Source: Spironucleus salmonicida (taxonomy: Eukaryota). From it: a DNA stretch of 64,000 bases. Both the position numbers and the translations under genes were made by a program. The notes under the pieces were generated by a model. It had not been told where the DNA came from. It saw nothing but the letters and a program-made list of their open reading frames with translations, and did no database searches. Within the stretch, counting starts at the first letter, position 1. Each line of letters opens with the position of its first letter. Location of the stretch: positions 310,001-374,000 of the forward strand of contig NC_090601.1 in the NCBI RefSeq assembly GCF_000497125.1, written 5' to 3'. Positions 1 through 64,000 of the stretch are shown piece after piece.

Positions 1-2
1 AA

Positions 3-167
3 ATGGACAGTATTGAGCAGGAAATTATTAATTTTTGTTAAACAAATAACAAATTATCAGTTAAATAAAACAGAAGGCCGCTAGCACCTTGTCGAGGTTC
101 AAACCATTTATCAGGGTCTGCCAATATGCAAAGAGTGCACACTAAACTGTAAGATATTGAATATTGA
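3..167 (+). CDS. 3' end (or short whole) of a hypothetical protein at the window edge
   Basis: Table-6 frame MDSIEQEIINFCQTNNKLSVKQNRRPLAPCRGS...DIEY to TGA at 165-167; may begin upstream of the window. Confidence 0.45.
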
Positions 168-1436
168 GTAATTCTTTAAAATATCTAGATTTTTATGCAA
201 AATATTATCATTGTACTATTAATTAATTTACATTAGAATATTACTGATTAAATATAAAATTTTAGAATGAAATTATTATTATTTGGTTTATATTCATAAC
301 AATGAATGTAAATATAAAACGAAATAATAGTGGTTTATTCATTTTCAATACGTTTAGTACCTTTAAAAAATTACATGTTCGGCTTAATGATACCACCATA
401 TATTGCTAAAAGACTCCTGGTAAGAATTGATCTAAAACTTTATATGCTAATAAAAAGCATAAATGAGAATAATATAATTTTTTAGTGTGATTTATTAAAA
501 ATTTCTAAAATTAATGCAATCTTCCATACTTGCATCCGTCTAACTACAATGAGAGAATTCATTCAATCGTGGTATTAAATGAGTATATAATTATTAGTTT
601 ATTCTTAAAGAAGAAGAATATCGATTCCGTATATTCAACATTAAGAGTTAGAGTAATGAAGTTAATGTTTAGATATCAAACAATTACAAATACAATATAG
701 TTTATATCATAGTAAAATACTTTAATATTATTTGAATATTTTAAAACTAGATTTATAATTATATACTTTAGTTTCATATAATATCTCAAAAATGAAATAA
801 ATATAATTTATCAAACAAAACAAATTCTAGTCTTTATCATAATATCTTCATAAGATTTAAACGCATCAATTAGTTTTATAGTAAAGACTGTCTAAAAATT
901 TGATATTACCTGATAAAATTATCTTAATTCCAATGAATTAAATATAATTATATTACAAACATAATAATATGCTTTTGTTTTCTTAGATAAGTTGTATGAA
1001 TAATTATAACCTATTTTTTAGTTTTATTAAATAAATTTTATTTACTTTAATCACACTGTAAAGATTAAGTATCAAAATACCCAATTTATCACTGGAGTAA
1101 GTGTTTATTGATTCTTTCAATCAACCATACATAAAATTATTATCTGATGATTTAAATTAATAATTTTCTTATTTTAATTTTACGAACAATTTAGAATTAA
1201 CTTTTGACGAAGTATAATGTGCCAAATTTAATGAAAATGTGATCTAATTTTTCTAACTTTTAGTAAAATAGTTTTTTGAATAAAATATTTCAAATGCAAT
1301 TCATTAGTTTGCATAGCATTCAACATCTACTGCTTAGATATTTTCAATTGTGTGTTATATTGAAATCCTTTACTAAAAATCATAAATAAATAAAATTTTT
1401 CTTGTAAGAAACGTTTAATTTTTTAATTCATTAAAT

Positions 1437-4400
1437 ATGTTTTAATCATATTTTACTAAATAAGTAAGTATGTTTGTAAAAACAGAATTTTTCATCTCAT
1501 TAATCTATCATATTTAAATTAACTCTTTGTTATCAAAATAATTGTAAATAGATATAAAATAAGAAACTTTATAAGATTGTAATAAATACTAATAACTTAT
1601 TTCAGTAGGGTAATAAAGTTTTACAAAGCCATAAGTTATTTAATATTCTGAACAAATTGAAAATAAAATTATAATAATAACAAGTACTGAATATTAAATT
1701 TAAATTTTAGAGAACTAAATACATTCTTTTTATAAAAAAATTCACACTGACTATGTAGTAATTAATGTTACATCTTGTAAAGAATTAATATAATAAATAA
1801 TATAATTTTAATGTTAGTAAGATTTTCAAACAATTTACTCCAACGAGATTGATATAGATGAATTGTTTATACAACATTTACTATAATAAGATACATAAGA
1901 ATCTCATTAATTGCAAGTATTACTAAATCTAGATGAACTCACAACTTAATAGAAATAATAATATGACGAATTTGCTCTCCTAGGATAAAACTTATTTGTG
2001 GATTAATTATTTAATGGGTATAATGCTGTTAAAGAATTAGATCCAAATATTACTATTCCAACATAGTTTAGTAAATTTATAACCAATTAATACCTAAGTT
2101 CAAATTAATAATATCAGAAATATGGTATCTTGCAATATCTTAGAACAATCATTTATCCCTAAATTAAAATTATTCTAATAATTAATTAATAAAGAATATC
2201 ATTAGATGCTTTTCCTGAAATTAAACAAATAATTAAAAGTTATAAATACTTAAATACATAAAATACTGTAATGATTTTAATTGATAAAAATATCTAGCAA
2301 ATGGATAAAAAAACTAATTTAAAATCTTTATAAAAGTATATATTGAAATAAAATATAATGAAATTTAGTTTAAATTTAATTGATGATATTTTATGTTTTT
2401 CTCCACATAAAGCCTTAACTGAGATGTATAATAAATCTATATTAAATAATAATTTACTATAAATTTCAGATAGTATTGAATTTCAGATGAGCAATAATAA
2501 ATTTGACATGTATTAAATCTATTTTTAGTTTATAATATCATCCGGTTGTTATTAGACCATTAATATTATATAAGATTAATAAATATAATCAGCTATAAAT
2601 TTAGCAAGTAAGTAGCTAGGCTGGTATTAAGACTATTTCGCATTTAACTATATAAATTAATCTAAATTTGAAGAGATCCTATTAGAATATAGACTAGCTA
2701 GGGAGATGTCAATTTCACCAATAGATATTTTATATATTTTTAACGTTAAATCATAATTGATTTCTATTGAATAGCTATAAAAATATACTTAAGTTTCATA
2801 AGAATATTTGTTTACTTAATTAGAATAATTGACATATTAAAGATTACTTAATAAAATTTCTACTAACAAATATGTAATATCCGATATACAAATGGGAACA
2901 AAGATTTTATACTATTGCAGTTATCGAGATTAATCTTACATTTCTAATATACTATTTTGGGATCTTATTTCACGATATTAAATTATTTAAACATTTTCTT
3001 AATCTGAATAAATTTATTCTGAAGAGTTACTTTCACAATTGAGTCGTATGTATTATTGTATACTATAAACAAAGTCTTGCACAATAGCATAACATAAAGT
3101 AGAAGCAGAATAATTATAATTAGAAAGATCAAGTTTTAATGACCCATCATTTTCTCTTGTGAATACTATGGATGAAATATTTTAAATGTCACTGTAGGAT
3201 ATTTCTTCATCAAGTTCAGAAGACAGTTTTCATAGTTTTCAATTCTAAATTTAGTCTCCAATGACTCCATAAGACATCACATTATATGAAAAAAATAGAA
3301 AGGCAAAAAGAAAAGTTATATCTTATCTAATTAAAATTAAAGTTTGTTTAATGTTTGTTGCAACTATAAATTAATCAACATAAGTACAGAATATATTCTT
3401 ATAATTATCTTAAATTTTAATTACCACATAGTACTATATCAATGAAGCTAAAGCATTATGCGATTCTAATAAAGAATAAAACTATTACAAATAACTTATT
3501 AATTTAGAAACTTCTTGTATTCTATATTATTTTCTATTCTCCAATTAACCTTCATCAATAATACTTTTATCTGAACTAAATAATCGCAACTTAACTATTA
3601 CTTAATACACCCTTATAGCATGGAGATTGATAAATTTACAAAAAATTAATGAAGCAAACAAATATATATTGTCTATTTTAAAGTCACATGACGAATCTTA
3701 TAATTTCATTGATAAAATATTGAGCTATAGAGTTATTTTTGATAAATTTTAAGAATAAACTCTAAACGTCAATGAATATATTTTTATAGTTAATTTAGTA
3801 CAAGAATATAACAATATTACTATCATAGATACATTAAATGATAAGGTTAAATTTGTATTGCTTTTAGAATTATTGCTGTTAGTATATCTCTTAACTGATT
3901 AACAATAGTCTTTGTTATCTACTGCTTTATTAATAATATAAATTCATGTGCAGTATAAGTTTAAAACAATCATATCAGATGTTTCTATTTATATCATGTA
4001 GGTAAATTTGTAAAAATATTTAACTCATACTAGAGAAAAATATTATCTAATGACATAACTTTTAAGAATTAGTATAGATTAATTAAATCTAAAATTAATA
4101 TAAAATTACTAAACAAATTTAAGATCTGATGAAATATTTAATACGCAATATATAATGAAATAAGCTGATAATATTATTTTTATAAATCAGTTATTATAAT
4201 CAACACCAAAATTTGTGATATATTTTATTAATTTTGAAGATAAACTGCCCAATTACACAACACAATTACACATGTCATTTTTTGATTATTAACATCATAT
4301 ACGAGTTTAAAATATATCTAACGTATTTGGATATTATTTAACTCTTAACTCTGAGAAAACAAAATATTATTTACTTAGTTTACTAAATGAAAATGAAGTA

Positions 4401-4862
4401 CTAGAGTAAATAATTAAGAAAATCATATAAAATATTTATGATGAATAATAAAACATCTATTTTGACAATAATGTTATTAGTCTCATAATAGAAAAATTAA
4501 ATTAAAATTTTTATAGTGGTAATGTAGTCTACGCGCAGCATCTATATAGTATTATCAAGATATATATGACTTTAACTTAATAATCTAAATATAATTAGTT
4601 TAAATTATTGCATGATAAAATATAACATTATGAAGATAAAAGTTATAAGTTCTGGGATAATAATTAATACGATGTATAATTTTTATAAAACTAGTAAAAT
4701 CTATCATTAGAATAATATGAATCTATGTTTTATAATAACAACTATCTAAGTATGTTAACAAGACAGTATTATACTGTATGTTTAAATAGAGCGTTGAAGG
4801 ATGCTAATCCATATGTAGAAGCTGATAATTACATTCCATTTATTAATTATTGGTGTTAATGA
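1437..4862 (+). CDS. large hypothetical protein (~1141 aa)
   Basis: ATG 1437 in frame with TGA 4860-4862; protein-like table-6 translation at both ends (MFQSYFTKQVSMFVKTEF... ADNYIPFINYWCQ*); no recognised domain. Confidence 0.75.
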
Positions 4863-4904
4863 ATTATATATAATATAAATATTATCCACTCATTCCATAT
4901 AATA

Positions 4905-5993
4905 ATGAACTACAATTCTTTGGTAAATATTTATGAAGAGTACTATTAAAATTAATTTCCGTTCGACTAGATCTACAAATTCTTTTCATATAATAATACT
5001 GTCGACCCGCTTCTTAGAGAATGGTCTTTCGAAGCTTTAGTTTAAGATAATGAATCCTTCATTAAACGTTTTGAAGTCGTTAACTCGGCAGAAAAGCTAA
5101 AATAGTTAACTAATAATACAGTGGACCTAAAATTAAAATTTGATATTGGACCTATCTACTCTTCTTCAATTCTTGACCGCTATTCAAAACCTATTGTTCC
5201 AGTCCAGCGCGAACTTGTATTTGATATCGATTCTGGGGATTTTGACTCTGTTAGAAAATGTTGCACCGGAACCAACATGTGCGACAAATGTTGGCGTTTT
5301 ATGGAATGCGCAACATGTATTTTGACGCTTTTTTGCTAAACTTTCGGATTCATAAACTATATTTTTGTTTTCTCAGGGCGACGTGGACTTCACTGCTGGA
5401 TAGCTGATTCTGAGGCTAGAAATCTTCCACAGAGTATCAGGCTAAATATGCTCAAAATGTTTGAATTAATCAAAGTTGACAATGGAACCGAAATTGAAAT
5501 GATTGTACCTGATCAATTTAATGTAAATTTAATTGTTGATATTTGCGAAAAGTTCTTTATGGTAATGTGCGATGAATAAAATTGGCTTTAAAATGGTGAT
5601 ATTGAGAAGTTTGCAGAAAAAGCGAATAAGTGGAAGGGTAAAAAATTATTTCCCATTATTAATGCTAAGAACGTAGGTTAGTTAAAGTTGAAACTATCTA
5701 GTGACGCATGGCGTTTTTTAGTGGTCTATTTCGTATACCCAAGGTTCGATATAGAAGTCACAAAAAGTATGAATCATTTACTCAAGATACCGTTTTCTGT
5801 TCATAGCAAAACATTGTTCGTAGCTTGCCCTATAAATCCAATGCCTATTCTTCAAGAATATAACGTGTAGCTAGATTGCAAAAAATACGAAAATTTGAAA
5901 CGAAGATACGTTTTTTCTAGGCCTGTTAAGTACTCCGACGATATTAAAGAGTATGTAGCATTTTTTGATGAATTTCTAAATGAAATTAAATGA
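4905..5993 (+). CDS. PRI1: DNA primase small (catalytic) subunit, 362 aa
   Basis: Motifs YYQNQFPF, KFDIGPIY, RELVFDID, FSGRRGLHCW, YPRFDIEVTKSMNHLLKIPFSVHSKT; ORF-track fragments 5121 and 5688 join in one table-6 frame. Confidence 0.96.
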
Positions 5994-6008
5994 TAAATGT
6001 ATGTCACT

Positions 6009-7196
6009 TCAAAAAATTATTGTTAACAACATAAATAAGAGCACTAATTTCACACCTAAAAAATTGATAGGTAAAGTATAAATTATGATAAGCCAGCTTG
6101 AAATAAAACAAACTGCAATTTTGAGCTATTTCATAATATTAACATGGTGTTTTTCATTTAGAATATCATATAAGCCTTAAACAACGCCAGAAATAAACCT
6201 ATTTTTGAAATACCGCACAAGAGCTAAATAACCGTCAAAAAACTTATCTATACACATTTTGCGACCTGTCAAATTCTGAATTAACTTCTACTAGCACGTG
6301 CCAACGTACAGACGAGAAAACACATAATTCATCCTGAAGCTGTCCAGACGGTCCCCGCCTAGCGTGCTGTAAAACTCGCTCTAGAGGACCCCTGTGCGGT
6401 CGATACAGTCCAGACAGTTGATCCGCGGGATCTCTCTCTGCACGTCCACTCGTAGGACCCCTTTAACGTAGTCAGCGCAAAATCCGGCCAGCTCAAGCTG
6501 CGTCGCTCTGTGCAGGTCAATTTTGATAGTATTTGGGTACATGCCGCTAAAGGCCTCGCTCAAAGCTAGCTGACCGCCACGGCCCGAAAGGAGCGAAATA
6601 GGTCGAATTTTCTGATCCAAACGGAAGCCGAAATCGCTGCCGCCAATTTCGATTTTGGGCGTGAACTTGAGGCCCGGCCGCTGCTCAAATAGCAGTGGAA
6701 TGCTGCCTCGGTGCAGCTCAAAAACGCCGTTCTGCGTGTTGATGTGGACCTGAATTGTGTTCACCGGGTGGCCATCCACGAGGCCACGGAAGAAGCGCGT
6801 GTAGAGCGCCGATACGAAGAAGGCATCTGCGGTTGGTGAACGGTGCATTAACGTGCAGGGGAACTGGACGAATGCCGTTCGTGTGGCAAAAAATTAGCGC
6901 GGGGGGTTCGGATGGAAGTACAGGAGGTGTTTTATTGACTTTACAGCAATGGAGAGTAAAAATGGTGGTTTTGGGATAATTTTATAGCTTTTAATACGTA
7001 CTGGGACTTACTGAGGATCTTATTTTGAAATCAATAGGTGGCTGATATTTTTGTAGGTTATTTAACCAAAAACTGTGAATTTTGAAAATGAATCACGCTT
7101 TAAGGGGTTCTCAATTTCTGAAATTTTGGACTTGTAAGAATAAAACTTATCTTGCTATGAAAATAATTATAACCTTTCGGATAATAGAATTGACAT
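6009..7196 (-). CDS. SAC1: Sac1-like phosphoinositide phosphatase with C-terminal transmembrane segment, 395 aa
   Basis: RGSIPLLFEQRP and RINCLDCIDRTGVLQ (CX5RT catalytic motif of Sac phosphatases); hydrophobic tail IAVCFISSWLIIIYTLPINFLGVKLVLLFMLLTIIF*. Confidence 0.88.
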
Positions 7197-7235
7197 TTAA
7201 AAAGTATGAAAAATATTGATATACATATATATAAA

Positions 7236-8243
7236 TCACTTCAGTTAGCTTAAATATTCATCAATAATAATCCTTTTCTTGTCGTTGTTCTGTTTCAATG
7301 TTTTATTTTTCTAACTTTTCTTCCGCAGAATTGCTCGAAATCTCTTCTACGAATCTAATTTTTCTTATTCTAGAGCGTAGATGTATGGTCCTTTCTCTTA
7401 TATATCCTGTAATAATTATAGTGTAGAAACTCCTTAGCTATTTACAGAGTTCCTATTTAAATCTAATTGGCGTTTTGGTAACTATTATGATCTCAGCTGG
7501 AGTGGTGGATCTTTTAGTTAAGCTTTATAAACTTATTATTTTTCAAAAGGTTGATCGTACTTACTATTTAATTCCTAATATCGCAATTAGTCATCACTTA
7601 CATTCTTATTAGCTATTTCCAATTCCTTTTTAATATAAATTTAGCCGTATTAGTAAGAGCTTTCTTAAATTGATATTAATTCCTCAAAATTTATTAAATC
7701 CTCTACACTCAGTAAAAAATTAAAACTTATATTACTAGTAGCTAACATATCTTTATCGATAATATTCTCACTATTTAATAATTTTTCAACGTCCGCTATT
7801 CGTTCCCAATAATATTATTAAGTTTACCTTTCTGGTTCATATATTAATTCCTACAAATTCATAAATTCAAATATTAATTCATTTAAAACAGGTTAAATAC
7901 TATGCGTCTACTAAACAACAAAATTCTTGTCTTCTTAACTTTAGGTTAGAGAATCTAGATCAAATGTTTAACGCTTAAACGCTGAATAACGATATTTTTC
8001 TTTTTCACTGTGATTAAATTAACTACTATAATTAGTTTTTCTATTAAATGTAGACATTTCAAGAAGTTTCTTCTGTTTTTATTATTTCTCTTCATTTTGT
8101 TAAGATTTTTTAGTCTAGTAAAGATTATACCTGTATTATTCTTCATCACTTATAATAATATTACTATAAAAATCATGGCTAGTATTGAATCTTGATTTAG
8201 CATACATATTTTATTACTTTTGTGTTAACATTTTAAATTCCAT
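7236..8243 (-). CDS. hypothetical charged/coiled-coil protein (~335 aa)
   Basis: ATG 8243 in frame with TGA 7238-7236 in AAGTGA context; K/E/Q-rich translation. Confidence 0.7.
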
Positions 8244-8780
8244 CTTTATTATATAAAATTAAATGCAATAACTTTTTAAATATTTACTAAATATGATCTT
8301 ATTTTATCTATATCTATTTAAGTGATTCTAAAACACAAATAATTTTTGAATTTATATATAGTATTCAGACTAAATGAACGCAGAAAATCCTGAATAAATA
8401 TAATATTACGGTAAATTTCATTATTATTATTTTTAGTGAAAAATAAAATAATATAACATTAAAATAGTGTTATATTCGTAATTCTCATATTTACCATCTA
8501 TTTATTAATGTTTAAATTGTAAAAATTAGAATAATGGAAAATCAAATGATTGTGAATAATGCTTTACATATTGCGAATAAATAAGAAATTCTTATCCATA
8601 TTATCTATATGTTATATTTTACTCTGCCTAAGCCTTTTGATAATTCATTTTATATGTATGAAATTCTTATGAAAATTGCTTATAAAGTATTATTATAAAA
8701 TATTCAAATATGTAATATTAATATGAAAATATTAATAATATATATAATAGGCAGTTATTTATTGATTTTCGATGAAATAA

Positions 8781-8794
8781 CCATTCCACTATAA
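8781..8794 (+). promoter_or_regulatory. C-rich upstream motif (representative)
   Basis: CCATTCCAC directly before ATG; related YTTCC motifs precede at least 9 other genes in the window. Confidence 0.55.
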
Positions 8795-9550
8795 ATGGAT
8801 TTAAACTCCATAAATAATATCCTTAGTAAATTGCCTATAGATAATGGAATACCATTAGAATTATTAGTTCTATAGTCAGGTGATAGTATTATCTCTTAGG
8901 CTATCCTTGATGAACCAAGACAGTTATAATTTTTCCCTACTACTATGCCGTTATTAATGAAGAAAGGTGATACTTCTGGAAAGAAACTTTATGTGAAACC
9001 TAATAAATTAAGATAAGCTGAACCTCGTAAGAATCCTATTAAATTTAAAAATGCAGATGCCAAGGTATCAATCCCTTAAGATATTGCTTACAAGACATCT
9101 ATTAACGTATCTGAATACTAAATTTTAGATAGTGAAGATGAAGGTGATCTGACATCATTGCTAGAACCATAAGCCCAAGATATTGAATAATTTATTGATC
9201 AACCTAAAAAAGTTGCTTATTAACCTAAAAAGACAGTTGGAATTTCAGAAATTATTGGAAAACCGGCTAATTCTCTAGATACTAAAAAACATATCTAGGT
9301 ACCCCAATCTTAGTAATCAACTAGGAAAGCCTATCAATGGATGTACTTAGACGCCTCTAACAATTTTTAGGGTCCATTTGGTTAGAGCTTGATGAAAAAC
9401 TGGTTTGACGGCGGCCATCTCCCAAGAACACTTCCAATCAAACTAGCAGGTGTTGACAAGAAGTTTGTTCCCCTTTTCTAACGTTGGGAGGAATCTTGTG
9501 CCCAATACAAGTCAACCCCATTCTCATGTGAACCCTTACCTTACAACTGA
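8795..9550 (+). CDS. GYF-domain protein, 251 aa
   Basis: WMYLDASKQFLGPFGQSLMKNWFDGGHLPRTLPIK matches the GYF consensus; C-rich CCATTCCAC just before the ATG (frame also open from 8534). Confidence 0.82.
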
Positions 9551-9560
9551 AATTTTTCAT

Positions 9561-10874
9561 TCACTAAATCTCCCAACTTTCAACACTGTGCACCTCGCTC
9601 TCCTCCTTTGCGATTTCGCGCATGACCTCGCTCACAAACGTTTCAATTTCGTCGTTACCAGCTCCAAACTCGACACCGTCACCCAAGAGCGCGCCGATGG
9701 ATCCAAGCACCGCATCATGTGATAGGAAAATTCCATCAATACCATTCTCAGCCAAAACACGTTGAATCGACTCCTGGACTACCGGTTGGTTGCTAATGAA
9801 TCCACCCGCGAAAACGACCCGCGTGAGGTGTTTGATTTTACAGTTCAGGCAAGCAAGCTGTGCGGCATTTTCGGACACCATTTCTGCTAGCGCGGCCACC
9901 ACATCCGCTTTTGCGAACTCATTTTAGAAAATAGGAGCAGAAAACTAGGCGCCGTTGAACTAAAGCTTGCTGGCGTGCCCCTGTGTCTCCAGCTTTAGGA
10001 GTTGGTCGAACTCGCAGTGCGTGAGCAATTTAGCCAGGTTCAGAAAAACACCTCCACCCAGAGCTGAACCATCTACCCTCACGATATTTTGCTGTGTGAC
10101 GTGCAGAATCGAGATTCCCGACCCTATTTGCACTAGGAGGCAGGGGTAAAGCCAGGAGACATCGTATACGTATTTGCTGAGGCTTGCCGACTGACTATGC
10201 TAAAACCAGTTGATTTTTTGCTGAATAGCATCTGATGGTTAGTGGTTTTCGAAAAATCTAGAATCAAAATTGAGGCGATGTGGTTGTTGTAGGCACGAAA
10301 CTGGAGCTTTCCCGAGAAGTGTATACACTTCATTTTTAAGCTTCAGCCCAGTTAAAAACATCATACCCTTGTGAAGCGACTGTATCTCGTCGAATTAACT
10401 GATTGAGTCAAAGTTTGTGCGCTCAAGTAACTGTGTCCTAAACTTAACAGCTCCACCACCGGTACATCTGAGTTCCTTTTTGTAAGAAAATGGGAAGTTG
10501 TGGACATTCAAAAAATTTATTAGCATATTAAAATCTGTTTATTAGAAAAAGAAAAATAAGAACTTACCTCGAATAACATGCGATGTGAAAGAATGCTAGG
10601 GTTAAAAAAGGTGGATAAATTGCTATTATACTTTAAATAGGTATTTATCAGGTATATAAATGCAAAGCTTCATTAGTGTACCTCCAAGATCAATTGAAAC
10701 TAGTGGGCACTCTTCAATAAGCAGTTCAGTTAATTGATTATAAAGCCTGGCTGATGCGGCTTTAAGCTTTAAATTTGGTGAAGCTATTGGGAAATATTTT
10801 GTCTTGTAATAAAAGAATGACTTCAGAAACCAAAATGGCTTGATAATAAGAATTAGAAAAGGCTGAAAGATCAT
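9561..10874 (-). CDS. PANK: type II pantothenate kinase (fumble family), 437 aa
   Basis: SIDLGGTLMK, CTGGGAVKF, YPCLLVQIGSGISI, DGSALGGGVF, VVFAGGFI, FLSHDAVLGSIGALL. Confidence 0.92.
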
Positions 10875-10920
10875 TTTTATAATAATTATTCTTATTATAT
10901 GATAATATCAGATTATAAAA

Positions 10921-11370
10921 ATGGAATCTTTGTAATTATTTTACAAGTTTTAAATCTAGTAATATAACATAAAAACTTAGTAAATGTAATAGTATCACCT
11001 TAAAACTGCTAGATTTAATTAAAATATATATTAGTAAGATACGGATAAATTGATTATTTTTGATGCTATTTCATCTGACGATGAGCTGCTGGTTTTACGT
11101 TAAAATAAATAGACCCCCAGTAAAAAGCTTACTTATCTTTAGCAGCTAGTAATAAAATCACATACTGAGCCTAATTCACGATAACCTTCATAATAATTAA
11201 AAACCACTAACACTGCCCCAATTCAGTCTTTCAAACCACCACCAGAATAATCCCCATATTTCAATATTACATATAAAAATCTAGGAAAAACGCGTCAACT
11301 AGCTCAACTATACGTCACAAAAATAGTAAGGTAGTAAGATAAGAAGCTACGGTCACCTTCAAAATAGTGA
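10921..11370 (+). CDS. hypothetical protein, 149 aa
   Basis: ATG 10921 in frame with TGA 11368-11370 in TAGTGA context. Confidence 0.65.
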
Positions 11371-11491
11371 ATTTCTACTTATCTTTAATAGACCATTAAT
11401 AAAACAGCATTATGCGCTGTGGATTGACTTTTAAATAAATAATTATATCCTATATTCATTTTATCTGAAAATATAATAAATAACTGAGATT

Positions 11492-12520
11492 TCATTCAAC
11501 AATAACAAGAAATAGCAACTCGCCAACCCAAATTTTAGACACTTTCCCTCCAATCTCTCCTATATACTCAGAGAATTCTAAAGTCAGAAATTTTAACTTC
11601 CTACTTTTCTCTTGGAACCCCTATATACTGTGAAAATCACCTCCAAAACTTAAAAAGCATGCCTCGCACTTGACAGTAATCTACACCTCCTATAACAATG
11701 CTTATTTAACGAATGCTTCGCCATTACACTTCTCAAATTTTCCAAATCTACTTATCGCTTTTTTTCCTTTATCCACCATTTCTTCACTCCATGGTAGGTT
11801 CTCAAAGCCTAAAGGGCCGAATTAAGGAAATGAAATATTATTTTGTATAAGATAAATAGCAAAAAGAGTATTTAAAGGTAGCTACTAATCAAGTTTATCT
11901 GATTTTAGCTTTTCGTTTATTAAATTTCTTCGGTAAACATCTTCTGGTAAACCAAATGCATTTGGGAAAAGAATTGGACCAATACCAAATTTTGCAGAAA
12001 GATGAAGGGCACGACGAGATTTTAAATGCTTTTCAGTAAAAGCTGTTGAAAGTTTTGTTAATAGTAATTACCGTGTCAATAGGCGTTTTTAGATAATTTC
12101 AAAATTATCTAGAAACTCCGTTATGTAGGTTTTTGAATTCTTTACGAAATCATCAGTTTCTTGGTCTAAAAGTAATGTAAGATCATTGGAAAATAATAAC
12201 TATTTATCATATTTGTAAAATGCTTTATATACAGCGACTCCAGGATCCGCCGCATCACTTCGCTTATCTCTGATGAGATTTGATGTCTATTTAATGATTT
12301 TTATCGTTTATTAGCGTAGTTGGAGCTCTTTTGATGCAAATTGAGCTCGCTCGTGCTAGGGTCTTGCTTCAATATCCTTTTAAAATTATGTAAGGTCAGA
12401 TAATGCTAATTACAGCTGATAGAAATTTGTGATAAATTAATCGATTGTATCTATTGCAAATTCTGCCTCTACAGAGCGTTTTGTAAGCTTAAGTTGAATA
12501 TCCTCAGATTGGGTAAGCAT
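11492..12520 (-). CDS. hypothetical protein, 342 aa
   Basis: Continuous table-6 frame MLTQSEDIQLKLTKRS...GELLFLVIVE*. Confidence 0.75.
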
Positions 12521-12629
12521 TTTATTGTTTGAAATGAAGTAAATTATTAATGACGATACTAATATAATAAATATTATACAATTAGATTTAAAATAGATTA
12601 TTAAAACTAAGATGTAGAATCGCACAATT

Positions 12630-14297
12630 ATGTCAAGAAAAACATAGGACTTTTTAGATGACTATTTTATAGATTCGTTACAAGCTAATAATTTTAACTA
12701 TACATTTTTGCAAAATGATGATATAGATTAACTATCATATGAGAGTATAGAACCTAGATAAATTAAAAGACTGAACTAACTTCTTAGTACTATGGATAAT
12801 ATAAAAATAAATAGATTTGTATCTGCTTATTAATCCTAGCAGACTAGAACTCTCTAGTAATATGTTGACTTAGTCATATCAACATTTTTAAGTTTATAAC
12901 CATTACTTAATAATCTTATTAAAGTAATAGATACAACACGTTTATAGTATGTTATTATTAATATTAACTCAATTATTTTTTCTCTTAATTATCCTTTTGA
13001 TTAAGATTTCGATGTATTTGACCATTAAATAGCTTAACTTTAGGAAAAAGATTGTAATTAATCTTGTTACGAGTATTATATAATACCAATATAAATAAGT
13101 AATAAAATTAAAGCCATAAGTATTAATATTAATGGTATTATTTCTTAATTTCTCTTTAAAAAATACATAAATGAATAATACCTTAGTTTTTAGCTTTCTA
13201 GTATTAATTTAACACCATTTTTATACTAAAATTAATAAAACTATTAAGTAAGATACTTTATAGCTTAAAATTTGGTTATGTTTTCATCAATTTTTTAAAA
13301 ATAATTCTCGGTAGCTTAGTTTATAACATTTGATAAATTTATTAAAGATAAATTTTTAATACATTTTATTACGAAATTTTTAAATATTAATCCAAATCCT
13401 GCATATTCTTAATTAGCAATTTGTTTAAATACTGCATCTTTGAAAAAGTATATTAAAGAAATTGACTAATTTTATTTTATATTTAGATTTTATCCTGTAA
13501 TTTATGAAGATGATAGTACAAATTCTTATCCTGATTATATTCATAATTCTATTAAATATATCTCCCTTTATTAATTATAGAAAGATTAATATAAATCGAA
13601 AAAACTTTAATTAGAACCAAGTTAAATAAATTTTCTTTCATATAATCTTACAGCCGATCATAAGTTTATTTATAATAACAATCCTTATTATTTCTTTAAA
13701 AGAAATCGATAATAAGCATTCAAATCGTTGATAAGTAGGTTTGATTTATTGTTTCTATAGGAAGCATAAGTAATTAAAGATTTAAAGTTTGATAAATTTC
13801 ATCAAATAATCATAGAAATCAACAGAAAAACTTTTTAACATGGGCCTGGTATAGTATAAGAAATTATTCTTGTTAGAAAATCTAAATTTTCAATTAAATA
13901 AGTTTATTATTTAAACTTCTCGGAATATTCTTTTAATGCAAAAATTCCAGAAATATCATATAATCCACCGACGATTATCTTAGTTTAATATAAAAAAATA
14001 TTGATCACACTTATTTGTTCTAGCCTAAGTGCTAATAACGAAACAAGAAAAATATAAATATAATTGCTAAATCAATACATATTAGATAAGTAAATACACA
14101 GTTAATATATACTACTGTTAGGTAATTGGTTTGATAAAGAATTCAATGGTCTTAAAAGTATTTGTAACTGTAGTATATTATCCAACATTTCTGGGACGTA
14201 AAAGAATCTCGTTGATAAGTAAGAAATCCCAAGTTTTTAATTTCCTTCAAATAATTAACCTATTTGGTGTTAATTTGACCTAGACTCAATTTAGTGA
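12630..14297 (+). CDS. hypothetical protein, 555 aa
   Basis: ATG 12630 (MSRKTQDFLDDYF) in frame with TAGTGA stop at 14295-14297. Confidence 0.72.
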
Positions 14298-15329
14298 TTA
14301 GAATTAAAAATAATAATTCAATTAGTATAAACATATATAAAGTAATATATCTATCATATCAATAAGAGGTTTTAGTGCGCATTACATCTGTTATTATCAG
14401 AACTTAAATTCGCTATAGTATGTTTCTTATTTTATTATTAAGTATTGTATATTCTATAAATTACTTATTAAAAAAATAATGATCCTAATTGCAGCAACTG
14501 TAAATGTATTATTTTTAATTTTAACTTGATATTATGAATTAGCATTCTTAATTTAGGCAAATTGTTTTTGCTGTCTTTTAATTTTTTTCTAATGTTATCT
14601 ACCATATTTAATGCTAGTATTACAGCTAAACTAATTATAATCATTTGATAGTTTAATTATTAGCGGAAGAAAAATCAATGTTCATGAAATATCTTAAAAT
14701 AAGATGAAATTTTTATAACAAAAAATAACTTCTATAAAAATCGCTAGCTGGTACTAAAATTATTTAACCATTCATCTATAAAAAGCTATACTATAGGTTT
14801 ATGTTAAATAAAGTTAATAATTATAATTTTACTATTTAATAATACTAAAACTATACAGTCTTTGGTATTAGTTTTTATTTTAAAACTTATTATTGAAGTC
14901 TATAAATTAATTTAGGTGTTGAAAGTCTTAAAAGTTATATTTGAAGGAAACTGAGTATCTAATAATGTAAGCTTAATTGAGACGGATATTCTATAAAATT
15001 ACGTTATTTTTGCTATTATATTTTAAAACTTCAAAACAGTAAATATATAGAATGGCAAAAATCCATAATATACTTTAAAATTAATTCTAATTAAATACTT
15101 ATTTCTATTTTGCTTTGATTTTGCTCATACTTATTAATTCTTAAAAATAATTTTAAGTATATCCACAGAAATGTGCTAATATTTTGAATTTTATTATTAA
15201 TCTCAGGTTTAACGAAATAACTTAGTATACTATTAAAGATAAATAACTTGTAAGTGATATATTGAACAAAAATATAAGATTAAGTTGTAAAATATTTCTA
15301 CTACGATTCTATTAACTGGAAAATATCTA

Positions 15330-16205
15330 TCACTTCTTAGCCTTCTTGATGAAATAATAAGCTAAACCACCACCAACTGCACCAACTACAACCAATACTG
15401 CTATTACAATTCCAGCTACAGCGCCTCCTGAAAAATTAGAACTATTACCAGAGGATGATAATGGTAAACAGATTGCAGCAACTTGTTCATATCCAGCTGC
15501 ACAGTCAATACAATTACCTTCAGTATTAATAACATATCCTGCTAAACATGTTGCACATTAGGTTTTATCATCATTACATGTCGCGCATCTAAACATATTT
15601 GCACATTTGCACTAGGAAGTAGAGGAAGCACTGCAAGTAGCTAATTTTCCATTATCGCAGAATTACCCATCCGCAATACCAGCACACTTTGCAATACATC
15701 TTCCATCAATAGTAGTCACAGGTTTTGTTTTGTCTCCTTAGCATTCTAGACAAAAGGTAGCAGATGTGCAGAAACTACAGTCTTATTAGCAAGGTTTGCA
15801 ATGTTTTGCAATGAAATTACAGTAACCAAGTCCAAAACCAACACATTCTTTATGATTGACACATGATTTTACACAGGTTTTAGATGTTGGCTCTACAATA
15901 AATCCAGTTTCGCATGCAGTACATTCATTTTCGGTTCCTTCACAAGATTTACAGTTACTGTCGCATATGGTGCATTTTTCTGTAATATCTAAGAAATAAT
16001 TAGTTATACAAACGGAACATTTTCCATCTTTACACTATTAACAATTTTTAGTCGATACATTTTCTTTACAATTACAACCGTATCCAGTAATAATTGTATT
16101 ATCAGCACAAGGCTTACAATCAACGATATCTATATCAAGAGTAGGACAATATGTATCTGTTGCGCACTTATTATCATTTTCTTTACACTTTCCACTTTCT
16201 ATCAT
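15330..16205 (-). CDS. cysteine-rich membrane protein (Spironucleus CRMP1 / VSP-like), 291 aa
   Basis: Many CxxC/CxC motifs; C-terminal [28 protein letters not shown] transmembrane helix followed by KKAKK*. Confidence 0.92.
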
Positions 16206-17417
16206 TTTATATTTTTTATATTTTTAAAGATGGATAGCATTGCATATATTGAGTTTTAGATTATTAATTTTAAAAATATTAATTTTAATTATAAATAAAT
16301 GCATATTATTGTATTAAAAAAACTGAGATCACTTATTATTTTATTAATCTATATGTAAATCAACATATTTATATATTTCGAAAAATTGCTGACTGAACTA
16401 AATATTAATTAAATTGCAATATTATACAATATTATAAGTAGTGTGCTCAAATTATAAAAGCTTAATACATTACTTCAACTTCTATCTAGATTTAATATAC
16501 TTTGTTCAAACATTTCCAACTATTGAAAAAAAATAAGTAACTAATATTATTTTGCATTACTATATGTTAATTTGTGAGAAAAATCTGTCTTTATAGTAAA
16601 TTCTATATAAATAATGTTAATTGGATATATTGATGATCTTCTGATTATATTACTAGAAATATATTATGATCTGGTTAATATAATTATTATTAATATAGTT
16701 ACGCGTAGTTTGCATTTTTAAAGAGTCGTTCGTAAGATCAAACAAGTTTCGTATTTTAAATTTGCATATAATAATAATATATAAATTAATTATTTATATA
16801 ACTACTTACTTATCTCAAAAAATAACATCTATTTTCAGATAATTTAGATAGGGGAAGCAAATGATACACTTTTAACTTATATTCTTGCTCTAAAACCTAA
16901 CTGTATATAAAAGTTTTAATATGTTATCAATTAACTTTCAATACGATATTCCGTAACTAGATTCTAATAAATCTAGATAAAGATAATTTTTAACACTTTA
17001 ATCAAAATATTGTAAATTAAATTAGATTTTATTTATCTTTTATACAGAATTACTACTTTAAATTACTGTGTTTATTTTTAATTAATACCTCGATTTAAAA
17101 TAATTTTAATGCAAATAAAAATTTCAATTGAGTAATTTTATAGTGGCACGCAATTTTAGATATCAATACTATGCACTATTATTTACTTTATTTTAAGTCT
17201 TTCTATGAAAGTAAAAATTAATGTAAACGTTTGAAGATGCTGATAACCATAAATTAGTAATTTATTACTTTGTTAATCACCAAAAATTTTACAAATGTAA
17301 CTAGATAACTAATTAAAACACTAAATATTATCATATTATACATATTTCCTAAGATAAACCCAATACTACAAAAACACCAAAATCATTAACCTAGGGCTCA
17401 GAGAAATTATTAAGCGA

Positions 17418-18740
17418 TCACTATTCCTTGAATATATTCATGAACTCAGAAAATGTGATATTTTTAATCCCTTCGAAATTGTTATTTTTGACGAAAATCC
17501 ATACTGCATCTTGAAAAGCGACACCATCAAGCCCACTTTCAACGCAAATTTCATCAAAATACTAATAATTCTTACCCCAAAATGTGTTTATAAAGACCTT
17601 AACGATCTAGCATTGTGAGAAATCGAAACTCTGAAAATCACCCTCCTCAACCTCACCAACATTACACGTACCACATGCCTTACAAAAATTAAAACCTACA
17701 ACCTTCTGCCGGAACTTTGCACCACACTCGTTGCATGAGAAACAACCAATTCTACGATTGAAGCGCAGGATATAATAATATGAGAAGACGCGTTTTTAGT
17801 GTTCCAGCAGCAGAAATCGTGACTCATCCTCAACGATCAGTTTCCGACAAATTGGGCATGCGTAGCTACCGCTGGCCATCATCTGGAGCTTACAGGGATC
17901 GTGGATGACATGACCACAGGGGGGAACCGTGTAAGCTAAATGCTGGTTTTTAATTGGTCCCAAACAAGCGTTGCAGACAAGCTCCTACTGGCAAATATGT
18001 CTCTATGCAGATGCACCTTTGAAGCAGATTTCGCAGGTCGTGCAATGCACGATTTCGCTTTCTAAGCCAATATAACACTTTTCGCAGGAGTCACAGTGTA
18101 CAAATGGTTGTGTATTTTGGTCCTGAAAATCTAATCGCCGACATGTGAGGCAGGAAGCTTTATCAAGTCCAAATTATACTCCACAACTATCGCACTTAAT
18201 TCCGAATTTTTATATTTTTGAGCAGAATCTGCATTTTATTGTATCAGTTTATAAGTACGGAAATTCATGATCTAGTTCCAGCTCATTATGACAAAATTTA
18301 CAACCAAAAAAATCATCACAGATGTTACATTTCAGCTCACAAGCACATACACGATGCTGACATCCAGGGCCAGAAGTGGAGCGAAATGCTTAAAAAGTCG
18401 AAGTTGAGAGGTCGTGGACTGCGTAAGACCAGCGCTCTGGTAGTGAAAGAGTCAGTTTGAACTCATAGTCGAATGGGCTAGGGTCATAAAGGCTTAGTGG
18501 AATATGAAAATATACTTTTTCGAGCTCTTATAACTAGAATTTTCGACGTTCTGTTGAGATTGTATCGTAGATGAACTCTTTTAGAACAATATGCTGAGTT
18601 CTGTCATAGCGATTTAATGAATTAGGCTACAATTTTACGATTTAAGATACTAAAATTTATGTTTAATGTTATTATGGAAGATTATTTATACATGGAAATA
18701 GCTTTTCATCAGTAAATTATAAATTATCGGTCTATTTCAT
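17418..18740 (-). CDS. CHY zinc finger / RING-H2 E3 ligase (Pirh2/RCHY1-like), 440 aa
   Basis: GCQHRVCACELKCNICDDFFGCKFCHNE (CHY), HCDSCEKC, CNACL...CGHVIHDPC...CPICRK (RING). Confidence 0.88.
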
Positions 18741-18797
18741 TTATCAACAAGTAATTACTATCTTTAAATATATCTATTATATTGTTGATATTAAAAA

Positions 18798-19079
18798 ATG
18801 GCGTAAAATTAAAAAATTGAAAATATAGGAATAGTGCGTCCTGTAGTGATGCCAAAAGCTAAAATAGTACCATAACGATATAATATACTTAATAGTGATA
18901 CTTTTCGCTCTCGTGATCATTTATACCATCCTGAGACCTATAGAAATTAAGATGTTTACGTAGCAAAAGAAGAAATACGCCGTGCAGATATGCCAGATTT
19001 AATGGAATCATAATCATGTAGATAGGCAAGCTTAGATGCCACAGTATAATGGGATAAGAAAAATTAGGCGAAAAAGTGA
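18798..19079 (+). CDS. small hypothetical protein, 93 aa
   Basis: MAQNQKIENIGIVRPVVMPK...WDKKNQAKK* ending in AAGTGA. Confidence 0.6.
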
Positions 19080-19248
19080 TCAATGTTTCTATTAAAATAG
19101 TATGGCTTAGTTTGTCATTGATAAAATAATATAGACTTAATTTATATCGTTAATACTATAGTAGCATATATAAACTTAGATAGAATATTAGATAATAAAC
19201 GTTAATATGTAAAGTATAATATGTATTTAGTATAATAATTTAGATCAA

Positions 19249-20529
19249 ATGGAATTTAGCGATTAGAAATTGTTTAGTGATATTAATGGTTTGGATGAAT
19301 CAGAAATTGCGGAGGTCATAATTTCTTAAATAATAAAGCTATCACCTGAAGCAGTTGATAGATTTGATAAAAAATAACACATTATTCTTAAAGAATTTGT
19401 TAATGCAACAATTAAGCCAGAGTTTAGAGCTATTTAATTATAATAACTTAATAGCGTATATTATCACACCCCTTTAGATTAATATGACGTTAATATTCCA
19501 GATCTTCAACTAAAAACTTCTCTTAAATTAAAACCAAATTGGCACTAAGAAATTAATTTTAGACATTCAACATATGAAACATTTAGATTATCTAGAGCCC
19601 CAGGATGTTCTCATAAGTCAACAGGTTGCAATGTTATCTGTCCATAATGCTAAAATTCATATACATGTAGATATTGTCATGATGAGGTAGAGGACCATGT
19701 ATTAGATATTAAAGATATAACATAAATCTAATGTAAAAATTGTAAAGCTAAGCAGGAATTTTCTGATTCTTGCATTTATTGCTAGTATTAGTTCGGGATT
19801 TCAAGTTGTTATTAATGTAAAATATAATAATTTAATGATGTGAATAGAGCTCCTCTAATACATTGTGATAAATGTGGTAAGTGTTATGGATGTTTAGAAG
19901 GATAAATACACCATTGTGATGTATGCCAATTTTGTATTGATTCAGATTCATTTAAAAGACACGTACATGGTGAAGTGTGTTTGGTTTGTTACGAGCAATT
20001 TCTAAACAGCTCTCTAGCGATTACTGTATAAAATTGTGGTCATATTATTCATGCATTGTGCTTTCGTAATTTAAGATCTAATGGAAATAACAAGTGTATA
20101 ATTTGTCGACGATTAAATTACCAAGAAGGTGAAAAAGATATATATAATAATCTTTTAAAGATAAGTTATGTCAGAACTTCTATGCAAAATATAAATGATA
20201 TTGTAAGTTGTTAATGCTATTAGTGTAGCGATTAATTTAATACTTATGAAAATGATTATTTTTATTGTGAAAAATGTGACTACTTTGATTGTTAGCGAAT
20301 TTCTAAAGGTGATTATAAGGAATCTATTTTATCTTAGAAATAGTTATTCTTAATGTTTATAAATGTTTACTTTGAAAAAGAATATAAAAGCTTTAATAAA
20401 TTTTGTATAGACAATGATTTGATAGAATAAAACTTAGATAATATGAAAATTTAAGCAATAATCATTGCTGCGCCATTCTCTAAACCAGATAGGCTATCAA
20501 TCACTAGTTTTGTTCAATTAATTCAGTGA
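19249..20529 (+). CDS. CHY zinc finger / RING-H2 E3 ligase paralog, 426 aa
   Basis: GCSHKSTGCNVICPQCQNSYTCRYCHDE, HCDKCGKC, CLVCY...CGHIIHALC...CIICRR; N-terminus similar to the 17418-18740 gene; alternative in-frame ATG at 19207. Confidence 0.88.
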
Positions 20530-20599
20530 ATTTTATTTTTATATTTTGCATAATATTTTACATTTATTTACATTATTTTTACATTCCGCATTTTAAATA

Positions 20600-23500
20600 A
20601 TGAATCATTCTACATCCGATGCAACAAAGCAATAACGCTTACTTTCTGCACATACATCAAAGAAAATCAAAGAATTTAACTAAAATGACTCAGCACCTTA
20701 ATAGACAGCGTAAATTTTGGCGAAAAAAACTAAGCAAGAATTTGTTTCTGTCAAAGTACCAGGTGTATTACAAGGAATAGCTGATAATGTTCCTTATAAT
20801 AAAGTTATTCACAATCCTTTACCACAAACTTTAGTAACTTCGAGATTGAAGCCAACTGCAGAATTGCCGTAAGTTTATAGGGATGGTTTAGTTGAAGGAA
20901 ATAACGCATGTTGGCGTGATGTTTCTCTACGTGGTTTTATACCAGGTCCTATAACCAGATTATCATAAATTCATCAAAAGGAAGAAACCCAAAACTTAAC
21001 TTTATCATAAATTGATGTGAATACTGAAGATTAATAATAGTAAAATGGAAATTAAATTGTTGAAACCAATTTAGACGTATCTGGAAGAATAGGATAACTT
21101 ATGAGACAAGATATTAACAATATTCGAACACCAAAAGCAGTAAAAGTCCCTGAAAAATTTTATCCAGACAAAGCTTCTGTAAACGCAGTTATAGAAGCAA
21201 TCAGATTATTTGATTCAGAAAATCCAGGATATTAAGTTGACGTAGAAATGAAGAAAGTAATTTCATAAATTTAAAAAGATATTTACAACCTAAGAGAGCA
21301 CTGTCTAACATAAAAAGATTTTTTAGCTACATCATAAGGAAAAGAGCTCTAAGATAGAATTTAAGCGTGCAGATAAATTCTTTTAATGGATATGAACGAC
21401 GGATTCTTAAATTTGGAAGATTTTGACGCCACGGACGCCTACGAAATTCATTCACCAGAAGAATGGTTCGAGTTCCATACAAAATAATTCATTTTCCCAG
21501 ATGGTAAAGAAATTTTAGGTATACCGGCTTACTCAAGATATCTTTACAAAGACCGACTTGCACTTGAACCTTGCGTAGTCACAGGTTACAACCCGGAGCA
21601 TAATGTTTGGGTAATTTAATGGCTTTAACAGAATACCTAATAATTTGCTCATGAAGGATCTATTTGTGTCAAATTAGGATGTGAATTAATTCAAAAATTG
21701 AATAATATTGAGCATTTTGAGAATAATTTTAGAATTTTTACGACTGCTCCAGCACTAGTATCTGACACAGAAAAGTCAGTAAAAAGGCTGAATTTGCTAT
21801 TCGCGGATGAAGACGAAAGAATGTGGTGGGATAGAAGATGGTAGGCTCATTATAGTCGCAGAAAGGTAGAATCTCAATCAAAAATGGAAATATTCTTAGA
21901 CACATAATTCGACTAAGCTATTTAAATTAAGGAATATATGTCTGACCGGACAAAAGTGCTCGATTTCAAGATTACGTAATTGTTAGAGTTATTATCTGAT
22001 GTCGCTGGCCCAACAGCAGAAATTATTGATAATATTTTCCATTCTTACGTTTTAGATAATGAGTCATTTTACAAGTTTTTCCTACAAAAGCTAGATGAAG
22101 ATTCATATAATAATGTTATTAAACTATCTGGATAACTTGTTCAGCAAGTTACGGAAAACCTCATAAAATCAAACATGCTAGCCGTCCTAGAATATCTTCG
22201 CAGAGACCCTCAATTTAACTCTAAGCTGACAAATCTTGGAATCAACCCACCGACATTTATTTAACGTAAAGTTTTCACACGTGAAATTGCTACAGTCGCC
22301 TAAGAATTCTAGAAAAATATTATTTTTTCACTTCTTAATTTTGCAAAACGTAGAGCTAGAATTAACACAATCAGTCTTAGCCTAAGCAATCAATATAAGC
22401 CAGCAACTGATTTTATCTTATCCCAAATATAGGAAATTCTTATCCTAAACGGTCTTTATTATTTTAATTTTGCAGGAATTATCCCATTCCTAGCAACAGA
22501 TTAAATTGAACTCATAAAATCTGGATTCGCAGGAGGAATTATGGCAGATTCTGAAAGTTTCAGCATCCAATTATCTATGCAGAACAAAGTAGAAGAAGTA
22601 AAATAGGAAGACTAAATCATTAAAAAGGGAGGCATAAAAATTAGAGTCTAGAACGAAAAAAAAGCAGAAGTTGCGCCAGAATTAGATCTTGTAGGCGAAT
22701 TGGGTGCTATTCCATTTTATGCGCATCCATAAATTAAAAATTTGAGGGATTTAGGTGTTGTAAGCCCGGGTCTACCTCTAAGTTTGGAGTAATTTACATT
22801 TTTAGCTGATGGTCACAGAGAGAGAATGACAATTTATTTGCAAGACTTGTATCAGAGAGAGCTATCGTCAGTTTTAGCAAAAAAGCTTAAACAGAATGGA
22901 ATTGATGTAAATTGCTTATCTAGTGATATGGAATATGCAGTGCAAAATGTGGTTTGTGCTGGTTCTGATGGATGTGACAAATATTCGTATGAGAAGGATG
23001 TTGAATTTGAGTAGTCTGGTTTAGAATTCAGTTAATTGAGTAATTGTAATGATGCATGTTTCGATAGACCTAGATAGCGTACTTTGGTTGATTTGGAGGA
23101 TTTCTGTAGGTTGATTAATTATAAATTTTACGATACTATCATGCATATAAGTGACAAAACTTCTGAAAAATTTATGGAGATGTTAAATTAGTTTAAAGTT
23201 ACTAACTATATTAGTTATGATGAATGTCTGTAGAGGACTAAGAATTTGATAAAATTAGCGAAAACATGCGAGTTAAGTAATATAGAATCTGGAAAATTAC
23301 TGAAAGAAGCTACGACACCGTTGTTTAGAACTTGCACTTCAACAACAGTAGATAATTGTATTTTGAAGATTTTTATAAACGTTGAGCCTTACATTAGAGA
23401 AATGCGATAGGTTTCATCATAAGATGCACATTATATACCGCCTAGTAATTAAGAATTTTTCAACGATATTGATAATTTTAAAAATATTACCAGTTAGCTA

Positions 23501-26500
23501 GTAACCGAGGCTCCTAAAGAAGATAATCCTGATTAAAGACTTACCTATGATCATTATTATGCTGCACTTAAGTCTTAAAATGCTGTTTGCTTGAATCCTT
23601 GCTTGGTAAATCTAGAATGTTCACTTTTACCATCAATTGATTCAATTCATAATAAGATATTAGAGATTTATGAATCTTTACTTAATGTATCATCATAAAT
23701 TAAAAGTATTAACACTGCATTTCCATGTTTAGAACATAGGGTTAAAAATACCACACTACCTGGTCCTAATTCTGTTCATGACCCATGGTTAGGACCAAGG
23801 TATGAAGAATTAAACAGTTATTTGAATGATACAGCAAAAGGCCCTAATGCGTTGTTTTCTATTTTGCAATTAATTATTAAAAGATTATTCTTTACAGATA
23901 AAATGGATTATGTAGAAATTAAAGAGGATGTTTATGATTATGAAGCTAAAATACTACCTCCATTAGATGAATTTAATGATATAGATACATTGGAAAATGA
24001 TATTACTAATAAGGAAGACGAAATGCTAATAACTTGTAAAAATTGGGATTATGTATTCGAAAAGAAAGTAGAAAAAATTGTTATACAAGCTGAAAAAGAT
24101 ATTAAATTTAAACAATAAAATAGTGATGAAGAGGAAGAAGAGGAAATCAAATAAGAAGAAGAATTAATCGAAAAAGAAGTTAAAATTGTAGTTAATAATA
24201 CTAACTTATCTCTCAGAGATTTAAGATGCTTCTTATAGTGTTATACTGCCATCCGTGAATTTTTAAAGTAATTGGCACCTCCAACATAAGAAACTGTTAA
24301 AGATAAATCAGAAACCGTATGTAAAATTTCATTTGGTCTGTATTCTATAGATATTACTAATGTAATTGATATTCTTACAAAGAGGGCAAATATACTTAGA
24401 GCATAGGTTATACGAATTATCTAGTAACGTTTGGTAAAGAGATCTTAAAATATCATAGATGATTGGAAGCTAATTTAAGAAAAAATGAACACTGAGTGTA
24501 AAACTCCTGGTATTTTTGCAGAAATCAAATAATTCTTAGCTAATATTCATATGACAATAGAGTCAATGAGAGGAAAATAAATAATATTAGATAGGTATAT
24601 GTCAGTTTGTGAAGAATTTGGGACATAAGATAAAGACTTTTTAAGAATATTACATTAGTAATATTCTTGGTTTTCATAAAGAGCAAGCTAGCTTATTCCG
24701 TCTGGTTACAATAAGCTTTCTGAGCATTATCGTGATAGACTTGCTAAAACTTTGATGTCTAATTTACCAGAAAAAATTGATGATAGATTTTTGACGGTGT
24801 GTGTTGAAATGTATTGGAAAGCTAAAGCACAACCAAAAGAAATTATAGCACAACGAGATGGTGCAGATATATAATTGCTATAGGCATTTTAAATTTTATC
24901 CAAAAAGAAAGATGATGAGAGAGGGTTATTAGCAGAATAAATTAATTCATACATCAAATAAACAGTTGAATTTTCGCAAACTGCTTCTTTAAGTAATAAT
25001 AAATAGTCAGAAATATTATTTAAAATTTAAGAATTTTAAACCTCTTTATAAAAGAAAATTGATTAATTTTAAGTTGATGAAAAATAATTAGCACTAGAAC
25101 CTACTGATTTTTCAGCTTTTTAAGTTGCAATTGATGAATTTACATTATTTGACGAATTATGGTCTATAGTTTCAATGTATCAGTCTTTCTAACCAGTCTG
25201 GCTTTCTTAAGGTGATTTCATGAATATTAACCCAGAAGATGTTACTAAAAAGACATAAGACTGGTTAAGTAATTTATAAAAGCTTAATAAAAATTTCACA
25301 AAATTAGGTAGAGGAGCTGCTGTATTTACAAAGGCGAAAGAAAAAGATAGACCTGCTTGTGCTGCAGATGCTGCTATTATATGTTAAGATGTAATGTAGA
25401 GTATCGATAATTTCATGATTTATATTCCACTTATAGAAGCACTTAGAAATCCTGGTTTAAAGCCATCACATTGGATGGAAGTTTCTAATTTTACAAAAAC
25501 AGGTAAATAAATAGCTTCTGATTAACAATTTACTCTATAATAGCTATTAGATGAAGGACTTATGGAAGAAGATAAATTGGAAAATGTCATCAGAATATCT
25601 GAGCTAGCCACTAGATAAAGTATGATTGATTAGCAGCTTTTGAAAATGTTAGATGATTGGAAGTCTATTGAGTTGGACATGAAACTGTTTGCTATAGATG
25701 AAATACCGTAAGTTACGCCGCCTGGTGATCCACCAAAGCCTCCTAGATAATAGAAATATTATATTGTTAAAACATTTGATGATTCTATTTCTTTATTAGA
25801 CGAATAGTTCAGTATTATATAAGGTTTAAGAGCAAGTGTTTTTGGGAAATCTAAAGAATTTAAGACTAGAATAGATGACCATGATAATACTTTGAATAAA
25901 CTTTAGGACATAATTGATGAATGGATTAAGTTCTAAAGACTTTGGCTATATTTGTAACCTATCTTCTCATCTGAGGATATTAAGAGGCAACTTCCAACCG
26001 AGACAATATTATTCACTGAGGTGTGCCTATTTTGGACTGAAATAACATGTGAAACATTTAATTCTAAGAAAGTCTGGCAATTTTCTACAAAAGATAATGT
26101 TACATAGAAGTTTGAAGTAAACTTTGAAAAATTGGAATTAGTTAATAAGAAACTTAGCTCATATCTTCAATCTAAGCGTATGAGTTTTAGTCGATTCTTT
26201 TTCTTAGCAGATGAAGAATTATTATAAATATTGGCATAAACTAAAAATGTTGAGAACGTTTAATAACATATTTAAAAATGTTTTGAAGGTATAAGAAAGC
26301 TGACTTTTGTTGAAAAAGATGGACAGAAAGTTATTACATAAATTGTTTCTCCAGAAGGAGAAGCAGTAGACTTATTCAAGGAAATCATTCCTATTGGGGA
26401 TGCTGATATTTGGCTTTTAGAGATTGAATAATTAATGAAAGTTACTGTTCGCGATCTCATTAAAAAGGCATGGGTAGCTTATGTTAACGATGTTGAAAAT

Positions 26501-29500
26501 GGTCCAGAACAGATTTTATCAGCAGATCCATTAGAAACCCTTATGGGGCCACGTGAATTATGGTTATCTTAATGGCCAGCATAAGTTGTTAATGTTCTAA
26601 GCTAAATGGTTTGGACGTATGAAACTTAGCATGCAATTGATAACGATGCTGTTTTACTTTAGCTTTAGGAGTAGAATGCTCGCATTGATAGATTGGTTCT
26701 ATGGGTTGGTTGCACACCGGAGACAGTAAAGCAATATCCTGATATTATATATAATAAAGGAATTAGAACCCTTTTGACTACCTTATTGACATTATGGGTA
26801 CATAATAGGGATATTGTAAGTTAACTTAAACAACCAGGAGTTGATCATAATTTCTTATTTGCTTCCTAGTTAAAGTATTATTTCAAAGAAAATACTGGGG
26901 ATTTAACTGTCAAATAAGTTGATGCTTCATTAGAGTATTAGTTTGAATACTTAGGCAATCATCAAAGGTTGGCTATTACACCTCTTACAGATAGATGCTT
27001 TTTAACTCTTACCTCCGCTCTTGCTAAAACATTTGGTGGATCACCTATGGGACCTGCTGGGACTGGTAAATCTGAATCCGTAAAAGATTTAGCAAAATCG
27101 TTAGCCATTGGGTGTTATATCTTTAATTGCTCTGAGGGTTTAAATGAATAATCTATTAGCAAATTTTTCTGCGGTCTTTGCATATGCGGTATGTATTCAT
27201 GTTTAGATGAATTTAATAGATGTAGACTTGACGTTTTATCAGTTGTTGCTTCTTAAATATTAACTATTTAACGTGCTATTAGATCTAAATTGAAAGCTTT
27301 TACTTTTGAAGGTAATCACATTAAGCTTGTAAATTGCTGTGGTATTTTTATTACTATGAACCCTGGATATGCTGGGCGTGCGGAACTTCCTACCAATTTA
27401 AAGAATTTATTCAGACCAATTTATATGACTGTTCCAGATTATACTATTATAGCTGAGATATTGTTATTTGCTTCTGGTTATAGATAAGCTAGTAGCTTAG
27501 CTGTTAAGATATGTTAAACCCTTAAGTTATCGTCAGAGTAATTATCCAAAGCGTCTCATTATGATTTTGGTATGAGAGCGTTAAGAAGTATATTAAATGC
27601 AGCAGCTAGACTTAAAAGACTATACTGGATGGAAAAAGAGGATATACTATGTTTAAGGGCAGTCTGTGATGTTAATGTTCCAAAGTTTTTAGCAGCAGAT
27701 GTTATTTTATATAACAATATTGTTTCTGATTTATTCATGGAATGCTATGAAATATATATGGCCAAACAATCTGCTTCATCAGAAGATATTTATACTTGCT
27801 CATTAGATGAAATTACTATGGATGTTGATGCTGAACATTTGTTAAAACGTTTTATAAGGGAATAGACACTTCTCTTACACTTAAACCCATCCGAAGAATT
27901 CATGGAAAAAGTATGTCAGCTTTATGCAACCATGTCTGTTCGACATGGTTTGATGAATGTTGGTAATACAATGACAGGTAAAACAACATCAGTAAAAATT
28001 ATTGCTAAAGCGTTAACTTAAATGCATAGCTTCTTAAAAACAAAACCAGAATGGGTCAAAGAAAAATTTACAGTAGATGCATATCCTCACTTCTATCCAG
28101 TTTCTACATATAAAATAAATGCTAAAGCCATAACAGCTGATGAGTTATATGGGAATTTTTCAGAAATTTCTAATGAATGGACAGATGGTATTTTGTGTAC
28201 TATAATGAGATTATGTGGAGAAGAATAAAACGATAGAAAACTTCATTTTATTGTTTTTGATTCTCCAGTAGATGCTATTTGGGTAGAAAATTTAAATACT
28301 GTGCTAGATGATGCGAAGCGTCTATGTTTGACCTCCGGTGAGGTTATTGCTCTACCAGAGACCACAACCTGTATGTTTGAAGTTTAAAATTTAGAACATG
28401 CGTCACCAGCAACAGTTTCACGTTGTGGTATGATTTACTATGATTAAACTGTTATTTAGTTACCAAGTATGTTCTACGCTGTTTGCTTTGAAATGCTACC
28501 AAAGTGGTTTTTGGAATTAGATATAAATCTTCAGTCATCGTGGCCTGTTGTAAATGTTAAGAAAAATGTTCCAATTATTTAAGGATATTAAGACTTAAGT
28601 GTTGTTTCAAAGTCATAACCTGATAATAATATTATATTAAATAGCCATTAATCTATGAAGATGACAGTTATTGAAAGACTTACTAATTTATTTAACTGGC
28701 TATTTATACCTATTCATAATTATGTTACGAAAAATTCTAAAACTATTGTTTTCTAGACTGCACATACGATGATTTATAATCTTGTTAGAATATTATCTTC
28801 CTATATTAAATCTTATTCAGAGCCTCAGTGTGATATAACTATAACTGACAACGAAGCTATTGAATTAAGAAATACTTTACCGCCATTAGGTGATATAGGA
28901 AGCTTTGTTGACTCATCTTTTATATTCGCATTTACATGGTCTGTAGGTGCTTCTGGTGACTTTAAAGGTAGACAATGCTTCAGTTAAATTTTGAGGCATT
29001 TATTCTATGATATTCCTTAGTTGCTTATTTCGAATGGAGCTAATGCGAATTACGACTTTACAATGCCTGAGGGTAAGTCATTTAGCAACTCTAGCATCAA
29101 GATGACTAAATCGTCAAAAGATGGTATTGAATTGCGTGGTTCTGAATTGGCTGATATATATAAGCGTTTAATTTAGGAAGATATTACTATCTGGAGAACT
29201 ACAATAAATATTCCTTTCACAGAAGAGTTGAAGACAAAAGGAGATTTAATAAAATATCCGCATGATGTATGTATTTAGGTCATTGAAGATAAAAATTCGA
29301 ACAAAGAGAGAGTTAGAGGATTATAAACGCCATTTGATGTAGCAAAAGGGCTCACATTAGAATGGGTTCCCTGGAAGCACAGTAAATATTAAATCCCAGA
29401 GCCAGAATTGAACAATATTGCATTTTATAGTGATACTATTATTCCAACGTAAGATGTTGTATCCCTTAATGCTTTAATTTCGTTCTTATGCTCATAATAA

Positions 29501-32500
29501 GTGCCAATTTTATTGGCTGGTCCATCAGGATCAGGTAAGACTTCACTAGCAAGACTTCTTATGACATAAGATTATTATACAGTTAAATGCTGTCTGACTG
29601 CTAAAACATCAACAACACAGTTTAGATCTATTGTTGATTCTAAGCTTGAAAAAGTAAGAAAAGGAGTATATAGTTTAAGTAAAATTAAACAAAGTATTTT
29701 CTTTGTCGATGATGCACACATGCCTTAAAAGGAAACGTATGATGCCCAACCACCTTTAGAGGTAGTTAGAGAATTATTAGAAGAAAAAGGTTGGTATGAT
29801 ATTGAGTAAGGAATATTTAAGAAAATTACAAATACAACTACTATCATGAGTGCGACAACTACTGGAGAGTTGTTGGATCTTTTACCATCTAGATTAATGC
29901 ACCATGTTGCGTTAATTTCTGTTCCTGAATCATCAGATGATGCATTTTCTAAAATCTTCACTAGATTAATTTAACCTTTTGTTGGTCATTTACCATCTTC
30001 ATTAAGTTCTATTATAGATAATATAGTTTCTTCTACTATTTTACTTTATAGAAAGGTTAGGGATTAGTTTAAACCAACTCCAGCACATATGCATTATTTA
30101 TTTGGACCTCGTGACTTGAGTAAAGTATTTTAAGGTTTACTCTTAACAATGAAAAACACTATTATGGATGACAATACATTCAAATAATATTTCTCATCAT
30201 AATAGAATGTTGTCGGAGTATGGGTTAATGAATGTCTTAGAATATTTAGCGATAGATTGATAAATGATGAGGATAATAGGCTATTCGTTGAATTGCTTTA
30301 AGAATCTTGGAATTAGGCGGGATTAGTAAATACACCTTTGGAAAGAATTCTACCAGAGAGTGTATTTGATTCAACAACAAATCTAATTGAGATGAACTTT
30401 AGCATTTCTTTGATGGAATTAGTCGATAAAAAATCATAAGAAGACGCTTAACTTTAGTAAGATTAACAATAAAAAGAAGCATACACATAAATACCATATT
30501 AATTTACTAACATTAATGATTAGGATTAGAGAGTTGCGTCAACAGGATACTTTGAAAACGCAATTTAAATATTTAATAAAGGAATGAAATTTTATGATGC
30601 TAATGAAAAATTAGATTTAATATTATTCAAATATGCACTTACACATTTAATGAGAATCACTAGAATCTTACAGTCTGATAGGGGACATGGCTTAATGATA
30701 GGTATGCCATCTTCAGGAAAGAGATCTTTAACTAGATTAGCAGCAGCAGCTTTAGCTGATTTTTATGTCAATTCTGATGATGTAATTTCGGAGTCTGGTA
30801 TACCATTATCTAAAAGTGCAGTCCTTAAGCTATTTGAGCCTAATGGCAAAGGTGACTTTTTAGATAAAATTAGATAAGCGGTTAAAGTATCTGGAGTTTA
30901 AGCAAAACCTTGCCTTCTTATGATTTAGGAAGCACTAGCTGATAATTTCGGTTTAGAATGTATTAATTTCCTTATATCTTTAGGTGAAATACCAAATTTA
31001 TTCAGCTCTGATGATTTAACTGAGATAAATAAAGATCTAGCTGAATAGTTTAAAGGTGCATCAAAACCTGAAATGTATGCATCCATGGCAGATAGAGTTA
31101 TCCGTAATTTACATATTGTTATTTCTGTCACTCCAGGTTCATCTGCCTTAGATAGTATTGTTACTTATTTCCCATCTTTGTTAGGATCATTAACTGTTAA
31201 TTGGTTTACTCCTTGGGAAGAAGACACTTTATCTTCAATTGCTTAATATTACCTTAAGAATGAAACTGATTGCTAGAAAATTTCATAAATATTGGTATAA
31301 ATTCATAGAGATACTGAAAGAATTGTTTTAAATAAATATCCAACTTTATGTACATCTCCAGCAACATTCTTGTCACTAATTTCTAATTTCCTTTCATTGA
31401 AGGAGGTTGTTATTTAAAGATATTAGGCTTAATTAAATAGATATGCAAATGGTGTTCAATGTCTTAAAGATACCGAATTATCCGTTGTTGGGTTAAGACA
31501 GGAATAAACTGCTTAATAACCAATATTATAAAAAGCATAATAAGATGTGTCAGTGTTAGCTAAACAAATTGATGAGAAACGTAAAGAAATGTCAGCAGTT
31601 AAAGAAGTACTATCTAGTGAAGAATAGGTAGCAATGAAAGCCAAATCAGAAGCTGATGTATTAGCTGCATCGTGTTAGGAAGATTTAGATAGAGCATAAC
31701 CACTAATCGATAGAGCTACAAAGGCACTATCACTATTAAAATCGGGTGATGTTAATGAAGTTAGATCATTTGCTCAACCATCTAAAGGCGTTAGACTACT
31801 AGGAGAAGTACTATGTATTATAAGAGAAACTAAGATTAATACCGCACCTGATGCTGATAATTGGGCAATTGCCAAAAAAGTTTTAATGGCGAATGGATTC
31901 TTAAATATTTTAAAGAGTATGACGGATTTAACAGCTCCAGTTGCATAAAAATTAGGGAAATACATATAAAACCCAGAGTTTATACCAAAAGAAGTAGCAA
32001 AAGCTTCAGCTGCCGCAGCCGGTATTTGTGAATGGATTCATGCCTTATATGAATATTATGTCGTCATGATTGATGTGAAGCCCAAACAAGCGAAGCTAGC
32101 AGAAGCGTTAGCTTAAGCTAAGCAAATGACAGATGCTTTAGAGGAAAAGCAGAAATTACTCAGAAATGCAGAAGCTTAGTTAGAAGTTTTAGAAGCCGAA
32201 GCCTAAAAAGCTTCAGAAGAATTATCAAGACTTTCGGTAGAATATGAGAAGTGTTGTAGCAGGTTAAAGCGTGCAGAAGGGCTCATTTCTGGATTATCTG
32301 GCGAATAGGTTCGTTGGAATTAAGAAGTTATTAAAATCCAAGAGTAAATCAACCAGATAACTCCTACTACCATTGTAGCCACTGCATATTGCGCTTGTTT
32401 AGGAGGTATGGAATTTGCGGATAGGGACTAATTATCAACAAAATGGATAGAAGTCATTATCTAAGAATTTATGTCTGGCGCTGATGATAAATAAATTTAA

Positions 32501-35500
32501 GAGATTATGAACTTTAAATTATAACTATTTGTTTCTGATTAACCCACTATTTCCAAGTGGTTATCTAATGGTTTGTCTAAGGATTCGTTCTCACTTACTT
32601 CGGCATCAATCGCTTTTATGGCTAAGAAAGTCCCTTTGTTAATTGATCCCTAGCAAACAGGGAAGAAATGGGCTAGTATTACATTAGTGCATAAGGAGTC
32701 AACTGTGACAATAGCTAGATATACTGACTAAAATCTTCACAAGTAGATTGAGACTGCACTAAGATGCGGTTATTCACTAATAATCGAAGGAATTGGTAAT
32801 GAAGAATGGATTAGAAACGATCCTAAAATGAAGTCGGCTATTTTAGCTCATAACTTACTACTAGCTAATATTAAATAAGTATCAGTTACTGTTAAATTTG
32901 GTGAAACAGAGATTACAGTTCCAAATACATTTAGGCTGTGTCTAATTACGACATTTGATATAGCTATTCCATCAGATGTATTCGGTGATTTTTCGATCGT
33001 AACATTCAAAGCAACAAGAGAAGCTCTAATGGATTTGTTAATTTCTGTTGCTGTTGAATGTGAAAATCCAGAAGCAGAAAATTCTCGCAAGCAACTTCAA
33101 AGTTCAATTGCAGAGTCATAATCTGAATTGCTGGAATTAGAAACCAATTTATTGAATATATTAAGCTCTGGTAGTGATTCAGGAAGTAGTTTGCTTGATA
33201 ATGTTAACCTTATGAATGCTCTCAATAACACATAATCTAGATCATAGGAAATATCAAGGAAAATGGTCAAAGCAGCTTAAAAAACTGCAGAAATTGAAGA
33301 AGCTAGACAAGTGTATAGTAATTTATCTAGTCAAGCTGCAACTTTATTCTTTGTTGTACTAAGATTAACTAATCTAGACTCAATGTATGAAAATTCCTTA
33401 TAAAACTATATTAAATCTTTTGTAAGAACTATTAATGAGAATTTAGAAAACGAGGCAGAAGATCGTCTGGTTTCTATATTTAATTAATTTGCTATAAGAA
33501 TTTATTCAACTGTATCTAGAGGCTTATTTGTTTCCCATAAACTAACATTTTCTTTGGATATAGCTATATCACTAGACCTAAATAATGGAGTATTAACCTA
33601 GTAATAGTTTGATATTATTATGGCTGCATTTAGTGGAAACATTGCATAGTATGAGAAAAAAGAAAATCCAGAAAATAAATATAGAGATTTGGGCGTTCCA
33701 GATGTTGACTGGAAAATATTTGCAACGGTTTGTTCTACGAATTTATTAATAGATTTGAATTTAGAAAGTGCCGATATTTACATATAGTTACTGAAAGATA
33801 ATCCATAAGCATCAATTATTTCGTCATTATCTTATATGGTTTTCTGTTCTTGTATCAAATCAAGAGATATCATATTTGCTACTAAAAAATTCATCACCGA
33901 AAGAATTGGCCCTCAATTTGTATTAACAGAATCACCTTAATTGACAGATATTGTAGCAGAATCGATTAATACCGTGCCTACTTTAATATTATTATCTGCT
34001 GATTCAGATCCATCTAATAAAATTATGTAGCTAGGGGATTAAAATAATGTATTTTGCCACTCAGTTTCTATAGGCAAAGGCTAAGGTCCTATAGCAGAGA
34101 AAGCTATAACAGAAGCTATTATATAAGGACAATGGGTTTTGTTAGGAAATACACATTTGGCTGGAACTTGGTTAACAAAATTAGAAAGCATATGTGAATC
34201 TATAAGTGATAATTCATATGATCCAGATAATAGTGGGAAAATTATTTAGATACATTAAAACTTCAGACTTTTCTTAACTACTATGCCTTTTGACGGATTC
34301 CCCTCTTCGATCATTAAAGCAGCAACAAAAGTTTCAGCTGAGGCTCCAATGGGAATTAAAAACAATTTTGGTAGGTTATTTAATACTTTAACAGAAGATC
34401 AATTATCGATCCTCCCAGAAAACTTTGATAAAAAAGATTCAGAGGAATAATAAGTTTGTTAAATATTAAATTAAAATTATAGAAGATTATTATGGAATTT
34501 ATCAATATTCTTCTCAGCTGTTTTAGAAAGGAGAAGATTTGGTGCTATTGGATTTTCTACTGGATATGATTGGGCAGATCCAGACTTCTTAATAAGTTAA
34601 ATGTAGCTTAGTACTCTATTTAAAGATCTAATTGCTCAAAAATTAGATGTAATCCATCATCATATGGAAAATACGATAAGTGCATTAAAATTCTTAATAT
34701 CATCAATAAATGCAGGCGGTAGAGTTGCAGACTCGAAAGATCAGCTAATTGTCAATTCTATGATGGATGCATATTATCATTCGGATTTAAAGAAACTTGG
34801 AGATGTAGTTGAAAAAGACTATGGATTTTAAAATATTTAAAAATAGGAAGGCCTTACAATGTTAGATACAGTAATTACTTCTGGGTATTCTAGATTTTCA
34901 GATTTAGATATTCCAGAGTTATTTGGTCTTGATAATAATGCATCAATATTATTATCATAAAATACTGGAAAATAATTACTTTTATCAGTATTATCAATTT
35001 ATGCATCGTCATCTTCATCATCATCTAGCTCCTCGTCTACATCTTAAACTGACGTTGAATATTAATAATTATAGACAATAATTGAAGAATTGCCATAGCC
35101 ATTTGACTAAACTGAGATAGATGAAAAATATCCGACATCTTATCTTGAATCTATGAATACTGTATTGACATAAGAGTGTGCACGATACAATAAGCTCATA
35201 GCACTAATAAGGTTTTCTTCATAGTAAACTCAACATGTATTAAAAGGTTTGATATTAAAGACGCAATAAACCAATAACGTTTTAAACGCTATGAGATTGA
35301 ACAAGGTACCTGCGTTTTGGGAAAAAGCAGCATGGCCTTCGTTGAAATCTCTTTCGACATGGATGACTGATCTAACTGCTAGAGTCAACTTTATTAGAAA
35401 TTGGGTTGAAACAGGTGTATAAAAAACTGTCTGGTTTTCTGGGTTTTCATATCCATAAGCATTTATCACAGGTACTCTTTAGAACTTTGCAAGACGCTAG

Positions 35501-35872
35501 AAGATACCCATTGATTAACTTGTCCTAGATTTTGAAATTTTTGATATACTTCCAGAGATTCCAGAGGGATGTTAAATTATTACAGGAATGTTCCTTCAAG
35601 GAGGAAGGCTAATTAACAAGAAATTGGTTGATGCTGAATCAGGTTAATTATTTGTTGAAGTGCCATTTATCATGTTGAAGCCGTGTAAAATATCAGAGCT
35701 AAATGTAGGTAATAGATACAGATGCCCAAGCTATAGAACTACAGCAAGAAAGGGCGTTTTAACCACAACTGGTCATTCAAGTAATTATATCCTTGATATT
35801 TATCTCCACTGCGAAGGGGATATCGGAAAATGGGTAAGAAGAGGCGCGGCACTATTTTAACAATCTGATTGA
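20600..35872 (+). CDS. axonemal dynein heavy chain (probably single-headed inner-arm type), 5090 aa
   Basis: All + strand ORF-track fragments from 22826 to 35660 lie in one frame; [27 protein letters not shown] (AAA1), [25 protein letters not shown]-loops; stalk/MTBD; C-terminal [19 protein letters not shown]...WVRRGAALF. Confidence 0.97.
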
Positions 35873-35924
35873 TTGATTTAATTTATTATTTATTATTTAT
35901 TATTTTATATTATTATAACTTAAA

Positions 35925-36920
35925 ATGTAAAAAATTATTAACACATATTCTAAAATTCCTAGCAATATTTCACAAATTTAGGAAGATTAGCTAGAAAATA
36001 CTTCAGCAGATGTTAAGAAATCAGGTCATTTAGAGTTACTTAATGCCCAAATAGGGGACTTCACGATTGTTGAAATATTATGTGAGACTAATTCCAGTAC
36101 ACTCTGTGTAGCAAACTATAATAATGTATTATATACATTAAAAGTAGCAAGGACTCTTCCTTATTTCTAAGACTTAATGCTAAAAGAAATTTAGAATTTT
36201 CACCTAATTTAAACTTTAGATATTTCACCAAAACTAGTTAGAGTATAAACATCTCTACCTGTATTTTTAGCTTATAAATTTGAACCATTAACACTAGACA
36301 AAGCATTACATATAAATAAAACGGGTTTCAATATAGATCTAGTTAAGTAATTTGGGTGTTAGCTTATTAGTTTAGCAAAATAGTTGCCATTTATCCATAA
36401 TAATATATAAATAAAAAATATTCTTATCACTGATTAACTTAAGCTTAAGCTTATTGATTTTAATGGAATTATGGATGACAATAATACACCTTATGAATAG
36501 TTTGCATTTGTGGAGAATGATCCAACGGTTTGGTAAATCGGGCATGTTCTTATGCATCTTTATTTGGGAAGATCTCCGTTTGGGCAGACAATATTTTAAT
36601 CTATGCATAACTAATTATAAATTTTAGGGGAACCTGATTATAAATTGTTTTCAATTTAGCAAAGAAAACGTCTTTTTGATGACTGGAATGATACAATACA
36701 TATCCAAGTTGAAGAATAAATTATAAATATTTGTGGTTAAATAAAATGGAAATATTGTCCAAATTTGAATATTTTGAATGCTTTTAATCAAGCATATTAA
36801 AGAGTGGAATTAGATGTATTGTTTGGAAATGAATTTGGTTAATTCCTTAAAAAGGTAATGAGTAACAATTTTGCTGAAAGACCGACTTTAGACGATGTTA
36901 TTTGGGAATGGCTAGAATGA
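35925..36920 (+). CDS. divergent protein kinase-like protein (probable pseudokinase), 331 aa
   Basis: TLKVA, FIHNNIQIKNILI, LKLIDFNG, WQIGHVLMHLYLG, ERPTLDDV: kinase fold motifs with a degenerate catalytic loop. Confidence 0.78.
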
Positions 36921-36951
36921 TTATTATATAATAATATTTAGTATTATATTA

Positions 36952-39546
36952 ATGAAATCATTTTTAAAAAAGCATTAGAAGAGTGATGTCAAAGTTAATT
37001 TACTATAAAAAATAATATAGTTTAATATTAACTAAGAGATAGGAGATTTATTTGATCTATTAGCGTTAGCTAACTAAGACTATAAGCAAATTATTTACAA
37101 ATTCGTACTAAGTACAAGAATAGGCTATGAATTTTACAAATTTAAAGATCTTATTGATGAAAACTAAATACTTACAGCACTGATAGTGTAAATTATAAGA
37201 AACAAAAGTTTTGGCTCACTAATAAAAGCATTTAATGATGAATAAATGAATAGAATAGATCCTTTCTAACTTTCCAATTTGGACTATGATTTTCGAAATA
37301 ATCTTTAATTAACTGATGAGTAGCAGGAATTGCTGTTATAAATTTTATTGCTAATTGATTAATAAAGTATAAATTTTTAATCACATTAACTCATAAAAAT
37401 ACTCTAAATCTTATTTCCATACCCAAAAAATCATAATTTGGTTCTAGTGTTCTTATAATCTATTAATTCACAGGCAAACTATCATTTATTTTACAATTTG
37501 CTTTGCCTTCCACAATACCTTATGGAATATATAGAGCATGATGACTGTATTTCATCATAAGGGCAAATATTTTGTTACTTCTTGCATTAAAAATTATATT
37601 AATATAAGAATAATATTAACAATGCATATTCTCCCAGATTAACTTTTAGTATACATAATTTTAATCTGGCATAAAAGATTTGGAGACTAGAAAATTGTAC
37701 TTCTGAACTATCATTCTACTTTTAATGTAGATGTATGTCTTAAATTTTTAGTTGGTCATTTGAAGAATCCGTTAAATTTTATGAAGTGGCCCGAATACAG
37801 AAAGAAATTTGCTCAAAATATTATTGCTCTGTATAACAATTTTTAAACACAAAATTTGATTATAATTTAACTTCTTTAAATAAACTAGCCAATCTTTATG
37901 AAAATGTAATTAATTATGATCTTTAGGTAAGAAGGTATCCTTTTTATTTAAATGAATAATTGAATGAAGTTATTGCGGAGTTTCTTGAATATTTTTGCTC
38001 AGATCATAAAATATAAGTTTTTATGAGTCCAACTAAATAAATTCTGCATGATTTTCGCTATGTATCGCTTAATGATATGATATCTATTATTCCAAGTGCT
38101 GAGTTTAGTATTTTAAACATTTTATTCCGTGTATAGACAAAAGAAGATTTAATAGATAATATGATTAAATAGAAAAAACTTTATTAATTTATTCTACTAC
38201 TTAAGTAAATTTGCTTTCCATTTGATAGTTAGATACTTGATGATGTTTTTTTAGATTAGATAATATGTCTTTAGTAATAATAAGATTTACAGAATTAAAC
38301 GAAGTTTATACTACCAAATTTAACAATTTAATATTAATTTTTTAAAAACATACTGGAAATCGAGGAACAGCCAGACTATTTATGTAAGTTGAAACTTCTA
38401 ATATTAAACTTTTCCATATAAATTCCAGCGTTAAAACAACTTGAAAATGATGTTGATGATATGAGCTAAATTTAATTGATAACTGCTAGCTACTACATTA
38501 ATCAGAAATAATTATCTCATTATTAAAAATAGGATACAATTTAAGATAAAATTGTTTTAACAGTTATATAATAAGTAGAATAAAATTCATATCTTATTGA
38601 AAAGGATTGGAAAAAATGGTCTAATTTGTATATTGATGATTTAATTTAGTAATTTAAATTATTTAATATACAAGAAAAGTCTTACTAAATACAAAGGCTT
38701 TTTCAACTTACTTTTAAGAAAATTCTTTCCATTTTTAAACTTTCTTCTGTTTCCAGTTCATAATATAAATAAACTCTAATTTAACTCCAATAGTAAGTTA
38801 GACTTTATAAAAAAGAATTCGGTCATCGGTATGCATTATTCTATATCTGCTAATATCTAGCTGCTAATCCTAACTAACTTACATTTATATTATAGCTTTC
38901 TCTAAACAACCCTAAGATTTATAAGCTACTATTAAAAAGAACACAAAAACTGAATAAATAAGTTATTATGAATCTAAGCTTAAGAATAGATAAAGAATAA
39001 CATGAATTTTTCGATTAATATTTACTAGATATTTACTATCAGTCTGTGAACTATTATAGGACATTAACACACTCGGAGTTTCTCATGCATCTAAAAAATA
39101 TATAAAACGTATATAAGAAAGAAGAATAATTCAACAGACTTCTTCTACTTCTCAGTGCACGGCTCCCAGATACCATTTAATAAGATACAATTATCAAACC
39201 TATAATAGAAAAGTAAATATCATTACTTTTTAATGATAATTATTTCAAAATGATATTTCCAGAATTTCATGACCAAATATAACATTTTTATGCGCCATAA
39301 GACACTTTCTAACATTTCTACTTTCACTACCTATAAAAATTTTATGATATTATTAAAAGTGATTTGCAATTCATTTTAAATACCAATTAGTAATAATTTA
39401 TAAAGTTTTAAAGTTTTCATTGCCCAACTGATTCGAATCTCAATTCAACATAAAATTCTTACGATAGAAATTCCTAAGTTAACATATCAGCATTTAACTC
39501 AGTTTGCTTTTCAAATGAATCTTTGAATTCATCTTCTACAGAGTGA
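36952..39546 (+). CDS. large hypothetical protein, 864 aa
   Basis: ATG 36952 in frame with GAGTGA stop 39544-39546; Q/L/I-rich helical-looking translation. Confidence 0.75.
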
Positions 39547-39558
39547 GTACACAATTCA

Positions 39559-39906
39559 TCACTTGAAACATTAAGACTATCTTTTGTGTTCTTAAAAACA
39601 TTAAGAAGAGCAGTATCGAGCGTTACACTTATCACCAGAACATGCATATGGAGCCCTTTCTTTTTAGCAAATAATGCATCGTGCACCAGTTGCATTACCA
39701 GTTGCAAATACTGTTGCACTAAAAAGATTAGGAGTGGCTGTTAGCTAGGAGGGATCCTCTTGATAATCGAATTACACATAATCAAGAGCATCTTATTTAG
39801 TAGTTTATTATGTATCTGATACTAATTTTTTAAAATTCTTTTTAGTAGATTGTAATTCTACTGATTAGAATTTCGTATCATTTTACTGTTGGTGGAGAGC
39901 ATCCAT
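39559..39906 (-). CDS. HIT-type zinc finger protein (ZNHIT1/Vps71-like), 115 aa
   Basis: C-terminal CIICQKERAPYACSGDKCNARYCSSQCFQEHKRQSQC. Confidence 0.8.
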
Positions 39907-40001
39907 TTTAAGAATTAGTAGTATCTATATTATATATTATTAATCCTATTTTTAGATAATTAATATTAATATTATTGTATTATAAAAATTGTAAGCTGAA
40001 A

Positions 40002-41351
40002 ATGGCTTAAATGATACTAACAATTTAATTACTTACTTGTGAAGTTAATTATGTTATTTTTAATCCTATTATTTACTTAATTGATATAAATTTAACATGT
40101 AATTGGCAAAATATAACTTTTATGCTTGAAGTAGGAGACTAATAGTAACAATTCGAAAAATAGATTACCTAAATATAGAATCCAGCTTTCTAGTTTTAAA
40201 TTCTACACAAAACACTACCACTGTTTCTTAATATTTACTAAGGTGATATTTAACTTTAGCAGCTACAAGTCTACTAATTTAAAACGGTTATTACAAATCC
40301 TATCACGTGTATATAAAATCTTTTTGTATCCTAATCTTAACTTAAATCATGGTTATCCATTTAGGGAAACTTTACAAAATGTGTATATGATTTTAGTATA
40401 CTAAATTGGTATTTTATGATAAATTAGGTATCTTTGAAGCTTAAATTCAACTAGAGACCTTATTATTCAGAAGAAGTATTGGGAGACATATTTTATTATC
40501 CAATACTATATGTTGAATGTAAAGATGATTAGAATTGTCAGTATGCTCTGGAAAATATCTATCATTTTGAGTAGTAGCTTATTCTAAATGTAGGCAAAGT
40601 AAACATTTCATACAAAAACCTAACAATTTTTACTAATCCTAATAACTTTAATATTGAAATGTAGATAAATAATAAATCAGTTGACGGGGATGTAGATTTT
40701 CAGTATATTTGGGGGTCTATTTATGTTAGTACCAGCCGAATAATGAGATATATCAATACTACATTAGATGCCACATTAATTAAGATGAGTATATTATTGT
40801 ATTCTTCTAATATATCAATTACACTAGTTAATAGTTATGATAATATTTAACAATTTTTAAATCCGTTTCATTTCTTCATTTGTGAGGAAGAATGCTTAGC
40901 TTTAAGGAATTAAACTTACTCAGCAATAATAAAATTCGATTATTTCTTACGAGATATCTTGGTTCAACATAATTCGTTTTATATGAAAAAGTAACCCTAT
41001 TTTCCAGTTAATATACGAATTGATAGTAATTAAATCAATGTTATTTCAGATTTTATTTCGCCTAATAATATAAGTCTCCTTTTTGGAGACTCTATTCTTA
41101 TCCCATTTGAGAAATATATGGGGTCGGGTTTCCGTCCTATGAGTGAAGAAGGTAAAAAGTAGCTAAAACGTTATCCATAACTTTTGTAAAAATACAATAA
41201 ACTTATTGTTATCTTAGAGAACCAGAATTAATCATTTTTCGTTAACAATATTCAAACTTTTACCATTAATTTTCTTATTTTAATTTTAATGGGTTCCGTA
41301 ATTCTTGTTACAACATCATTAGTCATGTTCATGTTATGGAAATTAAAATGA
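40002..41351 (+). CDS. single-pass membrane protein (~449 aa)
   Basis: Short hydrophobic N-terminus (second ATG 40011) and C-terminal TM FLILILMGSVILVTTSLVMFMLW followed by KLK*. Confidence 0.72.
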
Positions 41352-41715
41352 GCTGTAGTAGGAGTAACTATAGTTTATGGAGTATTGTAGTATTAGGTTA
41401 AGGTTAATAATATTTTCTGATTATTAAATTTACAAAGTAAAATTTCCTTAACCCTTTATCATGTATTTATAACCCTTTTATGTAATTAAGCTTATATATT
41501 TTACGAGAATAGCTCTAATATAAATTTTATTAACCTATTTATTTAGTTTTCTTTAACATATTTAAATCAACTGAATAGATATAGTATTTCCTAGTTACAG
41601 ATTTTAACCTCTAGTATCAAAAATACCGATGCAAACTCCTTTTTCAAAGTACTAATAAATCAATTTGTAATAATAAATTAATGTTATCCTATTAATGTAA
41701 TATTTAAAATTGAAC

Positions 41716-42258
41716 TCATATTTCTACTCCACCCCTTCCTCTTACACTTCCAACTTTCCATTCTTCTGAATCTTCAACTTCTAAACAGATCAAATTATCG
41801 TCCAAAGTAAGCAAAAAATTAGGCTGAACTTCATCCAAAATACATATACTATAACTACTGCTATTACTCATATTAAGTTTCTTGAATTTTGGTGCCGAAT
41901 TTTCATGTTAAATTGGTCGTTTTGGAGATGTTTAAGGTCGTTTTGGCATTCTAAACTAGCCTGTAAACAGCGGAGTTTGTAGTTGGGGAGGGGAAGTTTT
42001 CAATTCAATTTAAATATGATTTTCTATTTTTTTAAAGTTAAAACTAATAGTGGTTAAAACAAAGTCTTATGGTAATTCTTAGGCCCCAGCGGCTTTTGTT
42101 CTTGCAATTTATCGCTTTGCTGTTTTTCCTACAGTTGGAGGTTTCGAAAAAATAGCATATTACGGTTAAAGAATAAAAGAAGTTGGAATTTAGGCAAAAT
42201 TTGAGCTATAGAATGCCAGTTTTTATGTTAGTGAGCAAGCAGATTTTGGGCGGTTCAT
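41716..42258 (-). CDS. hypothetical protein, 180 aa
   Basis: Continuous frame MNRPKSACSLTQK...VRGRGGVEI*. Confidence 0.65.
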
Positions 42259-42493
42259 TTACTAAAATATTTAGTATTTATACGTATATAATAATAGATC
42301 TCCGGTTTTTAGTATATGGTAAAATAGAGAATAAATAAAACAGCTAAGAGATAAATTATATAGTATCTGATAAGTGCTTGCTGTTATTTATTAATAACAG
42401 TTTATTAAGAGTCAGTAATAGTATTAACAAATATATTTTAAATAAATTATATAATAATATAATATTATTTACTTTCCGCACGCCTCTTCTTTC

Positions 42494-42958
42494 ATGTCAA
42501 AAACTCCCCCTAAATATGAAACAGACAAAGGTCGATAACGCTTTGAAAGACCGAAAAAAATTTCAAGGTTATAATTATTAAGTGAAGAAATTGTTAAATC
42601 TAGTAATACTCCACAACAATAAGTATTCAAGTACCGCTACCCGCAACCGAAAACTGACGTGAAGGCCGGCTCAAACTAGTGCTTCATAAATATGATGTTA
42701 TCACACTCGGCAATCTATTCGGCATTCTGTTACGTGACGCGCAAGAGGATATCAATCGTGCCGAGTAATTTGTTGGATGTGTTAGCTGTTAAATCCACAT
42801 CGTACAATGTGCTACTAAACTAGGAGTAGAAGTCACTACTTTGGATCAACGACCGCAAACTCCCGGAGAGGGTGATATTGATTGATGCCATTCTGTAGGA
42901 GCCAGGTCTAAACGATACGTGGATTGCAAAACTGAATGCTATGAAAACCTAAAAGTGA
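42494..42958 (+). CDS. chimeric hypothetical protein, 154 aa (46 unique aa + 108 aa from the duplicated arm)
   Basis: C-rich motif before ATG; frame crosses the repeat boundary at 42631/42632 and ends in AAGTGA. Confidence 0.65.
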
Positions 42959-42977
42959 TTCTGTGTGCCACTCCAAA

Positions 42978-43334
42978 ATGGACGCCAACCATATAACATA
43001 AACATCTATTCAGCATATTTACAAGCTCAACGCCCTACGGTCGACGATTGCCTTAGAATACGAGAAGATATCCAGAGATATTCAGGAGTTACGTCGCATT
43101 TAGGTTGAGCTAAAGCTTCCATTGAGTCTTGCGATGAAGACTCTAAATGACCTCATGGTTGAAAAGTCTAATTAACTGCATAAGCTGGATCTGTAGATTA
43201 AGATGTTTGCACTCGCGTGCACACAGGCCGAGAAAACTCTCGAAGAATTTGCTTTCATGGGTCCGCTTATTTCTCGCATCACGTATCCGGAGGTTGCAGT
43301 ACGATCTAGAGTATTAGTTGAGTTCCGGAAGTGA
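42978..43334 (+). CDS. small coiled-coil hypothetical protein, 118 aa (copy 1)
   Basis: MDANHITQTSIQHIYKLN...VLVEFRK* with CCACTCC upstream and AAGTGA stop. Confidence 0.72.
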
Positions 43335-43340
43335 TCACTT
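43329..43340. terminator. back-to-back AGTGA stop/polyadenylation signals of convergent genes
   Basis: Palindrome AAGTGATCACTT; stops at 43332-43334 (+) and 43337-43335 (-). Confidence 0.6.
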
Positions 43341-44426
43341 AAACCTCACCTCACCAATTTTATCCTCGATCTCGACACCTTTATACAGTATCTTCTAAAA
43401 TTTGCCTTTCATTATATGGTACATGAACAAATCCTACTTTGTTGGGGTCCCATAGAAGGTACCAACTGCTTAGTTGATAATGCTTCGATGCTCTGATTGA
43501 AATTCATTAAGATTCTCTAAAATTTTATAATCTAAACTATCAATTTAGTCCTATAACTTAGCTATAACTGGTCCTAAAACAAAAATTCCATAGTCACAAC
43601 ATTGATATTGATGCACTTCAGTATTTAAGTACTAAACTATCGGAGTTATCCCATCTCCCTTGTACATTGGCCCAGAATAAGAGTTTCGAACAAATTAGTT
43701 CCTGCAGCGAAGTAAGTTATCCACTTTATACGGTAAAAGATCGCATGTAGAATAGTGTTAAATAGTATCTTACGATAGTGGGACCTGTTGCTTTGTTTCG
43801 TACGGTTCATGTGTGAAAGAGAAAGTGGAAGATAGAGATGAGTGTGATATGATGATATCTGATGATAATCTAAACAATATGGCCTTATTCACACCATTCT
43901 CATAAAGAATTTTATCACCTTTAGTCATAACCACATGCCTTTGATCTAAATTCTACAAAGAACATATGTGATAGAATGCTCTAAGCGATTAAAAGCCTGA
44001 GAAATCTCGAGGTATACTCATTGTAACAAACGAGGTAAGAACACGTGAATCATGTTAACATAGTTATAAAAATGGTCGAATATAAAATTCAACAATAGCA
44101 CGAGCCATTCGAAACCCGTACTACATGTTTATCTAGCCTATAGTTTACAAATAGATTTGAAGATAAGATACTATTGCCTATGTTAACGCAAAATCATCAG
44201 TAATTACTAATAGTTATTCCCATTACTTAATATATGCTGTTTTATCTGAAAAATTGATCTACTCAAGCGGTGAAGGTCCAAACTATAGAGATAATTAAAA
44301 AGCTGCTGTAAAATATGATGCCTCTCTTATTTAAGATTCAATATTCTATACTGATTCAATATAGAGAATCTAATTATCTTTTGTAAACTCATCTATGATA
44401 TTTTCTGGAAGCAAAATATAAATCAT
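43335..44426 (-). CDS. hypothetical protein, 363 aa (copy 1)
   Basis: MIYILLPENIIDEFTK...IGEVRFK* continuous frame, AAGTGA stop. Confidence 0.78.
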
Positions 44427-44469
44427 TTAAAGTTTAGATATATTATGAATAATATATATGATATGTCAC

Positions 44470-45204
44470 TCAAAGGAACCCATCCTGGAAAGCCTTCCTC
44501 ATATCATCTACGGCGTTTTAATTCATCTATAAACCAAATATAGCTTATACTACGCCGATTTCAGTATTACTGCAATCTCTACCAACAAATCCAACGAAGT
44601 CATTGACAAGGATGCCACCAGAGACCAATTAGCCACCCTTATTTACAGTACCTGAACACACAGGGACACCCAAAAGGGATGCTAATTCTTCTTACTCTTC
44701 CCTGGATACATTGGATCCAACTAAGCATCCCTTATTCGTTACTTTCATGAGAGAACCAACAAGACCAACTCCACCCACGGCGTGGCGAACTACCTCTACG
44801 CCTAAAGCATCAGCTACTACTTCTTCAGTTTCACGCTCTGCATCAGGATGAATTAAGCAAAAATTATCATTACATGCAATAATGTTTCCTAATGCAGAGA
44901 GACGCTCATCAAGTTTTTAAACTACAACATCATCAGGAAGAGCATTCCTAATATTCAAAAATTCTGAATCCGTAACACCTGAAGGTAAAAGTAATCCTTT
45001 TGAGTTACCAGCACATAAGCGTCCTAATAACTTAGAGTTTGCAATAGTAGAGCGGAAAGCAGCCACACCATGTGGTGCTAATGTAGATTCGAGCAATGAA
45101 AAGTAATGAGCTGCTGGAGAAGGTGCAGAGATACAATAATTATTAGTCATTATAGCGAAGACACCGACATCAGGGGAGTTTTCAAAATGTGTTGTATAAG
45201 TCAT
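44470..45204 (-). CDS. EIF6: eukaryotic translation initiation factor 6, 244 aa
   Basis: FENSPDVGVF, GRLCAGNSKGLLLP, ERLSALGNIIACND, GTVNKG, FVGRDCSNTEI. Confidence 0.96.
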
Positions 45205-45261
45205 TGACAGGAAGGGTAAGTGAAAGGGATTTAAAAATAAATATGAAAATAATAATATATA

Positions 45262-46290
45262 TCACAAATATTTTTATGCGTCTTACTCACCAATTGCCTC
45301 ATAATAAAGCTCAAACAACATCATCAAACTATCTAATTTACTGTCATTATAATAAGGAATATCTAATAAAGTACAAATAACCTAAAAATACTAAATTACG
45401 TCTAATTATATTTATGCAGTAGGAAGTAATATTTATTTAACATCATCTTCAAACGTTTTATCGTACATTTCTAAGCATTGTTGATTAATGGGGTGTTTAT
45501 ATTCATATTTTTATGGAGATTTTTAATGTAATTATTCAATTTAAAAAATAAAATCATTTAAAGTTGATAAGTCTGTAACTATAGGTACTTCACAATATTT
45601 TTGGTGTTTTTAGTATAATTTTATTTATGTTTAGCTTAGTTTCGAGATAAGAACTACTTTATTTGATTAATTTATACAAGGTTCGTCTAATACAGATACC
45701 CCTATTTTATCAATTGAGTTATCTGGTCGAGGTAATTTAATATATGGATCCACTTCTCCTATAGAAGGCTAGTACTCTTAAAGAAACGGGACAAATAAAG
45801 TTTCCAATAACATTTCAGTAGGTTAAAATAGTTTATACATATTAATTAGGTCATCATTACTTAATTAAGTGAAATCTAAATCCACGGATTATTCTTCACA
45901 TTAAAGTATATATTTAGTCTAGTTTTGATTAACACGAGAAGATATATGATGCTCATGATGAATAATACCTTCAGTTTATTCAGATAATTAATTAATATTA
46001 TTATTTTGCACTACATCTTAAATTTCATCTTACAGGTTTGCACTAGATATATCGTTATTATATTTTTATTAACATCCATTTTATAATTACTCTGGTGAGT
46101 TAAACAGTTTTTATGAATTGATTATTTCCTCTTCCTAGTCACCTTGGCTGATCGAATCAGAGATTGATGGCGTGGAAGATACAGAATTTCTTAAGTTGCG
46201 CATAATTACAGATTCTAAAGAAGATGGTGCATTAATTTAATATGTTTCATCCATGGAATCTCGAGGCTTTGTTTTCTTAATCGATGCCAT
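45262..46290 (-). CDS. hypothetical protein, 342 aa, in the spacer of the inverted repeat
   Basis: MASIKKTKPRDSMDE...GEQDAQKYL*; frame arithmetic consistent. Confidence 0.72.
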
Positions 46291-46392
46291 TTTAAAAATT
46301 TTATCCAGGAATACAATATAATTAATTTTAATATATTTTTATTTTTATCAATGAAAATTTAAATAGTAAAAAAATTATACCCGTATTATCAA

Positions 46393-46733
46393 ATGCTTTA
46401 GGCGTAGAGGTAGTTCGCCACGCCGTGGGTGGAGTTGGTCTTGTTGGTTCTCTCATGAAAGTAACGAATAAGGGATGCTTAGTTGGATCCAATGTATCCA
46501 GGGAAGAGTAAGAAGAATTAGCATCCCTTTTGGGTGTCCCTGTGTGTTCAGGTACTGTAAATAAGGGTGGCTAATTGGTCTCTGGTGGCATCCTTGTCAA
46601 TGACTTCGTTGGATTTGTTGGTAGAGATTGCAGTAATACTGAAATCGGCGTAGTATAAGCTATATTTGGTTTATAGATGAATTAAAACGCCGTAGATGAT
46701 ATGAGGAAGGCTTTCCAGGATGGGTTCCTTTGA
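46393..46733 (+). pseudogene. 5'-truncated eIF6 copy (last ~113 codons)
   Basis: ALGVEVVRHAVGGVGLVGS...FQDGFL* lacks the N-terminal half; nearby ATGs at 46351 and 46393 are out of frame. Confidence 0.88.
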
Positions 46734-46776
46734 GTGACATATCATATATATTATTCATAATATATCTAAACTTTAA

Positions 46777-47868
46777 ATGATTTATATTTTGCTTCCAGAA
46801 AATATCATAGATGAGTTTACAAAAGATAATTAGATTCTCTATATTGAATCAGTATAGAATATTGAATCTTAAATAAGAGAGGCATCATATTTTACAGCAG
46901 CTTTTTAATTATCTCTATAGTTTGGACCTTCACCGCTTGAGTAGATCAATTTTTCAGATAAAACAGCATATATTAAGTAATGGGAATAACTATTAGTAAT
47001 TACTGATGATTTTGCGTTAACATAGGCAATAGTATCTTATCTTCAAATCTATTTGTAAACTATAGGCTAGATAAACATGTAGTACGGGTTTCGAATGGCT
47101 CGTGCTATTGTTGAATTTTATATTCGACCATTTTTATAACTATGTTAACATGATTCACGTGTTCTTACCTCGTTTGTTACAATGAGTATACCTCGAGATT
47201 TCTCAGGCTTTTAATCGCTTAGAGCATTCTATCACATATGTTCTTTGTAGAATTTAGATCAAAGGCATGTGGTTATGACTAAAGGTGATAAAATTCTTTA
47301 TGAGAATGGTGTGAATAAGGCCATATTGTTTAGATTATCATCAGATATCATCATATCACACTCATCTCTATCTTCCACTTTCTCTTTCACACATGAACCG
47401 TACGAAACAAAGCAACAGGTCCCACTATCGTAAGATACTATTTAACACTATTCTACATGCGATCTTTTACCGTATAAAGTGGATAACTTACTTCGCTGCA
47501 GGAACTAATTTGTTCGAAACTCTTATTCTGGGCCAATGTACAAGGGAGATGGGATAACTCCGATAGTTTAGTACTTAAATACTGAAGTGCATCAATATCA
47601 ATGTTGTGACTATGGAATTTTTGTTTTAGGACCAGTTATAGCTAAGTTATAGGACTAAATTGATAGTTTAGATTATAAAATTTTAGAGAATCTTAATGAA
47701 TTTCAATCAGAGCATCGAAGCATTATCAACTAAGCAGTTGGTACCTTCTATGGGACCCCAACAAAGTAGGATTTGTTCATGTACCATATAATGAAAGGCA
47801 AATTTTAGAAGATACTGTATAAAGGTGTCGAGATCGAGGATAAAATTGGTGAGGTGAGGTTTAAGTGA
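46777..47868 (+). CDS. hypothetical protein, 363 aa (copy 2)
   Basis: Inverted copy of 43335-44426; translated fully without internal TGA. Confidence 0.78.
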
Positions 47869-48225
47869 TCACTTCCGGAACTCAACTAATACTCTAGATC
47901 GTACTGCAACCTCCGGATACGTGATGCGAGAAATAAGCGGACCCATGAAAGCAAATTCTTCGAGAGTTTTCTCGGCCTGTGTGCACGCGAGTGCAAACAT
48001 CTTAATCTACAGATCCAGCTTATGCAGTTAATTAGACTTTTCAACCATGAGGTCATTTAGAGTCTTCATCGCAAGACTCAATGGAAGCTTTAGCTCAACC
48101 TAAATGCGACGTAACTCCTGAATATCTCTGGATATCTTCTCGTATTCTAAGGCAATCGTCGACCGTAGGGCGTTGAGCTTGTAAATATGCTGAATAGATG
48201 TTTATGTTATATGGTTGGCGTCCAT
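47869..48225 (-). CDS. small coiled-coil hypothetical protein, 118 aa (copy 2)
   Basis: Inverted copy of 42978-43334. Confidence 0.72.
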
Positions 48226-48244
48226 TTTGGAGTGGCACACAGAA

Positions 48245-48751
48245 TCACTTTTAGGTTTTCATAGCATTCAGTTTTGCAATCCACGTATCGTTTAGACCTG
48301 GCTCCTACAGAATGGCATCAATCAATATCACCCTCTCCGGGAGTTTGCGGTCGTTGATCCAAAGTAGTGACTTCTACTCCTAGTTTAGTAGCACATTGTA
48401 CGATGTGGATTTAACAGCTAACACATCCAACAAATTACTCGGCACGATTGATATCCTCTTGCGCGTCACGTAACAGAATGCCGAATAGATTGCCGAGTGT
48501 GATAACATCATATTTATGAAGCACTAGTTTGAGCCGGCCTTCACGTCAGTTTTCGGTTGCGGGTAGCGGTATTTCTCCTGTTTGGTATTAAGATAGTGTT
48601 TTTCTTGTTGTATCAGCTATAAATGTACTTATCCATAATGTGAAAATTCACCAATCTCAATCGGTTCAAAATCAGATATATCAAAATAAGCATCATCTGG
48701 AAAATGAGTAGGAGACAATGAATCTATTGTTAGACAAGTTTAACGTTCCAT
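48245..48751 (-). CDS. hypothetical protein, 168 aa (probable parent of the chimera at 42494)
   Basis: MERQTCLTIDSLSPTHFPDDAYF...KQEK|YRYPQPKTDVKAG...MKTQK*. Confidence 0.7.
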
Positions 48752-49232
48752 TTTGAAATGAATATGATTTCTCCGTAAATGTGGATTTATGTATAATATT
48801 ATAAAATATAAAGTTAATTTATTTTAATTTTGTGGTTTAGAATAGATTTACTATTACTTTAATATTTTATAGTAATGGCTAGGATTGTTTTTAGAGCGTT
48901 ACAATATTAGCAATTATAATATATGTTATACTATTTAATCACTAAATTTCGTTAATAGTTAAAATAGTAATATTTATATAATTTTTATCAAGGATAACGG
49001 AAGTTTTTAAACTGAAAATTAGCTGTAAGCAATTCTATACTTGTTATTAAATTATTAGTATAATATAATGCAAGAATGGTAAATATATTTATTCTTAATT
49101 ATTACAATACACAAATCAACCTAAAATTTAAAATTGTGGAACGAGACATATTTTAAATAAATTTTATAATTTAAAAGCTAATAGACAAATACTTGAATAT
49201 AAAAATTTGCCCTATTAATTAAAAATAAAATA

Positions 49233-51947
49233 TCACTCAATATCAACTATATTTTGAGAAACTCTGCCTTACTAGCTAATGGGTTTAGGAATCGGAATAG
49301 GTCTCTTATTTAAAGGTGAACTATAGAGATTTCCTAACATTTTATTAACTTGAGTAGTTTTCTATTAATTTTTGTGCTTAAAAATAATTGGTGGCACTAG
49401 TATTTTAGAATAATTAAGATTCTTCTGATACTATTTGACAGTAATTTACGTCGAATCTTCTTAAATTGCAAAAAATTAAACATTTTATTAACTACCAGAA
49501 CGATGAACTTAATATTCTGAACATGGAATCTGGTATTCTCTAATATCCTCTATATCTGTTCCTGCTTTTAGTGCAAAAACGGCTTTTTCCATATTAGTCA
49601 TTCTATGTTTTTATACACTGACTTTTACATCAGCAATTTCAAAAACAGGATCTGGCATGGTAGGAGGAGATAAAATATTAACAACCTATCGTTTAGGCAA
49701 TGCAACTACTTTTTCAACTACTGCTCGCTCTTCCTTGTCCATTTTATCATTATAAAATGTGGCAACTTTGCCTTACCCATCGACTAAAAATCGTTAGATT
49801 TGCTGTTAAAATTTAAGATTTCTTTGCTTTTTTAGTTCTAGTTTTCGCAACTCTTCAACCCTGCGTTCTTCCTCCTCTTTTTTGCGAAGTTATTCCGCTT
49901 CTTTCCTTTCCTCCTCTTCTTTTCGTCTAGCAAACTCAAAAGCATCGAACTGCCCATCTTCTTTATAACCCCAATCTGAGGATCGTAATTTTGACTGTTC
50001 GCGCTATAATTCTCGCTACCGTTCCTTACTATTTTTTGCCTTTTCTTCTTCTTATCTAATTTTATCCTCCTCGTCTTTTATACGTTATAATTCTGCCTAT
50101 TCAGCTTGATATTTAGCTTCTTCGGCAAGTCTTTTTTCCTCTTCGATTCTTCTTTTTTCCTCTTCTAATCTAAGTATTTCATCTTTTAAACTGTCTTAAA
50201 ATGTTATTCCCGGTTATTATGGTGAGAACATAAATAACATTTTAGATTTTCCTCCAAAATATTCGAATACCAAATTTGGATTAAAACCTGTATTCGTAGA
50301 AGTTCGAGCAGTCATTAAAGCCATACTTTACCTAGTAATATTAGTCACACTCTATCTTTCTATTGTTTCACTTTCCCTTATTTCTGTTGTATCTTCATCT
50401 GGGATTTTCGGATATTCTGTAATTTTCTTTGCTTCAGAATAAATCATATCCTAACAGTAAAATCTAACAGTACAAGACTGAGTTAAAATAGTATCTATAG
50501 CACCATTTGATTTTTTAACCGCTTCTTCAATTTATTTTTTTGGAATTGAGATTTTTTATAATCTAAAATGACTTCCTTTTTCATATATCAAACAATGCAT
50601 TGATATACCTTTACTAGAAGATGCTATTAAAGATTTTTAATTGTTAGTCAAAAGTTTGACAACAGATGATAAATTTCCTCTATGCATCATCTAAATATGT
50701 AATTTATTATCTATTGGTTTACAAATCGCAATATTTCCAGTTCCAATTTCAAACTTTTAAATTAAATTTTAATGCGAAATCTCTTTATTATTCATTAATA
50801 AGAACCCAAATTAAATACTACTTTATGGTATTTTCGCAGCGAGTAGAGCGATAGACTTGTGTAATGGTTAAAAATCCAAAAATAAAGCTGTAGGGTGACA
50901 TTCTTTTGGTACAAATGAAGTTTCTATATAAAACATAACTTCTCCACAAACTTAAAACTATTAATAATCATCAGATGCAACTGATATTTCTTCACATATA
51001 TGTATATCTGATTATATAATTTTTAGTAGTTTCTTATTTTCTGACTCAGTTTACCAAGGAATTGATGCATAATTACTTTTATTAATAGTAACAAGTTTAT
51101 GGTTCAATAGTTGAAAATATCTATTAATAAGCCCTGGATTTAATAATTACTAAAACTTTACATTAACACCATTCTTTGTTTAAAATGTCTCCAACCCATT
51201 TCTTTACATATAAATAATAGTATCAAGAAAACATAAAACTCGTGGATCAAACTGTAAATCAATTTATTCTACATTAAATAAAGCTCCTTTTGTAAGAAGT
51301 TGATTTGGATAAAATTTCATATTAAAAAGAGTGAAACTATTCTATTTTTCTCCTATTTTTACTGCAAAAATAATCTTAATTAGTAATTCAGGTTAATAAG
51401 GAATAAGAATATTCGATAGATCACCATGTCGACCTCCTAAAAACTTAATGACTTTCATTTTATCAGTCTATATTTCTACTGCTATAAAATTGCTAAAATT
51501 AAGCTCACAAAGTGGAAACTTGAAATCGTTCAAATTGAGTTCAACAAGGGGAAATCTGCACACTCCTTGCATAGGTACTTCAGTAACGACAATTTCAGAC
51601 ACAATTTCTCCTATTTTAGATTTAAAAATTATCACTTGGTGTTCTGTAGAAGTCAATTAGATTTAAGAAGTCGCGTGGAAATAATGAATATCATAAACAT
51701 TAAGCTATGTATCATACTATTAGATTAGAGAAACTTAGAGTAGTAGAATTATGCTAGAATCATACGGCTAAATTTGAAGTTCAACGATTCCATGTAATTG
51801 AGAAACTGGCGCAAATGAAGAATTAGACTCATATTAGATTTATTCATCAGGAATCATAATTCCTTTAATAGATGTATGCGTTGCACTTTACGATTTTAGA
51901 TTTGTATGCTTGAGTTCGTACCCAATTAACACATTATAATATGGCAT
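49233..51947 (-). CDS. large hypothetical protein with charged helical segment, 904 aa
   Basis: ATG 51947 in frame with ORF-track fragment 51468-51656 and GAGTGA stop; E/K/R-rich tract around 49800-50190. Confidence 0.78.
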
Positions 51948-51986
51948 TTTGTTTTTAAAAAATTTATATTTCATTCTTATATTATA

Positions 51987-53603
51987 ATGATATAATTTTC
52001 ATTTCCCTAAGTTTATATGAACTAGGATTTTATGGAGTTTATGTTCGATTTAGTGAGCTGTTAAGACATTATTGATGACCCTAGTAATATTTTGTACCCT
52101 TTATAAGTGGTCAAGAAATTTTGTATAGATAATCAGCATGGTGACGAGCTGTGTAGAATTTGCGGCTAGCAAACAATTCCAACATCTGAATTTGAACCAG
52201 AATGGGTACAATGTGAACACTGCTAATAGTGGGTGCATATCTACTGCGACGGAATCCATAACTAACAGCTGCTATCTACAATGCAATATGTATGCCCTTT
52301 CTGCCGAACGCGACATTGTTTACCACACCCATGCACAGAAAATGATATGTTAGCTAAAGACCCTAGATAGGAAGCTGAGCTTAAGAAATTCACAGGAAGG
52401 CCAAAGAAAGATAAACCAAAAAAGGAAGAAAAAGTCCCAGCTTTAGAAGTTATAAAAGTGGATTAAGATTAGCTTTTAGAAGATTTGTGCGTTATCATAG
52501 GTCCTGAGTCACCTTATAAAGAAGTTACGCCGTAATAATCTCTTATTTGGCTTAGATCGTCATTTAGTGCAGTTAAATAGCAGGTTATTCCTGTATATAG
52601 ATAAGCATTGTTACGGTGCTAAAAGACTCAAAAAATTCAAGATATTAATATGTAAAATGATGATTGTGTAACAGAAAATATAATATCACTTTTCTTTAGG
52701 GAATATTTAGAAACAATCGATCCAATTGGTTAGCGTAAAATCGAAGAATGGGAGAGAAAAAATAAACCAATCATTGAAAATCTTATAAGCACACGTGGTG
52801 GTCCTGATATTGATATGAAACAACATATGAAACTCTTCTTGCCAGTGCTTCCAGATGATGCTAAATTAAGAGAAAAGCTTACAACAGTTACTTTTGATTG
52901 TATTTTAGAACATATCGAACAAATTAGGTTTTCTTACATTAAAACCATTCTCCCTGAAGTAGCTAGAGCCACTTTAATATACCAAGATCTGTCATAAAAT
53001 CTAGATCCTTCTATTTTAACTCTCACACCAGAAAAAATATATAATTATTTTGGAACTTTATACCTTAATCCAGAACCAGATTTATCACCTGCAGCATATC
53101 TTCCAGCTCATAAGCTGTTATCCTCTTCATCAAAATAGAAACTTAATAAGCCAGATAAAATCACTTCTCGGCAGTGGTTCGATTTAACTTCGCGTGGAGT
53201 TAAACATTTTCAAGGGATAACACTTATTAGACAAACAATTTTATTAGCTTTAGTACAAGTTGGGCTTGGTGCTAATATACTAGATCGTGTGTTCTCTGAA
53301 TAATTAACAAATTCTTGTATTCAGTTTGGAGCAGATTCTGCCAGGCGGCTTGCTGGCCGTTTGGCGCGGCATGATGCTTATTTTGGTGGTTTTGGTGCTG
53401 CAATGAAACCAGCTGCTCCATGTGAGCACGAGTTCGCTGATACAAAATGTTAATGCGGTATCCCTGAGGATGGAAAAGTTGGTGAAAAAACTGATATTGA
53501 TGAAGATTCGTAGATTTAGGATTGGGATATTTTGGAAACCCCTAGTAGTGTAGTTTGGGGACTAAAAGCGATAGGTGACTTCCTGGAGATAAGGATTGAT
53601 TGA
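51987..53603 (+). CDS. PHD finger protein, 538 aa
   Basis: CRICG...WVQCEHCQQWVHIYCDG...YVCPFC (C4HC3). Confidence 0.85.
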
Positions 53604-53608
53604 AAAAT

Positions 53609-55351
53609 TCACTCACTATCTTAGTAGTTAGCTAGGAAGATGGCATTCTGTAATAGATTAAGTTTTGATGGCGTTATTTTGAAGGCGAAAGATTGAAGAA
53701 TATATTAAAGATCTGAACATTTTTGAGATTATATAAATATCTTAAAAGATGCATAAATAGTGGAATTGATTAGAAATTCTACAACTTAATCAGGAGGTGA
53801 AGATATTAAAACTATTATAATACCTAAAGCTATTCTGCGCAATGGAGATGAATTTTATACTGATAATGAAAATTTAGGATAGCGTCCTCGCAAATATTAC
53901 AGAATTATGGAATCTCCATCAATATTTACGATTGCCTACATTGTTATTGACATTTTAGTTAAAGTTAAAGCGATAAATTCGTGCTGACGCCTTATTTTAG
54001 GCTTATTAAGTTAGAGACAGTCAAAATTATACTATTATATCATCTTTCTGATATACTCTTTAGTTAGTCTGGGTGATTTCTGTTTTATTATTTTACACTC
54101 TGGTATAACTTAGTAATCTGAAATCTCTTATTAAATAATAGTAGTTTAAGTTGTTTCCTCATCATATATTGGTTCTGGGAGGTTTAGAATTTAATTATGA
54201 AAATAATCAGTAAATGTACCTTGAAAATTTAGTGTAGTATCAACAATTTATTTTTAAAGTTCTGTAACCTCAATGTATTTTTATTATTATTACTAATTAA
54301 CAGCAATAATAAGTAGAATATCCATATCTTAATAATAATGATAGTCAGATAAATAATCATGGTAGCAATTAAGGATTACTGGAATAATAGGACTTTCAAC
54401 TTCTATCTGTAGTGTTTCGCCACTCTTAATTAGATGTTAGGCAATTAGTAAACAAATTAACAGTCTCCTGTGTTTTATTGAATTTTTAATACAAAATGAA
54501 TACGATTTATTTTTTAAAATTAATACAGTCATACCACTAATCTCGTAAATCCAACATTAAATAAATTTTTTGATGCAAAGTTAATCAGTAAATTATGAAA
54601 CGTATTAATAACTATTATCTAGATAATTCGCATAGTTTTACTCTTTAAAGCATCCTATATTCATTTTTTATATTTCTTTAACAGTATATAATAATGGAAA
54701 TTTGTACTAGATAAAATCATTTTTTAATTCAGACGAATACTCTTCTTAACCTATTACAAATTATTTCATATGATCATAATAAACTCCTAAATACTAATAA
54801 TTCAATCTTGATTTTTTTCCTTCACCAATTTCAAACGCGACATATTTATCTGCCTAAATTTCTTGTAATAAAGAAATTACTATATCTGTACTAGCATTGT
54901 ATCTTGCTTAGTGAATAGTTTTTATTATTTATTTTAGTTGTTCTTATGTAGCCTTTCTAGGGACCTCTAGTCTAATTTATCCACTTGGGGATAATGATAG
55001 TGCTAAAAAGGCTCCAATTAATCCGATTCTGGAATCACATGAATTTCTGATTTCAATTTATCCAGCTAATCTAGCACCTTCAAACTTTACCTCTATAAAA
55101 ATTGATCCAGAGTAAACAAAGGTTGATGCTTAAATTGTTGCGAGCTTTGGTGGTTTTAAAGGTGGTTTTGGTTTAAAGTTGGATGAAAAGTCTTTTAATG
55201 TAAAAGGTGGCGGTACTGGATATGGTGACATAAAGGGAAGATTCGCGTCAATAAGTGCTTATTATGCTTCTTTTTGTGGTAAATAAGTTGTATGTGGTAA
55301 TATATTTGGCGTAGAAAATCCACAAGGTGATGGTGAAGATGAAACACTCAT
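53609..55351 (-). CDS. hypothetical protein with Pro-rich N-terminus, 580 aa
   Basis: MSVSSSPSPCGFSTP...ANYQDSE* in frame, GAGTGA stop. Confidence 0.72.
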
Positions 55352-55394
55352 TATTTTATATACAACAATAAAAATATAATAATATCTTAATCAA

Positions 55395-55922
55395 TCACTT
55401 ATTTGACTATTAGCCTTTTCTATAATTTTATATCTAGGTGATGATCATATTAATTTCTTCGAATTCAGTAACCCTCATTTGGGAATAAAATTAGTCAAGA
55501 TTATGGCCTTGGCGTTCATAAATTAAAGCTTAAATGAACATATCTAATTTATCGCAATTCTTAACAAATTTTGCCTCTTAAGTAATACCATCCTCATAAT
55601 CAGTAAAAAATTTAACATAATCTGCATTATTTAATTTCTCAGAAATGATCTTAATAGCTTACAATTCTTTTTCATGCTTATCTTCTACTGACACTCCACA
55701 ATTTGGAGTAATATCACCTACCATACTTTCTTAAATGTCATGCATTAAAGCCATTTCAACTACTTTACTTCTGCAAAGCGTCTTTGGGCAAAGCTGAAAT
55801 GCCAAAAATGCTACACCAAATGAATGGGATCCTACAGTTTCTGGGTTTAAAATACTATTATGCACCCATCCAGTTCTTTATGTCTATTTGATATTATAAA
55901 TTTAAATAATTTAATCTAACAT
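55395..55922 (-). CDS. HD-domain hydrolase (HDDC2/YfbR-like 5'-deoxynucleotidase), 175 aa
   Basis: RTGWV...PETVGSHSFGVA...MALMHDIQESMVGDITP. Confidence 0.9.
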
Positions 55923-55961
55923 TATTAGCAATATTAACCAATACTAATTACATATAATAAA

Positions 55962-57209
55962 TCATTCACCAGTTTATTGTTAGTTTAACTGTATACTTCC
56001 TTTTTCACAAAGACCAGCTTACCATTTTTACCAACCCGTAGTCCATCTATCTTAGTCAAATATATTTTATCCTAAAATTTCATTAGGACTGATAGGGATA
56101 GGCCAATTATTATTTTGGCTTTTAACACTCATTAATATACAATCCGGAACATTTACAAAATTGTCTTATATAATTTTTTCGATCTCTAAGAATTGCTGAA
56201 TTTATATGTCCGCTAACTCCTTTAAAATAGATTTGAAATATGGAAATTATAGACACTCTTTGGCGGTAGGACGTGATTCTGGATCATATTATAAGCATGC
56301 TTTTAATAGTTATACTACCTCTTAATCCGCTAAACTTTAGTTTTCATCATTTACAAATTCTTCTAACTATCTCTCTTTAAAATTAGATAATTGACGTTTT
56401 CGTGTAGTTCCTATATCTACATTATATTTTTCACACATTTTAAATAGGTTTTCAGATCCCAAAACCTCTACTATTTTGTCCAACTAATTATTATTGTCTG
56501 AACCACGGAAGAAAGGTTAAATTTTAAAAATATATCCTGCCAACATGGTTGCAGCTGACCATATATCTAATGAATAATCATATAACTAATAATTGACTAA
56601 TAATTCTGGTGATTTATAATGGCGGGTAGCTACGCGATGATGCAAAGCCTTACCAGAATAAAATTCTGCTAAACCGAAATCTAGCAACGTCAATCTACGC
56701 GTATCTAAATTAGCACAGATATTGCCTCCTTTTACATCTCTATGAATAATACCATGTTAATGACAATAATCAAGAGCCAAAAAAAGCTAACCCATAAAGA
56801 GTCTGAGCATAGATGATGAAAGAGCATACTAGGTTAAAAGAGACTGTAATGATGCACCTGAAAATTCAGTAATGAATGCAGGATAATCTGAATTTTTGAC
56901 TTTTGTCATATCTTTTAGTGCCATAATATGAGGTCCGCCTAGTAGATTGGTTAAAATTTTAACTTCACGATAAACTTTTACATACTTAACAGGCTTTAAC
57001 ACTTTTATAACAATTGGCTCGTCACTATCATCTTTAAACCCTTTAAAAACGTCAGAGTACTTCCCATAACCTAGCTTCTCACATATTTTATATGAATCTT
57101 ACTAGGAAAATTATAAATTTATATGCTCATGGTAAGTAAAAGTCTAATCAAACTATTATAGAGCATCCTTATAACATCTTGGGTTAACAGGTATATGTTA
57201 CTATGACAT
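55962..57209 (-). CDS. CSNK2A: casein kinase 2 alpha subunit, 415 aa
   Basis: [68 protein letters not shown]. Confidence 0.93.
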
Positions 57210-57274
57210 AATTTAATTAGGAGTGGAAATAAAAAGAATAAATATTATATTATATAGTTAAAGAATTTTTCATT

Positions 57275-58411
<1,137 letters not shown>

Positions 58412-58732
58412 CTTTATTATTGGAAGGGAATATATTCATTAATATATCATTATACATCGTTGCATCATTATGAAAATTATTTAGAAATTAATATAAAATC
58501 CAGTCTTAATTTTAAAGTATATTACATATTAGAGTATTTGAGTTTTCTTGTATTATTAAATTTAATCTCCTATTCTTAAAATTATAAATATAAATACTTA
58601 ACTTATACAATATTAGCTTATTTGTACATCTTCTTTATTATATTTAGGTAGTCTGTTTTTATATATTTTCATAAAATTATAGCTTAATAATAATTATTAT
58701 ATATTATATAGTTTTATTGTTAATTACGCAAA

Positions 58733-59140
58733 ATGTCATTTAATCCTTACAACCCAGAACCATATTCACATCCAGGTCCATGCGCGTATACTCCAATTAA
58801 TATTGATAAAAGACGTCCAACTATTAAAACTAGATTTAATTGTATTAATTATGCAACTCACACAGAGCCAGCTGCTTATACTTTAAAATCCTGCCTTATC
58901 TCTAGGTAGCAAACAATATCGTAAGTTTATAAACCTCTGACAAAATTTGTGACACCTGCCCCAAGTAGGGATTTTTAAAATATTTTTTCAGAGCGAGGAA
59001 AGGTATATGAAAGATGTGGTATTGATTATCAATTAAGAGAGAAAAGTTAAGTGCCTGCATTCTATAATATAAAAAGTGAATTAGGCACTAAGAAACGGTC
59101 AATTCACTAAAAATGTAAAAATGGAATATTACTGATCTGA
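58733..59140 (+). CDS. small protein with degenerate PGPxxY (STPG/SHIPPO-like) motifs, 135 aa
   Basis: HPGPCAYTP, EPAAYT, TPAPS, VPAFYN. Confidence 0.55.
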
Positions 59141-59198
59141 TTTAGAACAATTTTTATTATATACTGTTTAATATAATCAAATTTTGCGCTCCATAATT

Positions 59199-60473
59199 AT
59201 GACTTCATAAGAGCTTAACGATCGTATCTTATAACTTATCAGTAAAGTTAATTAGCTGAAAATGGACAATACTTCAATTGATGGATTATAATAAACTAAC
59301 GAATATAATTTATTAAGAATTGATCGTTATGTTTCCGACATTTAATAACTTCGTAATGATAAAATGTCTTTATAACTAGAGCTTGGATAGCGTGGAAAGG
59401 AAATGCTAAGCGCAGTTAAAAGTTTAGAAAAAGCTGAAAAAGTTATTGAAAGATTAGTTGAGCAATAAAAAAATATGAATAGATAAAGTAATGCATCAGA
59501 AAACTAAATCTTAACTCTTAAAGAAAAACTTTAAGAGGTATCTAATTTATTATTTTAATCTGAGAAAGTCGCATAAATTAACAAATAATACAATTCTTCT
59601 GAGTTTATTAAATTAGAATCAGAAAATGAAAAACTTAAGCATTAATATCATTAATTATTATCTAAAAATTAGTAATCCTAGTTCAGAATTACAGATTTAG
59701 AAAATTAATTAAGCGAGTAAAGAATTTTACTTAATGACTATAAAAGATAGGCTGAGGCTTTAGAGGTCGATAATAAATTATTGGCAAAATCTTCAGCAGC
59801 ATTTCATTAAATTGAAAAATCCGATGAGTTAGATAAAGCTTCAACTGAGACATAAGTATTATAGTAAATTGATAAAATAGACGAATTAGAATAATAAGTT
59901 ACATCTTTAGAAAATGACAATGATTTACTTAAAGAGGATAACAAAAGACTTAACGTGGAAAATTAATGTATGAGAGAACAATTAAGAAAGGAAACGGAGC
60001 ATATGTTATCTGAATAATAAGAAGTTGAAGAAATATAAGAAGTTGAAGTGGATGATTTCGATGATGAAGACAAAGAAAAGGTTACTAAATAAGATAATAA
60101 GGAGATAACAGAAGACTTTGATGAGTAAACTGGTTAACTAGATGAACCATCATCTAGGCTGGAAGAAGCGTAAGAGACTATTTCGACGAAATAGACTAGT
60201 TAGTCTTCATAAAAACAAGCCATTTTATCTGATTCAAACATCAACTAAGAATAAATTAAAATAGAAAAAGTATAAGAAGATGACTTAATTAATATGGATA
60301 TTACATATTATTACTAAGTATCTCAACAATATGGTAATATTAGTATTTAAGATTAGTTTTAGCCCACTTCTTATTCCCCAGTATTTTACTATAGCTATTC
60401 TACATAATATGGTGAAAATATCTACTCTCCCGTATTTTATTACGAATACTAGACCTAATATAATGTTGACTGA
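59199..60473 (+). CDS. coiled-coil protein with acidic and Tyr/Gln-rich tail, 424 aa
   Basis: Heptad-rich N-terminal half; in-frame TGA 60471-60473. Confidence 0.78.
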
Positions 60474-60482
60474 ACAAAATTA

Positions 60483-60989
60483 TCATTAACTATATTTTTT
60501 TCTATATTCTGTAAACATACCGCTCATTTTTTCTTTATTGATTTCCTTTATAGCATACCTAATTGGTTAACTTATATTGGCACCTCTCAGCCGTTTTTAT
60601 TCTATCATATATTCTGACTATTTTCTCTTATCATTTTTTTCTTTGTCAAATTTCCCTTTTGCTGATAATTCATATTCTAACCTTATCCACAATGAATTAT
60701 TTGGTGACTTAACGATAAATTAATAGTGAGGAACATTATAACTTTAATTTAACAATTATGATTCAAATTTGTCAGGCAATTAAAATACTGATAGAGATTA
60801 GGCACATGAATAGTTACTTTTGTAAAAACTTTGATTACTCTCATTTCTCTCATTTCTACCTAGTATTGCACTTAACGATAGATCAGATTATTTTTTTGTT
60901 TACTTTGGTGTTTTAGTAATAGAATTTATAGACTGCTCTTACATAAGTAGCAATGTAGAAATTTTGAAAAGAGAAGACTATGGTCTCAT
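60483..60989 (-). CDS. hypothetical basic protein, 168 aa
   Basis: CCTTTCCAATA before ATG; continuous frame MRPQSSLFKIST...RKKYSQ*. Confidence 0.65.
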
Positions 60990-61012
60990 TATTGGAAAGG
61001 TAAATAAATTGA

Positions 61013-61687
61013 TCACTCAAATTTGTTAAAAGAGTTAATATCACAATTCTGGACATCATCTTCGAAAATTTCTTGGATTTTTTCTTGAATTTCATCTACA
61101 GAGCATATGTCATCAACAACCACACAAGGCATAGCAAGAAGCTTGACACCATAACAATGGTCAAGGAGTTCGCCTATACCCCACTTAAGACCTTCCATCT
61201 GGATCTTTTCAGGTATTTCCTTGAGTACCTTAGTCATATCGTTTTCATCACCATAGGGCTTGATATGGAAGACAATCATAGATCTCTCCTGCTTTTTAGG
61301 CTTAGCAGCCTTCCTAGCAGCAGCAGCTTTGATGGCAGCGGCAATAGCAGCCTTCTTAACTTCGTCAACTTCTTCTTCTTCAGAACCACCAAATGAGAAA
61401 TCAGAACCTTCTTCCTTGTCGTCCTTCTTCGTATCACACTTACCAGCAGAACACATAGCACAAGCAGTCACTTTACCAGTAAAAGTGCTTACTTCGGCGA
61501 GGGTATAAGTAGACATATGAGCCATCCATCTCTTGATATTGACTAAGTCATCAACCTTTAATTCAGACTTAGTGATACCACAATAGATAGCAGAATCGTT
61601 TTTAGAAATAGTGAAACCATCTAAATAAGCCTTATCAGCTAAGTGCTCGTTAAGCTTCTTCATACCAGCTGCATCAAAAGAGAACAT
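61013..61687 (-). CDS. EF1B: translation elongation factor 1 beta, 224 aa
   Basis: LNEHLADKAYLDG, NIKRW, FGGSEEE, RSMIVFHIKPYGDE, EGLKWG, YGVKLL, DVQNCDINSFNK. Confidence 0.96.
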   Translation of the reverse strand: MFSFDAAGMKKLNEHLADKAYLDGFTISKNDSAIYCGITKSELKVDDLVNIKRWMAHMSTYTLAEVSTFTGKVTACAMCSAGKCDTKKDDKEEGSDFSFGGSEEEEVDEVKKAAIAAAIKAAAARKAAKPKKQERSMIVFHIKPYGDENDMTKVLKEIPEKIQMEGLKWGIGELLDHCYGVKLLAMPCVVVDDICSVDEIQEKIQEIFEDDVQNCDINSFNKFE

Positions 61688-61791
61688 GTTAATGGAAAGA
61701 AATATGAAATTAAATTCATTATAAATTAATCTATAATATATATAATAAATGTATAAATATTAAGTTCTCCATCCTTAAATGAATCTTAGAA

Positions 61792-64000
61792 ATGTTACCT
61801 ATAGTTAAATAATAGTTTAAATCTTTGTTATGGCTTAAACTCAAATTTGTAAAGAAACACTATGTTTTATTAATAATTCGATTGTTGTTACCTTTGTTGT
61901 TAGGAATCATGATAACCGTATTTCCAAAAATTTTATATTCTTTTTAGATGCCGAAACTAATTTAATAATAAGTATAAAACTTTACTATAAATAGATGTTA
62001 TGTTATTGATTCAGAGGATGGTCCTTATGGGTATGGAGCTATACATAATGAACATACATAATAATGTACCACTTTAGCTATTTTCCCATAAAATAAATTA
62101 ACACAAAAGTTATAAGATATCATTATAGTTTAAAATAATTTGTCAAAGAAAGATATACGGTTTTTTGATAATGAATAATAATATTTAGAATATCTAGAAA
62201 CACATTAGTAATTTATTGATTTTGCTATACATGTTGAATCTAATCATAATTTTACAATTTATTATAACCATAGCAAAATTGAGCCTGATATGTATAAGTT
62301 ATATGGTAATGATGATTTTGGATAAAAAATATAAGGATAATTTTCAAGTATGGTCCTGACAATCTAGTTTTAGGTTTAAAATGCTCTTAATATTATAAAT
62401 AACATATAATAAAACCTAACTATTGGTTAAATACCTCCAGGTTTAAATACAATGGATGTTCGTATTCCTTCTGAATTTGTTAGTATGTTGCTAATTATAT
62501 TCATTTTAATAATTTAGTTAGTTTTCGTTAGTTATGATTTAATTTTAGACAAATAGCAAAGATCTTTATCATTGCTACGATTATTAGGAATGGTTGACTC
62601 TATATATTTGATGACTAATTTTATTTGGGAAATAGGAATATTTATTATAGAAATAATATTGTTTGTTTTCACTATTTTCATACATAACAATTCTTCATAC
62701 TTCTACTACATAGATTGTGTGCTCTTGTTTACTATGTTACTTATAACTGGGATTGCTACTACGGCATTTGCTTTTTTTGTTTCGTCAATTTGCTCGACAA
62801 TAAAAGCTGGTATATTTATATCGATTGGTTATTCTTCTTTATAAATTTGTGCTTTTATAATTTTCATTATAATGAACTCGGCGCATATTTTTGATTCATC
62901 GTTTTTATCTAAATGGATAGCTTATTTTCTACTATTTCTTTTTCCTTTATTACCAATATAAGTTATATTTTAACAAGCATTTAAAATAATTAATCCTGAA
63001 ATTTAATTAGATGAATAGTTAAAAATATAAATTATTATTGGTAATAAATTAAAGATGTAAAGTGCATTTAGTGAAAAATTAAGCTACAGTTGTTTAGTAT
63101 AGACGCAAAATGGATGTTAATTTTCTTAACCAACTATAGTATTCACGCTTTCTATTCTTATTATTTAAAGTTTTGTGTTTCTTTTCTTAGCATGGTCATT
63201 TTATGAATATATAGAAGATAATTATTCTACTATGCGTACTATGAAATAAATTTATTAACAAAAGGGATAATTAAGCAATGCTACTAACTCTTCTATGCAA
63301 AGATAACGTTGCAATCAATAATAGTATGAAAATATCATAGATTAGAACCAATAAGCTGATGAGAATTCTAAAATCTTAATTGCGGATTCTGTGCTTGGAA
63401 GAAATAATTAACATATAGTTTTATAAACACATTCATTGAAGAAAACATTTGCTTAATTTTAGGCAGTAAAATCATTATCAATGATTATTTAGAGAGGCCA
63501 ACTAATAAGTCTACTAGGATAAAATGGAAGTGGTAAAACAACATTTATCAATATGATAATAGGTGCGTTACGTCCAGACAAATCCATAACTGAGCTAAAT
63601 TAAGGATATGTGAATGGTTTTGACATTAGATCCCAAATATAGCAAATAAGATAGCAAATTGGAGTTTGTCCACAATTCTCTACTCTATTTGATTATTTAT
63701 CACCTTTGTAGCATTTATTATTGGCATAATTTTTGCGAAATGTTAGCTATACTTCTGCTGTTAAAAATGCTGAAGAAATGTTGCATGCTGTGCAACTATT
63801 TGATAGGAGGCATGATAGTGTTGATTCTCTAAGTGGTGGAATGCGTCGTAGAGTATCAATAGCTACAGCAATGGTTAATGATAATTCATTAATTATTCTC
63901 GATGAGCCTACCGGTTCACTTGACCCATAATGCAAAAGAATTATTTGGGATGCTATTAAATATGTTAAGAATGGAAGAAAAATTTATGACGGAAAAAGTT
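61792..64000 (+). CDS. ABCA-subfamily ABC transporter (runs off window end)
   Basis: N-terminal TM, extracellular domain, TM cluster, LLGQNGSGKTT, IGVCPQ, LSGGMRRRVSIA, IILDEPTGSLDP. Confidence 0.92.

Follow-up and report, generated by a model that had tools for sequence, protein, structure and literature searches.

The palindromes of the human Y chromosome and the inverted repeats of plastids are homogenised by arm-to-arm, GC-biased gene conversion. In Giardia lamblia WB, inverted pairs of vsp genes are identical and lie 2,190-3,847 bp apart, according to the part of Adam et al. (2010, PMC2996952) that deals with them. Drosophila inversions can carry an inverted duplication at one breakpoint only, as given for 12 of 17 in the relevant section of Ranz et al. 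(2007, PMC1885836). Partial gene duplicates that recruit neighbouring sequence form a class of their own in the pages of Katju (2012, PMC3449122) devoted to them, with Drosophila Hun and C. elegans fog-2 among the examples.

Here we describe a palindrome of Spironucleus salmonicida at whose outer borders two genes with different N-termini share the same C-terminus. It lies in a window of 64 kb, which is the whole stretch of DNA that was analysed. Spironucleus salmonicida is a fish parasite and a diplomonad for which we know of no sexual cycle, and its recombination biology is poorly known. The original prediction had read the gene pair as gene birth at a breakpoint, and this interpretation is partly supported by the results presented below. 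The best explanation of the locus as a whole, to which we give a probability of about 0.75, is that the palindrome was born by inversion, that a headless gene copy gained local 5′ codons in the process, and that the arms have been maintained by gene conversion.

Results

Two perfect arms end abruptly within genes

The locus is a 5.9-kb palindrome made of two perfect arms of 2,179 nt and a spacer of 1,582 nt; the features are summarized in Table 1. The absence of mismatches between the arms was established by a base-by-base check. The repeat finder had reported somewhat wider arms (42629-44820 and 46383-48574), and its five mismatches are confined to the fringes added in this way. The inverted pair is the sole repeat of at least 80 nt within the window, and no tRNA was detected in 40000-51000 and no Rfam family in 41000-50000.

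Table 1. Features of the palindrome and its flanks (positions in the window)
Feature	Position	Strand	Evidence and remarks
180-aa gene, divergent from left gene	41716..42258	-	ORF; RNA-like contigs cover
Left gene P0001, 154 aa = 46 + 108	42494..42958	+	Table 6 translation; 5′-truncated family copy, derived
Recruited 46 codons	42494..42631	+	Unique sequence, net charge +6
Left arm	42632..44810		0 mismatches versus 46393-48571; collapsed 2,179-nt unitig in DNA runs X1, X2
118-aa ORF, duplicated whole	42978..43334; copy 47869-48225	+; copy -	ORF list; RNA-like contigs cover
363-aa ORF, duplicated whole	43335..44426; copy 46777-47868	-; copy +	ORF list; RNA-like contigs cover
Complete eIF6 gene	44470..45204	-	PF01912, E 2.6e-65; crosses inner border of left arm, 44810/44811
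Unique spacer, 1,582 nt	44811..46392		Holds 5′ part of eIF6 and IFT46; putative inverted segment
IFT46 gene	45262..46290	-	PF12317, E 5.8e-37
ATG-headed 188-aa ORF running into eIF6 piece	46167-46733	+	ORF list
Right arm	46393..48571		Repeat search, base check and short-read contigs
eIF6 3′ piece in right arm	46393..46733	+	PF01912 positions 122-194 only, E 4.2e-21
Right gene P0002, 168 aa = 60 + 108	48245..48751	-	Table 6 translation; full-length parent with acidic N-terminal motif

Translation with genetic code 6, in which TGA is the single stop, gave exactly the two proteins on which the original prediction was based, that is, two different N-termini on an identical 108-aa C-terminus. The shared part sits at the outer end of the repeat, and its 108 residues are identical because both copies lie within the inverted repeat. 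The outer joints read AAG/TAC at the left and AAA/TAC at the right, as had been claimed; that both fall on a codon boundary after a Lys codon is a trivial coincidence without weight. Introns are absent at this locus. A 235-nt AT-rich region, bounded by the divergent 180-aa gene, lies upstream of the ATG at 42494, and the left protein is present as a predicted protein in a public collection. The eIF6 gene scored 220 bits against PF01912 (eIF-6 family), above the cut-off and over profile positions 2-194 of 197, and a Pfam search with the 118-aa and 363-aa ORFs produced no match to any known family.

At both borders identity drops from 100% to about 30%, and the 27-32% ungapped identity measured outside is background. 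At most two bases are in common at the outer joint. Of the local DNA matches beyond the borders, the best lies in AT-rich sequence and is equalled by 5% of shuffles, and the match between the left and right N-termini is equalled by 24% of shuffles. We also considered that the identity border might be the edge of a conversion tract inside a larger and older duplication; this idea was dropped because residual homology beyond the repeat borders was not found.

The palindrome is present in short reads

The repeat is real DNA. In both short-read DNA runs analysed (X1 and X2, two of four), it assembled as one 2,179-nt unitig at 2.3-2.5 times the flank depth, with word depths of 438.8 versus 170.6-175.9 in X1 and 26.8 versus 11.6-12.0 in X2. 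Both outer joints are present in the two runs: a contig from the flank preceding the left arm (flank X) enters the repeat by 30 nt, and the first 30 nt of a contig from the flank following the right arm (flank Y) lie on the same repeat end. The spacer's single-copy unitig measured 1,642 nt in both runs, of which the outermost 30 nt on either side belong to the repeat. No joints of an older allele were seen among the short-read contigs. Absence of the left joint from the reads had been named as an outcome that would speak against the original prediction; the joint was found in two of two short-read DNA runs.

Perfect identity of the arms is also what a fold-back or chimeric long read might produce during assembly, in which case the left joint would be absent from the organism, and runs X1 and X2 may come from the assembly's own sample, in which case they are not fully independent of it. 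Yet the raised depth of the repeat in both runs, the appearance of all outer and inner joints as contig overlaps, and an RNA-like contig from another study that crosses the left joint all contradict such an artefact. Long-read cover was moreover checked at the largest duplications, according to the pertinent section of the genome paper (PMC9509377). We regard the artefact reading as largely refuted already and its probability as minute.

Paralogs identify the right gene as the parent

The two genes belong to a small family. Paralog P0003 aligns with the right gene from residue 10 to residue 171 (57% identity, E 5.8e-57), whereas its match to the left gene begins only at the repeat border (residues 65-171, E 1.9e-41). 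The acidic N-terminal motif of the right gene is common to all four full-length members other than P0001 (P0002, P0003, P0004 and P0006). Because the other full-length paralogs thus bear its N-terminal motif, the right gene is, by this comparison among paralogs, the parent, and its acidic N-terminus is ancestral, as had been proposed. The left gene is the derived one and would represent a "partial duplicate with recruitment". The proposed swap of an acidic for a basic N-terminus also proved correct, the net charge being +6 at the left and -7 at the right.

At first sight the left gene might seem to be the original, since it is the left arm that leads into the intact eIF6 gene, so that the right gene would be the chimera. 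However, the right N-terminus is homologous to those of P0003, P0004 and P0006 and the left one is not. Moreover, eIF6 fixes the inner joint only, as the spacer can flip between perfect arms while the joints remain unchanged. The paralogs have refuted the reversed polarity, and we consider it highly improbable.

The recruited 46 residues have no relative but themselves among proteins of 84-270 aa, and no significant match elsewhere in the 64-kb window. In AlphaFold2 models both proteins keep five helices (pLDDT about 85-92); the repeat border falls in a low-confidence linker, and the new N-terminus of the left gene is likewise of low confidence. The left product, if made, would accordingly be predicted to retain the whole five-helix domain and to lose the acidic motif. 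No family member reached the cut-off of any Pfam family. Only P0004 scored against PF11771 (DUF3314; 22.1 bits, E 1.8e-4, profile positions 1-56 of 162), which is below the gathering cut-off of 25 bits, and P0001, P0002, P0003, P0005 and P0006 gave no match to this profile; a literature search on DUF3314 found nothing. ESM Atlas features gave no usable match and its structures a TM of at most 0.36, the best Foldseek hit in the PDB had an E of 0.18 (none at or below 0.001), and a wide VIA-align search gave a best Z of 6.6, with 14 chains at Z of at least 5 and none at Z of at least 8, values below what is meaningful for helical bundles. Within reach of these searches the family thus appears to be a Spironucleus-restricted orphan, and as such it allows no claim of direct functional or disease relevance. 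A protein of 547 aa with seven repeated stretches (P0007, E 4.2e-4) was judged unrelated and was kept out of all alignments.

The interrupted genes point to an inversion

From which joints interrupt genes we infer an inversion. The eIF6 gene is complete over 44810/44811, which marks this joint as ancestral. Since eIF6 is whole where the left arm enters it and is represented in the right arm by its 3′ piece only, the new joints would be 42631/42632 and 46392/46393. The ancestral order would then have been flank X (to 42631), the spacer in reverse (IFT46, then the 5′ part of eIF6), a segment D and flank Y. Segment D would have run from the remainder of eIF6 through the 363-aa and 118-aa genes to the last 108 codons of the family gene, and Y would have held that gene's own 60 N-terminal codons together with its promoter. 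A single rearrangement would have flipped the spacer plus D, with a second copy of D staying in place. Either of two routes would yield these joints: an inversion in which one breakpoint was staggered, or an inverted duplication with a later flip between its arms.

At the first new joint, this rearrangement would have placed a headless copy of the family gene in frame after 46 local codons and an ATG, beside an AT-rich intergenic region between divergent genes. What is now the head of the left gene would formerly have been the upstream region of IFT46. At the second new joint, a dead 3′ piece of eIF6 would have remained.

Base composition steps suggest gene conversion between the arms

In the parent gene, GC3 is 10/60 in the unique part and 64/108 in the duplicated part (Fisher 6e-8), and in eIF6 it is 26/131 in the unique versus 42/112 in the duplicated part (p 0.0026). 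The unique genes of the window have a GC3 of 0.20-0.26, and that of the duplicated 118-aa ORF is 0.49. These sharp steps within two genes, at both repeat borders, suggest that the arms have been kept identical by GC-biased gene conversion and that the palindrome is old rather than fresh, although the steps could in principle predate the duplication. In the preferred scenario the arms would thus have been homogenised since the rearrangement, with silent-site GC rising inside the repeat. Arm-to-arm conversion would also explain why the shared part of the left ORF is intact, and this intactness is for that reason no evidence of function.

In the portion of the genome paper on duplications (PMC9509377), 19.2% of the genome is duplicated, and duplicated regions have 44.7% GC versus 30.7% elsewhere. 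Our searches of the literature on Spironucleus and diplomonads did not find GC-biased conversion or this locus described.

The left gene is transcribed across the new joint

Of four runs called RNA-like (X5-X8), none of which is recorded as RNA, X5 and X6 were analysed; their RNA status is a guess backed by the cover pattern and a T-run/adaptor end only. The left gene is transcribed, as indicated by an RNA-like, strandless contig across its joint. This X6 contig (42504-44397) bridges 42631/42632 without differences and with 128 nt on the unique side, and in X5 a contig joins 213 nt of the right gene's unique 5′ side (Y) to the repeat, so that the left joint is crossed in X6 and the right joint in X5. 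The lack of transcripts across the left joint, which had been named as the other outcome that would count against the original prediction, was thus not observed, the joint being bridged by one contig in one of the two RNA-like runs. Contigs were absent from 42495-42631 in X5 and from 46311-46450, which includes the joint of the eIF6 piece, in both runs; these blanks were not counted as evidence. Cover at 42336-42494 was zero in both X5 and X6, and the signal is therefore neither DNA carry-over nor read-through from upstream.

The X6 contig begins 10 nt past the first base of the proposed start codon. The ATG that follows (42516) is in another reading frame, and the first in-frame ones encode Met67/68 within the shared part, so that an mRNA containing the ATG at 42494 stays putative. 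Contigs of control genes likewise end 4-20 nt either side of the ATG; that of eIF6, where RNA-like contigs have a word depth of 757-1000, ends at 45200, the ATG being at 45204-45202. Of the claim that the chimera is ready to express, the RNA-like contig over the joint is in favour, and the start of this strandless contig past the ATG is not.

A contig of the 180-aa gene has a loose end with adaptor and T-run at 41703, 13 nt beyond the stop. In the corresponding data of PMC1805757, the mean length of 3′ UTRs is 13.2 nt and about 1% of ESTs are antisense; such short 3′ UTRs and rare antisense transcripts argue against long antisense read-through from the 363-aa gene. A scan of 42200-42700 for sigma-70 promoters and terminators found none, this bacterial model being irrelevant to a eukaryotic host. 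The strong C-rich promoter that the original prediction assigned to the left gene is putative and is given no weight here.

An open extension is expected at about half of random joints

With one stop codon, an in-frame, ATG-headed extension is expected by chance at 54% of window positions, and one of at least 46 codons at 34%; TGA is rare in AT-rich DNA. The ORF evidence for the left gene is consequently weak. The other new joint likewise yields an ATG-headed ORF, running into the dead eIF6 piece. With arms that are identical over their full length, GC3 steps that point to conversion, a family-wide N-terminal motif that is gone and a recruited part without relatives, this makes it somewhat probable that the left ORF is a transcribed by-product without selected function, in effect a pseudogene preserved by conversion from the right copy. 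Structurally this reading is the same as the best explanation; it departs from it only where function is concerned. Three observations point the other way: transcription begins sharply near the ATG, the border would, in the models, leave the whole folded domain untouched, and the head is still open if the duplication is old, the last being a weak argument given the rarity of TGA. A selected function of the left protein is possible, but the odds are against it. Of the predicted gene birth, what stands is that the border of the duplication made a gene-like, transcribed chimera; a working new gene is unsupported, given the frequency of chance extensions and the probable conversion.

The recruited head might alternatively be the 5′ part and promoter of a small gene that already existed and that the rearrangement severed; the left gene would then be a true chimera of two genes. 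The recruited 138 nt (42494-42631) have a GC of 0.297, a GC3 of 0.174 and a GC12 of 0.30-0.43, which is coding-like when compared with the GC of 0.21 and 0.13 of the intergenic DNA on either side. In the proposed ancestral order the same ATG would head an ORF of 60 codons ending 57 nt before the ATG of IFT46, and the sharp transcription start close to 42494 would also suit an existing promoter. Against this, the 46 residues lack a relative among proteins of 84-270 aa, 60 codons is about the chance ORF length here, and the distance from the 180-aa gene to IFT46, which we reconstruct at 475 nt for the ancestral order, is close to the genome mean for intergenic regions (460 bp in Table 1 of PMC9509377). 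By base composition, capture from an older small gene and recruitment of non-coding DNA are about equally plausible, and on balance we consider an existing small gene unlikely.

Discussion

Under the preferred explanation of an inversion-born palindrome, the locus would show cleanly how, in a compact protist genome, the border of a rearrangement can in one step give rise to a gene variant that is transcribed. Reads contain all four joints, paralogs set the polarity, and the other new joint, with its dead piece of eIF6, serves as a built-in negative twin. The GC3 steps at the borders point to GC-biased gene conversion in Spironucleus salmonicida, and they suggest a local mechanism for the GC excess of duplicated regions, published for this genome but so far unexplained. 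Because about half of random joints supply an in-frame ATG when TGA is the sole stop, ORF-based calls of gene birth in diplomonads and other organisms using code 6 need RNA and protein evidence.

The boldest reading holds that an old palindrome is upheld by frequent GC-biased conversion and that the left gene is a working neo-paralog acting unlike its parent. We consider this combination improbable. If true, the exchange of the acidic motif for a basic tail could make the left protein, for example, a decoy or direct it to a different cell compartment, and new genes would arise unusually readily by partial duplication with recruitment in diplomonads, given a single stop codon and AT-rich spacers.

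Comparison with the systems mentioned in the Introduction shows both likenesses and differences. As in the palindromes of the Y chromosome and the inverted repeats of plastids, the arms are identical despite signs of age, and the rise in silent-site GC is confined to the repeat; the arms are 2 kb long here versus tens of kb to Mb there, and conversion at our locus is suggested by composition steps.

The Giardia vsp pairs belong to a sister lineage and resemble the locus in that identical inverted copies enclose unique DNA of a few kb (at our locus 1,582 bp) and diverge abruptly. They differ in being whole surface-antigen genes, which in the pairs described in PMC2996952 diverge 139-729 bp outside the ORFs, whereas here the borders cut two unrelated genes, one copy of each being truncated, and no cysteine-rich surface protein is involved.

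With the Drosophila inversions of Ranz et al. (2007) the locus shares a short segment bounded by an inverted duplication of genic, non-repetitive sequence, duplication of one breakpoint region, truncated border genes and joints without extended homology, as expected from end joining and not from ectopic exchange. At 2,179 nt, the arm exceeds the longest of about 1.9 kb in the part of that study concerned with duplication lengths. The segment that would have been inverted here, about 1.6 kb plus the arm, is very small, and the Drosophila duplicates treated there diverge, whereas the Spironucleus arms are identical.

The likeness to the partial duplicates of Katju (2012) is that the copy took in only a portion of a single parent ORF, the left gene having the last 108 of the parent's 168 codons, and that the derived ORF was completed by unique local sequence, so that each copy has coding sequence that the other is without. 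The locus differs from that class in being intron-free with TGA as sole stop, so that recruitment needs no splice sites and is near a coin toss, and in that the left copy lies within a palindrome, where the shared part cannot diverge from the parent. Partial duplication with recruitment is a familiar way of making a gene variant, and the Spironucleus locus would add an example.

An inverted repeat joins one C-terminal part to two N-termini

S. salmonicida is a diplomonad that uses NCBI translation table 6 (TAA and TAG read as Gln), and this code was used throughout. The left gene then encodes a protein of 154 residues (P0001) and the right gene one of 168 (P0002). The original prediction held that two different N-termini are fused in frame to the same 108 residues; translation reproduces this match exactly. 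The identity of these residues stems from an inverted repeat (see table). Base-by-base comparison of its arms revealed a core of 2,179 nt with 0 mismatches, all five mismatches being confined to the few fringe bases added by the repeat search. No other repeat of at least 80 nt is present in the window. Directly outside both borders identity is ~30%, the background for this AT-rich DNA, and neither the DNA flanks of the arms nor the two N-termini resemble each other above shuffled controls. A 33-nt AT-rich stretch recurs in similar form upstream of both ATGs, at a distance of 26-58 nt on the left and 41-76 nt on the right; 5% of shuffles score equally, and the likeness may be due to chance in AT-rich spacers.

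Features of the inverted repeat and its surroundings (window coordinates)
Feature	Position (strand)	Content
180-aa gene	41716-42258 (-)	
33-nt AT-rich stretch	42436-42468; 48792-48827	
Left gene, P0001	42494-42958 (+)	
Arms by repeat search	42629-44820; 46383-48574	
Mismatch-free core	42632-44810; 46393-48571	
New joints	42631/42632; 46392/46393	
Arm, outermost		108 C-terminal codons of family gene
118-aa ORF	42978-43334 (+), copy in right arm	whole in each arm; coiled-coil-like
363-aa ORF	43335-44426 (-), copy in right arm	whole in each arm
Arm, innermost		3' part of eIF6
Spacer, 1,582 nt	44811-46392	5' part of eIF6; IFT46 (PF12317)
188-aa ORF	46167-46733 (+)	
Right gene, P0002	48245-48751 (-)	
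412-aa extension of right gene	48245-49483 (-)	

eIF6 is whole in one place only, where it spans the left arm's inner border (PF01912, 220 bits, profile positions 2-194 of 197); the piece in the right arm covers profile positions 122-194 only. The 118-aa and 363-aa ORFs, for neither of which a Pfam family was found, are convergent and their stop codons abut (43332-43334/43335-43337).

Eight public sequencing runs contain the stretch. The region 41700-46450 was examined in two of the four DNA runs (X1 and X2, from a single sample that may also have supplied the assembly) and in two of the four presumed RNA runs (X5 and X6, from another study). In both X1 and X2 the repeat forms a single unitig of exactly 2,179 nt, with a word depth 2.5 times that of the flanking contigs in X1 (438.8 versus 170.6-175.9) and 2.3 times in X2 (26.8 versus 11.6-12.0). 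A long left-flank contig enters the repeat by 30 nt, a second long contig opens with those 30 nt on the right-flank side (with letters 607-629 at the predicted place), and the spacer forms one single-copy unitig flanked on both ends by 30 nt of repeat. Short reads thus contain all four joints and show two copies of the segment, which makes an assembly artefact very unlikely. Both orientations of the spacer give the same four joints and are indistinguishable by short reads, and the conclusions are independent of orientation.

Paralogs identify the right gene as the parent

A profile search of 1.84 billion representatives returned six proteins at E <=0.001, and a word-indexed search with the family alignment returned five. 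The named family members are all from S. salmonicida (SS50377_25757, SS50377_24765 and SS50377_24734), and one paralog is encoded on the same contig as P0001 and P0002; P0005 is a 78-aa fragment without a named source, and P0007, a weak repetitive match, was discarded as unrelated. An acidic N-terminal motif with the core S-I-S/T-D-F/L/M-E/M-P is present in all four full-length members besides P0001 (P0002, P0003, P0004 and P0006), and the family alignment contains nothing resembling it in P0001. In tblastn, the match of P0003 to the right gene extends over residues 10-171 (57% identity, E 5.8e-57), that to the left gene over residues 65-171 only. By these results the right gene is the parental one, and the left gene a headless copy derived from it. 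The predicted exchange of an acidic N-terminus for a basic one is borne out in direction, the net charge being -7 for the right and +6 for the left N-terminus. P0006 (SS50377_24734, encoded outside the window) stands out from its paralogs by a striking abundance of Ala, Gly, Arg and Leu, as would be expected if its gene sits in a strongly GC-enriched, perhaps duplicated, region.

AlphaFold2 models based on the six-sequence alignment predict five helices at residues 76-164 of the parent (pLDDT about 81-92) behind 57 low-confidence N-terminal residues, and the same helices at 62-150 of the left protein behind a low-confidence new head. These models place the repeat border within a linker, sparing the folded domain. 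Searches by Pfam, structure and fold assigned the family to nothing known (for one paralog DUF3314 scored 22.1 bits, below the cut-off of 25), and within the reach of these searches the family is a Spironucleus-restricted orphan. If made, the left protein would be a helical domain without the acidic motif and with a Lys/Arg-rich tail; one may speculate that it acts as a decoy or localises differently.

Origin of the joints and of the recruited codons

The joints of the right arm with the right gene's own 60 N-terminal codons and of the left arm with the spacer are ancestral, since the family gene and eIF6, respectively, run through them; the remaining two joints are therefore new. In the simplest history the starting order would have been the DNA left of 42632, the reversed spacer, the segment and the right gene's unique side. 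Spacer and segment would then have been inverted, one copy of the segment staying behind, as expected from a staggered-break inversion with only one breakpoint staggered. An inverted duplicative insertion with a later flip between the arms would give identical joints and is indistinguishable from this inversion. By base comparison and shuffle controls the joints lack homology, in keeping with end joining.

In this inferred starting order, 475 nt would separate the 180-aa gene from IFT46, similar to the mean intergenic length of the genome (460 bp; PMC9509377, Table 1), and the ORF headed by ATG 42494 would have just 60 codons and stop 57 nt ahead of the IFT46 ATG. Thus, the 46 recruited codons would most simply be one-time IFT46-upstream DNA. 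As their GC content (0.297) exceeds that of the adjoining spacers (0.21 and 0.13), they may instead be a captured piece of an older small gene, which we consider rather unlikely.

The open frame of the left gene means little. Reading upstream from every window position on both strands (124,980 positions), an ATG precedes the first in-frame TGA at 54% of positions, and an ATG extension of at least 46 codons is found at 34%. The second new joint provides a built-in control: there, a 188-aa ORF opening with an ATG consists of 75 codons from DNA that lies antisense to IFT46 and upstream of it, followed by the final 113 codons of eIF6, now a dead piece. This twin of the left chimera is probably dead and illustrates how readily such ORFs arise under table 6. 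The codon-boundary and lysine coincidence at the junctions has no significance. The table 6 ORF list is full of long spurious frames; the right gene itself "extends" to 412 aa from an ATG deep in an AT-rich spacer. ORF length by itself is a poor guide in this genome.

An RNA-like contig crosses the left joint

Runs X5 and X6 have the character of poly(A) RNA: contigs are the size of genes, cover is zero in the spacers 42336-42494 and 46311-46450, and the word depth of neighbouring genes differs up to ~100-fold (eIF6 757-1000, IFT46 about 3-20). One contig ends in adaptor plus a T-run at 41703, 13 nt past the stop of the 180-aa gene; a poly(A) site here agrees with the published 3' UTRs of 9-14 nt (mean 13.2 nt; PMC1805757). 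An X6 contig (42504-44397, 0 differences) spans the left joint and includes 128 nt of unique sequence, and an X5 contig links the repeat to 213 nt of unique sequence on the side of the right gene, its outer end lying 33 nt upstream of that gene's ATG. Each joint was thus found in a single run; because minor branches are dropped from contigs, absence from the other run is uninformative.

The left contig starts 10 nt downstream of the A in ATG 42494. Next comes an out-of-frame ATG (42516), and the first further in-frame ones are Met67/68, inside the shared part. Control contigs stop equally near their ATGs: the eIF6 contig ends at 45200 (ATG 45204-45202), those of IFT46 end 8 nt short of or 19 nt beyond the ATG, and those of the 180-aa gene 7 nt short or 10 nt beyond. 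A left contig beginning at this point therefore agrees with diplomonad leaders, which are very short, but does not prove that ATG 42494 lies within the mRNA. The contigs are strandless, and a long antisense tail from the 363-aa gene could also produce RNA across the left joint; this is unlikely because 3' UTRs are short and antisense ESTs amount to roughly 1% in S. salmonicida (PMC1805757).

Silent-site composition shifts at the repeat borders

Silent-site composition shifts sharply at the borders within two different genes. In the parent gene GC3 rises from 10/60 unique to 64/108 duplicated codons (0.17 to 0.59; Fisher 6e-8), the step in 15-codon bins (0.07-0.33 to 0.60-0.73) falling at codon 61; in eIF6 it rises from 26/131 to 42/112 (0.20 to 0.38; p 0.0026). 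Codon positions 1 and 2 do not shift in like manner, and unique genes in the window have a GC3 of 0.20-0.26. The rise is greatest near the outer ends of the arms and least mid-arm (363-aa ORF, GC3 0.30). A like trend is reported for the whole genome: duplicated regions (>=2 kb, >=95% identity) make up 19.2% of the S. salmonicida assembly and have a GC content of 44.7% versus 30.7% elsewhere (PMC9509377); the available text of that paper offers no explanation of this excess. As the most economical explanation we favour, with a probability of roughly 0.65, a long period of GC-biased conversion between the arms. The duplication would then be old, its perfect identity would reflect concerted evolution, and the left gene's intact C-terminal part would be no mark of selection on that copy.

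Comparison with known rearrangements

The locus structure is real and well resolved; the function of the new copy is putative. The interpretation in the original prediction was largely right. In Katju's scheme (PMC3449122) the left gene would be a "partial duplicate with recruitment" and not a true chimera of two duplicated sources; searches of the window and of proteins of 84-270 aa found no donor of the recruited codons. The setting is a genome with one fifth of its sequence duplicated, and the kind of event is already known. Giardia has 14 identical inverted vsp gene pairs with 2.2-3.8 kb spacers and abrupt divergence points (PMC2996952), an architecture like the one described here. The architecture is also like that of inversion-associated duplications in Drosophila, where 17 of 29 fixed inversions are reported to have inverted duplications of up to ~1.9 kb, in 12 cases confined to a single breakpoint (PMC1885836).

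Follow-up and report, generated by a model that had tools for sequence, protein, structure and literature searches.

Identical arms of a gene-bearing inverted repeat in Spironucleus salmonicida are probably maintained by GC-biased arm-to-arm repair

A 5.9-kb inverted repeat lies at positions 42632–48571 of the window, the 64,000-nucleotide stretch of Spironucleus salmonicida DNA analysed here. Comparison of the window with itself by BLASTN showed the left arm (42632–44810, forward strand; 2,179 bp, GC 0.37) and the right arm (46393–48571, reverse strand) to be exact reverse complements, with 0 mismatches and no gap over 2,179 bp, on either side of a single-copy spacer (44811–46392; 1,582 bp, GC 0.29). 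Both the absence of any mismatch or indel and the 1.58-kb spacer had been described in the initial annotation and were borne out by these measurements. The arm pair was the only non-self match in the window, while the longest inverted match in a shuffled-window control was at most 32 bases. Arm DNA has no further close match in the genome, indicating that formerly unique sequence was duplicated in inverted orientation. As a single locus, the repeat is ordinary for the S. salmonicida genome.

Genes were read with NCBI table 6, the genetic code of this diplomonad, which yields whole genes, whereas translation with table 11 gave only fragments. Each arm carries two whole ORFs (118 and 363 aa), the part of eIF6 that begins at codon 132 and the final 108 residues of a 168-aa gene (g4). 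The 118-aa ORF (left copy 42978–43334, forward strand, GC3 0.47; right copy 47869–48225, reverse strand) and the 363-aa ORF (left copy 43335–44426, reverse strand, GC3 0.28 and higher toward the outer end of the arm; right copy 46777–47868, forward strand) were assigned to no Pfam family. The spacer contains the 5′ half of eIF6 and the gene for IFT46 of intraflagellar transport complex B (342 aa; 45262–46290, reverse strand; PF12317, E 5.8e-37; GC3 0.19). Intact eIF6 (244 aa; 44470–45204, reverse strand; PF01912, E 2.6e-65), the sole full copy in the genome, runs across the left arm's inner edge, which falls at codon 132, with GC3 of 0.19 outside and 0.35 inside, and sequence comparison places a second copy of its 3′ half, lacking a 5′ half of its own, at 46393–46733 (forward strand). 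The native copy of g4 (168 aa; 48245–48751, reverse strand) spans the right arm's outer edge, located at codon 61, with GC3 of 0.15 outside and 0.57 inside, and its left copy (42494–42958, forward strand) matches the native protein exactly over 108 residues, after a different 46-residue start. This content agrees with the earlier description of a duplicated set of two complete genes, the eIF6 3′ half and the 3′ part of a fourth gene, and of a spacer with the eIF6 5′ half and one other gene, which is IFT46.

Two of the four junctions are native. On the right arm, two of three g4 paralogues align across the outer edge, and contigs of sequencing runs X5 and X6 extend beyond it into the right flank; at 44810/44811, the only place where eIF6 is whole, contigs of the same two runs bridge the gene. 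The junction between left flank and arm (42631/42632) is non-native, the paralogues matching the right-hand g4 and not the left, as is the inner junction between the IFT46 upstream region and the eIF6 3′ copy (46392/46393). The block structure and the identity of the native junctions are thereby established. The left g4 copy could be either a fusion or a copy with a strongly diverged 5′ end: its 46-residue start has weak similarity to the native start, and scoring it against a profile built from three N-termini of the family gave no signal (1084 of 2000 shuffles were as high). The g4 family has no Pfam entry, five homologues only and no usable atlas match.

All sequencing runs listed bear one organism label and come from two studies; X1 and X2, two of the four DNA-type runs listed, represent one sample that is possibly the source of this DNA, and X5 and X6 are guessed to be RNA. 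In both X1 and X2 the arm is a single contig of exactly 2,179 letters, with depths of 439 (X1) and 27 (X2) compared with 171–175 (X1) and 12 (X2) for its neighbours; the raised depth over the arm that had been proposed as a check was thus found at 2.3–2.5 times that of the neighbours, contig depth not being a copy number. Left-flank, right-flank and spacer contigs (the last of 1,642 and 1,641 letters, extending into each arm) all stop 30 letters inside the arm, one letter short of the 31 letters required of a bridge, and we infer that these overlaps are remnants at an assembly-graph branch. Both native junctions are bridged far past 31 letters by contigs of X5 and X6; the bin at 42376–42591 (the left g4 start), uncovered by these contigs, carries no evidential weight. 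An assembly or fold-back read artefact would fit the perfect identity, the derivation of X1 and X2 from one sample that may also be the source of the assembly, the lack of any record crossing the entire structure and the presence at the two non-native junctions of 30-letter overlaps alone. It is nevertheless very improbable: in X1 and X2 the contig graphs branch at both ends of exactly the 2,179-letter unit, with two different neighbours of ordinary depth at each end and greater depth in the arm itself, a fold-back read would lack unique flanks on both sides, and the base-composition steps described below would be left unexplained. The inverted repeat is confirmed as real.

Silent-site GC changes at the arm edges within single genes. 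GC3 in g4 is 9/59 outside and 59/103 inside the arm (Fisher p 1.7e-7), and in eIF6 24/129 and 39/110, respectively (p 0.005), while two g4 paralogues present no step at the matching position (13/60 versus 25/103 and 9/43 versus 24/102). Equally large steps occurred in 0/431 and 3/381 overlapping windows of 15 non-arm genes. The best change point is codon 56 in g4 (edge at 61; range codons 43–58, just outside the present edge) and codon 135 in eIF6 (edge at 132; wide range, 123–230). Among same-residue codons, g4 with G/C and paralogue 1 with A/T outnumber the opposite case 16:1 in the arm, against 3:8 outside it. When paralogue 2 serves as the reference, changes within the arm toward G/C versus A/T number 31:3 in g4 and 11:10 in paralogue 1, a polarised count that is biased by site choice because an excess of G/C is also seen outside the arm (9:1 in g4, 9:2 in paralogue 1). 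All four types of A/T to G/C change are present in the arm portion of g4 (8, 8, 9 and 6), and the derived bases common to both arms, judged against paralogues only, lean to G/C. Overall, arm GC3 is 250/680 compared with 2290/10913 in the remaining window, equivalent to about 107 excess G/C silent bases common to both arms, and arm GC is 0.374 compared with 0.272–0.285 in flanking single-copy DNA.

Across 474 kb of the contig there are 11 inverted pairs, each of at least 1.2 kb and at least 98% identity. Arm GC exceeds that of the spacer and of the outer flanks in all 11, and the limit of the GC-rich patch coincides with the outer edge in 11/11 and the inner edge in 10/11. The neighbouring repeats are 98–100% identical with arm GC ranging from 0.34 to 0.69, and at four-fold sites of the 11 arms both C and G are raised, on both strands. 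The repeat at 42632–48571 has the fewest arm differences (0; others 1–85) and the second-lowest arm GC of the set.

These data bear on the initial reading of perfect identity as the mark of a very recent event, which was not upheld: recency is unsupported because GC3 steps inside g4 and eIF6 and because neighbouring repeats are alike across GC 0.34–0.69. A one-step event, by staggered break or template switch, that recently copied an already GC-rich stretch and left no time for divergence would account for the 0 differences in 2,179 bp, for the low rank in arm GC, for the sharp edges with no clear decayed homology past them and for the inverted-spacer geometry, as in the accessible account of Drosophila inversions duplicated at one breakpoint (PMC1885836). 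However, it requires a GC-rich patch ending within a few codons of both breakpoints, in two different genes, a coincidence that must recur at the outer edges of all 11 repeats and the inner edges of 10, and its staggered-break form relies on end joining, reported absent in diplomonads (PMC8516963, in part); we regard it as unlikely. Comparisons of DNA past the edges gave scores equalled by 71/150 shuffles and 60/150 random window pieces for decayed homology at the outer edge, and by 7/150 and 15/150 at the inner edge. Edge-anchored protein comparison under three gap settings was matched in 20, 14 and 5 of 300 cases (outer) and 5, 25 and 40 of 300 (inner), at most a hint that the arm formerly extended some 20 codons further outward, and rebuilding the ancestral join of left flank to spacer clearly restored no gene. 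The present edges may mark limits of copy correction and not original breakpoints, and would then give no guide to the mechanism of origin.

The arms are most likely identical by mutual correction and not by youth, with age to be read from base composition, and we give a probability of about 0.76 to concerted evolution of the arms by GC-biased arm-to-arm repair following an inverted duplication. A single block (g4, the 118-aa gene, the 363-aa gene, eIF6 and IFT46) would have acquired an inverted copy of its own 2.2-kb part 1.6 kb away. A new mutation in one arm would then be erased, or passed to the other, by homologous-recombination repair templated on the other arm, with mismatches settled more often as G or C, so that copying and bias together would keep the arms identical and enrich silent sites in G and C as far as the edges. 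If the same reaction occasionally ended in a crossover, the spacer would be flipped with no change to any protein. The spacer appears to be inverted now relative to the ancestral block, since the two native junctions sit on different arms; this could date from birth or reflect an odd number of flips, a later flip looking the same. The genome encodes one Rad51-family gene, and diplomonads are reported, in the accessible part of one source, to lack both end-joining routes and to depend on homologous recombination (PMC8516963); a genome search for Ku (PF02735) returned 0 matches, although this was a weak test that detected just 1/14 controls. A point against biased conversion is that GC-rich DNA may itself be likelier to form palindromes (PMC8981503, in part).

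Base composition within the arm also counts against GC-biased repair in its simple form. GC3 from the outer to the inner end is 0.62, 0.48, 0.45, 0.33, 0.34, 0.24, 0.22, 0.27 and 0.35, reaching background level at 44084–44325 (17/78 = 0.22), and uniform conversion over one age predicts no background-level section. The outer fifth is richer in GC than the inner fifth in 8/11 repeats, and automatic frame calling, which recovered 16/18 known genes and under-read the outer quarter of arm 42632–44810 (0.37), found a GC3 gradient in 9/10 repeats having inner codons. The gradient would fit an old, homogenised duplication whose GC gain came not from biased mismatch repair in conversion tracts but from some other process directed at repeats or at these patches, such as repeat-directed mutagenesis or effects of replication origins or transcription. 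Against a single-base, one-strand enzyme, however, stand the near-equal numbers of the four A/T to G/C types in g4 and the rise of both C and G on both strands at four-fold sites, and arm identity demands arm-to-arm copying regardless, leaving this alternative quite improbable.

Flipping of the spacer by arm–arm crossover is possible geometrically. Because the arms are identical, a flip would alter no protein: neither the four junctions nor any ORF would differ between the two states, and, as first proposed, one intact eIF6 remains whichever way the spacer lies, the gene being otherwise single-copy in the genome. Spacer orientation is hidden in the contigs because the arm is both 2,179 letters long and identical, and NheI sites, a restriction-map route to orientation, are absent between 38485 and 52165. 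Site-specific invertible switches are known from the Hin, Fim and Flp systems. That a programmed switch of this sort chooses which eIF6 3′ half is used is suggested by geometry alone, since the spacer holds the promoter and 5′ half of eIF6, which face an arm either way, and we consider it scarcely credible. Identity extends over the eIF6 3′ halves and 1.8 kb past them, so that the same eIF6 and IFT46 are made in both states and, unlike in those systems, the products do not differ; ten similar repeats lie nearby. A dedicated recombinase was not found: the tyrosine recombinase family (PF00589) had 0 matches in the genome (controls 14/14), and the window ORFs that were scanned contained neither recombinase nor transposase families, consistent with the earlier remark that none is encoded nearby.

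The locus is best compared with primate X/Y palindromes, in which, according to the accessible parts of two reports, GC-biased gene conversion between arms homogenises them (PMC8981503; PMC3723533). These share gene-bearing inverted arms of >99% identity, a single-copy spacer, arm GC exceeding that of the flanks and replacements skewed to GC, and in palindrome P6 one chromosome set records 3 inversions against 56 conversions, inversion being a rare by-product. In contrast, the Spironucleus arms measure 2.2 kb, lie in the gene-dense genome of a protist whose two nuclei are diploid rather than on a sex chromosome, have edges that cut through genes and show a greater GC contrast (0.37 versus 0.27–0.29, with neighbours up to 0.69, compared with about 46% versus 41%); conversion is deduced here and not observed in a phylogeny as in primates. 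Inverted gene pairs of Caenorhabditis, also kilobase-scale and up to 100% identical within species, were first thought recent until outgroups proved them old (PMC1803023, in part), an age proven by outgroup genomes and not, as here, read from base composition. Drosophila inversions carry inverted duplications at their breakpoints, explained by a staggered-break model (PMC1885836, in part), and they too flank an inverted segment, as the Spironucleus spacer appears to be, with inverted copies of once-unique gene pieces, the duplication affecting only one breakpoint in 12 cases; those duplicates, however, have diverged (to about 88% identity) and arise in the model through end joining, for which diplomonads reportedly lack the genes, whereas the Spironucleus arms show no difference.

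A 2007 study offered no explanation for the sharp GC islands in S. salmonicida (PMC1805757, in part), and the published reference, as far as its accessible text goes, gives duplicated regions as 19.2%, with GC of 44.7% versus 30.7% elsewhere and sharp GC shifts with high-GC3 genes. In these texts the cause of the patches is open and no tie is made to inverted repeats or biased conversion, and the structure at 42632–48571 is a mild case with an internal gradient. Among the titles and abstract openings of accessible papers, no literature linking inverted repeats or biased conversion to Spironucleus GC islands was found. The sequence comparisons point to a known kind of palindrome, one of many such repeats in the genome and not a gene switch. 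More tentatively, about a fifth of the chromosome stretch may lie in small, gene-bearing, mutually repairing palindromes, where biased repair would make GC islands and spacers would flip in living cultures as a by-product; this repeat could then be an intermediate stage whose gradient records a directional process, with arms growing inward or mismatch repair concentrated toward the outer ends. Being only 5.9 kb, the structure fits within one long read; with its edges falling within two genes and paralogues to serve as controls, so short a repeat would allow biased conversion and the rate of flipping to be tested cleanly. If the arms do evolve in concert, perfect identity would be no clock in S. 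salmonicida, and calls of recent duplication would be unsafe in this organism.

Self-comparison of the window by BLASTN bore out the inverted duplication described in the initial annotation: the arms, at 42632–44810 and 46393–48571, are reverse complements over 2,179 bases with 0 mismatches, enclose a spacer of 1,582 bp (44811–46392) and form the sole non-self match within the 64-kb window. The longest inverted match in a shuffled-window control was ≤32 bases. Eight runs from 2 studies are on record, and contigs of 4 runs were compared over window 40000–46452: X1 and X2, DNA-type runs from one sample that is possibly the source of the window's DNA, and X5 and X6, guessed to be RNA. In both X1 and X2 the arm is a single contig of exactly 2,179 letters, with depths (of contigs, not copy number) of 439 and 27 against 171–175 and ~12 in the respective neighbours. 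In these runs the contigs of the two flanks, and the spacer contig at either end, overlap the arm by 30 letters each, one letter below the 31-letter bridge rule, which we read as the residue of assembly-graph branching, as expected for a two-copy unit with four junctions. The inverted duplication is real.

NCBI table 6 is the genetic code that applies to the window, and the gene content agrees with that previously annotated. Each arm carries the last 108 residues of g4 (a 168-aa protein), two whole ORFs of 118 and 363 aa, and eIF6 from codon 132 onward, and the 5' half of eIF6 lies in the spacer with IFT46 (the X2 contig has a one-letter deletion in IFT46 at 45543, absent from X1, X5 and X6). 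The g4 family has four members in the S. salmonicida assembly, with paralogues at L001:4358-4873, L002:1076-1531 and L003 (C5:276163-276423), and five homologues altogether, with no Pfam or atlas match. Two of the three paralogues align across 48571/48572, so this outer junction is native; as eIF6 is complete only across 44810/44811, with no second full copy in the assembly, 42631/42632 and 46392/46393 are therefore non-native. Contigs from X5 and X6 bridge both native junctions. The ancestor would have had right flank, arm and spacer as one block and, since the native junctions lie on different arms, the spacer appears inverted relative to it, either from birth or through an odd number of flips since. 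The left g4 copy (42494–42958) stays in frame through the non-native junction, and the protein collection lists it as a gene of 154 aa (P0001); its first 46 residues have no other match in the assembly, and this copy could be either a fusion or a paralogue that has diverged. An open frame at 46167–46733 likewise continues from upstream of IFT46 into the second eIF6 3' half, and may be due to chance because table 6 has one stop codon.

A flip would leave all ORFs and junctions unchanged, so the spacer is no switch. Both isomers yield an identical assembly graph, making the contigs uninformative on orientation; no left flank-to-spacer joint occurred among the contigs compared, which drop rare variants. 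In line with the initial annotation, no transposase or recombinase family was found among the 38 window sequences scanned, one of which was run twice, and no tyrosine recombinase in the assembly. Conversion is described as far commoner than inversion in human palindrome P6 (PMC3723533), and long reads are reported to predict many within-isolate inversions in Giardia (PMC7048089), by analogy with which mixed spacer orientations here would be unsurprising.

Perfect arm identity was taken in the initial annotation to mean a very recent event, and could suggest a very recent inversion with flanking duplication; this age was set against GC at third codon positions (GC3) at the arm edges. GC3 steps upward in both edge-crossing genes, from 9/59 outside to 59/103 inside in g4 (p 1.7e-7) and from 24/129 to 39/110 in eIF6 (p 0.005), with best change points at codon 56 (edge 61, range 43–58) and codon 135 (edge 132, range 123–230), respectively. 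Two g4 paralogues lack a step at the matching column (13/60 vs 25/103; 9/43 vs 24/102), and equally large steps occurred in 0/431 and 3/381 overlapping windows of 15 non-arm genes. At same-residue codons, G/C in g4 with A/T in paralogue 1 outnumbered the reverse by 16:1 in the arm, compared with 3:8 outside. Relative to paralogue 2, changes inside the arm to G/C vs to A/T were 31:3 in g4 and 11:10 in paralogue 1; outside the arm they were 9:1 and 9:2, so this polarised count is biased and weight falls only on the contrast between lineages. Arm GC3 is 250/680 vs 2290/10913 elsewhere in the window, an excess of ~107 G/C bases, all common to both arms and far exceeding the species' reported allelic heterozygosity of 0.09% (PMC9509377). 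The duplication is thus probably old and in concerted evolution.

Homologous-recombination repair between the arms would erase or copy each new arm mutation, with a putative bias to G/C. One Rad51-family gene is present in the assembly. Canonical end joining is reported missing in metamonads, as is alternative end joining in parasitic diplomonads (PMC8516963); a Ku search of the assembly, a weak test, gave no match. All four types of A/T to G/C change are present in g4 (8, 8, 9 and 6), and in the arms of the 11 C6 repeats described below C and G alike are raised at four-fold sites of either strand, as would be expected of a general repair bias. Counting against concerted evolution, arm GC3 is uneven, falling steadily from an outermost value of 0.62 to 0.22 at 44084–44325 (Spearman −0.28 across the three outer arm genes) and returning to 0.35 in eIF6, a gradient outside the predictions of simple conversion over one age. 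The geometry is compatible with the staggered-break class of Drosophila (PMC1885836); insertion of a templated inverted copy and a later flip would fit as well. Because end joining is reportedly missing, an origin through replication or recombination is favoured, but the edges seen today may mark where copy-correction stops, and comparisons past them gave no clear sign of decayed homology.

Comparison of 474 kb of contig C6 (110001–584000), on which the window occupies 310001–374000, with itself, with matches merged by hand, revealed 11 inverted pairs of at least 1.2 kb and at least 98% identity, including the window's; one 598-bp pair at 94.3% and direct repeats were left out. The pairs, with arms of 1.3–16.5 kb, cover 21.7% of bases, and arm GC (0.34–0.69) exceeds that of both spacer and outer flank in 11/11, with DNA outside repeats at 0.285. 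Against the concerted-evolution reading, GC-rich DNA may itself favour palindromes, as has been suggested (PMC8981503), and the GC gain may be older or younger than the duplication; the direct evidence covers the structure, which junctions are native, the steps in GC and how abundant such repeats are. The outer fifth is GC-richer than the inner fifth in 8/11 repeats (for GC3, 9/10 by a rough count), and three other short-spacer repeats share the dip in the fourth fifth. Nine of the 10 other repeats are GC-richer (max. 0.69) than the window's, which has the fewest arm differences (0 vs 1–85) and the second-lowest GC, and so may be among the younger ones. Direct repeats are GC-enriched too, as in a tandem array at C6:197693-201956 (L012, L013; period 660 bp, ~6.5 copies, 99.7–100% identical; GC ~0.42 vs 0.21–0.23 in flanks). 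A ~12-kb direct duplication (C6:112227-124014 and 145272-157059) falls from 98% to 93% identity along its length. Single-copy stretches at window 6009–7226 and 9561–10874, one of them a pantothenate-kinase (Fumble) gene, have raised GC (0.42–0.45 per kb), although neither is repeated within the window or elsewhere in the 474 kb compared; the product of window 15330–16304 is a cysteine-rich membrane protein that weakly matches VSP.

Mutation or selection was described as not an easy explanation for the species' sharp GC shifts (PMC1805757), which are reportedly weaker in S. barkhanus (PMC2874811). Among the papers listed by literature searches, we found none that by its title or opening abstract lines ties inverted repeats or biased conversion to the GC islands of Spironucleus. 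The window's repeat probably belongs to a known kind, inverted duplications in concerted evolution, which includes the primate palindromes and the inverted pairs described in Caenorhabditis (PMC1803023). The published reference is reported to contain 19.2% duplicated DNA, with a GC content of 44.7% vs 30.7% for the rest (PMC9509377), and the window's repeat is one of many in the S. salmonicida genome.
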